Origin: Pseudomonadota bacterium
GTDB taxonomy: Bacteria; Desulfobacterota; Desulfobacteria; Desulfobacterales; RPRI01
Reading direction: 5' to 3'
Assembly: GCA_043825875.1 (NCBI GenBank)
Contig: JBDRRF010000024.1
Span: 1 to 64,000, forward strand
Length of the DNA: 64,000 bases
Shown: positions 1 to 64,000 of the stretch, one piece after another
How positions within the stretch are numbered: the first letter of the stretch is position 1
Layout: every line of letters starts with the position of its first letter
Program-made: the position numbers and the translations under genes
Notes under the pieces: generated by a model
Databases searched by the model: none
Told to the model about the DNA's origin: nothing
What the model saw: only the letters and a program-made list of their open reading frames with translations

Positions 1-30
1 GGCCAAAATGGGGCGTTTTGAAACTGGCTC
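1..30 (-). mobile_element. 143-bp hairpin MITE, partial copy cut by the window edge
   Basis: GGCCAAAATGGGGCGTTTTGAAACTGGCTC is identical to the ends of the copies at 37859-38001 and 40960-41101. Confidence 0.9.
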
Positions 31-59
31 AAACGGCTTTGTAAAGGGCGGTTGGTAAT

Positions 60-1100
60 ATGAAATTGGGCTGGTTTGGCAGGAAAAAAGAAAAAAATAT
101 ACCGGAAAAAGAAGTAATAAAAGAAACAAAAGAAATAATAAAAGAAACAGCAGATGAACCAAAAAAGGAGAGCGCCGGTTCACAAGAGCCTCAAAAGGGC
201 GGTGTTTTCAAGCGTCTTAAGGAGCGGCTTTCTAAAACCCGTCATAAAATAACCGACGGGATTACAAATATATTTTCAGGCAAAAAAAGTATAGACGATG
301 ATATGCTAGAAGAGCTTGAAGAACTCCTTATAACATCCGATATAGGTGTTCAGACGGCAACCGACCTTATTAACAGCATATCAAAAAAGACTTCTTCAAT
401 ATCTTCACCTGAGCAATTAAATGAGGCCCTCAAGCAGGAAATACTTGCTTTAATAAATAACGGGATTAAAGAACCGCAAACAATAACAGCCAAACCGCTC
501 GTGATTATGGTGGTAGGAGTAAACGGAGTAGGAAAAACCACAACCATTGGAAAACTCGCTTTAAAATATGCGGCTATTGGCAAAAAGGTGCTTATTGTAG
601 CGGCAGATACCTTTCGTGCGGCAGCTGTTGAGCAGCTCACAATCTGGGCAGAAAGGGCGGGTGCTGAAATAGTAAAGCAAATGCATAATGCCGATCCTGC
701 TGCAGTAGCATATGACGGTGTTGAAGCGGCTTTGGCAAGAAACATGGATGTCGTTATTATAGATACCGCCGGAAGGCTTCATACAAAGATAAATCTTATG
801 GAAGAGCTGAAAAAAATCAAACGGTCGGTTTCAAAAAAAATGCCGGGTGCTCCGCATGAAATACTACTTGTGCTTGATGCAACAACCGGTCAGAATGCTT
901 TATCCCAGGCAAAGCTTTTTAATGAAGCAATTGGAGTAACGGGCATTGCGCTTACAAAACTTGATGGAACGGCCAAAGGAGGAATTGTGATTAGCGTATG
1001 TAATTCCTTTCAATTACCGATCCAATATATAGGAATAGGCGAAAGCATCGATGACTTGCAGGATTTTGATCCCCAAAATTTTGTAAATGCTCTGTTTTAA
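60..1100 (+). CDS. ftsY: Signal recognition particle receptor FtsY
   Basis: [25 protein letters not shown] and [10 protein letters not shown] motifs; charged N-terminal region. Confidence 0.97.
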
Positions 1101-1317
1101 TCATATCTTATTATTAGCCCGGCACCCCTTGTGGGAGTTGGTGCCCGGGTTTTACAAGTCATATAAATGCCGGCTGGATACAGTTTAAGGGCGTTTTATA
1201 AAAAAAAAGTGCCCAGCATGCTGTTTTTACTTGACATCAAACCTATGCTGCTGTATTTGCCAATACGGGCAAGGATTTTCCATATTAACCAATCAATAAA
1301 ATGGGGGGTAACGTACT

Positions 1318-1584
1318 ATGACAAAAGCAGAATTAGTGGACAAGGCAGCAGAAGATGCCGGTATTACTAAAACCGCGGCAGCAGCTGCACTAAACTCGAT
1401 CATGGACAGTATTGCAAAAACTCTTAAGAAAAAAGACGGCAAAGTTACTCTAGTTGGTTTTGGTACTTTTACAAAAGTCCGCAGGAAAGCCCGCAAAGGC
1501 CGTAATCCTCAAACAGGTGAACCTATTAAAATCAAAGCTTGTACAGTTGTTAAGTTTCGGCCCGGCAAGAAGCTCAGAGAATAA
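1318..1584 (+). CDS. hup: DNA-binding protein HU
   Basis: MTKAELV...GFGTF...RKGRNPQTGEPIKI...FRPGKKL. Confidence 0.95.
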   Translation: MTKAELVDKAAEDAGITKTAAAAALNSIMDSIAKTLKKKDGKVTLVGFGTFTKVRRKARKGRNPQTGEPIKIKACTVVKFRPGKKLRE

Positions 1585-1594
1585 ACTCCACTTT

Positions 1595-1645
1595 AAAGCG
1601 GCTTGTTTTGTTAATTGAAAATTATTAAAACAAGCCGCTTTTTTT
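1595..1645. terminator. Probable bidirectional intrinsic terminator
   Basis: AAAGCGGCTTGTTTT...AAAACAAGCCGCTTTTTT inverted repeat between convergent hup and acylphosphatase genes. Confidence 0.8.
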
Positions 1646-1928
1646 ATCTGTAAATTATATCAAAACCTCTAAATTCACCTGTATATTCTTTTTCACTCAC
1701 ATCCACACGGCTAACCTTTGAAAGGGATGGGCCTTTTTCACACCATCTTACTACAGACTCTACAGCTTTATTTTCTCCTTCAAAAACAGCCTCAACAGTA
1801 CCATCTTTGTTGTTTTTTACCCATCCTGAAACATTATAATTGTCTGCCACCCTTTTAGTTTCCATCCTGAAACAAACACCCTGAACTCTTCCGGAAATAA
1901 TGACACCTGTCTTTACTTTATCTGTCAT
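1644..1928 (-). CDS. acyP: Acylphosphatase
   Basis: ISGRVQGVCFR and GWVKNNKDGTVE signatures. Confidence 0.93.
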   Translation of the reverse strand: MTDKVKTGVIISGRVQGVCFRMETKRVADNYNVSGWVKNNKDGTVEAVFEGENKAVESVVRWCEKGPSLSKVSRVDVSEKEYTGEFRGFDIIYR

Positions 1929-2000
1929 ATTTATTATCCTCCATAGGTACCGGCTGATTCATGATATAAACATGGAAAAAGTTTTATACAAATCGCTCTA

Positions 2001-4043
<2,043 letters not shown>

Positions 4044-4307
4044 TTATTTGGGGACGGCAAGTGCTGAGAGCTCATCTTTTACTTCATCAATGATTTCATA
4101 AAACCACATAAGATCTTCTATTGTAAGGCGGCCCGCCTTGCGCTGGCTTTCATTTCCATCTTTTTTAATAAATATTCTTGGGCCTATCTGAAGTTTTGCT
4201 TCACCTTCTCCATAACGATTTATGGAAACAACAAGGCCTGTTTCCTCACATCTCCACTGTTTTAATATTTTGTCCATATCAGGATCAAAAGGCATTTTAT
4301 CCTCCAT
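4044..4307 (-). CDS. Conserved hypothetical protein, possibly PC4-like ssDNA-binding fold
   Basis: Co-oriented between glyS and ligA; beta-strand pattern ending in KAGRLTIEDL plus a helix. Confidence 0.7.
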   Translation of the reverse strand: MEDKMPFDPDMDKILKQWRCEETGLVVSINRYGEGEAKLQIGPRIFIKKDGNESQRKAGRLTIEDLMWFYEIIDEVKDELSALAVPK

Positions 4308-4338
4308 TTGTTTTTATTGTTTGTTTAAAATGTAATTT

Positions 4339-6420
4339 TCACACTTTTGAAAAATCTGCAAATAATGCAAAAAGATCTGAAATAGATCTTAGCAATGCTA
4401 TTCGGTTGTTACGGATATTTTCATCTTCGGCCATTACTAAAACACCATCAAAAAAATCATCAACAGGGTTCTTAAGTGACGCAATATCAAGCAGGGCCTG
4501 GTCATAGAATCCTTTTTCAAGATTATCCGAAACTTTCATTTTTATATCTTTATATGCAGCAAATAAAGCCGATTCACAGTCTTTTTCAAACAGGCTTTCG
4601 TTAACATCACTTTTGCAGTCGGCACTTTTGGGGGCTGATTTTCTGATGATATTAACAACTCTTTTAAATGCGATTGCAAGCTGCTCAAAGTCTGGATCGG
4701 CTTTAAGTTTTTCAAGCGCTTTTGTGCGTTGCCATACATCCGGCACGTGGTTTGCGGAAATATCAACTATTGCCGATATCACATTTTTTGAATAGCCTTC
4801 TTCTGCAAGCAGGTGTGATATACGGCTTTGCAAAAAACTATAGACTTTATCAGCTGTATTACTACCATCTGTGGTGTCTTTAATTTCAAACAGCGAGAGG
4901 CTTTTTTCAATCAGGCTACTTAATGAGAAAGAAAATCCTTTATCAAGCATTATCTGAATTATTCCGATTCCCTGTCTTCTTAATGCATAAGGATCTGAAG
5001 CTCCGGTAGGTATAAGTCCTGCTGAAAAACAGCCGCAAATCGAATCCATCTTATCTGCTATTGCTACTATTGCACCAATTGTAGTTTCCGGAAGCTTTCC
5101 GCCTGAATATGCAGGCCTGTAATGTTCTTCAATAGCAATAGCCACATTATTTTCTTCCCCTGCCTTTACAGCATATATTCTTCCCATGATACCCTGAAGT
5201 TTTGGAAATTCGCCTACTATGTGGCTGACCAGATCAGCTTTGCATAGCCTGGCAGCTCTTACTGTTTGCTTTTTTAATAGCGGGTCATCAGATATCTCAT
5301 CGGCAAGATATTGGCCTAATTTTTCAATTCTTTGGGTTTTGTCATACATAGTGCCGAGTTTTGCCTGAAAAAGAACGCCTTTTAGTTTTTCAACCCAGTC
5401 ATCGGGAGAAATTTTAATATCGCTTTTGTAAAAAAACCGGGCGTCTTCTAAGCGGGCTCTTAAAACTCTTTCATGGCCTTTAGCGACTATCTGCATATTT
5501 TTTGCCTGTGTATTATTGACGGCAATAAAATTTGGCAGAAGCCTGTTATTGGTATCAATTACTGCGAAATACTTCTGATGTTCGCGCATTGAATTTATCA
5601 GGACCTCATCCGGCACTTCAAGATAAGATCTGTCAAAGCTTCCGGCAACTGCTGCGGGATACTCAACAAGGTTAGTGACAATATCCACAAGTTCATCATC
5701 GCATAAAACATTACCATCAAGGTTTTTTGCAATTTCTGCGATCTGTTTTTTAATATCAGCTTTTCTTTCATTGATGTCTGCAAGTACGAAGGCGTCTTTT
5801 AATTTATTGATATATTCATCCGGATCAGATAATCTTATTTTGTCGTGAGATAAAAAACGATGGCCGAAAGTATTTCTTGAACTCTTGATATTACCAATCT
5901 CAAAAGAGATAACCTGCTCGCCTAAAAGAGCGACAATAGACTGAATGGGTCTTGCAAATTTGATATCAAGATCTGCCCATTTCATAACTTTTGGAAAAGG
6001 AATTTGTAAAATAATTTGTGGAAGTATTTTTTTTAAAACAGATTTGGTTTTGATTCCGGATTCTGTTTTGACTGCACAAAGATAAGACCCTTTTTCAGTT
6101 TGCTTTACGCTGATTGCTTTTACGCTGATATTCATTTTTTCTGCAAATTTTTTGCCGGCCATTGTAAGCTGACCGTTTTCATCGAATCCTATTTTTTCCG
6201 GAGGCCCGGTAATTTCTGTAGTAAGAGAATCCTGTTTTGCAGAAACATCATAAACAAATATTGAAAGTCTTCTCGGAGTTCCAAATGTTTTTAATTTGCC
6301 ATGTTTGATTCTTTCTTCGGTCAGTTTTTGTGCAAGAATAGCAGAAAGTGCGCTAAGCGCCGGTTCGATATAGCCTGCAGGAATTTCTTCCATTCCAATT
6401 TCAAGTAACAGTGTTTCCAT
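4339..6420 (-). CDS. glyS: Glycyl-tRNA synthetase beta subunit
   Basis: LLLEIGMEEIP, GTPRRL, HQKYF, EFPKLQGIMG, DPYALRR. Confidence 0.97.
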   Translation of the reverse strand: METLLLEIGMEEIPAGYIEPALSALSAILAQKLTEERIKHGKLKTFGTPRRLSIFVYDVSAKQDSLTTEITGPPEKIGFDENGQLTMAGKKFAEKMNISVKAISVKQTEKGSYLCAVKTESGIKTKSVLKKILPQIILQIPFPKVMKWADLDIKFARPIQSIVALLGEQVISFEIGNIKSSRNTFGHRFLSHDKIRLSDPDEYINKLKDAFVLADINERKADIKKQIAEIAKNLDGNVLCDDELVDIVTNLVEYPAAVAGSFDRSYLEVPDEVLINSMREHQKYFAVIDTNNRLLPNFIAVNNTQAKNMQIVAKGHERVLRARLEDARFFYKSDIKISPDDWVEKLKGVLFQAKLGTMYDKTQRIEKLGQYLADEISDDPLLKKQTVRAARLCKADLVSHIVGEFPKLQGIMGRIYAVKAGEENNVAIAIEEHYRPAYSGGKLPETTIGAIVAIADKMDSICGCFSAGLIPTGASDPYALRRQGIGIIQIMLDKGFSFSLSSLIEKSLSLFEIKDTTDGSNTADKVYSFLQSRISHLLAEEGYSKNVISAIVDISANHVPDVWQRTKALEKLKADPDFEQLAIAFKRVVNIIRKSAPKSADCKSDVNESLFEKDCESALFAAYKDIKMKVSDNLEKGFYDQALLDIASLKNPVDDFFDGVLVMAEDENIRNNRIALLRSISDLFALFADFSKV

Positions 6421-6490
6421 TTTTACCTCGGTTTACCAAAAACTATAAATATTAAAGACTCATTATGAGCCTGTAAAAAATTTGCAATTA

Positions 6491-7360
6491 TTATTTTTTA
6501 AGCAAAGGAAAACCCATGGCTTCTCTTTGCTTTAAGTATTCTTCAGCACATGCCCTCGCAAGGTTTCTGATCCTTGCTATGTAACCGGTTCTTTCCGTAA
6601 CACTGATTGCTCCGCGGGCGTCAAGAAGGTTAAAGGTATGTGAACATTTCAGACAGTATTCATAGGCAGGAATAACAAGTGATTCTTTAATTATTTTTAA
6701 AGATTCCGCTTCATACTGGGCAAAAAGATTGTGCAGAAAATTAATATCGGCTTTTTCGAAATTATAAGTCGATTGCTCCACTTCCTGATGATGATAAATA
6801 TCTCCATAACTGATAGAATCATTCCATTTAAGGTTATAGACATTATCAACTTCTTGCAAATACATTGCTATCCTTTCCAGCCCATATGTAATTTCAACAG
6901 AGATCGGATGAAGATCTATGCTTCCTGCTATCTGAAAATATGTAAACTGAGTTATTTCCATTCCATCCAGCCATACTTCCCATCCAAGGCCTGAAGCGCC
7001 GAGGGTAGGAGATTCCCAGTCGTCTTCAACAAATCTTATGTCATGATCAAGTGGGTTTATGCCAAGGGCTTTTAAACTCATAAGATACTGCTGTTGAACA
7101 TCAGAAGGAGAAGGCTTGAGTATTACCTGATACTGATAGTAATGTTGAAGTCTGTTTGGGTTTTCCCCGTACCGGCCGTCGGTTGGGCGCCTGGAAGGTT
7201 GAACATAGGCAGCATTCCATGGCTCCGGTCCCAAAGATTTTAATAAAGTGGCAGGATGAAAAGTCCCCGCACCCACTTCCAAATCATATGATTGTATAAG
7301 TGCACAGCCCTTGCGTGACCAGAATTTTTGCAAAGACAGAATTATATCTTGAAAATTCAT
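6491..7360 (-). CDS. glyQ: Glycyl-tRNA synthetase alpha subunit
   Basis: [36 protein letters not shown]. Confidence 0.98.
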
Positions 7361-7376
7361 ATTTTTTTACCTCTTA

Positions 7377-8429
7377 TTAGTTTATCAGCAAACCTTCCGG
7401 ATCCGGCTCAATATCGAGTAAGCATGCTTCTTTTCTTTGCGAAAGGACGGACTCCCATTTAGGTTTTAATTTTTCAATATCGGAAATTTCCCCTATAGCC
7501 CATATACAGCCTCCGCCTCCGGCACCTGTAAATCTTGCTCCACAGTTATTGCTTACAGCTGCTTTAGCAAGCTTGCGGCCGATATCATCTAAAACATCCG
7601 GCGTCATTTTTTTTCTTATAGCAGTCTCTTTATTCATAAGTAAAGCAGCATCATGAAATTTATAATTTGATAATGCGTCAACAAAACTATTTGTGCATGC
7701 CACTATCTCATCCCATAGATTTCGGTATTTGCCGGAAACAAACTGATTAACCCAAATGCTGTTTATGTTTTTTGATTCATGAGGAATACCGCAATAGGCT
7801 AAAAGCAGATTCTTTTTGAAATCTTTGAAAAATTTCTTGTTAAATATACTCCTTTTTTTATAAGGAGCCCCATCTGACCCATCTTTCCAATACCATGCAT
7901 TAATGCCTCCGAAAGCTGCTGCAAGTTGATCCTGCAAACCGCATGGTACACCGGCAACGCTTTGTTCGATTGAATGCGCAAGCAGAACAATTTGCTGCTT
8001 TGACAAAGGTTTTTTGCCTGTTTTTGCCTGTAATCTTGAAAGTACTGCTATAAGGGCCACGGCAGCAGATGATGATCCTCCTAAAGCACTTCTTGGGGGA
8101 GATGAAGAATTAATTGAAATATGGACTCCGTCCGCTCTGAAAAATGATGCAATCGCAAACATAAGCCCAAGCGGGTGGTTGAAAGGTGCTTTTTCAATAG
8201 GAAATACTGCGCTTTTAAAACCCCTGGAAGAAACTTTTATCTTTCCTTTGTCAAATGGATGAAGATGCACTCTGGTTCTTAAATTGACAGCAATATTAAA
8301 TGTGCATGGGTTAAGATGCATCAGAGGATAATGAAATGTACTTATATCTAAAGTTCCGCCCATATCAATACGGCAGGGCACCGAAGCTTCGGCATGTTCC
8401 GATTTTAATAGTTTGGTAAAATTATTCAT
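7377..8429 (-). CDS. GHMP-family sugar kinase (HddA/galactokinase-like)
   Basis: PCRIDMGGTLD, PPRSALGGSSS, GLQDQ, GARFTGAGGGG. Confidence 0.85.
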   Translation of the reverse strand: MNNFTKLLKSEHAEASVPCRIDMGGTLDISTFHYPLMHLNPCTFNIAVNLRTRVHLHPFDKGKIKVSSRGFKSAVFPIEKAPFNHPLGLMFAIASFFRADGVHISINSSSPPRSALGGSSSAAVALIAVLSRLQAKTGKKPLSKQQIVLLAHSIEQSVAGVPCGLQDQLAAAFGGINAWYWKDGSDGAPYKKRSIFNKKFFKDFKKNLLLAYCGIPHESKNINSIWVNQFVSGKYRNLWDEIVACTNSFVDALSNYKFHDAALLMNKETAIRKKMTPDVLDDIGRKLAKAAVSNNCGARFTGAGGGGCIWAIGEISDIEKLKPKWESVLSQRKEACLLDIEPDPEGLLIN

Positions 8430-9195
8430 CTTTTTTCCTGATCTGTTTCAAAAACTTAAAGCTTTGCAGCTCTTTTCCAAGATGATAGGCTGTATATGAC
8501 TCCAGAAGATCCAATCCCTCTTTTACAGCAGGAGAAGTAAAACGTATTTTTGAGGCCTTGGATAAATCGCCGCTTTCAATCCATAGGAGCCGTTTGATTG
8601 TCCCTTTGGAAAGAAAGAGCCGGTTAACAGATGCTCCGGCACATTTTTGACATACAATTCCACCTTTTGAAATGTCAAAGGCAACACGATCTTCTTTTAT
8701 GTTGTCTATTTCAAGGCGGCACTTCATACACAAGGATAAATCAGGGCAAATACCAGCTATAACAACAAATCTCATCTGGAAGATAATGCTTATTATTTCT
8801 TCCGGTATCAAGCAGTTATCAAGTTGCTCAAAAATAAAATGTAACAGGAGGTAAAGATTGTCCTGTTTTGCTCCTGCTTCTGTCCACACATTTATTATTT
8901 CAGCAAAATAACTCGCATATGCGGTTTTTTTTAAGTTTCCCCTTATACCGGAAAAGGAATCAATAAGATTTGCCTCCTGCAAAACCATAAGATCTCTGTC
9001 TTTTGAAGAACTGCATACAATTTCTAAAAGCGAAAACAATTCAAGAATTCCGCCGAAACGTTTTGCACTCTTTTTTGCAGATTTTGCAATTGCAGATATT
9101 TTGCCTTTTTTTAATGAGAAGAAAGTTAATATTAAATCATAGTCTCCAAAATCTACACGCCGAAGAACTATTGCAGGCAATGTGAAATTTGGCAT
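8422..9195 (-). CDS. recO: DNA repair protein RecO
   Basis: AIVLRRVDFGDYDLILTFFS...GKISAIAKSAKKS; CxxC...CxxC; upstream of glyQS. Confidence 0.93.
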   Translation of the reverse strand: MPNFTLPAIVLRRVDFGDYDLILTFFSLKKGKISAIAKSAKKSAKRFGGILELFSLLEIVCSSSKDRDLMVLQEANLIDSFSGIRGNLKKTAYASYFAEIINVWTEAGAKQDNLYLLLHFIFEQLDNCLIPEEIISIIFQMRFVVIAGICPDLSLCMKCRLEIDNIKEDRVAFDISKGGIVCQKCAGASVNRLFLSKGTIKRLLWIESGDLSKASKIRFTSPAVKEGLDLLESYTAYHLGKELQSFKFLKQIRKKDE

Positions 9196-9242
9196 CTATT
9201 TATAATCCTGGTATGGCTTTAAAAAATGAAGTATACTCACTT

Positions 9243-9385
9243 GAGCCAGTTTCAAAACGTCCCATTTTGGCCGATCTCTGCGTTGGGTGAACAATTTTAA
9301 TCCTCGAAATACTCCATGTATTCCTGCGGTTAAAATTTTCACCCGCCTTGACCTTGACCAAACTGAAAAGTTTTGAAAGTGGCTC
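9243..9385 (+). mobile_element. 143-bp hairpin MITE (diverged copy)
   Basis: Terminal inverted repeats GAGCCAGTTTCAAAA...TTTTGAAAGTGGCTC; flanks ACTT/ACTC (imperfect target duplication). Confidence 0.88.
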
Positions 9386-9456
9386 ACTCAGCTATTTTTT
9401 GATATATCAGCAAAAAGTTATGATTTGGATGGCGAAGAAACAAAGCTTCACGATAC

Positions 9457-10455
9457 CTATTTAATAATCTTGATATAAGACTTTTGCCTTAGTTCTTCTA
9501 CCCATAGTTTGAATTTTTCATTGGTGGCATCATTATAAAGTATCACCTGAATTTCGGAGGTAGCTTCATCAAGTGACTTGCCAGGCTTTGTTTTAATCTC
9601 CTCTATGTAGATAATTTGGTACCCCAGATCAGTTTCAAGTACTTTGCTAAATTCTTTTTGTTTAAGGTCTTTTATCGCATCCTGTATTTGTTGTGATAAT
9701 TCATTAAATTCAAATGTTCCCAAATCCGAACTTTCAATACCGTATAATTCTGCATAATCTTTGTCAATTTCTTCAACTAACTGTCCTTCAGTTAGTTTTG
9801 CATATATGGTTTCCATTATTGACAAGGCTTTTATTTTATTATCATTATCGGCATTGGAATCCAATCTGTTTATTATATTAAAAAGATGATATACTGCTTG
9901 CGGCATATAATCGCTCTTATGACTTTCATAATATGCTTTAACTTCGTCTCTTGTAATTACTATCCTTGATTTAACTTCAATATCAAGAATTTTTGCTCTG
10001 AGAATATTCTGCTTTATTTTATCGCTGAATTCATTAAACGTCAGTCCATCTTTAGCTACCATGCTCCTTAACTCTTCGTCAGTTAAGTGCTTGGACTCTT
10101 TAATACGCTCTAAGGTATTGCCAAGCTCTTTATCAGTTACCGAAAGATCGTATTTTTTAGCTTGCTGATCGGTAAGCGTCTGGTCAATAAGCTGATTTAA
10201 AACATCTTCCCGCATTTTAAAAAGCATTTCGCGCTCTTGGTCTTCAGGATAACCAAATGACCGTATTTTTTCAGTATAGGCTTTGGTGGTTTCTGTAAGA
10301 TCACTAAGTGTAATCAACTCATTATTAACCACGGCAACAATTCTGTCCACCACTTCGGCGCTGCATTGGCCTTTGTAAATTAAAATACCCGGCATCACTA
10401 TCATAATAAAAATTATAACTATAGTGTTTGTGCATGTCTTAAATTTGCTTTTCAT
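9457..10455 (-). CDS. surA: SurA-family periplasmic chaperone/PPIase
   Basis: Signal peptide; VVDRIVAVVNNELITLSDL; parvulin-like DLG...ETDLGYQI; downstream of mfd. Confidence 0.88.
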   Translation of the reverse strand: MKSKFKTCTNTIVIIFIMIVMPGILIYKGQCSAEVVDRIVAVVNNELITLSDLTETTKAYTEKIRSFGYPEDQEREMLFKMREDVLNQLIDQTLTDQQAKKYDLSVTDKELGNTLERIKESKHLTDEELRSMVAKDGLTFNEFSDKIKQNILRAKILDIEVKSRIVITRDEVKAYYESHKSDYMPQAVYHLFNIINRLDSNADNDNKIKALSIMETIYAKLTEGQLVEEIDKDYAELYGIESSDLGTFEFNELSQQIQDAIKDLKQKEFSKVLETDLGYQIIYIEEIKTKPGKSLDEATSEIQVILYNDATNEKFKLWVEELRQKSYIKIIK

Positions 10456-10538
10456 AAGTATCCGATCGCAATGTAATTTGATGTTATATAATTAAGATGG
10501 ACTTTGCATTAGCCCGCCATTATTTATTGATAGAGAAT

Positions 10539-13500
10539 TCAGCCGTTAACACGTTGGGCAATTTCTTTCAAGATGTTTTTAATCTCACCTATTTGCCTTA
10601 TAAAACTTTGTTTTGACAATTTTACTTTAAGCACATGATCTGGTGTAAATTCGAAACGGTCTTTATTTGCAATAACCATATCGATAAGTTCCGAAGGGTT
10701 TTTTATATATGGTTGCATTGCAAAATACAGTAAAAGCTGACGGTCTTTTAAGTTAAGTCGTTTAACACCTGATTTTTGGGCTAATATTCTGAGCATGATT
10801 TTAATTAAAAGATTGGAAGCTTCCTTAGGCAAAGGCCCGAATCTATCTGCCAGTTCGGCTTTAAAGCCTGATATCTCATTAACTTCTGTCATTTTTGAAA
10901 GACGGCGGTAGGCTGTAAGCCTTTGGTCAATATCGGGTACATAAGTTTCGGAAAGATATGCTGACATTAAAATATTTATTTCCGGCTCCAAAATTTCTTT
11001 TACAGGCTCACCTTTAAGTTCACAAACCGCTTCTTCCATAAGCTTGAGAAACATCTCATATCCAACAGCTGCAATATGTCCTGACTGGGAAGCACCCAGG
11101 ATTGTACCGCCGCCTCTTATTCTTAAATCGCTCATTGCGATCTGGAAACCTGAACCAAGATCGCTGTGTTCCATTAATACTTTCAAGCGTTTTTGGGCAT
11201 CTTTTCCGAGAATGCTGTCTTTCGGGATAAAAAGGTAAGCATAAGCCTGTTCATCAGACCGCCCAACCCTTCCGCGTAACTGATATATCTGTGCCAGCCC
11301 CAGTTTATCCGCTCTGTTAATAATTATAGTATTAGCCGAAGGGATATCAAGTCCTGATTCAATTATTGTGGTGCAAACCAGCATATCAATATCTTTATTT
11401 ACAAATTTGAGCATAACCCTTTCGAGTTCGTCTTCATTAAGTCTGCCGTGTCCGATTCCGATTTTTACTTCAGGAACAAGCTCCTGCAATTTTGTTGCAA
11501 TTTTTTCAATACTAAAAATATTGTTATGTACAAAATATATCTGACCTTTTCTTCCAAGCTCTTTTCTTACAGCTTGGGCAATCAGAGCTTCATCAAATTC
11601 GGAAACATAGGTTATTATAGACTGGCGGTGTTCGGGCGGAGTGGAAATAACACTGATATCACGTATTCCGGTAAGCGACATATGCAATGTTCTTGGAATC
11701 GGTGTGGCTGTCAATGCAAGAACATCAACGTTAGCCCTTAATTTTTTCAGCTTTTCCTTGTGTTTGACGCCGAACCGATGCTCTTCGTCAAGCACAATAA
11801 GCCCTAAATCCTTAAAGACAACATCTTTTTGCAAAAGCCTGTGGGTTCCGATAACAATATCAGCTTTTCCGGATGAAATATCAGATATTATCCTCTTTTG
11901 TTCCTTAGGGGCTCTGAACCTGCTAAGGCATTCAATATTTATCGGATACTTCTCAAACCGGGCAGTAAAAGTTGAATAATGCTGTTCCGCAAGAACTGTG
12001 GTAGGAACAAGTAATGCAACCTGTTTGGCGCAATTGATTGCAAGAAATGAGGCTCTTAATGCCACTTCGGTTTTGCCATATCCGACATCACCGCATACCA
12101 ACCTGTCCATGGGAGTACTGTTTCCCATATCGTTTAAGGCATCGTCAATTGCCTGTAGTTGGTCGGGGGTTTCTTCATATGTGAATCCGGCTTCAAAATC
12201 CTTAAAATAGCTATCCGGATTTTTATATTCAAAACCTTTACTTACTTTTCTCACTGCGTACAATTTAAGAAGTTCTCCGGCAATTTTTTCAGCAGACTTT
12301 TTTGCCCGCTCTTTAACCCTATCCCATGATTTGCCACCCATTTTATCAAGAACAGGTGAAATTTCGTCAACACCCATGTATTTAAAAACCATATTCATTT
12401 TATCAACCGGAAGATAGAGCCTGTCATCATCTTTATATAAAATAAGCAGAAAATCATTTGTAGAACCGTTTAACTTCAGTTTAACAATGCCTTCGAATTT
12501 TCCTATTCCATGCTCGTTATGAACTACAAGATCTCCTTTTTTCAAATCTTCAAAAGCAAGAATTACAGAAGCCGGTCTTTTTGATACATGCTTTTTTAAA
12601 TGATGTTTTGCACCGAAAATTTCATCTTCGGTTATAATTGCCAATGATTCATCAAGATACACAAATCCGGAAGAAATATGTCCAAGACAAATATATGCTT
12701 CCCCTTTTGTAATTAACCTATGGGGGAATTCCTCTTTTATTTGCATTGTGATCCCATATGGGGATAAAAGGGATTTCATTCTTTCGGCCTGAGATGTGGT
12801 GCTGCAAACAATTAAAGTAACACACTTTAAGTTTTTTTTATCATCAATCCATTGTGCAAGGGGTGAAAGGTAGTTTTCTTTTTTAATACGGTTTTTTAGA
12901 TCCAAAATTACAGAATCATTGCTTTTTATAAAATTATCGCATTTTATTGATAAACGATCGTGTCCACTATTACTTAATAACCCTATAGACCTGAAAGTAT
13001 AATACTTTCTTTCATTGATTAATCCGTATATTTTATCCCATGACAGATAGATGCTGTCAGGATCGATACACAAGCTTTGTTCATCGCAGGCAGCAGTATA
13101 ATTATTAAATTCCTTTTCAAACAGTTTGCCTGCTTCTTGTTGAAGTTGTTCCGGTTCATCCATAATGATTATGGAATTTTTGGGAATATAATCAAAAAGA
13201 GAATCAAGCTTTGGATAAATCAGACTGCTTATACCTTCAATCTTTGGAAAAATCCCTTCGGTTTTTATTTTATCGACTATTGCTCTGACTTTTGTAACAG
13301 GAATATTAAGCCCGGAGGCGATTTCTCTGATCCGGCTGATGAAATTGTTTAAATCTTTGTTTTTTATAATTGCTTCTTTAGCAGGAAGAATAACTGCTTC
13401 ACTGACAGCCTTTAAGCTTCTCTGGCTTGATGCTGAAAAAAACCTTATTGATTCTACAATATCACCGGCAAGCTCAATTCTTAAGGGATCGGAATAAAGA

Positions 13501-14078
13501 GGTGTGAAAATATCAAGAATACCACCTCTGATACAATAATCTCCGGGCTCTTCAACAATTACGGTTTTACAATAGCCCCCCTCAACCAGTTTCTCGATCA
13601 GGGTTTCCCTTTCTATTTCTTCATTTTCTGCAATGAGCTCAGAAAAACTTAACAATTCATTTTTTGGAATAAGCTTTCCGGCCAAAGCAGCTGGTGTTGT
13701 GACTATAATTGGCGGGGTTTGGCTTTCAATAGCTTTATATAGAGTTCTGATGCGATCCGATGCTATTTCGTTATGGTAGGAGAAGGATTTAGACGAAGAC
13801 CCATCATATTGAGGAAAAATCATTACAGGGACTTTTGGGCTGCTTAGAAAAAAATTAAGATCATTAACAAAATTGGCTCCTTCTTTTACTGAAGGCACTA
13901 TAACAAGCATTGGCAACCTGTGGCTTATATATAATTTGTATGCAATATAAGCTTTTTTCGAGCCGGACAATCCTTCGAAATCAACTCCCTGTTCTTTTTG
14001 TAAAAAGGGTTTTAAAAGATAATCGAAAGAATTATTTTTCTCTTGATTTTGACACATAAACAAAGTACCTACTTTCAT
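10539..14078 (-). CDS. mfd: Transcription-repair coupling factor (start may be 14057)
   Basis: CGDVGYGKTEVA, DEEH, TATPIPRTL, QLRGRVGRS, TRCF C-terminal domain. Confidence 0.97.
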   Translation of the reverse strand: MKVGTLFMCQNQEKNNSFDYLLKPFLQKEQGVDFEGLSGSKKAYIAYKLYISHRLPMLVIVPSVKEGANFVNDLNFFLSSPKVPVMIFPQYDGSSSKSFSYHNEIASDRIRTLYKAIESQTPPIIVTTPAALAGKLIPKNELLSFSELIAENEEIERETLIEKLVEGGYCKTVIVEEPGDYCIRGGILDIFTPLYSDPLRIELAGDIVESIRFFSASSQRSLKAVSEAVILPAKEAIIKNKDLNNFISRIREIASGLNIPVTKVRAIVDKIKTEGIFPKIEGISSLIYPKLDSLFDYIPKNSIIIMDEPEQLQQEAGKLFEKEFNNYTAACDEQSLCIDPDSIYLSWDKIYGLINERKYYTFRSIGLLSNSGHDRLSIKCDNFIKSNDSVILDLKNRIKKENYLSPLAQWIDDKKNLKCVTLIVCSTTSQAERMKSLLSPYGITMQIKEEFPHRLITKGEAYICLGHISSGFVYLDESLAIITEDEIFGAKHHLKKHVSKRPASVILAFEDLKKGDLVVHNEHGIGKFEGIVKLKLNGSTNDFLLILYKDDDRLYLPVDKMNMVFKYMGVDEISPVLDKMGGKSWDRVKERAKKSAEKIAGELLKLYAVRKVSKGFEYKNPDSYFKDFEAGFTYEETPDQLQAIDDALNDMGNSTPMDRLVCGDVGYGKTEVALRASFLAINCAKQVALLVPTTVLAEQHYSTFTARFEKYPINIECLSRFRAPKEQKRIISDISSGKADIVIGTHRLLQKDVVFKDLGLIVLDEEHRFGVKHKEKLKKLRANVDVLALTATPIPRTLHMSLTGIRDISVISTPPEHRQSIITYVSEFDEALIAQAVRKELGRKGQIYFVHNNIFSIEKIATKLQELVPEVKIGIGHGRLNEDELERVMLKFVNKDIDMLVCTTIIESGLDIPSANTIIINRADKLGLAQIYQLRGRVGRSDEQAYAYLFIPKDSILGKDAQKRLKVLMEHSDLGSGFQIAMSDLRIRGGGTILGASQSGHIAAVGYEMFLKLMEEAVCELKGEPVKEILEPEINILMSAYLSETYVPDIDQRLTAYRRLSKMTEVNEISGFKAELADRFGPLPKEASNLLIKIMLRILAQKSGVKRLNLKDRQLLLYFAMQPYIKNPSELIDMVIANKDRFEFTPDHVLKVKLSKQSFIRQIGEIKNILKEIAQRVNG

Positions 14079-14089
14079 TGAAAATATAA

Positions 14090-14165
14090 GCCGACGTAGC
14101 TCACACGGTAGAGCAGCTGATTCGTAATCAGCAGGTAGGCGGTTCGATTCCGCCCGTCGGCTCCA
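14090..14165 (+). tRNA. tRNA-Thr (anticodon CGT)
   Basis: GCCGACG/CGTCGGC acceptor stem; GCTGA-TTCGTAA-TCAGC anticodon arm; GGTTCGATTCC T-arm; encoded CCA. Confidence 0.96.
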
Positions 14166-14355
14166 AATAAATACAGGCAGTTATGTTGGAATGCATTGAG
14201 TCGTTTTTCTTTCTTTTTTCGTTTTATCCAGCTCCTGTCCCGCTTTTTCAGAATGAATATCTTATAATTCTTATACACATATATTATGTAACAAAAAAGA
14301 GGTTTCTATGATATTTTTAGATTATACTGAAAACATCATAGGACAAGAGAATATA

Positions 14356-14603
14356 ATGGCTCAATTAATTCAACTCGAAAGGCAGGATTTTGAGAAGCAT
14401 ATGAAGGCTGCTTATCAGGACTTAGCTGAAGAAAACATTAATATTTGTGAGGACTTTAAATATTCTGATGCCGAGAATCTGCCAGAGGTCACACCATGAC
14501 AACTTCCAATATTGAAGAATAGCTTGGCTTTAAAATAGATAGTCGGCAAACCCGGCCTTGTATTATGGACCATAAATTTGTGATAATTTTTTTAAAAATA
14601 TAA
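14356..14603 (+). pseudogene. Decayed mazEF/ndoAI-ndoA-type toxin-antitoxin relic
   Basis: EKHMKAAYQDLAEENINICEDF resembles the NdoAI C-terminal helix; ATGA overlap at 14496 leads into a frame with an early TAG and a GKTRPCI MazF-like motif broken by a 1-nt frameshift. Confidence 0.55.
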
Positions 14604-14949
14604 TTTATAAAAAAATACCAATAGAATATAAAACAGGGCAAATATAATATATCCTATTGTAACTATAAGATATATTGTTCTTATATTGTATTGTGATGAT
14701 GAATGTTTCTGTATTATTAATCTTTTTTTCTTTTTTTAATCTCTTGACATACTATCAATGTCCGTATATTTTAAACACTTACATAGACTTATGATCTATC
14801 TTAATTATATAAGTCCTGTTATATTGAAAACACGAATGAAAGCATAAAGCCTAATAGCTATTAAAAGGCCGTCGACTTGATTTCTACCGGTTGACCTGAT
14901 TATTAATTGTTGCACATGACATGAATTTTTTTAGTGGTTTGGAACATAA

Positions 14950-15288
14950 ATGAATTGTATTGATGCTGTTGAAGGTACCGTAAAATCCATAATTAACGGC
15001 CTCTTTCAACTTTTTATTGAATCCGGCCTTGATGATACCGAATACATTAGAAGTATAAAAAAAGTTTTGGATTCAACCGATACTTTTCTCCGAAACAATA
15101 AAGAAATTGCAGGCAATCCTAAAACATTGAAAGATGTTCTTTATGGATATGCCAAGGATTTATGGCTGAAACAGCTTGTTAATAAAACAAAAAGCAGTGA
15201 TGATGTTAAAGAACAAATCGTTGAAAAAATGGAATATTATGAGTATTATTTTGACTATATATATGGCCATGGAACATATCCGCGCTGA
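14950..15288 (+). CDS. Hypothetical protein
   Basis: 112-aa ORF with ordinary composition in an otherwise empty intergenic region. Confidence 0.7.
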   Translation: MNCIDAVEGTVKSIINGLFQLFIESGLDDTEYIRSIKKVLDSTDTFLRNNKEIAGNPKTLKDVLYGYAKDLWLKQLVNKTKSSDDVKEQIVEKMEYYEYYFDYIYGHGTYPR

Positions 15289-15514
15289 TTATTAATAAAG
15301 TTGAGTGTGCTTTTGTTAAATAGTATGAAAGAAGATGCAGGATTAAAAACTTATATTGATAAAATATTAAAAAAACAGATAATATTATTGGAAAACAAAA
15401 AATCTGATAGAGAGTTAATAAGCAAAATGCCTTACGGGCGTTTATTTATAACAGTATGTTTATTCTAAATTTACATCTTAATCTGTAAGTGAAAAAAGAT
15501 TATTAGGAGGTGCC

Positions 15515-15799
15515 ATGGCTTTAACTAAAAATGACATTGTTGCTAGAGTACATGAACTCGGCTTTACCAAGAAAAAATCGGTCGATATCATAGAATCTCT
15601 TCTTATGATAATTAAGGATACTCTTGAAACCGGTGATGATGTATTAATATCCGGATTCGGTAAATTTTGTGTAAAGAAAAAGAGCCAGAGAAGAGGTAGA
15701 AATCCGGCTACAGGTTCCGATTTGATCCTGAGAGGAAGAAGGGTAGTTACTTTCAAATGCTCCGGGAAATTAAGGGATAAAATTAATAAAAACGAGTAG
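15515..15799 (+). CDS. ihfA: Integration host factor alpha subunit
   Basis: MALTKNDI...ISGFGKF...GRNPATG...RRVVTFKCSGKLRDKIN; AGGAGG RBS. Confidence 0.92.
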   Translation: MALTKNDIVARVHELGFTKKKSVDIIESLLMIIKDTLETGDDVLISGFGKFCVKKKSQRRGRNPATGSDLILRGRRVVTFKCSGKLRDKINKNE

Positions 15800-15941
15800 A
15801 GCCAGTTTCAAAACGCCCCATTTTGGCTGATCTTAAGCGTTGGGCTCAAATTTCAATCCTCGAAATACCCAATGTATTACTGCGGTTGAAATTTTCGCCC
15901 GCCTTGAGCTTGACCAAACTGAAACGTTTTGAAAGTGGCTC
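15799..15941 (+). mobile_element. 143-bp hairpin MITE
   Basis: 17-bp terminal inverted repeats; flanks GAGTA/GAATA; its first G completes the ihfA TAG stop. Confidence 0.9.
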
Positions 15942-16004
15942 GAATAGAGTTTTTATAGCCTTAGAAACTGCAATCGTGAATTTTGCCCAACATTTTTTCA
16001 AATA

Positions 16005-16045
16005 TGCCCAAGGTGGGTGCATAAGACAGGTGTCCACTTTGGGCA
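16005..16045. terminator. Hairpin between convergent ihfA and the response regulator
   Basis: TGCCCAAGGTGG...CCACTTTGGGCA inverted repeat. Confidence 0.45.
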
Positions 16046-16058
16046 GTATATTTATTTA

Positions 16059-16201
16059 GAGCCAGTTTCAAAACGCCCCATTTTGGCCGATCTTAAGCGT
16101 TGGGCTCAAATTTCAATCCTCGAAATACTCAATGTATTCCTGCGGTTGAAATTTTCGCCCGCCTTGAGCTTGACCAAACTGAAACATTTTGAAAGTGGCT
16201 C
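16059..16201 (+). mobile_element. 143-bp hairpin MITE
   Basis: Terminal inverted repeats plus a perfect 4-bp target duplication TTTA. Confidence 0.92.
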
Positions 16202-16230
16202 TTTAGTTATATTAAAAGCAGCCCTGTGAT

Positions 16231-17613
16231 TTATAATTTGATGTCATAGGTTTTCATTTTACTTAAAAGCGAAGGGTGGCTTATTTCAAGAAGTTGAGCT
16301 GCTTTTGTTCTGTTACCGTTTGTTGCCCCAAGAGCTTTTTCAATCAGCTTTTTTTCAATAGTTGCTTGAGCCACTTTTATTGAATACCCGTCTATATTAT
16401 CATCTGCTTTGCCTGCTTTTTTAATTGACAGTTCCGGGGGAAAGTTATCAGGTATAAGAACGGGTTGTTCAGCAAGTACGACCGCCCTTTCAATAATATT
16501 CTCAAGTTCTCTTACATTTCCGGGCCAGTCATGTGAAAGCAGCAAGGACATTGCAGCTGGTGAAATACTTGTAATATCTTTACCTATTTTTATATTTAAA
16601 GCATTTATGAAATGCTCGCATAAAAGCGGGATATCTTCCGTTCTTTCTTTAAGGGGCGGAATTTTAATCGTAAGAACATTAAGCCTGTAGTAAAGGTCCT
16701 GCCTGAAGGCGGATGTCTTGATCTCTTCTTCAAGATTTTTTGAAGTTGCCGCTATAACCCTAACGTCAATTGTTTTTGTTTTGGAATCGCCTACCGGTCT
16801 TATTTCACTTTCCTGTAAAACCCTAAGTATTTTCACCTGTAAAGAAAGAGGCAGTTCTCCTATCTCATCTAAAAAAATTGTCCCGCTGTCAGCCTCTTCA
16901 AAAAGCCCTTTTTTATCCCGATCCGCGCCAGTAAATGCTCCTTTCTTATGTCCGAAAAGCTCGCTTTCAAGAAGGTTTTCCGGTATGCCGCCGCAATTAA
17001 CTGGGACAAGAGGTTTTTTAGATCTGCTTCCTCCGAAATGAATTCCTCTGGCTATAAGCTCTTTGCCTGTTCCGCTGTCACCTATAATTAAAATCGTTGT
17101 ATTATACTGGGCGGCTTTGGCAGAAAGTGTAAAAACCGATTCCATGCTTTTGCTTTTTGCTATCATATTTCCGAAAGAATATCTTCCTTCAATTTTATCA
17201 ATTTCCTGACGCAATAAACGGTTTTCGTTTTTTAACAGCTCTCTTTCCTCAGCTTTTTTCAAGGCAAGAAATACTTCATCTGCTTTAAACGGTTTTGAAA
17301 TATAATCATATGCGCCCTCTTTCATGGCTTCGATTGCCGTATCCATTGAGCCGTATGCAGACATCATTATGATGGTGGCGTTTATCTTGTTTCTGACCTT
17401 TTTTAAAAAATCGATCCCATTCATTTTGGGCATTTTAATGTCACAAAGAATAAAATCATATTGTGTGCTTTCAACCATCATAAGGCCTTCGTATCCGTCA
17501 GCGGCCGTATCAACGGTATAACCGAATTTCTTCAGCATAGCATTTAACATATGACGCATATTATCTTCATCATCAATTACAAGAAGCCGTTTTTGTGGTT
17601 TTTTATTTTCCAT
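16231..17613 (-). CDS. Sigma54-dependent response regulator (NtrC/AtoC family)
   Basis: Receiver domain (IDDE, DIKMP), GDSGTGKE, GAFTGA, WPGNVRELEN, Fis-type HTH. Confidence 0.95.
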   Translation of the reverse strand: MENKKPQKRLLVIDDEDNMRHMLNAMLKKFGYTVDTAADGYEGLMMVESTQYDFILCDIKMPKMNGIDFLKKVRNKINATIIMMSAYGSMDTAIEAMKEGAYDYISKPFKADEVFLALKKAEERELLKNENRLLRQEIDKIEGRYSFGNMIAKSKSMESVFTLSAKAAQYNTTILIIGDSGTGKELIARGIHFGGSRSKKPLVPVNCGGIPENLLESELFGHKKGAFTGADRDKKGLFEEADSGTIFLDEIGELPLSLQVKILRVLQESEIRPVGDSKTKTIDVRVIAATSKNLEEEIKTSAFRQDLYYRLNVLTIKIPPLKERTEDIPLLCEHFINALNIKIGKDITSISPAAMSLLLSHDWPGNVRELENIIERAVVLAEQPVLIPDNFPPELSIKKAGKADDNIDGYSIKVAQATIEKKLIEKALGATNGNRTKAAQLLEISHPSLLSKMKTYDIKL

Positions 17614-17619
17614 AATTTT

Positions 17620-19173
17620 TTATGCAGTTATTTCTTCACAAAGAGGAAGATATATGGATATTGCGGTTCCTTCTCCTTTATTGCTTATAGCCTCAATCTT
17701 TCCTCCCATGCTTTCAATAAGAGAAAAGCAAACAAACAATCCAAGACCGGTACCCTTACCTGATTCTTTTGTGGTATAGAAAGGATCGAAAATATTGCCT
17801 ATGTCATCCTTGTCAATTCCGGAGCCATTATCAATTACAGAAATTTTTAATGTCTGCATGTTATTAATTGCTTTAGCATCAGCACTGCTGATAACTTCAC
17901 TCTTTATCCGGATTTGTCCTGTCAGTTTATCCTTTGATGAAGAAATCGCATCCGCAGCATTTATAACAAGATTTAAAAAAATCTGTTTTAACTGATTTGG
18001 ATCAGATAATATAATATCATTTTTTGCTTCAAGCAAAAGCTTTAATTTAATACCGGACATAAAAGGCTGATATTTTACAATCTCAGCAATATCCTGTATT
18101 GTTTCATGAGCCCCGGTTTTTGTTTGGTTTATCTCCGAAGGACGGGAAAAATCAAGAAGCTGGCGGATTATAACGTTTATTCTGTTAATTTCGCTTTCAG
18201 CCCTTTCTATATATTCATTTCTTTCATGGTCGGGGATATTCTCCTGCTTTAGCAGATCCAGATAACCTAGTACTATTCCAATCGGATTTCCTATTTCATG
18301 AGCTATCCCGGATGATAATCTGCCCACGGAAGCAAGCTTTTCCGCCCTAATAACGTCTCTTTCAGCTTTTTGTAAATCAGCATTCATCTTCTCAAGAGAT
18401 TGCACATTGGCCAGAAGTTTTTCCTTATCTCCCGAAATTCTTTTCAAAAGCCGGTTTAAAGCTTTTGATAGTTTGTTGAATTCATTTTCTTTGTTGCCAT
18501 GCATGAAAAAGAATTCATCTTCTTCCCGGAATTCATCAGCTCTTTTAAGCATTTGCTGAACAGGTTTTACAGCAATTTTTGAAACAAAATAAAGCCCTAC
18601 AATAGTCAATACAAAAGCATTTACCATTAAATAAGCAATAAGTACTTTCTGGGAGTTTCTTATAGAACTGTAGATATTTTCAAGCTCCATAACAATGCCT
18701 GCCCCTGCCCGGATTTTCCCATCCACGGACAGAGGGGAAGATATCATAAGATAACGATCCTGCATCCACAACACACCCCAGATTGTTCCTGCGTAACTTA
18801 TTGTGTTATCGAGAGAATTAACTGCTCTTTCTGTTGCAATTATTATATCATCGGAAAGCTTGCAATTTGTACCACCGGAATAAAGGAGGTTTAAATTTTT
18901 ATCCTGTACCAGGATGCAGGAAAAGTCCGCTGTTTTTAAATTTTTTTCCAATCCTTTGATGTATTCCGGCTCAATAAAGATACTTTTATTGTCATCAGCT
19001 ATTAAAATATGATTTTCCAAATCGGATAAAATAAGATGCGCTTTAGATATTTCTGATTTAACGAGGCTTTTTTGGGCTGTTATAATCATAACAAAATCTA
19101 CAAGAAACATTGCAACAATTAATAGTATTGCAATACAAAGTGCGATATTCGTTTTTATTCCCTGAAGAGTCAC
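17620..19173 (-). CDS. Membrane sensor histidine kinase
   Basis: Two TM segments, HAMP-like linker, AHEIGNP H-box, N, D/F and G boxes. Confidence 0.93.
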   Translation of the reverse strand: MTLQGIKTNIALCIAILLIVAMFLVDFVMIITAQKSLVKSEISKAHLILSDLENHILIADDNKSIFIEPEYIKGLEKNLKTADFSCILVQDKNLNLLYSGGTNCKLSDDIIIATERAVNSLDNTISYAGTIWGVLWMQDRYLMISSPLSVDGKIRAGAGIVMELENIYSSIRNSQKVLIAYLMVNAFVLTIVGLYFVSKIAVKPVQQMLKRADEFREEDEFFFMHGNKENEFNKLSKALNRLLKRISGDKEKLLANVQSLEKMNADLQKAERDVIRAEKLASVGRLSSGIAHEIGNPIGIVLGYLDLLKQENIPDHERNEYIERAESEINRINVIIRQLLDFSRPSEINQTKTGAHETIQDIAEIVKYQPFMSGIKLKLLLEAKNDIILSDPNQLKQIFLNLVINAADAISSSKDKLTGQIRIKSEVISSADAKAINNMQTLKISVIDNGSGIDKDDIGNIFDPFYTTKESGKGTGLGLFVCFSLIESMGGKIEAISNKGEGTAISIYLPLCEEITA

Positions 19174-19536
19174 TATAAGCTCTGCTGATTATAACTGTTT
19201 GAAGAATCGGTTCTTCTCCTGAATACTTGAACCCTAATTGGAACAACATCTCTTTTGAAGATGATGCAATTATCTTAAATCATTATTACAATATAATTGC
19301 ATATTTTTGCAATAACTAAACGTAAGATTTTAAAAGAATGCCAAATCGATACTTTCTTTACGAAAGATGAAAGCCCGTTATTGCAAAAAGCCTCTTGATA
19401 GATTATATATAATTTCAAAGCAATTGAGATGATTGGTGCTTGTTTAAAAGAATTAAAATAATTTTTATCTTTTCGGATATCATATATTTGTAAGGTTATC
19501 CAGAACAGCTCAATAAATTGTTATCCTACTGAAAAT

Positions 19537-19920
19537 ATGACATATCAAAGTCGTGATAGAAAATATAGACTTAGGAAATTCAGGAAGACGTATGGAAATG
19601 GAGAATTCCAGTTTTTGGGTTTAAATGTTGAACCAGTCCATCAAATTCCTAAAAATATTGAAAATGGGAATGAATTTGATTATTGGGTGACTAATTCATA
19701 TGATCGAATTCTGGTTTCATTTGAAAAGAGTTTGGAAGAAACAATCATTTTTCAGAGAACTGATCCTCAAAGCAACATGCATATAAGATTCAAAACAAAT
19801 ATCAATCGACTTGATGGTTTAGAACTTAAGAAACTCTTTGAACGGATACGACAAATTGGTATTCCTAAATCTATAAAAGGAAAATTTCAATATAGAATAA
19901 GCTATATAAATAATGGATAA
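19537..19920 (+). CDS. Cassette 1 hypothetical protein
   Basis: Bounded by GTTATCC (19495) and complementary GGATAAC (19915), which contains the stop codon. Confidence 0.75.
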   Translation: MTYQSRDRKYRLRKFRKTYGNGEFQFLGLNVEPVHQIPKNIENGNEFDYWVTNSYDRILVSFEKSLEETIIFQRTDPQSNMHIRFKTNINRLDGLELKKLFERIRQIGIPKSIKGKFQYRISYINNG

Positions 19921-19974
19921 CAATTGCATTAAGAGCGACGGCAAAAAGCCGCCGCGGCTTATGCTGACTTATAA
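19915..19974 (+). other. attC site 1 (right-hand GTT mutated to CTT)
   Basis: GGATAAC...GCATTAAGAGCGACGGCAAAAAGCCGCCGCGGCTTATGC...CTTATAA. Confidence 0.75.
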
Positions 19975-20007
19975 AGCCATATTCATGTTAATAACGAGGA
20001 GAAGAAG

Positions 20008-20256
20008 ATGACTTTTAAAAATGCCGAATATTCAAATTATAGTGACATTGTTTTTTACAGGAGGAGATGGTTTTGGGGTCTTGCTATTCTCCTACTTACC
20101 CCAGTCGGTATTTTGATTGGTTTGACCGGAGACGTATATTGCAATCAAAAAGGCCAAATTACTAGCCTCCACAAGGCTAGCCGTATTGTTGTGTGCATTG
20201 GATTTCTTGCATTAATTTTAATTAAATTTGTTGGTCCAGTTTTTGTTAAACGGTAA
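20008..20256 (+). CDS. Cassette 2 small membrane protein
   Basis: Two hydrophobic segments; GGAG RBS. Confidence 0.75.
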   Translation: MTFKNAEYSNYSDIVFYRRRWFWGLAILLLTPVGILIGLTGDVYCNQKGQITSLHKASRIVVCIGFLALILIKFVGPVFVKR

Positions 20257-20258
20257 AT

Positions 20259-20318
20259 ACCCAACATCTTTTTGCACTGGACGCCAAACAGCCAGCGCCA
20301 GTGAAAATGGCGTAACTA
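20259..20318 (+). other. attC site 2 (right-hand GTT mutated to GTA)
   Basis: ACCCAAC...TTTGCACTGGACGC...GCGCCAGTGAAA...GTAACTA with bulged bases. Confidence 0.75.
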
Positions 20319-20336
20319 CAAACAAAGGAAAATGTC

Positions 20337-20849
20337 TTGAAAAAGAAATGCTACATATTAGCAGGGCCTAATGGGGCAGGTAAAACGACATTTGCAAATG
20401 AATTTCTCCCTATTGAGGCGGAATGCTTGAATTTTATCAATGCAGATTTGATTGCTCAAGGCCTATCGCCTTTTCAACCGGAAAAAATGGGCGTAGAAGC
20501 CGGCAGATTAATGATTAATCACATTTCTGAATGTGTTAGAACAAATGAATCATTTGCGTTTGAAACAACGCTTAGCGGAAGAGGGTATGTGCAAAAAATA
20601 AATGACTGGAAAAAACGAGACTACGAAATTATCATCTATTTCTTAAAACTCCCTTCTGTTGAATTTGCATTGGAGAGGGTTCGCCTAAGAGTCTCAAGAG
20701 GAGGCCATGACGTTCCGGAAGAAACTGTAAGAAGGAGATTTGAAAGAAGTTGGAAAAACTTTAACATACTTTACAAACCTCTGGCAGATGCATGGATTGT
20801 GTTTGACACTTCCGGAAAAACGCCAGTTGTAATAGACGAATCGGAGTAA
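20337..20849 (+). CDS. Zeta-toxin-like P-loop protein (COG4185-type), cassette 3
   Basis: AGPNGAGKTT, INADLIA, FETTLSG, RVSRGGHDVP. Confidence 0.88.
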   Translation: MKKKCYILAGPNGAGKTTFANEFLPIEAECLNFINADLIAQGLSPFQPEKMGVEAGRLMINHISECVRTNESFAFETTLSGRGYVQKINDWKKRDYEIIIYFLKLPSVEFALERVRLRVSRGGHDVPEETVRRRFERSWKNFNILYKPLADAWIVFDTSGKTPVVIDESE

Positions 20850-20854
20850 GTACT

Positions 20855-21037
20855 ATGAAAAAGCACAACAAATATACAATTATTGGTCTGAGAGCTTTGC
20901 AGCGTGCAGCAGAAAAAGTCGCTGAAGATGCAAGGAAAAATAATTATAAGATTCCAGTATGGATAAATGGTCGCATCGAATATGAGATACCGGGACAGAT
21001 CACCGAACAATCAGTTTCAGCCGATAAAGACGGCTGA
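20855..21037 (+). CDS. Small partner protein (putative antitoxin), cassette 3
   Basis: Starts 5 nt after the zeta-like gene; ALQRAAEKVAEDAR...IPVWING pattern; reads into attC 3. Confidence 0.7.
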   Translation: MKKHNKYTIIGLRALQRAAEKVAEDARKNNYKIPVWINGRIEYEIPGQITEQSVSADKDG

Positions 21038-21163
21038 AACTGATTGTTGAGCCTGTCGAAAAACTCTAAAATCTGGATTTTAGTATTTGTAACTATCTGA
21101 TATTATAGAATGTAAAATGACCAAATTAACCGTTTTGGGACTTTTTCGACAGTCTCGTTCGCA
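21002..21163 (+). other. attC site 3, interrupted by a MITE
   Basis: Removing 21049-21159 restores a 20-bp perfect palindrome CGAACAATCAGTTTCAGCCG/CGGCTGAAACTGATTGTTCG. Confidence 0.75.
21049..21156. mobile_element. 108-bp non-autonomous IS-like element (MITE)
   Basis: Terminal inverted repeats GAGCCTGTCGAAAAACTC / GACTTTTTCGACAGTCTC (16/18); GTT on both sides. Confidence 0.85.
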
Positions 21164-21186
21164 GACCGAATCTGAGATTTAAAAAC

Positions 21187-21510
21187 ATGAAGAAAGCATA
21201 TTTAGGCAAGTGGCATATCAGAAAAATGGATCTATGGGATAAAGAGTTTATCGACCTTGACGGCCCAGGTTACCTATCCGTAAAGAGAGGCGGCGAAGGA
21301 ATACTCCAATTTGGAGCTGTAAGGGCTACTGTAGATTATGAAGTAGAATTAATCGGAGATGTTGAGCGTTTAGAGTTCTCTTTTGAAGGCGAGGATGAAG
21401 GCGATCCAGTGTGCGGTCGGGGTTGGGCGCAAGTTGATAGCCAGAATATGACAGGCAAGATCTATTTCCACTATGGTGATGAATCGGGTTTTGTTGCTGA
21501 AAAGGAGTAG
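21187..21510 (+). CDS. Cassette 4 hypothetical beta-barrel-like protein
   Basis: GKWHIRKMDLWD...FSFEGEDEGDPVCGRGWA; lies between attC sites. Confidence 0.8.
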   Translation: MKKAYLGKWHIRKMDLWDKEFIDLDGPGYLSVKRGGEGILQFGAVRATVDYEVELIGDVERLEFSFEGEDEGDPVCGRGWAQVDSQNMTGKIYFHYGDESGFVAEKE

Positions 21511-21521
21511 GTGAGCGCTGG

Positions 21522-21624
21522 CGCTAACATTTTAGTGGAGTAGACGGGGAAAAGAGATACCCTTTTTCGTCAACACCGTAGGTATTCGACCTTTTTTGGC
21601 CCGCTGCGCACCAATTCGTTAGAA
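21522..21624 (+). other. attC site 4
   Basis: CGCTAAC...GTGGAGTAGACGGG...CCCGCTGCGCAC...GTTAGAA. Confidence 0.75.
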
Positions 21625-21632
21625 GGTGAGAC

Positions 21633-22139
21633 ATGATCAGGCTTTACACGGCAATCATATGTTTGGTATTCCCAGTTTTCTTTTCTTGTGCTTGGTTTGA
21701 TGCTGGAATGAAAATCAAGAGCACAAGCTTAGAACTGCCATGTGGACATAAGACCGAGCAATGTATTCTTCTAAAGAAACTGATCGGACCATGTGAGGGA
21801 AAAGATTTCGAAACCACCCAAAAAGTGCGCGACAATTACAATGTTGGGCGAACAGCTTATGTGGTTTCCAACTGGAAGGACTTTCTCCAATGCCAGAACG
21901 ATCTCTTCCGAGCCCCCTTTTTTGAAAAAGAAATCACGAAGGAATTCTTCGAGGACAACTCGTTAGGGGTCGTTTTTGCTGTAACAGCAGGATCTGTGTA
22001 TCACAAAAATGAAAAAGTGTCGATTCGTGACGGCAAATGTATATTCAGCTACGAAACGTGGTCGGAGAAGGCTGAAGGTCCTGTGCCAGCATGTATCTGG
22101 GAATCGCTTTACGTGTTTAAATTGAAGAAGGATTTCTAA
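21633..22139 (+). CDS. Cassette 5 putative lipoprotein
   Basis: Hydrophobic N-terminus ending FFSC; cassette ends GTTAGAA/TTCTAAC are perfectly complementary. Confidence 0.78.
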   Translation: MIRLYTAIICLVFPVFFSCAWFDAGMKIKSTSLELPCGHKTEQCILLKKLIGPCEGKDFETTQKVRDNYNVGRTAYVVSNWKDFLQCQNDLFRAPFFEKEITKEFFEDNSLGVVFAVTAGSVYHKNEKVSIRDGKCIFSYETWSEKAEGPVPACIWESLYVFKLKKDF

Positions 22140-22196
22140 CGAGGCGGTGCACTGGATCGCCGAAACAGCTGGTTCCCAGTGACATAGATGTTCTGT
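22134..22196 (+). other. attC site 5
   Basis: TTCTAAC...GTGCACTGGA...CCCAGTGAC...GTTCTGT. Confidence 0.8.
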
Positions 22197-22254
22197 GCAA
22201 TAAAAGAGTGGTTATTTAAATTTCATTTTCAAAAAACCGGAAATCATAAAAAAT

Positions 22255-22446
22255 ATGAGTAGAAGCATTCATAAAACAGTAAAAGGGGTTTTTGGGAATA
22301 AATCCCAGAGCCAAATTAACAAAATGATTAATGAAGATGACCCTGATGTTGAAGAGTTAGCTCAAAAATCCTTTTACAAATCGGAACAAAAAAATAAAAG
22401 AAAGAATAAGAAAGTTCATCAAGAAATTAATGATGAAGAAATATGA
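22255..22446 (+). CDS. Cassette 6 small charged protein
   Basis: MSRSIHKT...; cassette ends GTTCTGTGCAAT/ATTGCACAGAAC complementary over 12 bp. Confidence 0.7.
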   Translation: MSRSIHKTVKGVFGNKSQSQINKMINEDDPDVEELAQKSFYKSEQKNKRKNKKVHQEINDEEI

Positions 22447-22451
22447 ATTGC

Positions 22452-22583
22452 ACAGAACAAAACGCTGAACTTGGACCGGGCTATACGTTGCAGTGTTTGT
22501 AAGCTGTTTTTTATCAATCGTTTTAGCTATCTGGCCCGTGTCGCTATGCGCCGCCCGGCCCGTTGACTCCTCGATCTGTAGGC
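22452..22583 (+). other. attC site 6 (long; right end degenerate)
   Basis: ACAGAAC...GGACCGGGC...GCCCGGCCC; no intact right-hand GTT. Confidence 0.65.
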
Positions 22584-22587
22584 ATAA

Positions 22588-22956
22588 ATGAATAAAATTG
22601 CACGTAAAATTGATAAATATTCATTTAAGATTTTAATCTATGTTTTTATCGCGGCTGTGATTTTCAGTATCATTTTTCGCGCATATTGCCATTTTTATTA
22701 CGCCCCCGAATATTACGGTTCGTGGAAAAATATTTTTACGGCTCCTATAATTGACATAAATTATATTAAAGACTTTTTCAGAAGCTCAATAAACATAATT
22801 TTTTTATCAATCATTATTGTTTCTCCCTTTTTGACTTATGGAGTCACAGCTATTTGCTCAAAGATAGTTGAAAATGAGGATGCGCAAAAATTAAAAGAAG
22901 AATTAAAGAATCATTTTAATAAATCAAATAAAAGGAAGAAAAAGAAGAAAATATAA
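22588..22956 (+). CDS. Cassette 7 membrane protein with a basic tail
   Basis: Two TM segments; stop lies within ATATAAC. Confidence 0.72.
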   Translation: MNKIARKIDKYSFKILIYVFIAAVIFSIIFRAYCHFYYAPEYYGSWKNIFTAPIIDINYIKDFFRSSINIIFLSIIIVSPFLTYGVTAICSKIVENEDAQKLKEELKNHFNKSNKRKKKKKI

Positions 22957-23013
22957 CAATGCTGCTTTACAAGGATGTCTCGTAACTTGCCACCTGTGAT
23001 CAGCCTGTTGAAC
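22951..23013 (+). other. attC site 7
   Basis: ATATAAC...TTACAAGGATG...CACCTGTGA...GTTGAAC. Confidence 0.65.
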
Positions 23014-23026
23014 TATAGCCGAACTG

Positions 23027-23932
23027 ATGGAAGAAATAGAACCCAAAGTATATGAAATTGAAACGAGTTTTAGAAAGCTGACTGCAATTAGCAGTTGGAT
23101 TTCTCTCGCATTCCCTATTTTATTTATCGCATTACCATTTGTTCCCGACAACGGACCCACAATAAATCCAATTGTTATATATTCTCTTTCGATTTTGGGA
23201 GCATTATTCTTTTTGTTCATTACCTGTTATTTATTTAGGATAAAAAAGCAGCTTCCATTCCGTGCTATTTCAATTGATAACGATGGTATATGGCCATTAC
23301 ACAAGGAAAAGAAAGAATCATTGATCTCATGGAAGTCAATTGCCAATATAAAAGAACGCCCAGCTATGCAACGATTAGATCTTATTGGGCAAGATGGATC
23401 GCTCCTGCTTAAAATTGAATATCAACTTGAAAACTTCGATAGACTTCGTAATCTCCTGATTGATAGAATTGACATTAAACAATATCAGTATCTCCCGATA
23501 ATTTTTTCCAAAAAAATAATTTACCATCTGTTTTACTTCATATGTATTTTGGGGCTTTTATCTCTTGGTTGGCATGTGGGACAAAAAAGGCCTGTATTTG
23601 GTTATGGTGCTGCGGCGATTTTGGCAATTGGGATTTGTTATGAGTATTTTACTACAATTTGGTGTTTGTCGATAGATCATCACGAATTATCCTACAAGTA
23701 CCCTTTACTGTCACGGCATGTTCAATATCGGGACGTTATCAAAGTAAATTTGTCTGACACGTTTGTTAATGGCGCAAGGCTTCCTGAAGTTTATGTAGAT
23801 TTAAAAAATGACACTAAACCAATAAAGCTTGAAAAGCTAGGAGTGGATGCTGTGATCTTGTATAAAACTTTAAACAGGATATTTGATATAAAATCAGCCG
23901 ACTTAAGAAATGTGGATCAAGTCTACGCATGA
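23027..23932 (+). CDS. Cassette 8 membrane protein with two tandem 2TM + PH-like modules
   Basis: Repeated pattern of a TM pair followed by ISIDNDGI/LSIDHHEL...ISWKSI/VQYRDV. Confidence 0.75.
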   Translation: MEEIEPKVYEIETSFRKLTAISSWISLAFPILFIALPFVPDNGPTINPIVIYSLSILGALFFLFITCYLFRIKKQLPFRAISIDNDGIWPLHKEKKESLISWKSIANIKERPAMQRLDLIGQDGSLLLKIEYQLENFDRLRNLLIDRIDIKQYQYLPIIFSKKIIYHLFYFICILGLLSLGWHVGQKRPVFGYGAAAILAIGICYEYFTTIWCLSIDHHELSYKYPLLSRHVQYRDVIKVNLSDTFVNGARLPEVYVDLKNDTKPIKLEKLGVDAVILYKTLNRIFDIKSADLRNVDQVYA

Positions 23933-23970
23933 CCTTTAGCATATTCAATAATTGGTCAAATATTGACTTG

Positions 23971-24024
23971 ACCCAACTTTTTGGGACGCGCAAAGACCGC
24001 GCGCCCCAAAGCAGCGCGTTCGGT
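23971..24024 (+). other. attC site 8
   Basis: ACCCAAC-TTTTTGGGACGCGCAAAGACCGCGCGCCCCAAA...GTTCGGT. Confidence 0.7.
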
Positions 24025-24031
24025 TTTTGAA

Positions 24032-24577
24032 ATGGAAATAATAATATACCGTCATGCCAAGCCGAAGGTTTCTGACAAGGAAATAATTTCTGGTCGCGAT
24101 TTTCCACAGTGGGTTCAAAGGTATGATGAATCAGGGATTTATAACAACAAGATTGTATGTACAAAGGAAGATGTTGTTTATACTAGTAATCTTTTAAGAA
24201 GTATAGAAACAGGACATTTAATTGGAAAAAGGATTATTAAAAACCCGCTAATAATGGAAGCAGGAATCCCATTGATTCGCTTCCCAGCAGTTCGCCTCAA
24301 GGCAAAGAAATGGTTGTTTGTTTCGAGATTGTTGTGGATACTGGGATTCAAAACGGAGTGCGAATCATTGGCGGATGTAAAAATAAGAGTAATAAAAGCA
24401 GTTGATAGCTTCGAGTCCCAGCTTTCCGGAAATGAACGAGTTGTAATTGTTGGGCATGGTTTCACCAATTGGTTGATAAAAAGGGAACTATTGTATCGCG
24501 GCTGGTTTTTAAAGCAAAAAACTTCGAACAAAAGTTTCTTAAGCAAAATGATATTTGAAACCAAATCTGTTGTTTAA
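24032..24577 (+). CDS. Histidine phosphatase (phosphoglycerate-mutase-like), cassette 9
   Basis: IIIYRHAKP, TSNLLRSIET, IVGHG; start placed at the ATG after attC 8. Confidence 0.85.
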   Translation: MEIIIYRHAKPKVSDKEIISGRDFPQWVQRYDESGIYNNKIVCTKEDVVYTSNLLRSIETGHLIGKRIIKNPLIMEAGIPLIRFPAVRLKAKKWLFVSRLLWILGFKTECESLADVKIRVIKAVDSFESQLSGNERVVIVGHGFTNWLIKRELLYRGWFLKQKTSNKSFLSKMIFETKSVV

Positions 24578-24672
24578 CTCAGACGGCTGTTTCCGGTGTG
24601 TTTTGAAAAACTGTGCTGTTAAGATATTTCTTACTTACCAGCAGGCCATCGCTGCTTAACTCGCTGTTATAT
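24560..24672 (+). other. attC site 9 (left end degenerate)
   Basis: AAACCAAAT partly complements the cassette start GTTCGGTTT; TTAACTCAGACGGC/GCCATCGCTGCTTAAC; GTTATAT. Confidence 0.6.
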
Positions 24673-24697
24673 CAACTTAAAATAGGATAAGTAAAAT

Positions 24698-25057
24698 ATG
24701 ATTAAAATAGAGAAACCTACAATCATTAAGGCTGCAGGAAATAAACCAAAAATTATTGAAGAATTTATCGGACGTGTTAATTCCGGGACGAACGATCTAA
24801 GCATTGCAAAAATGAAGAGCCCTTCAGGATGGATAGAACCGGGCCAGAAACCAGAGTTCGATGAATATACAATTGTTCTTAAAGGAATGTTACGGGTGAC
24901 GACCAAAGAAAATACTGCTGACATAAATGCAGGAGAAGCCATTATTGTACCTTCTGGAAAATGGGTTCAATACAGCACACCGGGTTCTGAAGGCGCTGAA
25001 TATATAGCAGTATGTTTACCAGCGTTTTCTCCTGAAACTGTTCATCGTGACGAATAA
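24698..25057 (+). CDS. Cupin-domain protein, cassette 10
   Basis: GWIEPGQKPEFDEYTIVLKG...AGEAIIV...WVQYSTP...AEYIAVCLPAFSP. Confidence 0.88.
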   Translation: MIKIEKPTIIKAAGNKPKIIEEFIGRVNSGTNDLSIAKMKSPSGWIEPGQKPEFDEYTIVLKGMLRVTTKENTADINAGEAIIVPSGKWVQYSTPGSEGAEYIAVCLPAFSPETVHRDE

Positions 25058-25058
25058 A

Positions 25059-25122
25059 TTATAAATTGAAATAGTGATAGGGCCACGAAACAAACCGTGC
25101 GCCCCGTAGTAATTTATTATAA
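25059..25122 (+). other. Highly degenerate attC-like site 10
   Basis: TTATAAA...GGGCCACG...CGTGCGCCC...ATTATAA; both core triplets altered. Confidence 0.4.
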
Positions 25123-25145
25123 TTGAAAAAGAAAAGGAGAAAATC

Positions 25146-25970
25146 GTGAAAAACTGTATTAACTATGTTGTTTTTGTTGCTATACTTGCCTTTGCGATAC
25201 CTTTGTGCGTATCGGCCGAACCCTTGAAACTTTACGCTGCAGGAAGTTTAAAGGCAGCTCTTGGCGATGTGGTGGCTTCTTATGTAAAAACCTATAACAC
25301 AGAAGTAACCACAAAATTTGGTCCCAGCGGCCTTTTGAGAAAAGCTATTGAAGAAGGTGAAAATCCCGATGTTTTCGCTTCTGCGAATATGAAGCATCCT
25401 GAAAAACTTGCTTCTGCGGGATGGGGAAGTCCGGTAGTGCTGTTTGCCCGTAATACGCTTTGTGCATTGGCACAGCCTGATGTAGCGATATCAACGGATA
25501 ATCTGTATGATACCCTGATGGACAAGAACGTTCGGGTGGGTACCTCCACACCAAAGGCAGACCCAAGCGGAGACTATGCATGGGCACTTTTTCAAAAGGC
25601 GGATAAAATAAAGGAGGGGAGTTTCGCAGCTCTTTCCGGAAAAGCTCTCCAACTCACCGGAGGGCCGGACAGTGCCAAGGCTCCCGAAGGACGTAATAAA
25701 TACGGATGGGTGATGAGCGGGAAAAAGGCTGATGTCTTCCTTACTTACTGCACCAATGCGGTATTGGCTAAAAAAGAAGTGCCGGATCTTAAGATTATCA
25801 AAATACCTCAAGAGCTTTCTGTAGGAGCCGATTACGGGCTTATTGTCAGAAGTGGCGCATCTTCTGAAGCATGGCGGCTTGCCATGTATATTTTGTCGCC
25901 TGAGGGTCAAAAGATATTAAGAGAATATGGATTTGAAGCTTCGGCGATTCAGAGAGAAATAGAGAGGTAG
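25146..25970 (+). CDS. ModA-like periplasmic oxyanion-binding protein (orphan)
   Basis: Signal peptide; YAAGSL, FGPSGLL, DVFASAN, STPKADPSGDYA; no modBC adjacent. Confidence 0.85.
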   Translation: MKNCINYVVFVAILAFAIPLCVSAEPLKLYAAGSLKAALGDVVASYVKTYNTEVTTKFGPSGLLRKAIEEGENPDVFASANMKHPEKLASAGWGSPVVLFARNTLCALAQPDVAISTDNLYDTLMDKNVRVGTSTPKADPSGDYAWALFQKADKIKEGSFAALSGKALQLTGGPDSAKAPEGRNKYGWVMSGKKADVFLTYCTNAVLAKKEVPDLKIIKIPQELSVGADYGLIVRSGASSEAWRLAMYILSPEGQKILREYGFEASAIQREIER

Positions 25971-25975
25971 CTCAT

Positions 25976-27202
25976 ATGAGCAAGGAATTTCAAATCGAAC
26001 GTCACAAGAAATTGTTGGAGGAAAAGACCAAGCAGGCTAAACGAGTAGTTTTCGGAGGGCTTTTGTTCGGCATCTTTATACTTGTAAATGTGCTTACGCC
26101 TTACATAAATGATTTGAAAGAGATAAATAAAGTCGAGCTGGAAATTAAAAAGTATAATTCAGAGATTCGGGAAATCGAAAAGACTTTACAGCCACTCAAT
26201 GAACTATCAAAAATACTTGATAGTATACAGAAGTTAGTTGCAAAAAGACCTTGGGATGTTGAAACAAATAAACTTATTAACAAGTTCCGGGAGATGAATA
26301 TCAGAGGGGGAGTAAATTGGAATGATTATCAGGCTGAGGCTGATGCTACAATCAATTCTGTTGCTGCTTTGGTAAATAATGGTGTGATTGAGCCTTTAAA
26401 TAAATTTCTTTCCGACTCTCCTTCTTCAAAAAATCTTATCCCTGAACTTGTCGAAGAGTTAAAAACTCTTCCTGAGACTGTAGACACATGGGTAAGTGAA
26501 AATAAAGGAAAAAGATGGTATCTAACCATTGAAATGAAGACAGCTCAAATTGATAGATTGTCAAATACTCTTGGCAATAAACTTAAATCGGTCTCAAGGA
26601 CGATTGTCCGTGAAAAACCAAACTTGATCAACCGTCAGGCAAATATAAAGGCAAGCTTGGAAAAATTGAGAAACAACCCGGAGTATCGGGACAAAGAAGA
26701 GAGATTGGAAAAACTACGGTCTCAAATGGAAAAGGTCCTGCCTGCCTGGCTTAAGGGTATGATATTTGTTGAACAGATGGTGCAGATTTTTCCATTTATT
26801 ATCGTTATTCTGACAGCATATGTCTTAATTATCGCTTCAGGAGTTGCTTCGCATTATAGATTCCTTGCACGGGAACTTAATTTTGGTGAAGAAGGTTATA
26901 ACGATCCAAGCTTTTCTTCTTTATGGACACTAATATACCGGGGAAGACTCGGCACACTATTGACAGTAAGTGTTTATATCATTTTTATCCTGATTATGTG
27001 GTTTTTCTTTGAGTCCGGAAGAGAAATACTTGCAGGCTGGTTAGAAATCGAAAAAGCCTGGTTTATAAACACTGATAATTTTCCGGTGATTGTATGGCTT
27101 TCCAGAATGTTGCTGGCCTCACTTATTGCTTATACGGCTATATACCCTTATTACCAGAAACGAAAAAGCGATGCGGTGCATACAACATTGGAAAAGAAGT
27201 AA
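25976..27202 (+). CDS. Hypothetical membrane protein with a long coiled-coil domain
   Basis: N-terminal TM, helical charged middle, about three C-terminal TM segments. Confidence 0.75.
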   Translation: MSKEFQIERHKKLLEEKTKQAKRVVFGGLLFGIFILVNVLTPYINDLKEINKVELEIKKYNSEIREIEKTLQPLNELSKILDSIQKLVAKRPWDVETNKLINKFREMNIRGGVNWNDYQAEADATINSVAALVNNGVIEPLNKFLSDSPSSKNLIPELVEELKTLPETVDTWVSENKGKRWYLTIEMKTAQIDRLSNTLGNKLKSVSRTIVREKPNLINRQANIKASLEKLRNNPEYRDKEERLEKLRSQMEKVLPAWLKGMIFVEQMVQIFPFIIVILTAYVLIIASGVASHYRFLARELNFGEEGYNDPSFSSLWTLIYRGRLGTLLTVSVYIIFILIMWFFFESGREILAGWLEIEKAWFINTDNFPVIVWLSRMLLASLIAYTAIYPYYQKRKSDAVHTTLEKK

Positions 27203-27262
27203 TGTAAGTAAATGAAGATTTTTCCAGGAATTTTAAGAGGCTGTGCAGAAGGAGCTATAGAC

Positions 27263-28036
27263 ATGAAAACATCATTTGCGGTTTCAACCGATGGAACACG
27301 CATTGCCTATGACATTAGCGGAGCCGGAGAGTCTATAGTATTGTTGCACGGAGGTTTGCATACCCGGCAGCACTGGCATAATGCGGGTTATGTTGAGCGA
27401 CTTAATAAAGAGTTTAAAGTTATTACTATCGATATCAGAGGCAATGGAGAAAGCGACAAGTATCTTGACCCGGCTTATTATACAACTAAAAAGCATTGCG
27501 AAGATATTCTGGCTGTAGCCGCTGAATGCGGCATCAAGAGCTTTACGGTCTGGGGTTATTCCTATGGCGCAAATATCGGGCGCTATCTGGCCGCCAAATC
27601 GGATTTGGTGGATAAGTTTATCATTTTAGGATACACTTTTGGGCCCGGCGCTTCAGGAACTTTTCGCCAATTTATTCCTGATTTCCATGACCGCTGGGTG
27701 CCAATTTTACAAGCACAGGCAGATAAAACTTTAGATGTTCAAACATTATCAGGAAAAGATCAGGAATTTCTTAAAAGCGGGGAGATACCGATTATACTGG
27801 CGTGGCTTAGCCCAATTCTTGATTGGCCACCGGTTGAACCTGCTGATTTGCTTTGTCCTACACTTTGGCTTGCAGGTTCAAAAAATGATGATGTGATGGC
27901 TAACATGAAAGAATATGAAGCAAATATTGAATCAACAAAAGTCAAAATTAAGGTTTTAGAAGGATTGGATCACTGGCATGAATTTGCAGAGGTTGATCGT
28001 GTCTTATCTGTTGTACTACCTTTTATTAAGTCGTAG
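27263..28036 (+). CDS. Alpha/beta hydrolase
   Basis: LLHGG, DIRGNGES, GYSYG nucleophile elbow, C-terminal DH; AGGAG RBS before 27263. Confidence 0.9.
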   Translation: MKTSFAVSTDGTRIAYDISGAGESIVLLHGGLHTRQHWHNAGYVERLNKEFKVITIDIRGNGESDKYLDPAYYTTKKHCEDILAVAAECGIKSFTVWGYSYGANIGRYLAAKSDLVDKFIILGYTFGPGASGTFRQFIPDFHDRWVPILQAQADKTLDVQTLSGKDQEFLKSGEIPIILAWLSPILDWPPVEPADLLCPTLWLAGSKNDDVMANMKEYEANIESTKVKIKVLEGLDHWHEFAEVDRVLSVVLPFIKS

Positions 28037-28254
28037 AATTTTTTTTGGTGAAACATCCGGCAAATTCATGACTGATCTGAACTCAGGCTTTTTATTTTCT
28101 CTTATAAAGATGGTTAGAAACCTTTACCGGTTTAGAAAGTGTGATTTTTGGAAAACAAGTACTGCAAATAATAACAACGGTATTTTATAGAATAAGTATC
28201 ACCACAGTTATTATTTGCATAAATAAATTATAGATAAATATTAACTATTCTATA

Positions 28255-28722
28255 TTATCGCTGTATCTCCTTAACCGAGAGTATTGCCTCGACAATCTTG
28301 GCATAACCGGTGCAGCGACACATATTTCCTGAAATGGCATCCTTTGCCTCATCCTTTGTAGGATGCGGATTACTATCCAGCAAGGCTTTACCAGACATAA
28401 TCATTCCCGGAGTGCAATAACCGCATTGGACCGCCCCCTTCTCATGAAAGGCCTTCTGAAGCGGGTGAAGTTTGCCATTCTGGGCAAGACCTTCAATGGT
28501 TTGGATATCCTTTCCCTTGGCTGAACTTGCTAAAACAAGACAGGAAAACACTGGTTTTCCATTCAAAAGAACAGTGCAGGCGCCGCAGGAACCCTCGTTA
28601 CAGGCCTCTTTTGTTCCCGTCAAGTGAAGCTCATCCCGTAATACTTCCAAAAGTGTCTGATTTGGTGCTGCCGCCACCTCATAGACTTCCCCGTTCACTT
28701 TTAATTCTACCAGTCTTTTCAT
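28255..28722 (-). CDS. Molybdenum hydroxylase family 2x[2Fe-2S] subunit (HcrC-like)
   Basis: CNEGSCGACTV, QCGYCTPG, CRCTGY. Confidence 0.93.
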   Translation of the reverse strand: MKRLVELKVNGEVYEVAAAPNQTLLEVLRDELHLTGTKEACNEGSCGACTVLLNGKPVFSCLVLASSAKGKDIQTIEGLAQNGKLHPLQKAFHEKGAVQCGYCTPGMIMSGKALLDSNPHPTKDEAKDAISGNMCRCTGYAKIVEAILSVKEIQR

Positions 28723-29723
28723 TACGCTTTCCCCCCCTTAGCTTCTTCCCACACCTTCATGCAGGCACGTTTAACAAATACCCTTACCATCTCTTTTAGA
28801 TACCATGCCGAATAACCATGATTCGGGTAAGGCGCAATTTCTTGATGCGCTTGCAAGGCAGCCTCTTCTATCAGATCATCGCTCAATCTCGCCCCTTCCA
28901 AAACACCTTCCGCCTTAACTGCTTCCACGGGAGCGGAGCTTACAGAGGTAAGCCAAATTTTTGCATTCTTTACTATCTCTTTATCTATCGTCATATAGGC
29001 CGCCGCACCCACAATGGGAAAATCGATTGAGCCACGCTCCCGGTATTTTACATAAGCCCCATAGCTTAAAGAAGACGGCTTTATTATCTGTATCTCCGCT
29101 ATCAGCTCTTCAGGCAATAAGGCATATGCATTTTCTCCCTTGCCGGAATAGATTTGAGAAAGATCAAGAATGCGTTCTCCTTCAGAACCTATAATCCGCA
29201 CCTTTGCACTCAGAGTCAGTAAAACCGGCGCAACATCGCCTGAATAAACGGCAAAACATTTCTTTCCTTTCTTGACCAAATGACAAATATTGCCTCCCCT
29301 CTTAAAACATTTATCCCATACTGACTGCCCGAAAAGATGTGAATGATCATAGTAGAGGCAACGTGTATCCTGGCACAGGTTTCCTCCAAGGGTTGCAAGA
29401 TTACGAATCTGAAGAGAACCTACCGCCTTTGCAGCTTGGGCAAGTGGTGACAGATTACCTTCTATCAAAGGGGATTCCTCCATTTCCCCAAGAGTAACAA
29501 GAGCACCTATTTTAAGAATGTCTCCCTCCTCACTGATCGAGCGCAAACCGGAAATTCCCTGAAGATTGACAAGCGCTTTTGCTTCTGACACCCTTCTTTT
29601 TAGTTTAGGCAATAAGTCAGTTCCCCCGGCAATGCCCTTTGCCTTCCCTTTATGCATAGAGAGCAGATTAACCGCATCCTGTATGGTTTCCGGTTCAAAA
29701 TATTCAAAATTCGGCAGTTTCAT
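28722..29723 (-). CDS. FAD/[4Fe-4S] subunit (HcrB-like)
   Basis: AGGTDL, IRNLATLGGNLCQDTRC followed by an insert with further Cys (KCFKRGGNICH...KKCFA), as in HcrB. Confidence 0.9.
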   Translation of the reverse strand: MKLPNFEYFEPETIQDAVNLLSMHKGKAKGIAGGTDLLPKLKRRVSEAKALVNLQGISGLRSISEEGDILKIGALVTLGEMEESPLIEGNLSPLAQAAKAVGSLQIRNLATLGGNLCQDTRCLYYDHSHLFGQSVWDKCFKRGGNICHLVKKGKKCFAVYSGDVAPVLLTLSAKVRIIGSEGERILDLSQIYSGKGENAYALLPEELIAEIQIIKPSSLSYGAYVKYRERGSIDFPIVGAAAYMTIDKEIVKNAKIWLTSVSSAPVEAVKAEGVLEGARLSDDLIEEAALQAHQEIAPYPNHGYSAWYLKEMVRVFVKRACMKVWEEAKGGKA

Positions 29724-29724
29724 T

Positions 29725-32043
29725 TTATGCTTCTCCTTTCTTCTTCTTTAGCTCTCTTAAGACTTTCTCAGGGGTTATGGGGGTTTCTTTGAACCTTATT
29801 CCTGTTGCATCATATATGGCATTTAGTATAGCCGGTGCAATCGGGCCTACAAGTCCTTCAGCACCCTCTTTGGCTCCATACGGCCCCCCGGGGTCATTTG
29901 ATTCAACAAAAACACCGGTCATTCCCGGCATATCCACGGCTGTAGGCATTTTGTAATCTAAAAAATCGGGAGTTAGTGTCTTCCCTTCTTCTACAACAAT
30001 GTTTTCAAATAAGGCATAACCGATTCCCATCTGGCAGGCCCCTTCCAATTGGCCTTCCGCGCCAAGCAGATTGATTACCCGGCCACAGTCGTGGCTATGA
30101 TACAAGTTAGTGACTTTTACCCGGCCGGTATCTTTATCAACTTCTACTTCCGCTACAACCGCCCCGAATGTATAGGCTGGTGAAAAACTTCCATATCCGG
30201 TAAGCATATTAAGCTTGGCCAATTGTTTCGGATCAGGATTCCAGGTTCCTTCTCCCATGATGGTCATTCCTTTATGAGCAAGTTGACACAGTTCAACAGC
30301 TTCTGCAAAAGATACGCCCTTTTCCGGAGAACCTTTGACATATATCCGCCGGTTCCTGGCATCAAGATCTTCAGCATTAGCTTCGAACTTTTCTGCAACC
30401 ACCTTAAAAAGTTTCTGCTTCAAATCTATTGCAGCGCTTTTGGCGGCATTTCCCGACTGAAACGTACACCGGGCCGAAACTGTAAGTGCATCCGGCGGAC
30501 TATAATCCGTATCCACAGACGAGATCTTTACGTCTTCCATTCGTAATCCAAGCTCTTCGGCTACAATTTGGCTAAGCACCGTATCAGATCCCTGACCGAT
30601 ATCCGAAACCCCGGATAGTATGAATGCGCATCCATCCGGACTCGCTTTGACAAAAATTGTGGAGGATGCGGTATATTGACCCAGCAGGGAAAGCTGGTGT
30701 CCGCTGAAAAGTCCGGTGCTTGACATACCAATGCCTTTTAACGGTGGCATCTTCTTATATTTCTTTTTCCATTCTGTCTTTTCCTCAAGTTTTTGTAGGC
30801 ACTCTTGCAGTCCGCCGCTTGATATATAAAAACCATTGACCGTTGTATCTCCTGTTCTTAAGCCGTTTTTCATTCTCAAGTCTATCGGATCTATACCTAA
30901 CTCCTCAGCCACCAAATCCATTTGAATTTCAGAGGCCAGATATGATTGTGGAGATGTGTATCCCCGCATGGCTGTGCAAGGGGAGTTGTTTGTATAAAAC
31001 CGCTGAGATTCAAACCTGATGTTGGGCTGCCTGTAAACATGGCTTAACCACAGAGCGGCAAGAAAGGTTACAACCGGACCGTGTGTATTATATGCACCCC
31101 CATCCAGCTTAATATTGGCTTTGCGGCTAACAATGGTACCATCTTTTTTAACACCTATTTTTATGACGATTTCAGTGCGGTGTCTTCTGCAGCTTGCAGC
31201 AAATTCCTCTTCCCGTGTGTAACAAATCCTGACTGGTTTGCCGGTTTTTTTCGATAACAGGGCGCAATGAAGATCCAGAGGATAAATACCAGCTTTTCCT
31301 CCAAAACCGCCACCAACATGGGGTTTAACCACTCTTACATTTCCTGTCGGCATATCTAAAACAAGTGCAAGAAGTTGCTTGGTCAAAAAGGGAGATTGTG
31401 TCGAAGTCCACAGGGTCACCCTCCCGGAGGAATCAAAACCGGCCACGGAATTGTGGGGTTCTAAAAAGCAATGTTGAACCAGATGTGTCACAAACTTGTC
31501 TTCCCTGACATAGTCTGATTCCCGGAAGCCTTTTTCCACATCACCAAAGTCCATTAATATGCTTGTATGCATATTCCCCGTAACATGATCGTGGATTGAG
31601 GGAGCATCCGGCTTAATGGCATCTGCGATACTTAATACAGCCGGAAGTCGCTCATATTCCACATGGATGTGCTTCAGGGCTTCCTCGGCAATATCTTCAC
31701 TGATAGCGGCAACTGCGGCAACATCGTTTCCCACAAATCTGACTTTATCCCGTGCCAGAAGATATCGATCAGCAGTCTCAGGAAACATTGACATCGCAAG
31801 CCCATATTTTACATTCGGAATATCGCGGCCCGTAATAACAGCTTTTACCCCCTTAATTTTTTCTGCTTTACTCGTATCAATGTTAAGTATCCCGGCATGT
31901 GGATAAGGGCTTCTAAGAATCTTGCCGTATAGCATTCCGGGCAGAGCGATATCGGTTGTAAATACTGCCTCGCCTTTAGTCTTCTGTGGGCCTTCCACAC
32001 GGGGAATTGATTTGCCAATAACTGAATATCCTTCTTCTTTCAT
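29725..32043 (-). CDS. Molybdopterin large subunit (HcrA-like, xanthine oxidase family)
   Basis: LRSPYPHA, GGGFGGK, AMRGY, DIGQGS, GPYGAKEGAEG. Confidence 0.92.
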   Translation of the reverse strand: MKEEGYSVIGKSIPRVEGPQKTKGEAVFTTDIALPGMLYGKILRSPYPHAGILNIDTSKAEKIKGVKAVITGRDIPNVKYGLAMSMFPETADRYLLARDKVRFVGNDVAAVAAISEDIAEEALKHIHVEYERLPAVLSIADAIKPDAPSIHDHVTGNMHTSILMDFGDVEKGFRESDYVREDKFVTHLVQHCFLEPHNSVAGFDSSGRVTLWTSTQSPFLTKQLLALVLDMPTGNVRVVKPHVGGGFGGKAGIYPLDLHCALLSKKTGKPVRICYTREEEFAASCRRHRTEIVIKIGVKKDGTIVSRKANIKLDGGAYNTHGPVVTFLAALWLSHVYRQPNIRFESQRFYTNNSPCTAMRGYTSPQSYLASEIQMDLVAEELGIDPIDLRMKNGLRTGDTTVNGFYISSGGLQECLQKLEEKTEWKKKYKKMPPLKGIGMSSTGLFSGHQLSLLGQYTASSTIFVKASPDGCAFILSGVSDIGQGSDTVLSQIVAEELGLRMEDVKISSVDTDYSPPDALTVSARCTFQSGNAAKSAAIDLKQKLFKVVAEKFEANAEDLDARNRRIYVKGSPEKGVSFAEAVELCQLAHKGMTIMGEGTWNPDPKQLAKLNMLTGYGSFSPAYTFGAVVAEVEVDKDTGRVKVTNLYHSHDCGRVINLLGAEGQLEGACQMGIGYALFENIVVEEGKTLTPDFLDYKMPTAVDMPGMTGVFVESNDPGGPYGAKEGAEGLVGPIAPAILNAIYDATGIRFKETPITPEKVLRELKKKKGEA

Positions 32044-32120
32044 ATTCTCTCCTTTGTTGCTTTACGGGCAATGGCATTATCGGAATCATTTGTGCTAACT
32101 AAAATTATCATAGATAACAA

Positions 32121-32137
32121 AGCAAATTAGACGCCAA
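32121..32137 (-). promoter_or_regulatory. Sigma54 (-24/-12) promoter of the molybdoenzyme operon
   Basis: Minus strand reads TTGGCGTCTAATTTGCT, with canonical GG-N10-GC spacing. Confidence 0.85.
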
Positions 32138-32186
32138 TATTTTATATCTAAATAATTAAGCATATTATACTTGCAAAATTAATAAA

Positions 32187-32230
32187 ATGCCATATACGGC
32201 ATATTATTTATGCCATATATGGCATAAATA
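32187..32230. promoter_or_regulatory. Tandem palindromic upstream activator sites
   Basis: ATGCCATATACGGCAT and a 26-bp perfect palindrome TATTTATGCCATATATGGCATAAATA. Confidence 0.75.
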
Positions 32231-32282
32231 TGTTATAAACATTAAATATGGTATTTTTATTACCCCAAAGAGAAATAGAACT

Positions 32283-33845
32283 ATGAATGACAAAGGTTTT
32301 TTTCACCAAGCTACTTTGCGGATCTGCAAAAGTATAGAACTTGATTCGGTTGTAGGCGATTGCTTTGATTTTCTAAAGCAGTTTATGCCCATAAATACAT
32401 TGTCGTTGAATATTTATGATCCGGATGCTGGGACTATCAAAAATGTCGCCCAAAAAACAGACAATGAAAGTATGTCGTTTGGATCTTCAGTTCAACTTTC
32501 AGCTGAGGCCAAGGTATTTCTTGAAAAACCAAAACCTTCAAAGGTGATAGTTGTTAAGCGTCAAAAAGACCATGTTATCGGCCGGATACTATCCAAAGCA
32601 TTTAAAGCAAGAGAAATTTCGGGCATGGTAATGTTTCTTGAAACTAAAGAAAAACTTTTGGGCGGTGTGTCTTTGTTTTCCAGTGGTTATGACAATTATT
32701 CAAAAGAGCATGCCAGACTTCTTGCCCTCCTGCACGACCCTTTTGCTGTGGCCATGTCCAATGCTTTAAGATATCATGAGGTGGTTAAGTTAAAAGACAT
32801 GCTTGTTGACGATAACCGCTATCTCAGCCGGGAGCTTCATCGTATCAGCGGTGAAGAAATCATCGGACAGAATTTTGGTTTAAAGGATGTCATGGAAATG
32901 GTAAGGCAGGTAGCACCTTTAGACAGCAACGCACTCCTTTTGGGCGAAACCGGAGTGGGCAAGGAGATAATTGCCAATGCGATTCATTATTCGTCTCCCC
33001 GCAGCCGGGGGCCATTTATAAAGGTCAATTGCGGGGCTATCCCGGAAAGCCTTTTAGACAGTGAATTGTTCGGACATGAAAAGGGGGCCTTTACAGGGGC
33101 GGTGTCACGCAAGCGGGGCCGTTTTGAGCGCGCCCATACCGGATCTATTTTCCTGGATGAAATCGGGGAACTTCAGCCCCAGGCTCAGGTCAGACTCCTT
33201 CGTGTGATTCAAAACATGGAAATCGAGCGGGTCGGCGGGGAAAAACCGGTTCCTGTTAATATCCGGATCATTGCCGCATCCCATAGAAATCTGGAAGAGA
33301 TGGTGCGGGCCGGAAAATTCAGAGAAGATTTATGGTACCGGCTGAATGTGTTTCCTATTACGATTCCTCCACTGAGGCACAGGCTTTCGGATATTCCCTC
33401 TCTGGTTAACTACTTCATAGAACAAAAATCAAGGCAGATGAATTTAAAGAATTATCCGGTTCTTGCTCCTGGTGCCATTGAACGCTTGCAGTCTTACCAA
33501 TGGCCCGGAAATGTTAGGGAGCTTGAAAATGCAATTGAACGGGCTCTGATTCGTAGCAGTACTGCATCTATCGATGAACCTCTGCGTTTTGATGATTTTA
33601 CTCCTTCAGAAGTTCAAGCAACGAACCGGAAGATTTCACATCAAGAAGTGCTGCCACTTAAACTTAACGAGGCCATGAGAAACCATATTCAAAAAGTGCT
33701 GGATATGACAAATGGAAAGATTCAAGGAAAAGATGGAGCGGCAGCCATTCTGGGTATTCATTCCAGCACCCTTAGAAACCGTATGGTCAAACTTGGAATC
33801 ACATTTAACCGTAAACAAAAACGACTATCCCCGGCCTGTTCATAA
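32283..33845 (+). CDS. Sigma54-dependent activator, GAF-like domain + AAA+ + HTH (FhlA/HyfR-like)
   Basis: GETGVGKE, GAFTGA, WPGNVRELEN, C-terminal HTH; start moved to 32283, past the palindromes. Confidence 0.92.
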   Translation: MNDKGFFHQATLRICKSIELDSVVGDCFDFLKQFMPINTLSLNIYDPDAGTIKNVAQKTDNESMSFGSSVQLSAEAKVFLEKPKPSKVIVVKRQKDHVIGRILSKAFKAREISGMVMFLETKEKLLGGVSLFSSGYDNYSKEHARLLALLHDPFAVAMSNALRYHEVVKLKDMLVDDNRYLSRELHRISGEEIIGQNFGLKDVMEMVRQVAPLDSNALLLGETGVGKEIIANAIHYSSPRSRGPFIKVNCGAIPESLLDSELFGHEKGAFTGAVSRKRGRFERAHTGSIFLDEIGELQPQAQVRLLRVIQNMEIERVGGEKPVPVNIRIIAASHRNLEEMVRAGKFREDLWYRLNVFPITIPPLRHRLSDIPSLVNYFIEQKSRQMNLKNYPVLAPGAIERLQSYQWPGNVRELENAIERALIRSSTASIDEPLRFDDFTPSEVQATNRKISHQEVLPLKLNEAMRNHIQKVLDMTNGKIQGKDGAAAILGIHSSTLRNRMVKLGITFNRKQKRLSPACS

Positions 33846-34054
33846 AAACAATATGAGGCTTTCTTGAAATTATTTACATATTAACTTGGATATATAAAGG
33901 TATTGGGTACAATATACCCAAATGCATCCTGCATTCTTTACATCTGCCTCTTGCATAATAAACCTTATATCGTGTATCTATTAGAAAACTGATTTATCCG
34001 GTGCCGACATCGGGGCCGGTTGGAAAACATCTGTCTTGGTAATTGGAATAAATT

Positions 34055-35800
34055 GTGAAATCCATTGAGCTGATAAAGTCTTATTTTCTTGAAAACCGTC
34101 TTAGGATAGTAGTTGGCCTCTTATGCCTGATAGCTGTTGATTTTCTGCAGCTTATAATTCCACGCATAATGAAACTTGCTATCGATGATCTTGCTTTATT
34201 TAGGGCAGATACAAAACAACTTGCCATATATGCTCTATATATTGTTGGTATTGCACTTTTGATGGCAGTATTTAGATACTTGTGGAGAAAATATCTTATA
34301 GGTACTTCCAGGGCTGTGGAGGAAGGTTTGAGAAACAAACTTTTCAGCCATATACAGTCTCTTTCTTCTCCTTATTTTGATAAAACAAAAACCGGCGATA
34401 TTATGGCCCATGCCACAAACGATATTATGCATATCAGAATGGCAATTGGCATGGGAATGGTAGCCTTAACCGATGCCTTAGTTCTTGGCGCGGCTTCCAT
34501 AGGTTTTATGCTTTATATCAATAAAACTCTTACCATATTTGCTCTTATACCCATGCCTTTTATTGCTTTCGGAGCAAAATTTTTCAGCAGAAAAATGCAC
34601 AGGCTTTACGACTCTGTTCAGGCATCATTTTCCGAGCTGACCGAAACCGTTCGCGAACAGTTTGCAGGAATACAGGTGGTAAAAGCTTATACAATGGAAA
34701 AAGAAGAAAGCCGGCTTGTTGAAAAAAGATCAAAAGATTACGTAAAAGAAAATTTAAAGCTTGTTAAAATTACCGGTTTTTTCTTTCCAATGATGCTTCT
34801 TTTTTCAAACATCAGCATGGTTATTGTTTTGTTTCTTGGAGGCAGGCAAACAATATATTCCACGATAACACCTGGTGATTTTGTGGCATTTATTAACTAT
34901 CTTGGTCTTATTACCTGGCCAATGATGGCAATGGGCTGGGTTACAAATCTTGTGCAGCGCGGAAAAGCATCTCTTGACAGGATAAACAGGATCATGGAAA
35001 CAACTCCTGAAATTTTTGATAAAAGTGATGCAAAATCGATCAATATCAGTGCGGCTGAAATAGTATTTGAAGATGTGATGTTTTCATACAAAGTCGGTGC
35101 CAATCCTGTGTTATCCGGTATTAACATTAAAATCGGAAAAGGGCAGATTATTGGAATTGCAGGGCCTCCAGGAAGCGGTAAAACAACTCTGTCAGGCCTT
35201 ATCCCAAGGCTATACGATGTTTCAGGGGGGCAGATACTGATAAACGGTGAAGATATACGTTCGATACGCCTTCTTGATTTAAGAAAAAGTATTTCTTTTA
35301 TGCCCCAGGAACCCTTTCTGTTTGACGGAACAATACGCGAAAACATAACTCTTGGAACCGAAGATATAAAAGAATCGGATTTGGGAAAAGTTATGGAAAA
35401 GGCGGCGCTTTTTGAAACAGTGAAAAGCTTTCCCGCAGGGATTGATACAATAGTAGGAGAAAAAGGTATTGTTCTTTCGGGGGGGCAAAAGCAAAGGATT
35501 GCCCTTGCAAGAGCGCTTCTTGCCGATTCGCCGGTACTTATATTAGATGATCCGGTAAGTCAGGTTGATGTAGAGACAGGGTTAGCTATAATAAACAACA
35601 TAAAATCCATGCAGGGGAAAAAGACTGTCATCATAGTTTCACACAGACTTTCAGCACTTTGTTTTGCCGATCAGATTATCGTGATCGATAAGGGAGAAAT
35701 TGTAGAATCAGGAGACCACAAACAGCTTATGAAACTTGGGAAATACTATGCTGATACTTATAGAATGCAGGAAATCGAAGAGGAACTAAATGCGCTTTGA
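34055..35800 (+). CDS. Heterodimeric ABC exporter subunit A (MdlA/YheI-like)
   Basis: TMD + NBD; GPPGSGKT, LSGGQKQR, degenerate Walker B LILDD. Confidence 0.92.
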   Translation: MKSIELIKSYFLENRLRIVVGLLCLIAVDFLQLIIPRIMKLAIDDLALFRADTKQLAIYALYIVGIALLMAVFRYLWRKYLIGTSRAVEEGLRNKLFSHIQSLSSPYFDKTKTGDIMAHATNDIMHIRMAIGMGMVALTDALVLGAASIGFMLYINKTLTIFALIPMPFIAFGAKFFSRKMHRLYDSVQASFSELTETVREQFAGIQVVKAYTMEKEESRLVEKRSKDYVKENLKLVKITGFFFPMMLLFSNISMVIVLFLGGRQTIYSTITPGDFVAFINYLGLITWPMMAMGWVTNLVQRGKASLDRINRIMETTPEIFDKSDAKSINISAAEIVFEDVMFSYKVGANPVLSGINIKIGKGQIIGIAGPPGSGKTTLSGLIPRLYDVSGGQILINGEDIRSIRLLDLRKSISFMPQEPFLFDGTIRENITLGTEDIKESDLGKVMEKAALFETVKSFPAGIDTIVGEKGIVLSGGQKQRIALARALLADSPVLILDDPVSQVDVETGLAIINNIKSMQGKKTVIIVSHRLSALCFADQIIVIDKGEIVESGDHKQLMKLGKYYADTYRMQEIEEELNAL

Positions 35801-37793
35801 TTATGGATATGAGGAAGAAAGGCTTGGTAAGCATTACGATTTAAATCTTTTAAAAAAGCTTTATTCGTTTGGCAAGCCTTACAGCAAGCTTTTTTTATGG
35901 GCGATATTACTTGTTGTATCAATTACCCTGCTTGATCTTTCACTTCCCTATGTGACAAAGGTTGCGATAGACAGATACATTGTTCCCCGGCCCGTGATGC
36001 ATGAAAAAACCGGTAAGCCCGATGAGAAAAAAGCAGGATATTACAAAGCGGATATAAACGATCCTGAAATTTATGAAATTTTAGAAAAGTATAAAATAGA
36101 ATTTAATAAAAAAGAAGCTTTTGCCGATATTAATTATGACAAGCTTCGTAACATGGACAAAAAAGATATTTTAAAATTAAGAGCACAAGATATAAATGGA
36201 GTTGGTCTTGCCGCTGTAGTGCTTCTTGTTTTGGTAATTGCCAGCTTTTTGCTGGGATTTGTGGAAATAATGCTGATGGAATATACAGGGCAGATGGTAA
36301 TGCATGATTTAAGGATGCGGCTATTTAACCATATCCAGGGGCTACCGGTTTCTTTTTTTACAAAAAACCCCACAGGAAGGCTTGTTACCAGAGTTACAAG
36401 CGATGTCCAGAATATGCATGAGCTTTTCACTTCGGTAATATCGGTTGTTTTTAAAGATATCTTTCTTCTTTTCGGAATCATGATTGTTCTTATAAGTATA
36501 AACTGGAAATTTGCTCTTGTCTCATTTACGGTTATACCTTTTGTTGCCTTTGCGTCTTTTAAATTTTCAAACCAGGCCAGAGACGCCTTTAGAACACTTA
36601 GGGTAAAAATAGCGGAAATTAATTCCAAAATATCCGAAACGATAGGAGGGATAAAAGTTATACAGCTTTTTTCAAAAGAGGGGGAAAACTATAAAAGTTT
36701 TAAAAAGCTTAACCATGAGAACTATGTAGCAGGTATGAAGCAGATTCATGTCTTAGCTGTTTTCATGCCTGTAATAGAACTTCTTGGTTCCATCTCGGTT
36801 GCTCTGGTTATTTTCTATGGCGGAAGCAGCGTTATTTCCGATAAAGTGACTTTAGGGGCACTTGTAGCTTTCATAGCATATATAAAGATGTTTTTCGGGC
36901 CAATAAGGGATATTGCCGATAAGTACAATATTCTTCAAAATGCCATGGCTTCAGCAGAAAGAATATTTCTTGTTCTTGACAACGAAAATACTACTGAAAA
37001 AAGTATTCATGACTATATCGGAAAAACACATGACAATACCATTGCCGGCAATAAGGATAATAAATTAGACGGCAGGATAAACTCTGTTGAATTCAGGGAT
37101 GTTTCATTTGGCTATGTTTCCGGTGAACCTGTTTTAAAAAATATATCCCTGAATATCAGAGCAGGAGAAAAAATAGCTGTTGTCGGACCCACAGGAACCG
37201 GGAAAACAACCCTTATTAATCTTCTGTCAAGGTTTTACGAGCCTGATTCGGGGCATATACTAGTAAATGAAACCGATATCAAAGAAATTTCTCCGGCTTC
37301 ACTCAGATCCAAAATGGCCCTTGTGATGCAGGATTCTTTTTTATTTTCAGGTACTGTGCGGGAAAATATCGCAAGAGGCAAACGTGACATCACAGAAAAG
37401 GAAATAGAGGATATCATCGATGCTTCAAATTGCAGAGCAATAATAGAAAAATTGCCTGAAGGGATTGATACCGTGCTTTCTGAAGGAGGAAAATCTATAT
37501 CAAGCGGAGAGCGGCAGCTTATATCAATAGCAAGAGCATTAGCCCGTGATCCTGAAATAATCATGCTTGATGAGGCTACTTCTTATGTTGACTCGGAAAC
37601 GGAAAGTCTTATTGAAAAGGCGGTTGGAAATCTTATGGAAGGCAGAACCTCAATAGTAATAGCTCACAGACTTTCAACTGCCAGAAGAGCCGATCGCATA
37701 GTGGTACTTAAAAAAGGAAGAATAGTCGAATCCGGCAGTCATGAAGAGCTGATGAAAATCAAAGGATTATATTTCAGATTATTCAGCATATAG
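35790..37793 (+). CDS. Heterodimeric ABC exporter subunit B (MdlB/YheH-like)
   Basis: TMD + NBD; GPTGTGKT, ISSGERQ, MLDEATS. Confidence 0.92.
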   Translation: MRFDYGYEEERLGKHYDLNLLKKLYSFGKPYSKLFLWAILLVVSITLLDLSLPYVTKVAIDRYIVPRPVMHEKTGKPDEKKAGYYKADINDPEIYEILEKYKIEFNKKEAFADINYDKLRNMDKKDILKLRAQDINGVGLAAVVLLVLVIASFLLGFVEIMLMEYTGQMVMHDLRMRLFNHIQGLPVSFFTKNPTGRLVTRVTSDVQNMHELFTSVISVVFKDIFLLFGIMIVLISINWKFALVSFTVIPFVAFASFKFSNQARDAFRTLRVKIAEINSKISETIGGIKVIQLFSKEGENYKSFKKLNHENYVAGMKQIHVLAVFMPVIELLGSISVALVIFYGGSSVISDKVTLGALVAFIAYIKMFFGPIRDIADKYNILQNAMASAERIFLVLDNENTTEKSIHDYIGKTHDNTIAGNKDNKLDGRINSVEFRDVSFGYVSGEPVLKNISLNIRAGEKIAVVGPTGTGKTTLINLLSRFYEPDSGHILVNETDIKEISPASLRSKMALVMQDSFLFSGTVRENIARGKRDITEKEIEDIIDASNCRAIIEKLPEGIDTVLSEGGKSISSGERQLISIARALARDPEIIMLDEATSYVDSETESLIEKAVGNLMEGRTSIVIAHRLSTARRADRIVVLKKGRIVESGSHEELMKIKGLYFRLFSI

Positions 37794-37858
37794 CAATTTT
37801 TTAGGAGTTTTTGCAGATTCATCAATATCTGGCAAATCATACAAATACTATCAAAGTT

Positions 37859-38001
37859 GAGCCACTTTCAAAACGTTTCAGTTTGGTCAAGCTCAAGGCG
37901 GGAGAAAATTTCAACCACAGGAATACATCGAGTATTTCGAGGATTGAAATTTGAGCCCAACGCTTAAGATCGGCCAAAATGGGGCGTTTTGAAACTGGCT
38001 C
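37859..38001 (-). mobile_element. 143-bp hairpin MITE
   Basis: Reverse orientation; perfect 4-bp target duplication AGTT. Confidence 0.92.
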
Positions 38002-38274
38002 AGTTGATATTTAATAAATTGACATAATAGAAGATGTTTGGTATGTATTTGTCAATGTTAATAAATTGATACATACTGTGTTTTAAACACAGCGATATCA
38101 GGCATTTATAAAAAACAATAATATGGTCATTTAAATTAGTCACTTAAGTTGCTTTTTGCAAATATTGTTAAAGAGTGAAAATATTAAATGATTTTTGATA
38201 TATAAAAAGCGGTTGATTGATTCAGCTTATTATGACCCGAAGCAATATATGAATAATTCAGGAGGAGGCATAAT

Positions 38275-40167
38275 TTGTCCCGTATAAAAGAAGCTACCTC
38301 TACCGAAAAACTGCTTAATACTATCCGCAACAAAAAAACCGATACCGATAATCAGGCTTCGCATATATCCACTATTGAGCCACAGAATAATAAACCCAAA
38401 AGTTTTGTGTCTAATAATTTTGTATCAGAGAAAAAACCTGTAACCATAGGCGTTGATATCGGGCATGAATGCCTGAGATTGGTTAAGACTACAAAAGCCT
38501 CTGATAAAAACCGGATTTTTCTTGGGTATAAAATAATACCGTTTGCAAATATAACTTCCAGGAAGTCCCCTAAATTCGCCGGTTTTATAAAAGCGGAACT
38601 TTTAAAATTCTTTGGAGCCGACCGTAAGGTAAATATATGGGCGAACATGTCTGCGGCACGTGTTAATGTCCGTCATTTAAGGATTCCCAAAGTACCAAAA
38701 AAGCAAATTGAAAACGCCATCTCCTGGGCGATTAAAAGAGAAACCCCTTTTGATGATAATGATACAAGTCTTGATTTCGAGATACTAGGAGATATTAAAG
38801 AAGACAATATCGCAAAATTATATGCTGTTGCCTATACGGCTCCTAAAGATGAAATTAATGAGATCAAAAATCTGTTTTCAGAAATCGGCCTGCAATTAGA
38901 TGGAATTTCCATTACTCCTTTTGCGCTCCAGAACATATTAAAAACCGTTCAGATCCCTGATTTTGAAGGTACGGTTGCATGCTTGTTTATAGGCAATGAC
39001 TTTTCACGCATAGATATTTATGCTCATGGCAAACTTGTTATGACAAGGGGTATCAGAGCCGGTATAAACAGTATGGTTGAAGCATTGATGGAAAGTATTT
39101 CAGCGAAGGTATATGACGGCCAAGGATTTAATGAAAAAGAAGGGGGAAATGCTGCGGCTATAGCTAAAGAGATTAGAAAAGCGCTAATAAGCCTAAGCCC
39201 TGATTCTGAACCTCTTACAGAAAATGATATTGGTTTTGAACTTAAAGAAGAGGAAAAATTTAAAGTTATTGCACTTTCTTTAGAAAGAATTGTCAGACAG
39301 GTAGAAAGGACTTTTGAATATTATACTGCAAATCTTAAATATGACAGGATTGAAAGAATTTATATATCTACTGCAATGAATGTTTACATGCCCATAGTAA
39401 AATATATCGGCGATCAACTGGGAATGGAAAGTGATATACTTGATCCGCTGAAATTTAATCTGCCTAATTTTGAAAGCCTTGCAGTAAAAGCTACGGTTTC
39501 GGACAGAATTGCACTTACACCGGCTTTGGGCCTTGCCCTTTCGGATAATGACTATACGCCAAATCTGTTGTTTAGATTTAAAGACAAGGAGAAGCTGGCC
39601 GCCTCTTTACGTATTACAAATATAGTATTTGTTTTTTTAATGCTTTTTGCAGTCTTTTGCGGGGGGCTTTTCTTGTATCAAAAAGACACTATCAAGCAAA
39701 GAAAAGCCGGCATTTCACATCTTGAAAAACAGATGTTCCAATATGAACCATCTGTCGATCAGGCGATGATATCACAAATGATTAGCAGTTCTGAAAAAAA
39801 ACAGCTTATAGCAATGGAATACAAAGAAAAATATTTCTCAATGGCTGTGATCAGCGAGTTGACATCTATAGTTCCTGTAAATATACGTCTCATTAAGCTT
39901 AAGGCTGATCTGGGAAATGCAAAACCGGATAAAAAACTGCTAATAAAAGATCGGAATATAACCAGGGAAAATACAGAAAAGAAAATGCTTCTTGAAGGGT
40001 TGGTTTTTGGTGATGAAAATACTCTTGAATCATCACTGGCCAGCTTTATAGTGAAGTTAGATGAGTCCCCGATATTCGGGGATATAAGCATTAAGCAGAA
40101 CAATGTTAAACCATTTAAAGAAAATAAAGTTCTTCACTTCATAATTGAAACAAAAATGATAGACTAG
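38275..40167 (+). CDS. PilM-PilN-like fusion, type IV pilus alignment protein
   Basis: IGVDIG actin-like start, ALGLAL, then PNLL + TM + coiled coil + LEGLV (PilN-like). Confidence 0.82.
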   Translation: MSRIKEATSTEKLLNTIRNKKTDTDNQASHISTIEPQNNKPKSFVSNNFVSEKKPVTIGVDIGHECLRLVKTTKASDKNRIFLGYKIIPFANITSRKSPKFAGFIKAELLKFFGADRKVNIWANMSAARVNVRHLRIPKVPKKQIENAISWAIKRETPFDDNDTSLDFEILGDIKEDNIAKLYAVAYTAPKDEINEIKNLFSEIGLQLDGISITPFALQNILKTVQIPDFEGTVACLFIGNDFSRIDIYAHGKLVMTRGIRAGINSMVEALMESISAKVYDGQGFNEKEGGNAAAIAKEIRKALISLSPDSEPLTENDIGFELKEEEKFKVIALSLERIVRQVERTFEYYTANLKYDRIERIYISTAMNVYMPIVKYIGDQLGMESDILDPLKFNLPNFESLAVKATVSDRIALTPALGLALSDNDYTPNLLFRFKDKEKLAASLRITNIVFVFLMLFAVFCGGLFLYQKDTIKQRKAGISHLEKQMFQYEPSVDQAMISQMISSSEKKQLIAMEYKEKYFSMAVISELTSIVPVNIRLIKLKADLGNAKPDKKLLIKDRNITRENTEKKMLLEGLVFGDENTLESSLASFIVKLDESPIFGDISIKQNNVKPFKENKVLHFIIETKMID

Positions 40168-40289
40168 TATCGTGTCATGCATCATTTGTCATCTCGACTA
40201 AAAGGAGAGATCTTGTTTTTAAGAGATTTATAAAGATTTCTCCCGTTGGTCGAAATGACAGGTTGGTACATTTCATAGTTGACGTGACA
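40168..40289. mobile_element. 122-bp miniature element with a CTAG duplication and an internal REP-like hairpin
   Basis: CTAG at 40164 and 40290; imperfect ends TATCGTGTCA/TGACGTGACA; inner TGTCATCTCGAC...GTCGAAATGACA (40187-40260). Confidence 0.65.
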
Positions 40290-40398
40290 CTAGTAAAAGT
40301 AAAAATTGGGATACGTTAAAGACGCTTTTTTTAAAGTTTGAAAGTAAAACTGCTAAAGGATTCTCATAAAGCTGTAATTAAAGAAGTGGAATTTATAA

Positions 40399-40950
40399 AT
40401 GTACCAAAAAATAAAAGATATAATAAAAAATATGATGATTCCAAAGCGCACTCTTTTATTTATGGGGGTGTGTCTTTCGGCAATATTAATAATAATATTG
40501 ATAGGGATAATTCCTAATTGGATCTCCCTTAAAAGGCTTGACTGCAAAGCCACCGATTTAAAAATACAATTTGAGGAGAAAAAACAAATTTATCCCATAT
40601 ATAGTATTTTGAAAAATAATGATCATCAAAATTATCAAATGGCCCTGCCTTTTCCGGTAAAAAACAAGCTTTTGCGGGAATCAATCGGTTTGTTTCCTGT
40701 CACCCTGAAAAGTATTGCCAAAGAAGCGGGAATGGATGCGATATCAATTTCCCCGGATATTAATCTGCTTTCCTCCGGCTCCAAAATTATTTTTGTTAAT
40801 GCAGTATTAAGGGGGGATTTTTTAAGTTTTCGCAAGTTATTAATAGGCCTTGGTAAAGTACCTTATTCAGAGTCTGTGGAAGAGATACGGATTGAGCAAA
40901 AAATAGATGCCATGGAATTTATACTGAAAATCCGACTGGCTCTCGCATAA
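40399..40950 (+). CDS. PilO-like pilus assembly protein
   Basis: N-terminal TM, coiled coil, LRGDFLSFRKLL; operon position. Confidence 0.7.
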   Translation: MYQKIKDIIKNMMIPKRTLLFMGVCLSAILIIILIGIIPNWISLKRLDCKATDLKIQFEEKKQIYPIYSILKNNDHQNYQMALPFPVKNKLLRESIGLFPVTLKSIAKEAGMDAISISPDINLLSSGSKIIFVNAVLRGDFLSFRKLLIGLGKVPYSESVEEIRIEQKIDAMEFILKIRLALA

Positions 40951-40959
40951 AAAACCGTA

Positions 40960-41101
40960 GAGCCACTTTCAAAACGTTTCAGTTTGGTCAAGCTCAAGGC
41001 GGGCGAAAATTTCAACCACAGGAATACATTAAGTATTTCGAGGATTGAAATTTAAGCCCAACGCAGAGATCGGCCAAAATGGGGCGTTTTGAAACTGGCT
41101 C
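40960..41101 (-). mobile_element. Hairpin MITE (142 bp)
   Basis: Reverse orientation; perfect 4-bp target duplication CGTA. Confidence 0.92.
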
Positions 41102-41118
41102 CGTAGATTAGAGGATTT

Positions 41119-41625
41119 ATGGGAAACCTGACAAGACAGCAAATCATAATACTTTCAATAACGGTTATTGTAGCATTATACGGTATTTATGACCGAATAA
41201 TAGTTCCACGAACAAAATCCGTTTCTTTGGAAAAGGAAAAAAAATCTACGGAACTGGAAACTTTTATATCTGATATTACGGCAAAAATAACAAAAGGACC
41301 TATTACTGCTGCCGATAACCGTGCTATAAATCTTGCAGAGACTAAATGGAAGCAGGATCCGTTTTTAGATCAGAAATCATTTCATGCTTGGGTTAAGTTT
41401 AACAAACCTGATGCCGGCAATATTTCAAAATCAGAACCGGTCTTCAGTTATTCCGGATATATTAGTATGGGCAGGAAAAAAATGGCCATTATTAACGGTA
41501 TTGAGTACGAATCCGGAGAACCTTTGGATTCGGAAGGATATATTCTGGAAAAAATCTATCCGGAAAAGGCAGTAATTGTAAACAAAAATAACCTGTCAAG
41601 AATTGAAGTTTCTTTACAGGAATAG
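41119..41625 (+). CDS. PilP/MshK-like pilus assembly protein
   Basis: TM, WKQDPF, SGYI...MAIING...ILEKIYPEKAVI. Confidence 0.7.
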   Translation: MGNLTRQQIIILSITVIVALYGIYDRIIVPRTKSVSLEKEKKSTELETFISDITAKITKGPITAADNRAINLAETKWKQDPFLDQKSFHAWVKFNKPDAGNISKSEPVFSYSGYISMGRKKMAIINGIEYESGEPLDSEGYILEKIYPEKAVIVNKNNLSRIEVSLQE

Positions 41626-41664
41626 CCTAATCAGCCTCATAATGCAAAGATTGGGGGGGGAACT

Positions 41665-43254
41665 TTGACTGATAAAAATGATTATAAAATTAAGTGGGCT
41701 CTGGGAGCCGTCATTATTCTTCTGGTTGCAATAACAGGTTGTGCCGAAGATGTGGCATTAAAAAAAGACTCCTTTTTCGAAAAATGGGAAACTATGGCCC
41801 AGACATCTAAAGGCCATTCCCCGGCTACTGAACTTAAAAACTTCGAAGTTTCGGAAATAGAACAGAAAAAGAAAATGAATACGGCTGATGTGGAAAATAC
41901 GCCTTCTGCAAAACGTCTTCCTGCTAATAAAATAAGTCTTAAGATGCGTCAGGCAGATGTGAATGCGATTCTTCGGGCTATGGCCAAGACCGAGGGGTTG
42001 AACATATTAATTAAAAACGAAGTAAAAGGTGAGATCACCATTGATTTTACTGAAGTTCCATGGGATCAGGCTTTTTTGAGCATCTTGCGAAACCAGGGTT
42101 TGGATTATGTTTGGGAAGGCGATATTATAAGAGTCATGACAATAGAGGATCTACAGGAGGATTTAAAGAAAAAAACTCAGCAGATGGGCATCAATCAAGT
42201 GGCGCCTCTTGTATCCAGGATAGTAAATATAAATTATGCCGATGCCAAGGGTCTTAAGGAGAATCTTGTAGAGTTTCTGACCAAAGACAAAGACGGCAAG
42301 CCAAGGGGTTCGATTCGGGTTGATGAGCATAATAATGCCTTAATTATTCAGGCCATAAAAGAAGATATAAAAAAGATTATGCCGATAATTGGAAAAATTG
42401 ACAAGCCAACTCCTCAAATTCTGATTAAGGCAAACATAGTTGAAACAACACAGGATACTGCCCGTGAGCTTGGTATCCAGTGGGGAGGTATGTACAATCC
42501 TCGCCTGGGTAATCATGATTTGTGGGTAAATCCTGGCGGTTCTACGACTGCAACTACTCCAACAAATCCGATTTCAGGAAGTTATGCGCCTTCCTATGGT
42601 TCAAATGGTCTGAGCAGTCAGGGTTTTGGTGTCAATTTTCCGGCATCTATGTCGGATACAGCATCAAGTTCTCTGGGCCTTATGTTCGGTACCATTGGTG
42701 GAAATATCCTTGAAATGCAGTTAAGTGCTCTTCAGAACGATGGGAAATTAAATATCCTGTCAAGCCCGTCTATCACAACTCTTGACAACCAGACAGCCTA
42801 TACGGAAAACGGAGAGCGAATCCCATATGTTACTGAAGAATCAAGCTCAACTGGTTCAATTACAAAATCGGTAAAATTCGAAGATGTTGTGCTGCGTCTG
42901 GAAATAAAGCCCCATGTAATTGACAGTAGAAATCTTAAAATGGAAGTTCTTGTAAAAAAGAATGAAGTTGACAACACAAGAAATGTGCTGGGGAATCCTT
43001 ATATAATAAAAAAGGAAACAAAAACTACTCTGATTGTACAAGATGGTGAAACTATTGTTATCTCAGGCCTTACAAAACAGAAGAAACAGGATTCGAATAA
43101 TAGGGTGCCCGTATTAAGCGATATGCCTTTGATAGGACGGCTGTTTAAAGGAACCAGCAAAAGCGAATCAATGGAAGAAGTCCTCATATTCATAACTCCT
43201 ACAATATTGCCTGTTCAAACAGCTTATTCAGTATCGGAGAATAAAAATAATTAA
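41665..43254 (+). CDS. pilQ: Type IV pilus secretin (lipoprotein)
   Basis: ITGC lipobox, VPWDQAF, QILIKANIVE, LSSPSITTLDN, VPVLSDMPLIGRLF. Confidence 0.92.
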   Translation: MTDKNDYKIKWALGAVIILLVAITGCAEDVALKKDSFFEKWETMAQTSKGHSPATELKNFEVSEIEQKKKMNTADVENTPSAKRLPANKISLKMRQADVNAILRAMAKTEGLNILIKNEVKGEITIDFTEVPWDQAFLSILRNQGLDYVWEGDIIRVMTIEDLQEDLKKKTQQMGINQVAPLVSRIVNINYADAKGLKENLVEFLTKDKDGKPRGSIRVDEHNNALIIQAIKEDIKKIMPIIGKIDKPTPQILIKANIVETTQDTARELGIQWGGMYNPRLGNHDLWVNPGGSTTATTPTNPISGSYAPSYGSNGLSSQGFGVNFPASMSDTASSSLGLMFGTIGGNILEMQLSALQNDGKLNILSSPSITTLDNQTAYTENGERIPYVTEESSSTGSITKSVKFEDVVLRLEIKPHVIDSRNLKMEVLVKKNEVDNTRNVLGNPYIIKKETKTTLIVQDGETIVISGLTKQKKQDSNNRVPVLSDMPLIGRLFKGTSKSESMEEVLIFITPTILPVQTAYSVSENKNN

Positions 43255-43275
43255 CTCTTTTATGCAAAAGTAATT

Positions 43276-44910
43276 ATGGATTATTTCAGGATTTTAAATT
43301 TAAATAAGGAGCCTTTTTCAAACTCTCCTGAGCCGGAATTTTTCTTTCAATCCATGAAGCATTTAGGCTGTCTGCAAAAAATAGAACTTGCAGTGCGCCT
43401 CCGCCGGGGATTGAATGTAGTTCTCGGTGATGTAGGGACTGGAAAAACAACTCTTTGCAGGCAACTTATATTAAAATTTTCCGAATCCGAAGATGACAGC
43501 AATGATATCCAAACGCACCTTCTTATGGACCCTGGCTTTACAAGCTCTATTGAATTTTTGTCTGCAATAGCACAATCTTTTGGGATATCTTTGGCAAGTA
43601 ATTTTGAAAGCGAATGGCAGTTTAAAGAAAATATAAAAAAATATCTTCTGCAAAAAGGAGTTGATGAGGCCAAAACAGTAGTTCTTATTATTGACGAAGG
43701 CCAAAAATTGCCGGATTTTTGTATCGAAATACTTCGGGAATTTCTCAATTATGAAACCAATGAATATAAACTGCTACAGATTATAATATTTGCACAAAAA
43801 GAATTTGAGCAGACTTTAAAAAAATATAAAAATTTTGCAGACAGAGTTAATCTTTATTATTATTTAAAGCCATTAAATTTAAGAGAAACTTTTGGCATGG
43901 TCAGATACCGAATTGCTAAAGCCGGCGATACGGTAAAGACGCCTTCTTTGTTTACCTATAGTGGTTTATGGGCGCTGTATTTTGCTACAAAAGGGTATCC
44001 GCGCAAAATTGTAACACTTTGCCATCAGGTTATGCTTGCATTAATTATTCAGAATCGTTCAAAAGCCGGCTGGTTTGAGGTCCGTTCCTGTGCAGGAAGG
44101 GTTTCTGTAATAAATAAAAAAGGTTTCGGACGGTCTATAGCGGCAACTATTGTTTTATTTGCAATTATTCTCATATCGGCTTTATTTTTCATAGATACAT
44201 CCGATATAAAGCCTTTGAAAAAGATATTGGAAATAGCAGAATATAACAAAATCATTCCGGCCAAAGAGATATCGAGCAAAGCAGAATATAATAAAATTAT
44301 TCCTCTTATTCCTGTTGTTCAGGCAGAAGCTATTACAATGGATTTGACTGAGAATACACCAACTAAAGAAACGATAGCGTCAATTCCACTGCAAATTCCG
44401 GGTCCGGAAAAAACTATGCCGGATCTTATCGGAAGGCTGACAATTAAAGACGGTGAAATAGTTTGGCGAATCATGGAAGATATTTACGGAGAATTTAGCA
44501 ACGAAGTATTTCAGAAAGTTGTACTTGCTAATTCCCATATTAAAAATCTTAATAAAATTATGACCGGAGAGGTTTTGAACCTTCCGGCTATTCCTGCCGA
44601 ATCAAATCCCCTGCCATCGGGAAAATATCTTGTGAGAGTGGCAGCTGATGAAGATCTCCGGAATATTTATGAGTTATTCAAGAGTTATAAAGAATTGCTG
44701 CCTTCTTTAGAGTTTCTTCCATACTGGAATAAAAGCGAAGGTATGGTTTTTGCTGTTTTTTTAAAGGATGGCTATGAAAATATGGAATCAGCTAAAACCA
44801 TAATAGACAAACTGCCTTACGCCATTGCATCAAATGCAAAAATTTTCGAAAAATTGGATGACGGCACATTGTTTTTTTTGCAGAGGTATCAGGAAAGGGC
44901 TAATAAATAA
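43276..44910 (+). CDS. ExeA/MshM-like AAA ATPase with TM and a LysM-like C-terminal region
   Basis: EPFSNSP, GDVGTGKT, IIDEGQ, GYPRKI; NSHIKNLNKIMTGEVLNLP. Confidence 0.85.
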   Translation: MDYFRILNLNKEPFSNSPEPEFFFQSMKHLGCLQKIELAVRLRRGLNVVLGDVGTGKTTLCRQLILKFSESEDDSNDIQTHLLMDPGFTSSIEFLSAIAQSFGISLASNFESEWQFKENIKKYLLQKGVDEAKTVVLIIDEGQKLPDFCIEILREFLNYETNEYKLLQIIIFAQKEFEQTLKKYKNFADRVNLYYYLKPLNLRETFGMVRYRIAKAGDTVKTPSLFTYSGLWALYFATKGYPRKIVTLCHQVMLALIIQNRSKAGWFEVRSCAGRVSVINKKGFGRSIAATIVLFAIILISALFFIDTSDIKPLKKILEIAEYNKIIPAKEISSKAEYNKIIPLIPVVQAEAITMDLTENTPTKETIASIPLQIPGPEKTMPDLIGRLTIKDGEIVWRIMEDIYGEFSNEVFQKVVLANSHIKNLNKIMTGEVLNLPAIPAESNPLPSGKYLVRVAADEDLRNIYELFKSYKELLPSLEFLPYWNKSEGMVFAVFLKDGYENMESAKTIIDKLPYAIASNAKIFEKLDDGTLFFLQRYQERANK

Positions 44911-44911
44911 A

Positions 44912-46624
44912 GTGACCATAATTTCTAAAAAGAAGCTGGGACAAATCCTTGTAGATGAAAAACTGATTACAGAAGAGCAGCTTAAAACCGCTCTTGCCGA
45001 ACAGAAGAACAATAAATTGAAATTGGGGCAGTTTCTTATCAGGCGTGGAATAATTACCGAAGACCAGATGGTTGATCTTCTGGGCAGGCAGTTAAATATA
45101 AAAAAGTATCATCCGGATATTTATGCTCTTGATCTTGAATTGTCGCAGCTTATCTCCATAGAGCATGCCCAGAAATACCGGCTGGTTCCGTTAAATAAAA
45201 AGGGGCGTCTTCTATCTATCGCAATGCTTGATCCGCTTGATATAAATGCCATAGATTTTATTGAGTCAACGACTAATTGTGAAGTTGAAGTAGTAATTTG
45301 TACCGAGCGTGAATTTAATAATTTAATAAGCGGACTTTATGGAATCCAGTCGGGTATCAGCGGCATACTGGAAAATATTAATGTTGAAACCAAACTGGTT
45401 GCCGAAAAAGAGGAAGAGGAAGTTTCTCAGGATTTGCAACTGGCTTATCTTCAGGATATGGCCGGAGAGGCCCCGGTTATCAGAATTGTTAATTCCATTT
45501 TTGTGCAGGCCATCCGCGAAGGTGCCAGTGACATCCATATCAGTCCGCAGCAGGATAATATTCAGGTACGTTTTCGTATAGACGGCAAACTGCATGAAGT
45601 GCCATCTCCTGTGAAATCAATGTTTTTGCCCATTGCAGCCAGAGTAAAGATACTTTCCAATGTGGATGTAACCGTAACAAGAGTACCACAGGACGGACGA
45701 TTTACTCTTCGGATGGAAAATAAAGAAATCAATGTGCGCGCATCTTTTATACCTACAATTTATGGTGAAAATATAGTATTGCGCCTTTTAGATACCAGCG
45801 CGGGTATTTATTCTCTGGATCGCCTTGGTATGAACAAGGAGGATACCGAGAAAATACGGTCTGCTATCAGCAAGCCTTATGGAATGATTTTAAGCACCGG
45901 TCCCACAGGAAGCGGTAAAAGCACAAGCGTTTATTCCCTGCTTAGTGAACTCAACAGCCCGGACAGAAATATTATGACTCTTGAAGACCCTGTCGAGTAT
46001 CGTATCCAAAATATAAGACAGGTTCAGTTAAACACTAAAGCTGGAATGACATTTGCCAGCGGCCTCCGTTCGATCCTGCGTCAGGATCCTGACATAATTA
46101 TGGTTGGAGAGATCAGGGATGCGGAAACATCGGCAATCGCAGTGCAAGCCGCCCAGACCGGTCATCTGGTATTAAGCACGGTTCATACAAATAATTCCGT
46201 AGGAGCGATTACACGATTTATTGATATGGGTATAGAACCATTCCTTCTGTCTTCAACTCTTCTGTTATGCATTGCCCAGCGGCTGGTCAGAACCGTTTGC
46301 CCTTATTGCAGGGAGTCATATAATCCGCCGGAAAAAGTGCTTGCATCCTGGGGTGTTAAAAATTGGGATTCGGCTAATTTTCAGCGCGGTAAAGGATGCA
46401 ACCAGTGCTTGAATACCGGATACAAAGGACGAACAGGTATATATGAAGTTCTGATTTGCGATGAACTTGTGCGCGATATGATTGTTAATAAAAAGCCGGC
46501 GCATGAAATTACCCTTAAATGCATAGAGGCAGGAACATTAAAAACTTTGCAATATGATGCCGGGGAAAAGGCTCTTAAGGGAATAACAACTCTTGAAGAA
46601 GCCGGCTCGGCGGTAATGATGTAA
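44912..46624 (+). CDS. PilB/MshE/GspE assembly ATPase
   Basis: N-terminal KLGQILV...LGQFLI (MshEN-like), GPTGSGKS, LRQDPD, CxxC...CxxC; GTG start just after the previous stop. Confidence 0.93.
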   Translation: MTIISKKKLGQILVDEKLITEEQLKTALAEQKNNKLKLGQFLIRRGIITEDQMVDLLGRQLNIKKYHPDIYALDLELSQLISIEHAQKYRLVPLNKKGRLLSIAMLDPLDINAIDFIESTTNCEVEVVICTEREFNNLISGLYGIQSGISGILENINVETKLVAEKEEEEVSQDLQLAYLQDMAGEAPVIRIVNSIFVQAIREGASDIHISPQQDNIQVRFRIDGKLHEVPSPVKSMFLPIAARVKILSNVDVTVTRVPQDGRFTLRMENKEINVRASFIPTIYGENIVLRLLDTSAGIYSLDRLGMNKEDTEKIRSAISKPYGMILSTGPTGSGKSTSVYSLLSELNSPDRNIMTLEDPVEYRIQNIRQVQLNTKAGMTFASGLRSILRQDPDIIMVGEIRDAETSAIAVQAAQTGHLVLSTVHTNNSVGAITRFIDMGIEPFLLSSTLLLCIAQRLVRTVCPYCRESYNPPEKVLASWGVKNWDSANFQRGKGCNQCLNTGYKGRTGIYEVLICDELVRDMIVNKKPAHEITLKCIEAGTLKTLQYDAGEKALKGITTLEEAGSAVMM

Positions 46625-46634
46625 TGGTATAATT

Positions 46635-47852
46635 ATGTCAAATTATTCATATCAGGCTATAGACGCAAGAGGAGCTGTTGTTAAGGGTGATATAGAGGCT
46701 AACTCTTCCGATGAAGCGGCAAATATCATAGCTGATAAGGGCTATATCCCTTATGAGCTGAAAGAAAAGAAACTAAAAGCTGCCGAATCAGGCCTTATGC
46801 TAAGAATCAATCGCAGGGTTAAACTATCTGATTTAATAATATTTACCAAGCAGTTTCGGTCTTTGTTCAAGGCGGGGGTTCCTCTTGTAAGAATTTTCCA
46901 GGTTCTTGAAGCTCAAACTCAAAGCGATGCTTTAAAATATGCAATAGCTTCAATTTTACAAAATATAAGGGAAGGAGTTGCTTTATCCGTTGCCATGGGC
47001 AACCATGAAAAAATCTTTTCGCCTTTATATTGCAGTATGGTAAGAGCAGGAGAGATGAGCGGAACTCTTCCGGAAGCTCTTGAACGTCTTATTTACATGA
47101 TTGAACATGAAGGAAAAATCAAGTCGGATATTAAATCGGCCCTTCAGTATCCTATTATGGTTACCATAGCCTTGACCGGTGCTTTTTTCTTTCTTTTAAA
47201 CTTTGTTGTTCCAAGTTTTGCAAATAATTTTTCTAAGGCAGGAATTGATCTCCCACTGCCGACCCAAATAGCAATTACGCTTCATCATTTTGTATCAGAC
47301 TACTGGTTTTTAATATTAGGTTGCATTATTGTGGTAATTTTTGCACTCTGGATCTGGCTTAAAACAGAAAACGGAAAGTATATAAAAGATTCTCTTATCT
47401 TAAGAATACCGGTAATTGGTCCGCTGTTCATAAAAGCCGCTATGTCACGTTTTGCAAGTATCTTTGGGATGTTACAATCAAGCGGCGTGCCTGTAATGAG
47501 TACTATGAAGATTTTGTCGGGAGTAATTGGCAATGCGGCCATTTCACGGGAATTTGATCGTGTGCGCGATTATATGGGCGAAGGGCAGGGAATAGCCGTT
47601 ACTTTGCAATCCGCACAATATTTCACGCCAATGGTTATTGACATGGTTGCTATAGGGGAGGAAACAGGAAATCTTGAAGAAATGCTTCATGAGGTATCAC
47701 AGCATTATGATGAAGAGGTCTCTTATGCAGTCAAGGGGCTCTCGGAATTTATAGGGCCTATTCTAATTGTAGGTCTTGCGGCTGTTGTAGGATTTTTTGC
47801 ACTCGCCATATTCATGCCTATGTGGGATATGACAAAGATGGTACAGCACTGA
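46635..47852 (+). CDS. PilC/MshG/GspF platform protein
   Basis: AGEMSGTL, ALQYP, IGEETGNL, AIFMPMW. Confidence 0.93.
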   Translation: MSNYSYQAIDARGAVVKGDIEANSSDEAANIIADKGYIPYELKEKKLKAAESGLMLRINRRVKLSDLIIFTKQFRSLFKAGVPLVRIFQVLEAQTQSDALKYAIASILQNIREGVALSVAMGNHEKIFSPLYCSMVRAGEMSGTLPEALERLIYMIEHEGKIKSDIKSALQYPIMVTIALTGAFFFLLNFVVPSFANNFSKAGIDLPLPTQIAITLHHFVSDYWFLILGCIIVVIFALWIWLKTENGKYIKDSLILRIPVIGPLFIKAAMSRFASIFGMLQSSGVPVMSTMKILSGVIGNAAISREFDRVRDYMGEGQGIAVTLQSAQYFTPMVIDMVAIGEETGNLEEMLHEVSQHYDEEVSYAVKGLSEFIGPILIVGLAAVVGFFALAIFMPMWDMTKMVQH

Positions 47853-47853
47853 T

Positions 47854-49191
47854 ATGAAAAAGAAAAATTTTCAAGTTAGTTTATACCTTTTAGTACCGTT
47901 TACACTGAGCGGACTTTCACTTTTGTGTGTAATTTTAACAGGCCACATTGTACATAAATATGATGTAGAGGTTTACCTTACTTCAGTATTTATATTATGG
48001 GAGACTCTAATCTTTATTATCACTTTTATGGTAAGTATGTTGATTACCTGGCTTTTATTAAGACCTGTTGCCAATTTTATTAAAAAGGCGGAAAAACTTC
48101 CTGTTTTCCCCAAGTCATCAATAAAAAGAGATTCCGGAACAAAAGATGTTTTGGAACATTACACTCAGGTATTTGATCAGATTACAAATATTTTGGGTAA
48201 AGTTGAAGCTAAAGAACTGTTTCCCAAAATTGTTGGCCAGAGTAAAGTAATGAGAGGGATTTTTACTCAGCTTTTAAAAGTTGCGCCAACGGATTCCACT
48301 GTTCTTATTTTAGGTGAAAGCGGTACCGGTAAAGAACTTTTAGCTGAAAGCATATTTGAACACAGCCTTCGCAATAAAAGTCCGTTTATCAAAATTAATT
48401 GTGTTGCAATACCGGAAAATTTACTTGAAAGTGAACTTTTCGGTCATGAAAAAGGTGCTTTTACCGGTGCAACATCCCAGAAAATCGGTAAATTTGAAAT
48501 TGCCGATGGTGGCACAGTGTTTCTTGATGAAATCGGTGATATGCCGCTTTCTACTCAGGCTAAGATATTGCGCATTTTGCAGGAAAAAGAGTTGCAGAGA
48601 GTTGGAAGCACCAAAACAATAAATGTTGATATCCGGTTTGTTGTGGCAACAAATAAGGATCTTCCTGAAATGGTAAAGAAAGGGCTGTTTAGGGAAGACC
48701 TGTATTACCGGATTAATGTTTTTTTGATACGATTACCTTCGTTAAGAGAAAGAAAAGAGGATATACCTTATCTATCGGAGACATTTCTTGAAAATAATGC
48801 AAAATCGGTAACACTTTCAAGCAAGGCACTTCAATTGATGACTGCATACAATTGGCCGGGAAATATTAGAGAGTTGAAAAATACAATAGAAAGAGCAGCC
48901 GTACTAACTGAAACCGATTTGATTGAACCGGTGCACCTTCCTTCAAGCATTACAAAAGATATTTCAGCAACCAATATTATAAATGAATTGGCTCCGGAAA
49001 ACATGTCTATAGACGACCGTCTCCACGAAATTGAAAAGGGATTAATCATTGAAGCTATAAACCGTACAGGGGGTGTTCAAATAAGAGCTGCTGAACTCTT
49101 GGGTATCAATCAGAGAAGTCTATGGCATCGTATAAAAAAGTATGAAATTGATGTTACAGCATTAAAACAATCTACAAAAAATGTAGATTAA
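47854..49191 (+). CDS. Membrane-anchored sigma54-dependent activator (no receiver domain)
   Basis: Two N-terminal TM segments; GESGTGKE, GAFTGA, WPGNIRELKN, HTH. Confidence 0.9.
   Translation: MKKKNFQVSLYLLVPFTLSGLSLLCVILTGHIVHKYDVEVYLTSVFILWETLIFIITFMVSMLITWLLLRPVANFIKKAEKLPVFPKSSIKRDSGTKDVLEHYTQVFDQITNILGKVEAKELFPKIVGQSKVMRGIFTQLLKVAPTDSTVLILGESGTGKELLAESIFEHSLRNKSPFIKINCVAIPENLLESELFGHEKGAFTGATSQKIGKFEIADGGTVFLDEIGDMPLSTQAKILRILQEKELQRVGSTKTINVDIRFVVATNKDLPEMVKKGLFREDLYYRINVFLIRLPSLRERKEDIPYLSETFLENNAKSVTLSSKALQLMTAYNWPGNIRELKNTIERAAVLTETDLIEPVHLPSSITKDISATNIINELAPENMSIDDRLHEIEKGLIIEAINRTGGVQIRAAELLGINQRSLWHRIKKYEIDVTALKQSTKNVD
49169..49189. promoter_or_regulatory. Candidate upstream activator site within the activator's 3' end
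   Basis: AATCTACA-N5-TGTAGATT palindrome about 200 bp upstream of the sigma54 promoter. Confidence 0.55.
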
Positions 49192-49382
49192 GCGCAAAAA
49201 TATGTATAATTCTCCTTCTTAAGGGTTGGATGCTAATAAATTTGTTCATATTATTGTTGAAAAATATATCCTTTATTAGTTATTATCATTATATTGTATA
49301 TCAATCATTTAAACATAACAATATATATGAAATATAGTTTTTTTGCCCTTTGGCAAATGATATTTTTTAATAATCAGCTTAA

Positions 49383-49399
49383 TTGGCATAGGATGTGCT
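49383..49399 (+). promoter_or_regulatory. Sigma54 promoter of the major pilin
   Basis: TTGGCATAGGATGTGCT with GG-N10-GC spacing. Confidence 0.8.
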
Positions 49400-49506
49400 T
49401 TAAAAATTAGTCAGAGAATGAAATAAGTTAAAGAATAAGTTTTAAAAGGAGAAATGAAATGGGGGAAGTTTTAAAACGGGGGCAAAAAGCAGCAGGAGGT
49501 TTTAAT

Positions 49507-49959
49507 ATGAAAGCCAAAAATAAAATTACAAACACGATAAAAAACGAAGAAGGCTTTACACTGATTGAAATAATAGCCGTTCTCGTTATTTTGGGCATCT
49601 TGGCTGCAGTTGCAATTCCCAAATATCTGGATATGCGTACCGAGGCTATTACTAAATCAGCCGGTTCGGCCAATACCGAGTTGAATGCACGGGAACGTTT
49701 AAAACTGGCGGAATGGAAATTAAACGATGGTATAGGCGATTACCCCGGACCATTAGATTCTGCAGTTGTAGCGCCAACAGGGAAAACAATACAACCTGTT
49801 GATACAGCATTGGGCGATGATTGGAATGCTGGTGTAGCTATAGCATCGGGTGCGGCAGGCAAGTTTGCACATCAGGGGAAATTTATTACCTTTACTAGAA
49901 CACCACAACCCTCCTCGGATGAACCAGGGAGTTGGGTTGTAGTAGTAAGTGATAGCTAA
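49507..49959 (+). CDS. Major type IV pilin (MshA/PilA-like)
   Basis: EEG|FTLIEIIAVLVILGILAAVAIPKY; AGGAGG RBS; own promoter and downstream hairpin. Confidence 0.9.
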   Translation: MKAKNKITNTIKNEEGFTLIEIIAVLVILGILAAVAIPKYLDMRTEAITKSAGSANTELNARERLKLAEWKLNDGIGDYPGPLDSAVVAPTGKTIQPVDTALGDDWNAGVAIASGAAGKFAHQGKFITFTRTPQPSSDEPGSWVVVVSDS

Positions 49960-49985
49960 GTTTTTTACAACTCCGCAAAAAGCTG

Positions 49986-50009
49986 TAGCTCCGTTTAAAA
50001 CCGGAGCTA
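49986..50009. terminator. Hairpin after the major pilin
   Basis: TAGCTCCG...CGGAGCTA; no clear U tract. Confidence 0.45.
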
Positions 50010-50190
50010 ATGGTGGCAATATTATCTGAAGAAACAAGATTTCAGCTTTAGCTGAAATGAAAATAAATAATAACTTCAAGATAGTTAATTATGTAAAATT
50101 GGTGTAATGGATTACTATTCATTAATTTAAAAGAAAGATTTGTAAAGACTTAAAACAGATAGAATAGAAAAAAATTCAAGTATATTGTAT

Positions 50191-50272
50191 CCGTCATTCC
50201 GTCGACGATCTGAATCTAGTTATATCAATTGCTACCCGATTGTATAGATTCCGGTTTTCACCGGAGTGATGG
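50191..50272. repeat. Degenerate REP/RPE-like palindromic element
   Basis: CCGTCATTCCG...GAATCTA...TAGATTCCGG...CCGGAGTGATGG. Confidence 0.5.
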
Positions 50273-50366
50273 CTTTATACTAATTCGTAATAATTAGCCG
50301 TATGATTTAACCCCTTCACAACAACATCCATCCGTGACTATCGCAAACTTTTCGTATAATGATTCC

Positions 50367-50406
50367 TTGACAATGGCGCATAAAAGGCGTATTATCAGCG
50401 CATAAA
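50367..50406 (+). promoter_or_regulatory. Sigma70 promoter with operator repeats for the TA operon
   Basis: TTGACA-N17-TATTAT; GCGCATAAA/GCGTATTAT/GCGCATAAA at 11-bp spacing. Confidence 0.75.
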
Positions 50407-50421
50407 TCAGGAGGGATACTT

Positions 50422-50673
50422 ATGCCAAAAGGCAAAATAAATATTACCATGGACAGGGATTTAATCGAATATGCGAAGACTTATGCAGAAGAACAGCGGA
50501 CGACTGTTTCTGAAGTCTTCACGCAATTTGTCCTCAATGTGAAAAGAGTAAGGGAAGGTGATAATACTGAAATAATCATGGCAGATTCGGACTTCAGGGA
50601 CGGCCTTCTGGAAACGATATCAAGGGTTAGGACCGGGGATATTAAATGGCACCGTTATGATGAGGTGTTTTAG
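50422..50673 (+). CDS. Ribbon-helix-helix antitoxin
   Basis: KINITMDRDLIEYAKTYAEEQRTTVSEV; GGAGG RBS; overlaps the toxin start. Confidence 0.82.
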   Translation: MPKGKINITMDRDLIEYAKTYAEEQRTTVSEVFTQFVLNVKRVREGDNTEIIMADSDFRDGLLETISRVRTGDIKWHRYDEVF

Positions 50674-50987
50674 TGGACGTTCGATTTACCGATACTTTTT
50701 TAGATTCCTTGAAGAAACATGCTTCTCTAAAGAGCGCTGTTCAAAAAAAAGTAGATATGATCATGATGAATCCGGTTCAGATAGGAGAGCCGCTGAAGGG
50801 TAATTTCAGGGGTTATTACAGTTGTTCAGTAAAAAAAAATTTCATTATCATTTACCTGTACTGCATGATTTGCCGCAGGAAAAAAGATCAGGAAATAGTA
50901 CTTTGTCATGATTGTGTAACATGCGGGGACGAAACTATTAAATTTATTGCGCTTGGTCCTCATGACAAAACTTATTGGAAAAGATAG
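50673..50987 (+). CDS. RelE/ParE-family toxin with a Cys-rich insert
   Basis: VRFTDTFLDSLKK...GEPLKGNFRGYYS...IIIY...ALGPHD; CxxC...CxxCxxC. Confidence 0.82.
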   Translation: MDVRFTDTFLDSLKKHASLKSAVQKKVDMIMMNPVQIGEPLKGNFRGYYSCSVKKNFIIIYLYCMICRRKKDQEIVLCHDCVTCGDETIKFIALGPHDKTYWKR

Positions 50988-51105
50988 AAATTATACTTGC
51001 AAACTAATGTGATTAGTTCCATTTTGCGAACCCATCAGGCAACGTAAAATGCCTCAAATCTAACATATAAATCATAATATACCAAATAGTTATATGTATT
51101 AATCA

Positions 51106-51153
51106 AAATTTATGGAATTGCAATCCAAATATTTTGACAAATTTATGGAATTG
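51106..51153 (+). promoter_or_regulatory. 15-bp direct repeat overlapping the promoter of the ATPase gene
   Basis: AAATTTATGGAATTG at 51106 and 51139; TTGACA at 51134. Confidence 0.6.
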
Positions 51154-51168
51154 ATGTAATGACTGAAT

Positions 51169-52293
51169 ATGATCAAACGAAAGTATGACATTGCCGAATT
51201 TATTAAACCCCAAAAGGTTCTGGTAATCTTTGGTCCAAGGCGGGTGGGTAAGACCACCTTGCTAAATGATTTCTTATCCCGCACCACCCTGAAATTCAAA
51301 CTTGATTCCGGTGATAATATTCAAATCCAGCAGGTATTAAGCTCTCAGGATTTCAAACAGATACTTGACTATGCAGCAGGTTACGACCTCATTGCCATAG
51401 ATGAAGCCCAACAGATCCCAAACATTGGCATGGGATTGAAGATTTTGGTGGATCAAATGCCGAATTTAATCATTATTGCAACCGGATCTTCCGCTTTTGA
51501 TCTGTCAGGGGCTATCGGTGAACCTTTGACCGGCAGAAAGACCACGCTTGTCCTGTATCCCTTAGCCCAACTGGAGTTGCTTAACCATTACAATGCATTT
51601 GAGCTGAAACTTATACTTGAGGATTTTCTGATTTATGGTTCTTATCCGGAGGTCGTTACCGCTCAGGCCAGCCGGGACAAAATCGCCCTTCTGGAAGAAC
51701 TGGTAAATTCCTATCTATTAAAAGATATTCTTAAACTTGACAGGATCAAGGGGGCAAAGTTGCTTATGGATCTTTTGAAACTGCTTGCCTTTCAGATCGG
51801 CGCTCAGGTATCATTAAATGAGCTAGCCACACAGCTTCGGATTGATGTGAAAACAGTAGGGCGTTATCTGGATATCTTTGAAAAGGCATTTGTTATCAAG
51901 AGGATCGGTGGATTCAGCCGGAATCTTCGCTCGGAGGTTGTCAGCAAGGCAAAATATTATTTTCTTGATAACGGGATTCGCAATGCCGTTATTTCCCAAT
52001 TCAATTCCATTGATAACCGAAATGATATTGGCCAGTTATGGGAAAATTTTCTTGTAACGGAACGATTAAAAAAATGCGCATATCATGACCTGTACGGCTC
52101 CTTTTATTTCTGGAGAACTTACGCTGGCCAGGAATTGGACTGGGTGGAAGAGCGGGAAGGTCGCCTTTTGGGTTATGAGTTCAAATGGTCGGAAAACAAG
52201 AGAAGGAAGCAGCCCAAAGATTGGCTGAAGACCTACGGCAATGCTGAGTTCCAAACAATAAACCGGAAAAACTACGCTGAATTCATTTTATAA
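51169..52293 (+). CDS. COG1373-type ATPase (AAA_14 + wHTH + DUF4143 PD-(D/E)xK nuclease)
   Basis: GPRRVGKT, IDEAQ, TGSS, GSYPE, KYYFLDNG, ELDWVE...YEFK. Confidence 0.9.
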   Translation: MIKRKYDIAEFIKPQKVLVIFGPRRVGKTTLLNDFLSRTTLKFKLDSGDNIQIQQVLSSQDFKQILDYAAGYDLIAIDEAQQIPNIGMGLKILVDQMPNLIIIATGSSAFDLSGAIGEPLTGRKTTLVLYPLAQLELLNHYNAFELKLILEDFLIYGSYPEVVTAQASRDKIALLEELVNSYLLKDILKLDRIKGAKLLMDLLKLLAFQIGAQVSLNELATQLRIDVKTVGRYLDIFEKAFVIKRIGGFSRNLRSEVVSKAKYYFLDNGIRNAVISQFNSIDNRNDIGQLWENFLVTERLKKCAYHDLYGSFYFWRTYAGQELDWVEEREGRLLGYEFKWSENKRRKQPKDWLKTYGNAEFQTINRKNYAEFIL

Positions 52294-52445
52294 AAACCAA
52301 AGAAATTCGGAGTATGAAGAATGTCCCGGGCAACTGTGGGGTACATTTAGAAATAATAATTATTAAGAAAAATCCAAATGCGGTTACCATGGCAAAATCA
52401 TTTGTAAAAATTGATTTTATTTTGAAAGTTTGATATCATTTGACC

Positions 52446-52952
52446 ATGAAACGAGCTGGTAAAATATACATAAATCAACATGGCTTTACGGTGATCGAAC
52501 TGGTGGTTGTATTAATCCTTCTTGCCATTTTTGCAACCGTTGTTGTCAGCAGATTCGGATCAACTGGTGCGGAACTAATCACCAATACGGATATTTTAAA
52601 ATCTAATCTGCGCTATGCCCAGATCAAGGCTATGAATGATACTGAAACATGGGGTATAAATTTTTCAAGCAGTACCACATACACTCTTTACAGAAATGGA
52701 ATTAAAGCTGTAAATCCGTTTTATCTTCCTGCCGAAGACAACAATAATCCTGCCGGAGATCCTTTAATACATACACTTACAGGTAATGTAACAATTACAT
52801 CAGGTGTTGGTACAACAATATCTTTCAATGAATGGGGGACTCCTGTGGATGGTTCGGGTGTTCCTTTATCCGCAGATGTCACAATTACATTGTCAGACGG
52901 CTCGCAAACCATCGACATAACCATAACAAAAAACACGGGATGTATTCTATGA
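52446..52952 (+). CDS. Minor pilin (FimT/GspH/MshC-like)
   Basis: HG|FTVIELVVVL; LRYAQIKAM; FNEWGTP. Confidence 0.85.
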   Translation: MKRAGKIYINQHGFTVIELVVVLILLAIFATVVVSRFGSTGAELITNTDILKSNLRYAQIKAMNDTETWGINFSSSTTYTLYRNGIKAVNPFYLPAEDNNNPAGDPLIHTLTGNVTITSGVGTTISFNEWGTPVDGSGVPLSADVTITLSDGSQTIDITITKNTGCIL

Positions 52953-53707
52953 CAGCCAAAACCTATAAACAATCCGGATTTACTCTAATTGAAATTATAG
53001 TTACGGTTGTTATGGTAGCGGTATTTAGCGCCCTGATGATTACATTGTTTTCAGATTCATTGATTAAAAGCAGTGATCCGGTTAAACGATTGCGAAAATC
53101 ATCGGATTTAAGCAGAGTAATGGCTAATATTACAACCGATTACATCCCATGCCCCAAATGGAAATCTTTGACGAATTACGCTGTCGACAATAAAGTATTT
53201 CCGGTGGGAATGAACGGAAGGTTTTATATTTGTAAAAGTTCCGGAACAAGCGGTGTATCAGAACCCCTTTGGCACGATTATGGTGATACATATGACGGTA
53301 GTGCAAAATGGAAGGCCGGAACCTGGAAGTTGAGTACATCATATGCAACAGGAGATATCGTTATTCCTGCTAATCCCAATGGCCATTTGTACCGCTGTGT
53401 GACAGCCGGAACAAGCGGCGCATCAGAGCCTGGATGGACATTAACAGGTAATTCTGCAATAGGCGATGGTTCAGTACAATGGATGCGCCTTCTTGGGTAT
53501 TTGAATTTTAATATTGGAACGGCTGGAGCTGAATATACTAATAGCTACGGTAAGTATTATGTATTAATAAACAGGTTTGTCAAATTCGATGCAAGCAATA
53601 CGATTCAGCCTATTGGTGGCGGAGAGCCCGAAAATATGCTACAGGTGAAGATTAGAAATGATGAAGGTGAAACTCTGTCTGCGCTATTTACTGCTAAAGA
53701 GGAGTAA
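52949..53707 (+). CDS. Minor pilin with two Trp-rich carbohydrate-binding-like repeats
   Basis: SG|FTLIEIIV; ATGA overlap with the previous gene; two W...Y...NG..Y.C...GTSG.SEP.W...DGS..W units. Confidence 0.85.
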   Translation: MTAKTYKQSGFTLIEIIVTVVMVAVFSALMITLFSDSLIKSSDPVKRLRKSSDLSRVMANITTDYIPCPKWKSLTNYAVDNKVFPVGMNGRFYICKSSGTSGVSEPLWHDYGDTYDGSAKWKAGTWKLSTSYATGDIVIPANPNGHLYRCVTAGTSGASEPGWTLTGNSAIGDGSVQWMRLLGYLNFNIGTAGAEYTNSYGKYYVLINRFVKFDASNTIQPIGGGEPENMLQVKIRNDEGETLSALFTAKEE

Positions 53708-53712
53708 AGTTT

Positions 53713-54297
53713 TTGATTAATAAAACAGTAATTAATATTCGAGGCTTTACGCTGATTGAGATAATAACCTCTATAGCAGTACTTGCAATTATTGCTGTTG
53801 TGGCTGGAATGGGAATTTCTGAAATGACAAAAGCTTATATTATGTCAAAGAAAAATGCACAAACAGCACAGCAAGGCCAGATTGCCATTGCAAGGCTGAA
53901 AAAGGAATTTTCCTCTATCCGGTCTATTACATGCGGAAGTGATAAAAGTATTACCTATAAAATTGACAGAGACTCATCGGGAACGGAAGATACAACTACT
54001 ATTTACTGGACGAGCGGGAATAGTACTTTATATCTTAAAACAAATTCAAGTTGTGACTGTATAAGCTCATGTACGGGTGGTGATATACTTGCCGGTAATG
54101 TGAGTGCATTTGATTTGAAATATTGTACAAGTGCAGATGATACCGATTGTTCAACCAGTTTTCCAAACAGCCCGGATTACACATCCGCAACTGTGATGCT
54201 CATGAAGTTTACATTGGCATTAAAGGGTTTTGAAGATGCTGCCATACCCATAGCAAACCCTGATGTTGTTATTTTGGGCAGAGAAAGCGGGCAATAA
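53713..54297 (+). CDS. Minor pilin (PilW/GspJ/MshO-like)
   Basis: RG|FTLIEII; AIARLKKEF. Confidence 0.85.
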   Translation: MINKTVINIRGFTLIEIITSIAVLAIIAVVAGMGISEMTKAYIMSKKNAQTAQQGQIAIARLKKEFSSIRSITCGSDKSITYKIDRDSSGTEDTTTIYWTSGNSTLYLKTNSSCDCISSCTGGDILAGNVSAFDLKYCTSADDTDCSTSFPNSPDYTSATVMLMKFTLALKGFEDAAIPIANPDVVILGRESGQ

Positions 54298-54299
54298 TC

Positions 54300-55889
54300 A
54301 TGAATAAATTTAATAAGAAAGGATCTGCTCTCATATTTGTAATTGTGGGAATTACCATGGCTGCTGCGCTGGGAGTTGGCATGTTTTATATGACCACTAC
54401 CTCTACAATAGGCCAGGTGTCCGGAAGCGGCATGGATCGGGCTTATTATCTTGCAATGGCAGGCAAGTATTATGCTCTTGCTAACTGGCAGCCAAACAAT
54501 GGTGAATATATTATATCTAATACAGAGCGCTTTGATATAGATATAAATAATGAAAAAGTAACAGGCATTGTAAATAAAAATACACCCTTTGAGGCGAAAA
54601 AGGAAATAGAAATCAATTCTTTTGGTTCGTCTCCTGTTAAACGACATTTTAAAGATAGTTTTGACGATGCGGGACTCCCAAATTGGAAAACAGGCGTTGG
54701 CCCGGGTGGGGATGAAGTTGGTAGTCACGGGGTTTCCGGTGACAATGCCCTGGATGTAATATCTTCTGCTGCTGCTTTTGGTTCTGGGTCATGGAGTTTT
54801 TTGCAATTAAAGAGCGGGAGTGGCGGTGGAATTGATATTACGCCATCATGGGAGAATGCCGGATACTGCCTCAGTTATGATTTACAGGTAAAGATTAATA
54901 ATAACCAGCCAAATTATATGGCTGGTTTGAACTTCAAAATTACAGGTAGTGGGGATGGCAGGAAATTTTATGGGGTTTCATATCTTCGCGCAAGAAATTG
55001 GTGGTTTGGGGGTTCTGCTGATGGTATTACGTCAGACTTAAAACCGCCTGCCATATGGCCGGGTACGGGGAGCTTTCCATATTACTATTCACAACCTGCG
55101 ATCATTTTATGGAAAAAAGATGATAGTGGTTTCGCATGGCTTGCCTATAAAGTTTTGACAGATACTGATTTTGTTGTGGATTCATCCGGGAATCTTGTGG
55201 ATTGGTCCAATCTTCAGGTGCGTCTGATAGAAGCGTATCCTCTGGATTTTACAAATGGGGTATCTTCTCTTTTATTAAGCGGCGCAATAATAACCGGTGA
55301 AACAAGCGGTGCGAAGGCACGGATAAGCGGATCACCAATTATGACGTCTGCTACAGATGGAACGCTAACATTGGCAAATATTTGCATCCCTTGTTCCCCT
55401 GCAACCTGCCCAGCCTTTCAAAACGGTGAGAATCTATTAGTTAATAAAACAGTTTGTGGCCAGGCTTCAGGTATATTGGGAGCAAAGACAAATTTTATAA
55501 GGGTCTATTATAGTGATGAGGGAAGTCATGGCGCAAATATTAACCCCACAGATAACACCAGAGGGAGCAACCCTCGCGATGCAGCTATCCACTGGCCGGT
55601 TGAAAATATGAGCAACTGGGAGCTTGAAAATGATTATATGACTCTGTTAACATGGGATGGGATTAATGCTATTGTCAATCCGCCCGAAATATTAACGGAG
55701 CAGATAAAGGTTGACAACATACCAACATTTGCTCAATTTGATACAATTATTAAGGATGGCTCTCTTCTTACACCCACACCACCAGATTGCACTACGATAC
55801 TTCCTATTGATTATTCAGGAATAGCACTCCATGCAACCGGTACTTCTGCAGATTCTACGTATCTCGATGATTTTGCTGTTCAGTACTAA
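54300..55889 (+). CDS. PilX/MshP-like pilin fused to a large beta-rich (putative adhesin) domain
   Basis: KG|SALIFVIV (no Glu5), RAYYLAMAG; lectin-like end GIALH...YLDDFAVQY. Confidence 0.75.
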   Translation: MNKFNKKGSALIFVIVGITMAAALGVGMFYMTTTSTIGQVSGSGMDRAYYLAMAGKYYALANWQPNNGEYIISNTERFDIDINNEKVTGIVNKNTPFEAKKEIEINSFGSSPVKRHFKDSFDDAGLPNWKTGVGPGGDEVGSHGVSGDNALDVISSAAAFGSGSWSFLQLKSGSGGGIDITPSWENAGYCLSYDLQVKINNNQPNYMAGLNFKITGSGDGRKFYGVSYLRARNWWFGGSADGITSDLKPPAIWPGTGSFPYYYSQPAIILWKKDDSGFAWLAYKVLTDTDFVVDSSGNLVDWSNLQVRLIEAYPLDFTNGVSSLLLSGAIITGETSGAKARISGSPIMTSATDGTLTLANICIPCSPATCPAFQNGENLLVNKTVCGQASGILGAKTNFIRVYYSDEGSHGANINPTDNTRGSNPRDAAIHWPVENMSNWELENDYMTLLTWDGINAIVNPPEILTEQIKVDNIPTFAQFDTIIKDGSLLTPTPPDCTTILPIDYSGIALHATGTSADSTYLDDFAVQY

Positions 55890-55918
55890 ATCAAACAAGT
55901 AAATTAATGAAGATATTG

Positions 55919-56827
55919 TTATTTGCTGCAACGGTCTAACTCAATATCTTCTTCAGAAGCAGGATCTCCCAATGGTTCAAGGTGGGTAAACACGGTAACG
56001 TACATAACTTCTTTGCGGATATCTTCTTCCAGTTCCTCAAGCAGTTCGTGCCCATGCTGCACCGTCCATGTTCCGGGAACAAGAACATGTACCGAGACAA
56101 AGCATCGTGATCCGGCCTGTCTTGTTCGAAGGGCATGATAATCTATCCCCCGGTTCTTATATTTTTCCAGAACCTCTATCACACCGTTACATTTTTCATC
56201 CGGCAATGCCGAATCCATAAGGCCTAACACCGAGCGTTTGATCAGTTTATAACCCATCCAGCCTATATAAAAAGCTATGCAAAGTGCAACGATCTGATCC
56301 AGGGGCTGCCATCCGGTCAAAGCTACTGCGCTTATGCCGGTAAAGACACCTATAGAAGTCCAGACATCGGTCATGAGATGATGCGCATCTGCTTCTAAAG
56401 TAACAGAATTGTTTTTCTCTCCTGCGGAAAGCAGGATACGGGCAACCACAAAATTTATCAAAGATGCGATAGCAGTAATAATCAAGCCGATTCCTATTTC
56501 CTGAATAGGTACAGGATTGATAAAGCGATTAATGGCCATTATTGATATACTGATTGCTGCAACAAGTATCAACACGCCTTCTGCGCCGCATGCAAAATAT
56601 TCAGCTTTGCCATGACCGAAAAGATGTTCCTCATCCGGAGGGCGGGCTGCAATGGTAAGCATGGCAAGCGCTATTCCCGCTCCAAGCAGGTTAACCAATG
56701 ATTCTGCCGCATCGGATAACAAACCTACCGATCCGGTAATAAAGTATGCGCTGCTTTTTAATACGATGGTGGAAATAGCTGCTATAATAGACAGCCATGC
56801 ATATTTAGTAATTGATGAACGGGCCAT
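55919..56827 (-). CDS. Cation diffusion facilitator transporter (FieF-like)
   Basis: [39 protein letters not shown]. Confidence 0.92.
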
Positions 56828-56873
56828 AGATTGTTTGATCTTACCAGTTTAAGAGTTTATGAGCTTTTTAACT

Positions 56874-57260
56874 TTATTCCTTTTTATTTTTAAGCAGTGC
56901 ATCAAGGTTGGCAAACGGATTGTGAGTTAGAGACGGGCCCTGATCACTTCCTGGGTCTTCCGGGCCATACCATTGGGCATCTGTATTCCGCGAATGCTCA
57001 TTATCATGACAGTAAATGCACAAAAGCTCCCAGTTGCTGCCGTCCGGAGGGTTATTGTCATGATCATGGTCCCTGTGGTGTACGGTAAGTTCCCGAAGCT
57101 TTTTACCTGTAAATTCCCTGCCGCACTTTCCGCAAACATGCGGGAACATTTTAAGCGCTCGTTCCCTGTAAGTCTTTTCGCGAAGTTCTCTTTCGCGCAG
57201 TACTTCGGCAAGTATTTTATCGGTCCCGTCAGTATTTTTTTTATTGTTGTCAGTTGTCAT
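56874..57260 (-). CDS. yajD: YajD-family HNH nuclease
   Basis: YRERALK...CGKCGREF...ELTVHHRDHDHDNNPPDGSNWELLCIYCHDNEH. Confidence 0.9.
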   Translation of the reverse strand: MTTDNNKKNTDGTDKILAEVLRERELREKTYRERALKMFPHVCGKCGREFTGKKLRELTVHHRDHDHDNNPPDGSNWELLCIYCHDNEHSRNTDAQWYGPEDPGSDQGPSLTHNPFANLDALLKNKKE

Positions 57261-57311
57261 ATACGAATTACCCCCGTCGTTTCGTGTATATTAACTATTT
57301 CCCTTATGTCC

Positions 57312-57671
57312 TTAAATAAAATATTCAGTTTTGGCGGTTACGGTAGTCTTGATTTCATTAAGCGTATTTTGAAGCGTTGAAATAACATTTTCACGTATAT
57401 CACCTGCAACAACAAGATACATTACATCATCTCCGATTTTAAGGTCTTTATCCTCAAAAATTTCTACCAGGACTTCTACAATTCCGGGGGTTTTTTTACT
57501 TTTAGTTATTATCTCTTTTAATTTAACATGATCAACCACAACTTTAATTCCTGAAACCTTGCGGCCATCACGTGAAGTTCCTCTTACTACACCATTATGG
57601 CATAATATCATACCGGCTTTATCATAATCAGGATGTTTTTTTATTGTATCAACAAGAGAGTCTAAGCTCAT
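57312..57671 (-). CDS. moaE: MoaE-family molybdopterin synthase subunit (short form)
   Basis: GMILCHNGVVR...LKIGDDVMYLVVAGDIRE...IKTTVTAKTE. Confidence 0.75.
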   Translation of the reverse strand: MSLDSLVDTIKKHPDYDKAGMILCHNGVVRGTSRDGRKVSGIKVVVDHVKLKEIITKSKKTPGIVEVLVEIFEDKDLKIGDDVMYLVVAGDIRENVISTLQNTLNEIKTTVTAKTEYFI

Positions 57672-57851
57672 TTATCTTCTCCTTATTATTAAATATGTTT
57701 ACTAATCTTTCTACAATAGTAGCTTTATAAAGTCAAAATTAATGTACTTGCGAGGGATAAAACTATCAGTTGCACAATTTGATGGCGGATAAGTTTGCAT
57801 TCATAAGATTACAAAGTCTCGCTAAACTGAGAAGCAGATAGGCATTACCAG

Positions 57852-57865
57852 TTTGAAAGTGGCTC
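57852..57865 (+). repeat. Isolated terminal fragment of the 143-bp MITE
   Basis: TTTGAAAGTGGCTC matches the MITE end exactly (14 bp). Confidence 0.55.
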
Positions 57866-57881
57866 TATGGCTTAATTTTGA

Positions 57882-58778
57882 TTACAGTTTTTTTGGTGGA
57901 GGATCACTTGTAAGGACTTCAATTTTTTGAATCAAATATCCATTAAAAAAAGTGTCAGACCAAAGGCTTAACTCATCTTTTTGCCCTGCATTTTTTAAAA
58001 ATGGTTCAACGTCGCTTTTTGCCAGGGAAAAATCAATCCCTTTACTTTTTTCAGACATCAATTCAACAAGTTTTTCTTTGGTCAGCGTCTCTGAAAAATC
58101 AATATGGCCTGTTTGTAGCATTTTATTCTTAAGATAATGCAAGTCACATGGAATATTATTCTTCACAAACCAGATTAAATCATACCAGTCCCGGCCTTTA
58201 ATATTGGTTCTTATGGTTCGGCATAACAAAGCATGCATTTTGCCTGCAAACAAACTGGGCAAGGTCATGGTTTTAATAGTAAACGGAATTGGACGGAGAT
58301 GATATTTCAGGTCACTGGTAAACCCGATAGCCGGATCATGATCAATTTCTAATTTTATCTTCATCACAGCATTTTTATGAGTCTTCAAATTTGAATCAAT
58401 TTTTAATAAATGGACCATTGTGTTTGCTTTGATGAAAGCGGAATCGATCGTGCTTTTATTCTTCTTGTCTATTTCTTCTGTAGTAACTTCAAACCCCCAT
58501 AGTTCCAGTTCTGATTTTACCGCACCAAGATATTTTTTAATATCAAAAGCTTTTTCCGGCTGAATTAATGAAAAATCCAAATCCTCAGAAAAACGGTCCA
58601 GCTTGTGCAGAATTCGTAATGCGCTCCCACCGTAAAAAGCAGCCTTTTCATAAAATTTTGACCGCCATAAACCAAGCAAAACGATTTCCTGTATGATCTC
58701 TTTAAGCGCATTCTCATGATCATGAACCGTATGTAATTCATACCTGCTTAGCATTTGTTCAATTTTTTCATCAAACAT
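57882..58778 (-). CDS. AbiEii-family nucleotidyltransferase toxin (type IV TA)
   Basis: FYGGSALRI...RFSEDLDF, KLEID, GKMHA, KGRDWYD. Confidence 0.92.
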   Translation of the reverse strand: MFDEKIEQMLSRYELHTVHDHENALKEIIQEIVLLGLWRSKFYEKAAFYGGSALRILHKLDRFSEDLDFSLIQPEKAFDIKKYLGAVKSELELWGFEVTTEEIDKKNKSTIDSAFIKANTMVHLLKIDSNLKTHKNAVMKIKLEIDHDPAIGFTSDLKYHLRPIPFTIKTMTLPSLFAGKMHALLCRTIRTNIKGRDWYDLIWFVKNNIPCDLHYLKNKMLQTGHIDFSETLTKEKLVELMSEKSKGIDFSLAKSDVEPFLKNAGQKDELSLWSDTFFNGYLIQKIEVLTSDPPPKKL

Positions 58779-59388
58779 GATCTTCCTTTAAACAATTAAG
58801 CAGTAGTTTTATACTTTGCCTTCGATATCCGGTCTTGATTTCTTCTAATAAAGATAAATCAAGGTCTTTGTTAACACTATAATCCAATCGCATTAACTTG
58901 AGGAATTCCTTCATTTCCCTTTTCGTTGTAATATGAGTTTGCATTGCGGTCATGTCACACAGCGCCTTCTCAGGGGAAGCAATCAGAAACTTTTTTTGAT
59001 CTTCGGCATCTTCAAGCCGAACCCCAATGTTGAATACTTTTTTGGGGCAATACAAATAAGAAAATCTACCAACCGGAGTTTCAAACTGCTTCTTTCTTTT
59101 TGTTGTCATGCTGATTATCTGTTCAACACGTTCCGGTATTATGTTCCAAAATGCCAATGCGGTTTGACCGGTGATGTAAGAAGGCCCATAGATCAGATTA
59201 GCCAGGATAAACTTGTTGTAAGGCTTATTATACTCCTTGCCCAATACATAAAGTCCCTTTTTAACCCTGACGATATCCTTATCCTTGAGGAGACCCCTGA
59301 TCTTATCTCTTGGCTTTTTGTAATCCCTTAACGCGTGCAACAGCAAATTGTAATCAAATTCTGCGGGAAATTGAATCAAATTCTTCAT
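58771..59388 (-). CDS. AbiEi-family antitoxin
   Basis: IVRVKKGLY, PSYITGQTALAFW, ASPEKALCD; overlaps the toxin start. Confidence 0.88.
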   Translation of the reverse strand: MKNLIQFPAEFDYNLLLHALRDYKKPRDKIRGLLKDKDIVRVKKGLYVLGKEYNKPYNKFILANLIYGPSYITGQTALAFWNIIPERVEQIISMTTKRKKQFETPVGRFSYLYCPKKVFNIGVRLEDAEDQKKFLIASPEKALCDMTAMQTHITTKREMKEFLKLMRLDYSVNKDLDLSLLEEIKTGYRRQSIKLLLNCLKEDHV

Positions 59389-59397
59389 GATATATCA

Positions 59398-59429
59398 ACC
59401 AATATGTCTAATAAATTGGACTTACTGGT
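59398..59429. promoter_or_regulatory. Candidate AbiEi operator
   Basis: ACCAATATGTCTAAT-AA-ATTGGACTTACTGGT imperfect inverted repeat (12/15) just upstream of the start. Confidence 0.55.
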
Positions 59430-59545
59430 CTATTTTTAATTTGTTAACTGGAAATTGTCAAGGAAATTTTAACGAATTATATAGTTCCGGATACCTTTAC
59501 ATTTAGGAGGATATTCAGATTGATGAGGGGAATGTATCCGGCCTA

Positions 59546-60673
59546 TCACGCCTCAAGTCCTGCCAGCCAGTCACCTGCACGTAAAATATCTATTCCGGCC
59601 AGATGTTCTTCCTGGTGAAGATGGTGAACAAGCTGGATGCTTTGGGTATTTTTAAACTGACCGGCAAAATAATGCATTGCTCTTGCAGGAGTTTTATCGG
59701 AAAGTTTTACCTCGATTAACTTATGGGGAGCCCCCTCCATGACTATAACAAAATCAATCTCTTTGCCTTCTTTGGTTCTGATATAGTTCAATTCGGCATG
59801 TTTTCCGCGCACATCGTAAAGATAGTGCACATGTTTGAGCAGACATAAAGCGCAAGTATTTTCTAACCTAACACCTTCGTTTCCTCTTACGAAGCCACTG
59901 TCATAGAAATAAACCTTCGGTTCTCGCAGAAGTGAACGTGCAATGTTTTTATGATATGGACGAATAAGGAATATAATATAAAGGCTTTCAAGAACTGAGA
60001 TATATTTTTTGACTGTATTGGGTGAAATTTGAAGGTCTTCTGCAAGCGAGGTATAAGACATGGAGGACCCCACTCTATAGCGCAGTAACTCAACAAGTTC
60101 CTTCATTGCCTTTAGTTCCTGAATCCTGCTAAAGTCAAAAATATCTTCTCTGATCAGGTCGCTATAATACTGATTTCTCCATCGCGAAGCTTCTTCTTCG
60201 GAGTCGGATAAAAAAGGCTCAGGAAAACCTCCAAAACTATTAAGCTTTTCTAATGCATCAAAAGGAGCCAGGTCATTAGATAATTCCTTTACGGAGAATG
60301 GCAGAAGTCGTAAGTGAAGATATCTTCCCGCAAGCGATTCTCCGGCCTGACGATAAGTCTCTAACCTGGAACTTCCTGTTACCAGAATTGTCTGTCCTTC
60401 AGGTCTGGAATCGAAGGTTCCTTTCAAGAAGATTTTCCAATTTTTCATTTTATGTATTTCATCAAAAACAAGAAGTCCTGTATTCAAACGCCATGATCGC
60501 TTAAGGATTATCCGCCGGTCATTTTCGTTGTCATGGTTTAGATACTGTGGAGATGGAAACTCCTTCATTATTTCCTTGGACAAAAATGTCTTCCCTACCT
60601 GGCGGGGGCCGGTTATGATAACCATTTTTTTCTTCAGATCTTTTACGATCTGATCATATAAATACCTTTTCAT
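59546..60673 (-). CDS. COG1373-type ATPase (AAA_14 + DUF4143 nuclease)
   Basis: GPRQVGKT, FDEIH, TGSS, GGFPE, KVYFYDSG, EIDFV...IEVK. Confidence 0.9.
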   Translation of the reverse strand: MKRYLYDQIVKDLKKKMVIITGPRQVGKTFLSKEIMKEFPSPQYLNHDNENDRRIILKRSWRLNTGLLVFDEIHKMKNWKIFLKGTFDSRPEGQTILVTGSSRLETYRQAGESLAGRYLHLRLLPFSVKELSNDLAPFDALEKLNSFGGFPEPFLSDSEEEASRWRNQYYSDLIREDIFDFSRIQELKAMKELVELLRYRVGSSMSYTSLAEDLQISPNTVKKYISVLESLYIIFLIRPYHKNIARSLLREPKVYFYDSGFVRGNEGVRLENTCALCLLKHVHYLYDVRGKHAELNYIRTKEGKEIDFVIVMEGAPHKLIEVKLSDKTPARAMHYFAGQFKNTQSIQLVHHLHQEEHLAGIDILRAGDWLAGLEA

Positions 60674-60676
60674 GGT

Positions 60677-60738
60677 GACTTTTTAGCAGTATTTTGCGGA
60701 AAAGTCAAGACTAATACGCAAAGCCTTGCGGATTAGTC
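60677..60738. promoter_or_regulatory. Two tandem 30-bp inverted repeats over the ATPase promoter
   Basis: GACTTTTTAGCA...TTGCGGAAAAGTC and GACTAATACGCAA...TTGCGGATTAGTC. Confidence 0.7.
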
Positions 60739-60927
60739 GCATATTTATAAGGGTTGTAATTTATAAATAATTTTATTTTATTCTGTTATAATAGGTTGTT
60801 ATCATTTATAGGATTGTGATAATTCTATTCCGATTACATCAATCTGCAATCTGAACATTCCGACAATTAAAATACATACTTATATCCTTGACCGTACAGA
60901 GCTAAAATTATAAATTGAAAAAGGCCT

Positions 60928-62889
60928 ATGGAAAATAACAAACCTCAAATACTTGCTCCTGCGGGAAATAAAGCTTCTTTTCTTGCTGCAATTGCTGCCG
61001 GGGCCGATGCTGTTTACTGCGGGCTTAAAGACTTTTCTGCCCGCATGGAGGCAAAGAATTTTACGATTAGTGAGCTTGCTCCTCTTACAAGACTTGCTCA
61101 TGATAATGGAGTAAAAGTATATGTTGCCATAAATTCTCTTTTAAAACATGAAGATCTTTTACTTGCCGCAAATCTTATAGCGCAGCTATCGAAGCAGGTT
61201 AAGCCCGATGGCCTCATAATACAGGATCTTGCACTTATTGATCTTGCAAAACAAACGGGATTTAAAGGTGAGCTTCATCTTTCTACGCTTTCCAATGTAA
61301 CTTTTCCTGCGGCATTAAAGCTTGTACGCGAAAAGCTTGATATAGACCGGGTTGTCATACCAAGAGAACTTTCTATTGATGAAATTAAATCTCTTGCCGC
61401 AGCTTGCCCTGAAAAGTTATCTCTTGAACTCTTTATACATGGAGCACTTTGCTACGGAATTTCAGGCAGATGTTACTGGAGCAGTTATTTCGGCGGCAAA
61501 AGCGGGCTACGCGGAAGATGTGTGCAGCCATGCCGCAGGATTTATACCCAGAAAGGCAAATCAGGCAGGTTCTTTTCCTGTATTGATCTTAGCCTGGATG
61601 TTTTAGCAAAGGTTTTACTGCAAGTTTCCAAAATAAGCGTATGGAAAATCGAAGGAAGAAAAAAAGGCCCTCACTATGTTTATTATACAGTAAGCGCTTA
61701 TAAAATATTAAGAGATGAGGGACGTGACCCGGTACAGAAAAAAAATGCTCTTGAACTGCTTTCTCTTTCTCTTGGAAGATCCGGCAGCCACTACAATTTT
61801 CTCCCGCAGAGGCCGCATAATCCCGTAAGCGCAAACAATCAGACAGGCTCAGGCCTTCTTATAGGTAAAATTAGCGGGCCTGGGCAAAACCCCTGGCTTT
61901 CGCCTAATGAAGAGCTTTTGCCCGGAGATCTTCTTCGAATTGGTTATGAAGATGAAGCTTCGCACAATATATTGCGCGTGGGCAAATTTGTCCCCAAAAG
62001 AGGGCGCTTATACATAAAACCGGCAGCAGGCAAAAAATCCGCAACGGGATCTTTTGTGTTTCTTACAGACAGACGTGAAAAAGCTCTTGAAGATATGATA
62101 TCCGGGCTTGATAGTAAAATAAAAGAAGTATCTGTGACAAATGAGCCGGAATTATCATTTACCCCAAAATTGCCAAAAAGGTTTAAAGAGAAAAAATCCA
62201 ATTATGAAGTTAATGTTTACAGGGATCATGCGAAATTTAATAAAGGTGTGAAAACCGGTTTATGGTTTAATCCTGAATATGTTAAAGAAAAAAATATTGA
62301 TTACTCCTGTTACTGGTGGCTTCCGCCCGTAGTATGGCCTGATGAAGAAAAACAAGTTAAAGAAAATATTGATTTTTTACTTTCAAATGGCAGTAAAAAT
62401 TTTGTTTTAAATGTTCCCTGGCAGATTGCTTTTTTTAGTGGCATGAAAAATCTTAATATCTGGGCCGGGCCATTTTGCAATATAGCAAATGTTCTTGCAT
62501 TAAAAGCAATACACTCTCTTGGATTTTCAGGCGCAATTGCAAGTCCTGAACTGGGGCGCGATGATTATCTTAATCTGATACAAAACAGTCCGCTTCCGTT
62601 AGGGATGGTTATTTCAGGAAACTGGCCTTTATCTATATCAAGAACGCTTTCCGACCAGGTTCAAACCGATTTTTCATTTATCAGCCCGAAAGGCGAGCAT
62701 GCCTGGGTAAAAAAATACGGCTCAAACTTCTGGGTATATCCAAACTGGAGTATAGATCTGACGGATAAAAAAGAAGAACTTCTTAAGGCCGGATACAGTA
62801 TGTTTGTTAACCTTGTAGAACCATTGCCTGCTGATATAAGAATGAAAAAAAGAGAAGGCAAATGGAACTGGAAAATCGGATTGACTTAG
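60928..62889 (+). CDS. Peptidase U32 family Fe-S protein (RlhA/TrhP-like RNA hydroxylase)
   Basis: ILAPAG, GADAVY, ELFIHGALCYGISGRC...RGRCVQPCR, KIEGR. Confidence 0.88.
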   Translation: MENNKPQILAPAGNKASFLAAIAAGADAVYCGLKDFSARMEAKNFTISELAPLTRLAHDNGVKVYVAINSLLKHEDLLLAANLIAQLSKQVKPDGLIIQDLALIDLAKQTGFKGELHLSTLSNVTFPAALKLVREKLDIDRVVIPRELSIDEIKSLAAACPEKLSLELFIHGALCYGISGRCYWSSYFGGKSGLRGRCVQPCRRIYTQKGKSGRFFSCIDLSLDVLAKVLLQVSKISVWKIEGRKKGPHYVYYTVSAYKILRDEGRDPVQKKNALELLSLSLGRSGSHYNFLPQRPHNPVSANNQTGSGLLIGKISGPGQNPWLSPNEELLPGDLLRIGYEDEASHNILRVGKFVPKRGRLYIKPAAGKKSATGSFVFLTDRREKALEDMISGLDSKIKEVSVTNEPELSFTPKLPKRFKEKKSNYEVNVYRDHAKFNKGVKTGLWFNPEYVKEKNIDYSCYWWLPPVVWPDEEKQVKENIDFLLSNGSKNFVLNVPWQIAFFSGMKNLNIWAGPFCNIANVLALKAIHSLGFSGAIASPELGRDDYLNLIQNSPLPLGMVISGNWPLSISRTLSDQVQTDFSFISPKGEHAWVKKYGSNFWVYPNWSIDLTDKKEELLKAGYSMFVNLVEPLPADIRMKKREGKWNWKIGLT

Positions 62890-62901
62890 CGGGATTGCCG
62901 G

Positions 62902-63309
62902 TTACTTCTTTTCAAGATGTTTTTTAAGCTGATTTTCGAGTTTAGCGAAAAGATTTTTTTGCTTTTCGTTCTGCTCCGCTTTAATGGATGCAACCTTTTG
63001 GTTCAACTCTTTCCGGGAGTCTTGGAATTTTTTTAACTCCTCATCCATACTGCTTGTTTTAATATTTTTAGGAATTTCTTCCAAAGCAAGATGGTTTCTT
63101 AAAAAAACTCTTGTACCGAAAGCACCTTCGACAATTTCTATTACTCCGGTCTCATCAAGTTTTCTGCAAATATAATTGCCCTGCTCAAGAGAAAATGAAA
63201 GGAACTCGCAGATATTGCCTATAGACGGTGAGGCAGAATTACGATGTTCAAGAATCCTGATCGCAGCAACAACAAGATGAGCATCCGAGTAAAGGTCAGT
63301 ATTTTTCAT
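62902..63309 (-). CDS. Hypothetical protein, winged-helix-like with a coiled-coil tail
   Basis: PSIGNICEFL...ICRKLDETGVIEIV; charged C-terminus. Confidence 0.7.
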   Translation of the reverse strand: MKNTDLYSDAHLVVAAIRILEHRNSASPSIGNICEFLSFSLEQGNYICRKLDETGVIEIVEGAFGTRVFLRNHLALEEIPKNIKTSSMDEELKKFQDSRKELNQKVASIKAEQNEKQKNLFAKLENQLKKHLEKK

Positions 63310-63529
63310 AGATAGTAATCTTAAATGGTGTTAATAAAAACTATTACAAACAATTTAAAACCTGTATCTTGACATATAAATGGCGTGAGAGTAACATTTT
63401 TAAATATTTTGTCAAGCACCCACCTTTTTTAAAATATTTTTAAATAAATAATAATGAAATGGCGTTTGAATAAAAACTGTAATATAAGATATCAAAAAAT
63501 ACCGGAAATTATAATTTGGGAATTTATAT

Positions 63530-63781
63530 ATGAAAGATAAAAGAGGCTTGTATTATTATCCTTTTCCTGAAAATCATAAAGTTAGGATGTATGTTAAAAA
63601 GTCAAAGGATGAAATCTGTTTCAGACTCTGGAATAATGATGATGATAAACTATGGGAAGAACACGGCTGGATTCCTTACAGCGCTGTAAAACAGGCGGCT
63701 GCAATCTATGATGGTTCCAAGTTTGACCCCAACGCAGCCTATGATATTGAGATTGCCGGAGCACTTATTGCGGAAAAATAG
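63530..63781 (+). CDS. Hypothetical protein
   Basis: 83-aa ORF upstream of and co-oriented with nadE. Confidence 0.7.
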   Translation: MKDKRGLYYYPFPENHKVRMYVKKSKDEICFRLWNNDDDKLWEEHGWIPYSAVKQAAAIYDGSKFDPNAAYDIEIAGALIAEK

Positions 63782-63801
63782 ACTGTTAGAAAGTAAATAA
63801 T

Positions 63802-64000
63802 ATGAAAATAGCTATAGCACAAATTAATCCTGTAATAGGTGATTTTGAATATAATTGTAACCTTATAAAAAGCTTTGCTGATAAAGCCATAAAACATGAC
63901 TGTGATCTTGTGGTTTTTCCTGAGCTTGCTATTACAGGATACCCCCCCCGCGATCTTCTTGAAAAAAAGGATTTTATTGACGCAAACCTTTCATATCTTT
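63802..64000 (+). CDS. nadE: Glutamine-dependent NAD+ synthetase, 5' part (runs off the window)
   Basis: MKIAIAQINPVIGDF...DLVVFPELAITGYPPRDLL, translated by hand. Confidence 0.88.
   Translation, partial: MKIAIAQINPVIGDFEYNCNLIKSFADKAIKHDCDLVVFPELAITGYPPRDLLEKKDFIDANLSYL

Follow-up and report, generated by a model that had tools for sequence, protein, structure and literature searches.

Integron arrays are major platforms for gene capture, and few elements are known to target attC. One such set of insertion sequences is the IS1111-attC group, reportedly the subject of a 2008 paper by Tetu and Holmes. Its members (ISKpn4, ISPst6) are specialised on the attC sites of cassettes, and they use a DEDD transposase guided by a seekRNA and have subterminal repeats (excerpt of PMC11187229). 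Group IIC-attC introns are also mobile and take the attC hairpin and its conserved GTT/AAC as target, but they are retroelements that usually enter the bottom strand at R'', opposite to the cassettes (excerpt of PMC7923331). In the little-studied IS1182 family, IS1272 and TnSha1 of staphylococci have a DDE transposase and terminal inverted repeats, and insert into hairpins; IS1272 strikes terminators or other inverted repeats whatever their sequence, removes a portion of the stem and leaves the target unduplicated (excerpts of PMC4923244 and PMC5678879).

IS1182-type MITEs and IHF sites in MITEs are each known separately (excerpts of PMC11578231; PMC2229807, PMC10969869). MITEPye1 of Paracoccus yeei has terminal repeats of the IS1182 type and is presumed to be mobilised in trans, but it makes 4-bp duplications at intergenic sites, and the excerpt of PMC11578231 mentions no attC link. 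The Correia element of Neisseria is a MITE with an internal IHF site, demonstrated by gel shift (here we have a consensus match only) and proposed to aid transposition; its ends are unrelated and the excerpts of PMC2229807 and PMC10969869 describe no cassette targeting. Acinetobacter MITEs are associated with class 1 integrons, but they flank and move whole integrons, with no attC insertion in the excerpt of PMC10969869. Our literature search, with ISfinder, most subscription journals and supplements outside its scope, returned no paper on an IS1182 or DDE element that targets attC, and the excerpts of PMC8876359, PMC4889954 and PMC3971601 contain no IS1182-attC link.

The locus analysed here lies in a window of 64,000 nucleotides (the whole stretch of DNA that was analysed) from the genome that we label G000. 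It carries a short element at an attC site, for which we consider the following explanation probable: an IS1182 MITE is moved in trans with the assistance of IHF, and its targeting of the attC GTT is set by the transposase clade and works probably via the folded hairpin. The features of the locus are:

19537..22197, + strand: first part of a cassette array that lacks an integrase, most of its attC sites being degenerate (weaker limits by eye)
20337..21037, + strand: upstream cassette, with a gene for a 170-aa zeta-toxin-like/AAA_33 ATPase (20337-20849) and a 60-aa ORF (20855-21037)
21002..21048, + strand: attC, with R'' ACCGAAC at 21002-21008, left arm to 21023, a 7-nt loop, and right arm at 21031-21048
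21046..21048, + strand: upstream GTT, target duplication and attC crossover triplet
21049..21156, + strand: MITE of 108 bp without ORF and with IS1182-type ends (from its ends and copies elsewhere)
21049..21063, + strand: left terminal inverted repeat (15/15 bp identical to the left end of the 1,843-bp IS at G000:C68:60622)
21090..21102, - strand: IHF-binding consensus, 12/13 (TATCAGATAGTTA), predicted from consensus
21142..21156, - strand: right terminal inverted repeat (from the inverted-repeat listing and the end-motif match)
21157..21163, + strand: downstream GTT duplication and original R' GTTCGCA, where the next cassette begins
21187..21510, + strand: downstream cassette gene, 107 aa, without Pfam or NCBIfam match

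An earlier note, made from the letters of the window alone, had described a 108-bp miniature IS placed exactly at the attC GTT crossover, and this is what we find: the element at 21049-21156 stands between GTT at 21046-21048 and GTT at 21157-21159, at the R' box. The DDE-style terminal inverted repeats that it had read also hold up. The motif GAGNCTGTCGAAAAA, common to an IS1182 partner, matches both ends with 0 mismatches (21049-21063 on the + strand, 21142-21156 on the - strand), and the two terminal 15-mers show a single difference, at position 4. Deleting the element and one GTT does leave a 20-bp perfect palindrome, as the 18-bp perfect arms (21006-21023 and 21031-21048) grow by CG, and the duplication does regenerate GTT. 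The new R' box, GTTGAGC (21046-21052), made of GTT and the first four bases of the MITE, fits the consensus GTTRRRY (excerpt of PMC7923331). An empty allele was seen for none of the sites, so the GTT duplication is deduced from the flanks. The contigs of the probable source run are identical to the window over 19000-21156 and 21130-28400, and are non-independent data. The element is confirmed as a non-autonomous MITE of the IS1182 family: it is short and non-coding, it shares its terminal repeats with an IS, it is flanked by a target duplication and it exists in several copies.

Compared with IS1272, the present lineage retains the hairpin, duplicates 3 bp and uses one fixed attC triplet; a stem-loop replacement of the IS1272 type is excluded by the intact hairpin with GTT on both sides. 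Compared with the IS1111-attC group, it has a DDE enzyme, true terminal repeats and a 3-bp duplication, and membership of that group is excluded by a DDE/IS1182 partner with terminal repeats; no RNA family match of the Rfam type was found in the IS. Unlike the group IIC-attC introns, the element is DNA-based and sits at R', and the IS is oriented with the cassettes. A group II intron identity of the MITE is also rejected: it has no ORF, and the sequence that holds it (L007) has no Rfam match.

The target has the R'' (...AAC) and R' (GTT...) boxes and the paired L arms of an attC, directly behind a cassette ORF. Its hairpin folds at -20.5 kcal/mol (z -9.3; equally stable shuffles, 0/200), and it has an attC score (described below) of 17.9 versus 9.5 for the background 99th percentile. 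The stem is mirror-perfect over 18 bp, without extrahelical bases or an unpaired central spacer; the site is a derived attC, not the canonical form. Removal of extrahelical bases brought recombination 50-fold down in one attC and had no notable effect in two others, with the top strand favoured (excerpt of PMC5027507); because of these results, the window attC may continue to recombine, with weaker strand choice. Recombination joints were looked for in the contigs of three sequencing runs and none turned up, a negative that does not speak against recombination. A mirror run of more than 5 bp is present in 1 of 64 element ends preceded by GTT, the window site alone, so we reject the idea that transposition itself corrects the arm. 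The arm and loop of the window site recur at a sister site, G000:C89:32305, where one base pair is compensated and the right arm is bulged; the same holds for sister sites in other contigs. Because of these bulged right arms, the right arm in the window has most likely been mirror-corrected to match the left one.

The 3' end of the 60-aa ORF extends through the attC left arm. Several of its 19 homologues end in the left arm ...GAACAA...CAGC(C/T)GAC, and a complete attC, read by eye, stands behind at least two of them (L191, L199). As an aside, the reading frame of this gene (20855-21037; L185-L203) takes in the left arm of attC, which many homologues retain despite a lost right arm.

The array is made of short co-oriented ORFs, and the target site ends a two-gene cassette. 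The attC sites are at ~19915-19974, 20259-20320, 21002-21163, 21522-21624 and 22134-22197, and the one behind the 107-aa gene (~21522-21624, limits by eye) is weak, with a fold z of -1.9. No intI was found on the contig of the window. Integrase-like genes occur on four other contigs of G000, 47-100% identical to the protein on contig C68, which passes TIGR02249 (437 versus a cut-off of 265); the three besides the C68 one are at C51:167791-168771 (88% identical to it), C107:649-1617 (48%) and C79:66182-67099 (47%). A leader ahead of the first cassette (window 19300-19520), with stretches 74-88% similar to it at about a dozen other places in G000, could drive the array.

The earlier note had suggested a BLAST search of the genome for further copies and an autonomous partner, and both are there. 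The search of G000 gives three further copies of the MITE (C68:66472, C51:120103 and a 3' remnant at C57:51551) that are 84-94% identical; a copy in G011 is 89% identical. The flanks are ATT/GTT at C68, GTT/TTT at C51 and -/GTT at C57, and the remaining intact copies in the genome, whose sites the same note had wished to see tabulated, are on attC-like GTT sites. At C68, a group II intron divides the upstream attC GTT as GT-intron-T, which suggests that the MITE arrived before the intron and that the regenerated site was still an intron target. This intron (G000:C68, about 64705-66470; L001:12706-14471) lies on the top strand between the GT and T of the attC R', in cassette direction, and its RT (374 aa) looks internally deleted; for IIC-attC introns the bottom strand at R'' is usual and a top-strand case is called unusual (excerpt of PMC7923331).

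The partner is a full IS of 1,843 bp (G000:C68:60622-62464) with the same ends as the MITE and a single ORF between its terminal inverted repeats (60622, 62464); no internal match between MITE and IS was found, and only the ends are in common. It stands as GTT-IS-GTTAG on an attC about 3 kb from intI, within the intI-linked array. The transposase (517 aa, 60740-62293) has DUF772 and DDE_Tnp_1_6, and scores 300.8 bits against the NCBIfam IS1182 model NF033551, with a cut-off of 270. The IS5 and ISNCY models stay far under their cut-offs; thus, from the label "IS1182/IS5-like" in the earlier note, IS1182 is kept and IS5 is dropped. Residues D142, D307 and E466, which we take by analogy to be the DDE triad, are invariant in 13/13 aligned transposases (the 13-row alignment leaves out L024 and L025, with internal stops). 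The structure prediction (pLDDT 53, pTM 0.30) was too poor for a fold search, and a sequence search for a solved relative found none. A second MITE, of 158 bp (G000:C109:61629-61786, minus strand; L006), stands as GTT-element-GTTAG at an attC, and its ends, GAGCCTGTAGAATAAG, resemble an IS of clade B, introduced below (L041). Remnants of the IS1182 lineage are present at G000:C57:55556-55721 and C88:4141-4245.

Relatives of the IS that are 73-96% identical have GTT before 10/10 left ends and after 15/15 right ends found (18 genome loci); the same 18 loci include one 54% relative with GCT, and two without visible ends. A search across the phylum was positive for 21/401 genomes and brought in remoter elements whose ends are almost identical. 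In a quick tree of 30 proteins, three clades are supported. Clade A (14 rows) is all GTT; clade B has 5 GTT rows and 2 unlabelled ones, the latter with GTT right flanks on later inspection; and clade C (7 rows) has GCT or TGC. Their branching is unsupported at the base of the tree, so one origin and two origins of attC targeting are not distinguished. In full elements with both ends, the transposase gene is always directed away from the hairpin, along the cassettes. The lineage is found in Desulfobacterota and in records labelled Spirochaetota, Planctomycetota, Myxococcota, Bathyarchaeota and Pseudoalteromonas, and the Pseudoalteromonas element (41% identity) has GTT on either side, behind an attC-like arm. 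In a clinical plasmid set, 3/72,556 records match at ~41% identity, all from marine Alteromonadales and with no IS name given. Positions 1-120 of L017 read IS right end, GTT, left end of a full copy, a junction that can be a tandem insertion, a circle junction or an assembly collapse.

How attC-like are the targets? We used an attC score that combines arm profiles with a hairpin term, in place of a fixed-geometry rule that overlooked most sites and a hairpin-only score that was too insensitive. It is home-made and trained on 34 rule-picked uninterrupted sites of G000, about 9 of which look false and 22 of which pass leave-one-out. A site passes above the 99th percentile (9.5) of 1,440 background GTT; the tandem junction L017 and the intron-split C68 copy are left out of the scoring, and L035/L036 are duplicates of L021/L022. 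By this measure 10/11 IS of clade A, 2/6 of clade B and 0/8 of clade C (the non-GTT IS) pass, where kin and copies, being non-independent, inflate these and the following target counts as well as those for IHF. All four left junctions scored for the close MITEs and the 158-bp one exceed the 95th percentile, two of them also the 99th. Of 2,801 intergenic positions in G000 that have the local motif, only 71 are attC-like, so chance and selection are an insufficient explanation.

The MITE family as a whole is not confined to attC. There is a MITE match in 15/401 genomes, and the flank table holds 36 MITEs in 14 genomes, where 18/23 of the GTT-type and 0/13 of the others pass. As an example, all 11 MITEs in G378 follow GTT in one orientation, and 10 pass, and all 9 in G444 are at GCT. 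For five genomes, the integrase search was completed before the flanks were looked at: G378, G208 and G188, with an integrase over the cut-off, have 16/16 GTT-type copies (14 pass), and G444 and G260, without one over the cut-off, have 0/11. The MITE target follows the resident clade, with GCT in G346 (clade C IS) and GTT-type targets in G175, G239 and G302 (clade B pieces). A metagenome scan for both MITE ends 96-122 bp apart gave at least 120 matches, with loci given for 80. Among these matches listed, 15/80 have GTT or AAC at a flank and 65/80 have other flanks; thus, most family members land elsewhere, and attC targeting is not the trait of the MITE for which the earlier note took it. The non-GTT flanks among the matches listed are mostly true 3-bp duplications (GCT/AGC, TCA/TGA, GGA/TCC) and pass in 0/121 cases, and 3/14 GTT-type MITEs pass. 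Non-GTT targets have a symmetric GAT...ATC consensus on both sides, with T/A at 11 bases, which is absent from GTT targets. As judged from sequence comparison, target choice belongs to the transposase clade and not to the MITE.

The targeting of attC by the lineage is a bias, not an absolute rule. MITEs in G455 and G431 are at GTT without attC, and another copy, found in a source-run contig (30 upstream bases visible; organism inferred from equal depth) is at GTT in a short hairpin-like sequence behind an Rhs-associated gene, which is not an attC. A short hairpin repeat is found at G000:C74:2324 and C96:4076 behind small genes beside Rhs-type repeats, and a variant of it was apparently struck by the MITE in the source-run contig.

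The core of the element is AT-rich, and the hexamers that the earlier note had pointed to are located at 21101, 21106 and 21113. Its suggestion that this core might give the next cassette a promoter is unsupported: 20900-21300 has no sigma-70 pair (best forward match, 8/12). The core appears to read better as an IHF site than as a promoter. The IHF consensus WATCAANNNNTTR (quoted in PMC3281130) is perfect in the C68 copy and in 49/78 distinct MITEs (shuffles, mean 1.1 and maximum 4), and within one mismatch in 70/78 (shuffle mean 16.6), both counts being inflated by kinship; MITEs with ends of the clade B type have a poorer fit. In the window copy, 41 bp separate the predicted site from the left end and 54 bp from the right one. 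MITE lengths fall at 97-99 bp (5), 106-111 (56), 113 (1) and 118-119 (16), and the offsets of the consensus from the ends are 54/41 (108-bp), 54/52 (119-bp) and 44/42 (one 99-bp element). A phased bend would call for just such steps, of 10-11 bp in one arm or the other. An IHF-alpha-like protein, under the curated cut-off, is encoded at window 15515-15799.

That the MITE is retained because it brings the following cassette a promoter is, in our judgment, very improbable. Three sister copies do have TTGACA-15 nt-TA(T/C)TAT facing the cassette (11/12), and insertion sequences and IIC-attC introns can supply outward promoters (excerpt of PMC8876359). But the 15-nt spacer falls short of the 16-18 range, the -35 is gone from the window copy (best 8/12), 0/15 other GTT-type MITEs are above 9/12, and no promoter turned up when the window stretch and the C68 copy were scanned.

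We propose that the MITE has an IHF site at its centre and an end for transposase binding on each side, that a DDE transposase like the 517-aa one (G000:C68:60740-62293) would mobilise it in trans, and that IHF would bend the short DNA such that the ends can meet. The transposase would make a 3-bp staggered cut at the GTT of the attC R', in a single orientation, and repair would duplicate GTT, as the flanks suggest. Two clades would target the attC GTT, and their sister clade GCT or TGC within a double-stranded consensus that is roughly symmetric. The attC clades would probably read the 3' foot of the extruded hairpin and a few local bases; the chances are about even that they do so rather than reading sequence alone. 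IntI crosses over at G/TT, so the element would head the downstream cassette and the hairpin would retain a consensus R'. Insertion would then spare both the hairpin and the G/TT crossover, in a target that is low-cost, intergenic and repeated, and recombination would presumably continue at the occupied attC. The earlier note had the MITE ride with the next cassette; the geometry implies it, yet a downstream flank that recurs after a second, different upstream site was seen in 0/39 junctions. For the four loci that include integrase sequence, a look at attI beside intI revealed no element.

The rival closest to our explanation keeps the same element and partner, and has the transposase read only the double-stranded right arm of attC (about GSTGA-N6-CGTT-R), with the hairpin unneeded. 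The sister clade does employ an extended double-stranded consensus, T is favoured in both target classes at the position 11 bases ahead of the triplet (62% and 73%), four loci (L041, L057, L042, L058) have no detectable left arm, and insertion is confined to one side of a hairpin that has two-fold symmetry. We nevertheless find this doubtful, as no position in the GTT flanks carries more than 1 bit of information, by itself too little to pick ~70 sites among thousands. The absent left arms may be decay after insertion, and the right arm in the window mirrors the left one yet was struck, if the mirror predates the insertion. That there is no targeting at all, with random insertions into short GTT and survivors in harmless cassette spacers, is scarcely credible. 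Cassette arrays do tolerate insertions (IS are present in 12% of CALINs and 23% of integrons, excerpt of PMC4889954) and some GTT-type copies are off attC. But the four scored left junctions all exceed the 95th percentile, against the 71/2,801 motif sites of G000, 10/11 copies in G378 exceed the 99th, and position and orientation are fixed to the base; this rival is largely refuted by the counts.

Could the integron integrase itself do the inserting? The element might excise as a circle with GTT at the joint, whose G/TT IntI would recombine with attC or, in a milder form, attC-bound IntI might recruit the transposase. Circle insertion would also be expected to give GTT-element-GTT in one orientation, the insertion point is the exact IntI crossover triplet with a left end that regenerates GTTRRRY, L017 has the right end-GTT-left end junction, and GTT-type MITEs are in the three integrase-positive genomes of the five. 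However, the same ends and MITE bodies occur with many 3-bp duplications (GCT, TCA, GGA, CCA and others), as a DDE staggered cut predicts, GTT-type insertions outside attC occur, and L017 is explicable by tandem insertion or assembly collapse. We consider insertion by or with IntI improbable. Returning to the trans-moved MITE, its strongest form is possible, and we hold it only tentatively: the DDE lineage would recognise the folded (or integrase-bound) attC by structure and free of RNA, a third route to attC, and would move a minimal IHF-looped cargo of ~100 bp and whole-helical-turn length, sent to attC or to a plain DNA consensus solely according to the sister transposase at hand.

A DDE lineage on attC changes how cassette arrays are to be annotated, as a hairpin may be parted from its original R' with a usable crossover presumably left behind. 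Sister clades that seek attC or sequence and have near-identical ends make target recognition in the IS1182 family directly testable and, if the strongest form of our explanation is true, form a natural enzyme pair for dissecting the switch from sequence to structure recognition. Moreover, the phased predicted IHF site offers a concrete explanation for how a 108-bp element could transpose, and in that strongest form DNA might be loaded at cassette heads without disabling the cassettes.

Other repeats of similar kind are seen in the same genome. The contig ends of G000 at C10, C12, C51, C52 and C53 share an identical repeat, with a ...TTTTCGACAAAC end and an IHF-like core resembling that of the MITE, which is probably another IS1182-type element that breaks the assembly. 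Two palindromic repeats of 145 bp, 97% identical, lie behind the IHF-alpha-like gene (window 15797-15941 and 16057-16201), and ends like theirs, GAGCC(T/A)GTTT(C/A)AAAACG, recur on many contigs as another MITE-like family.
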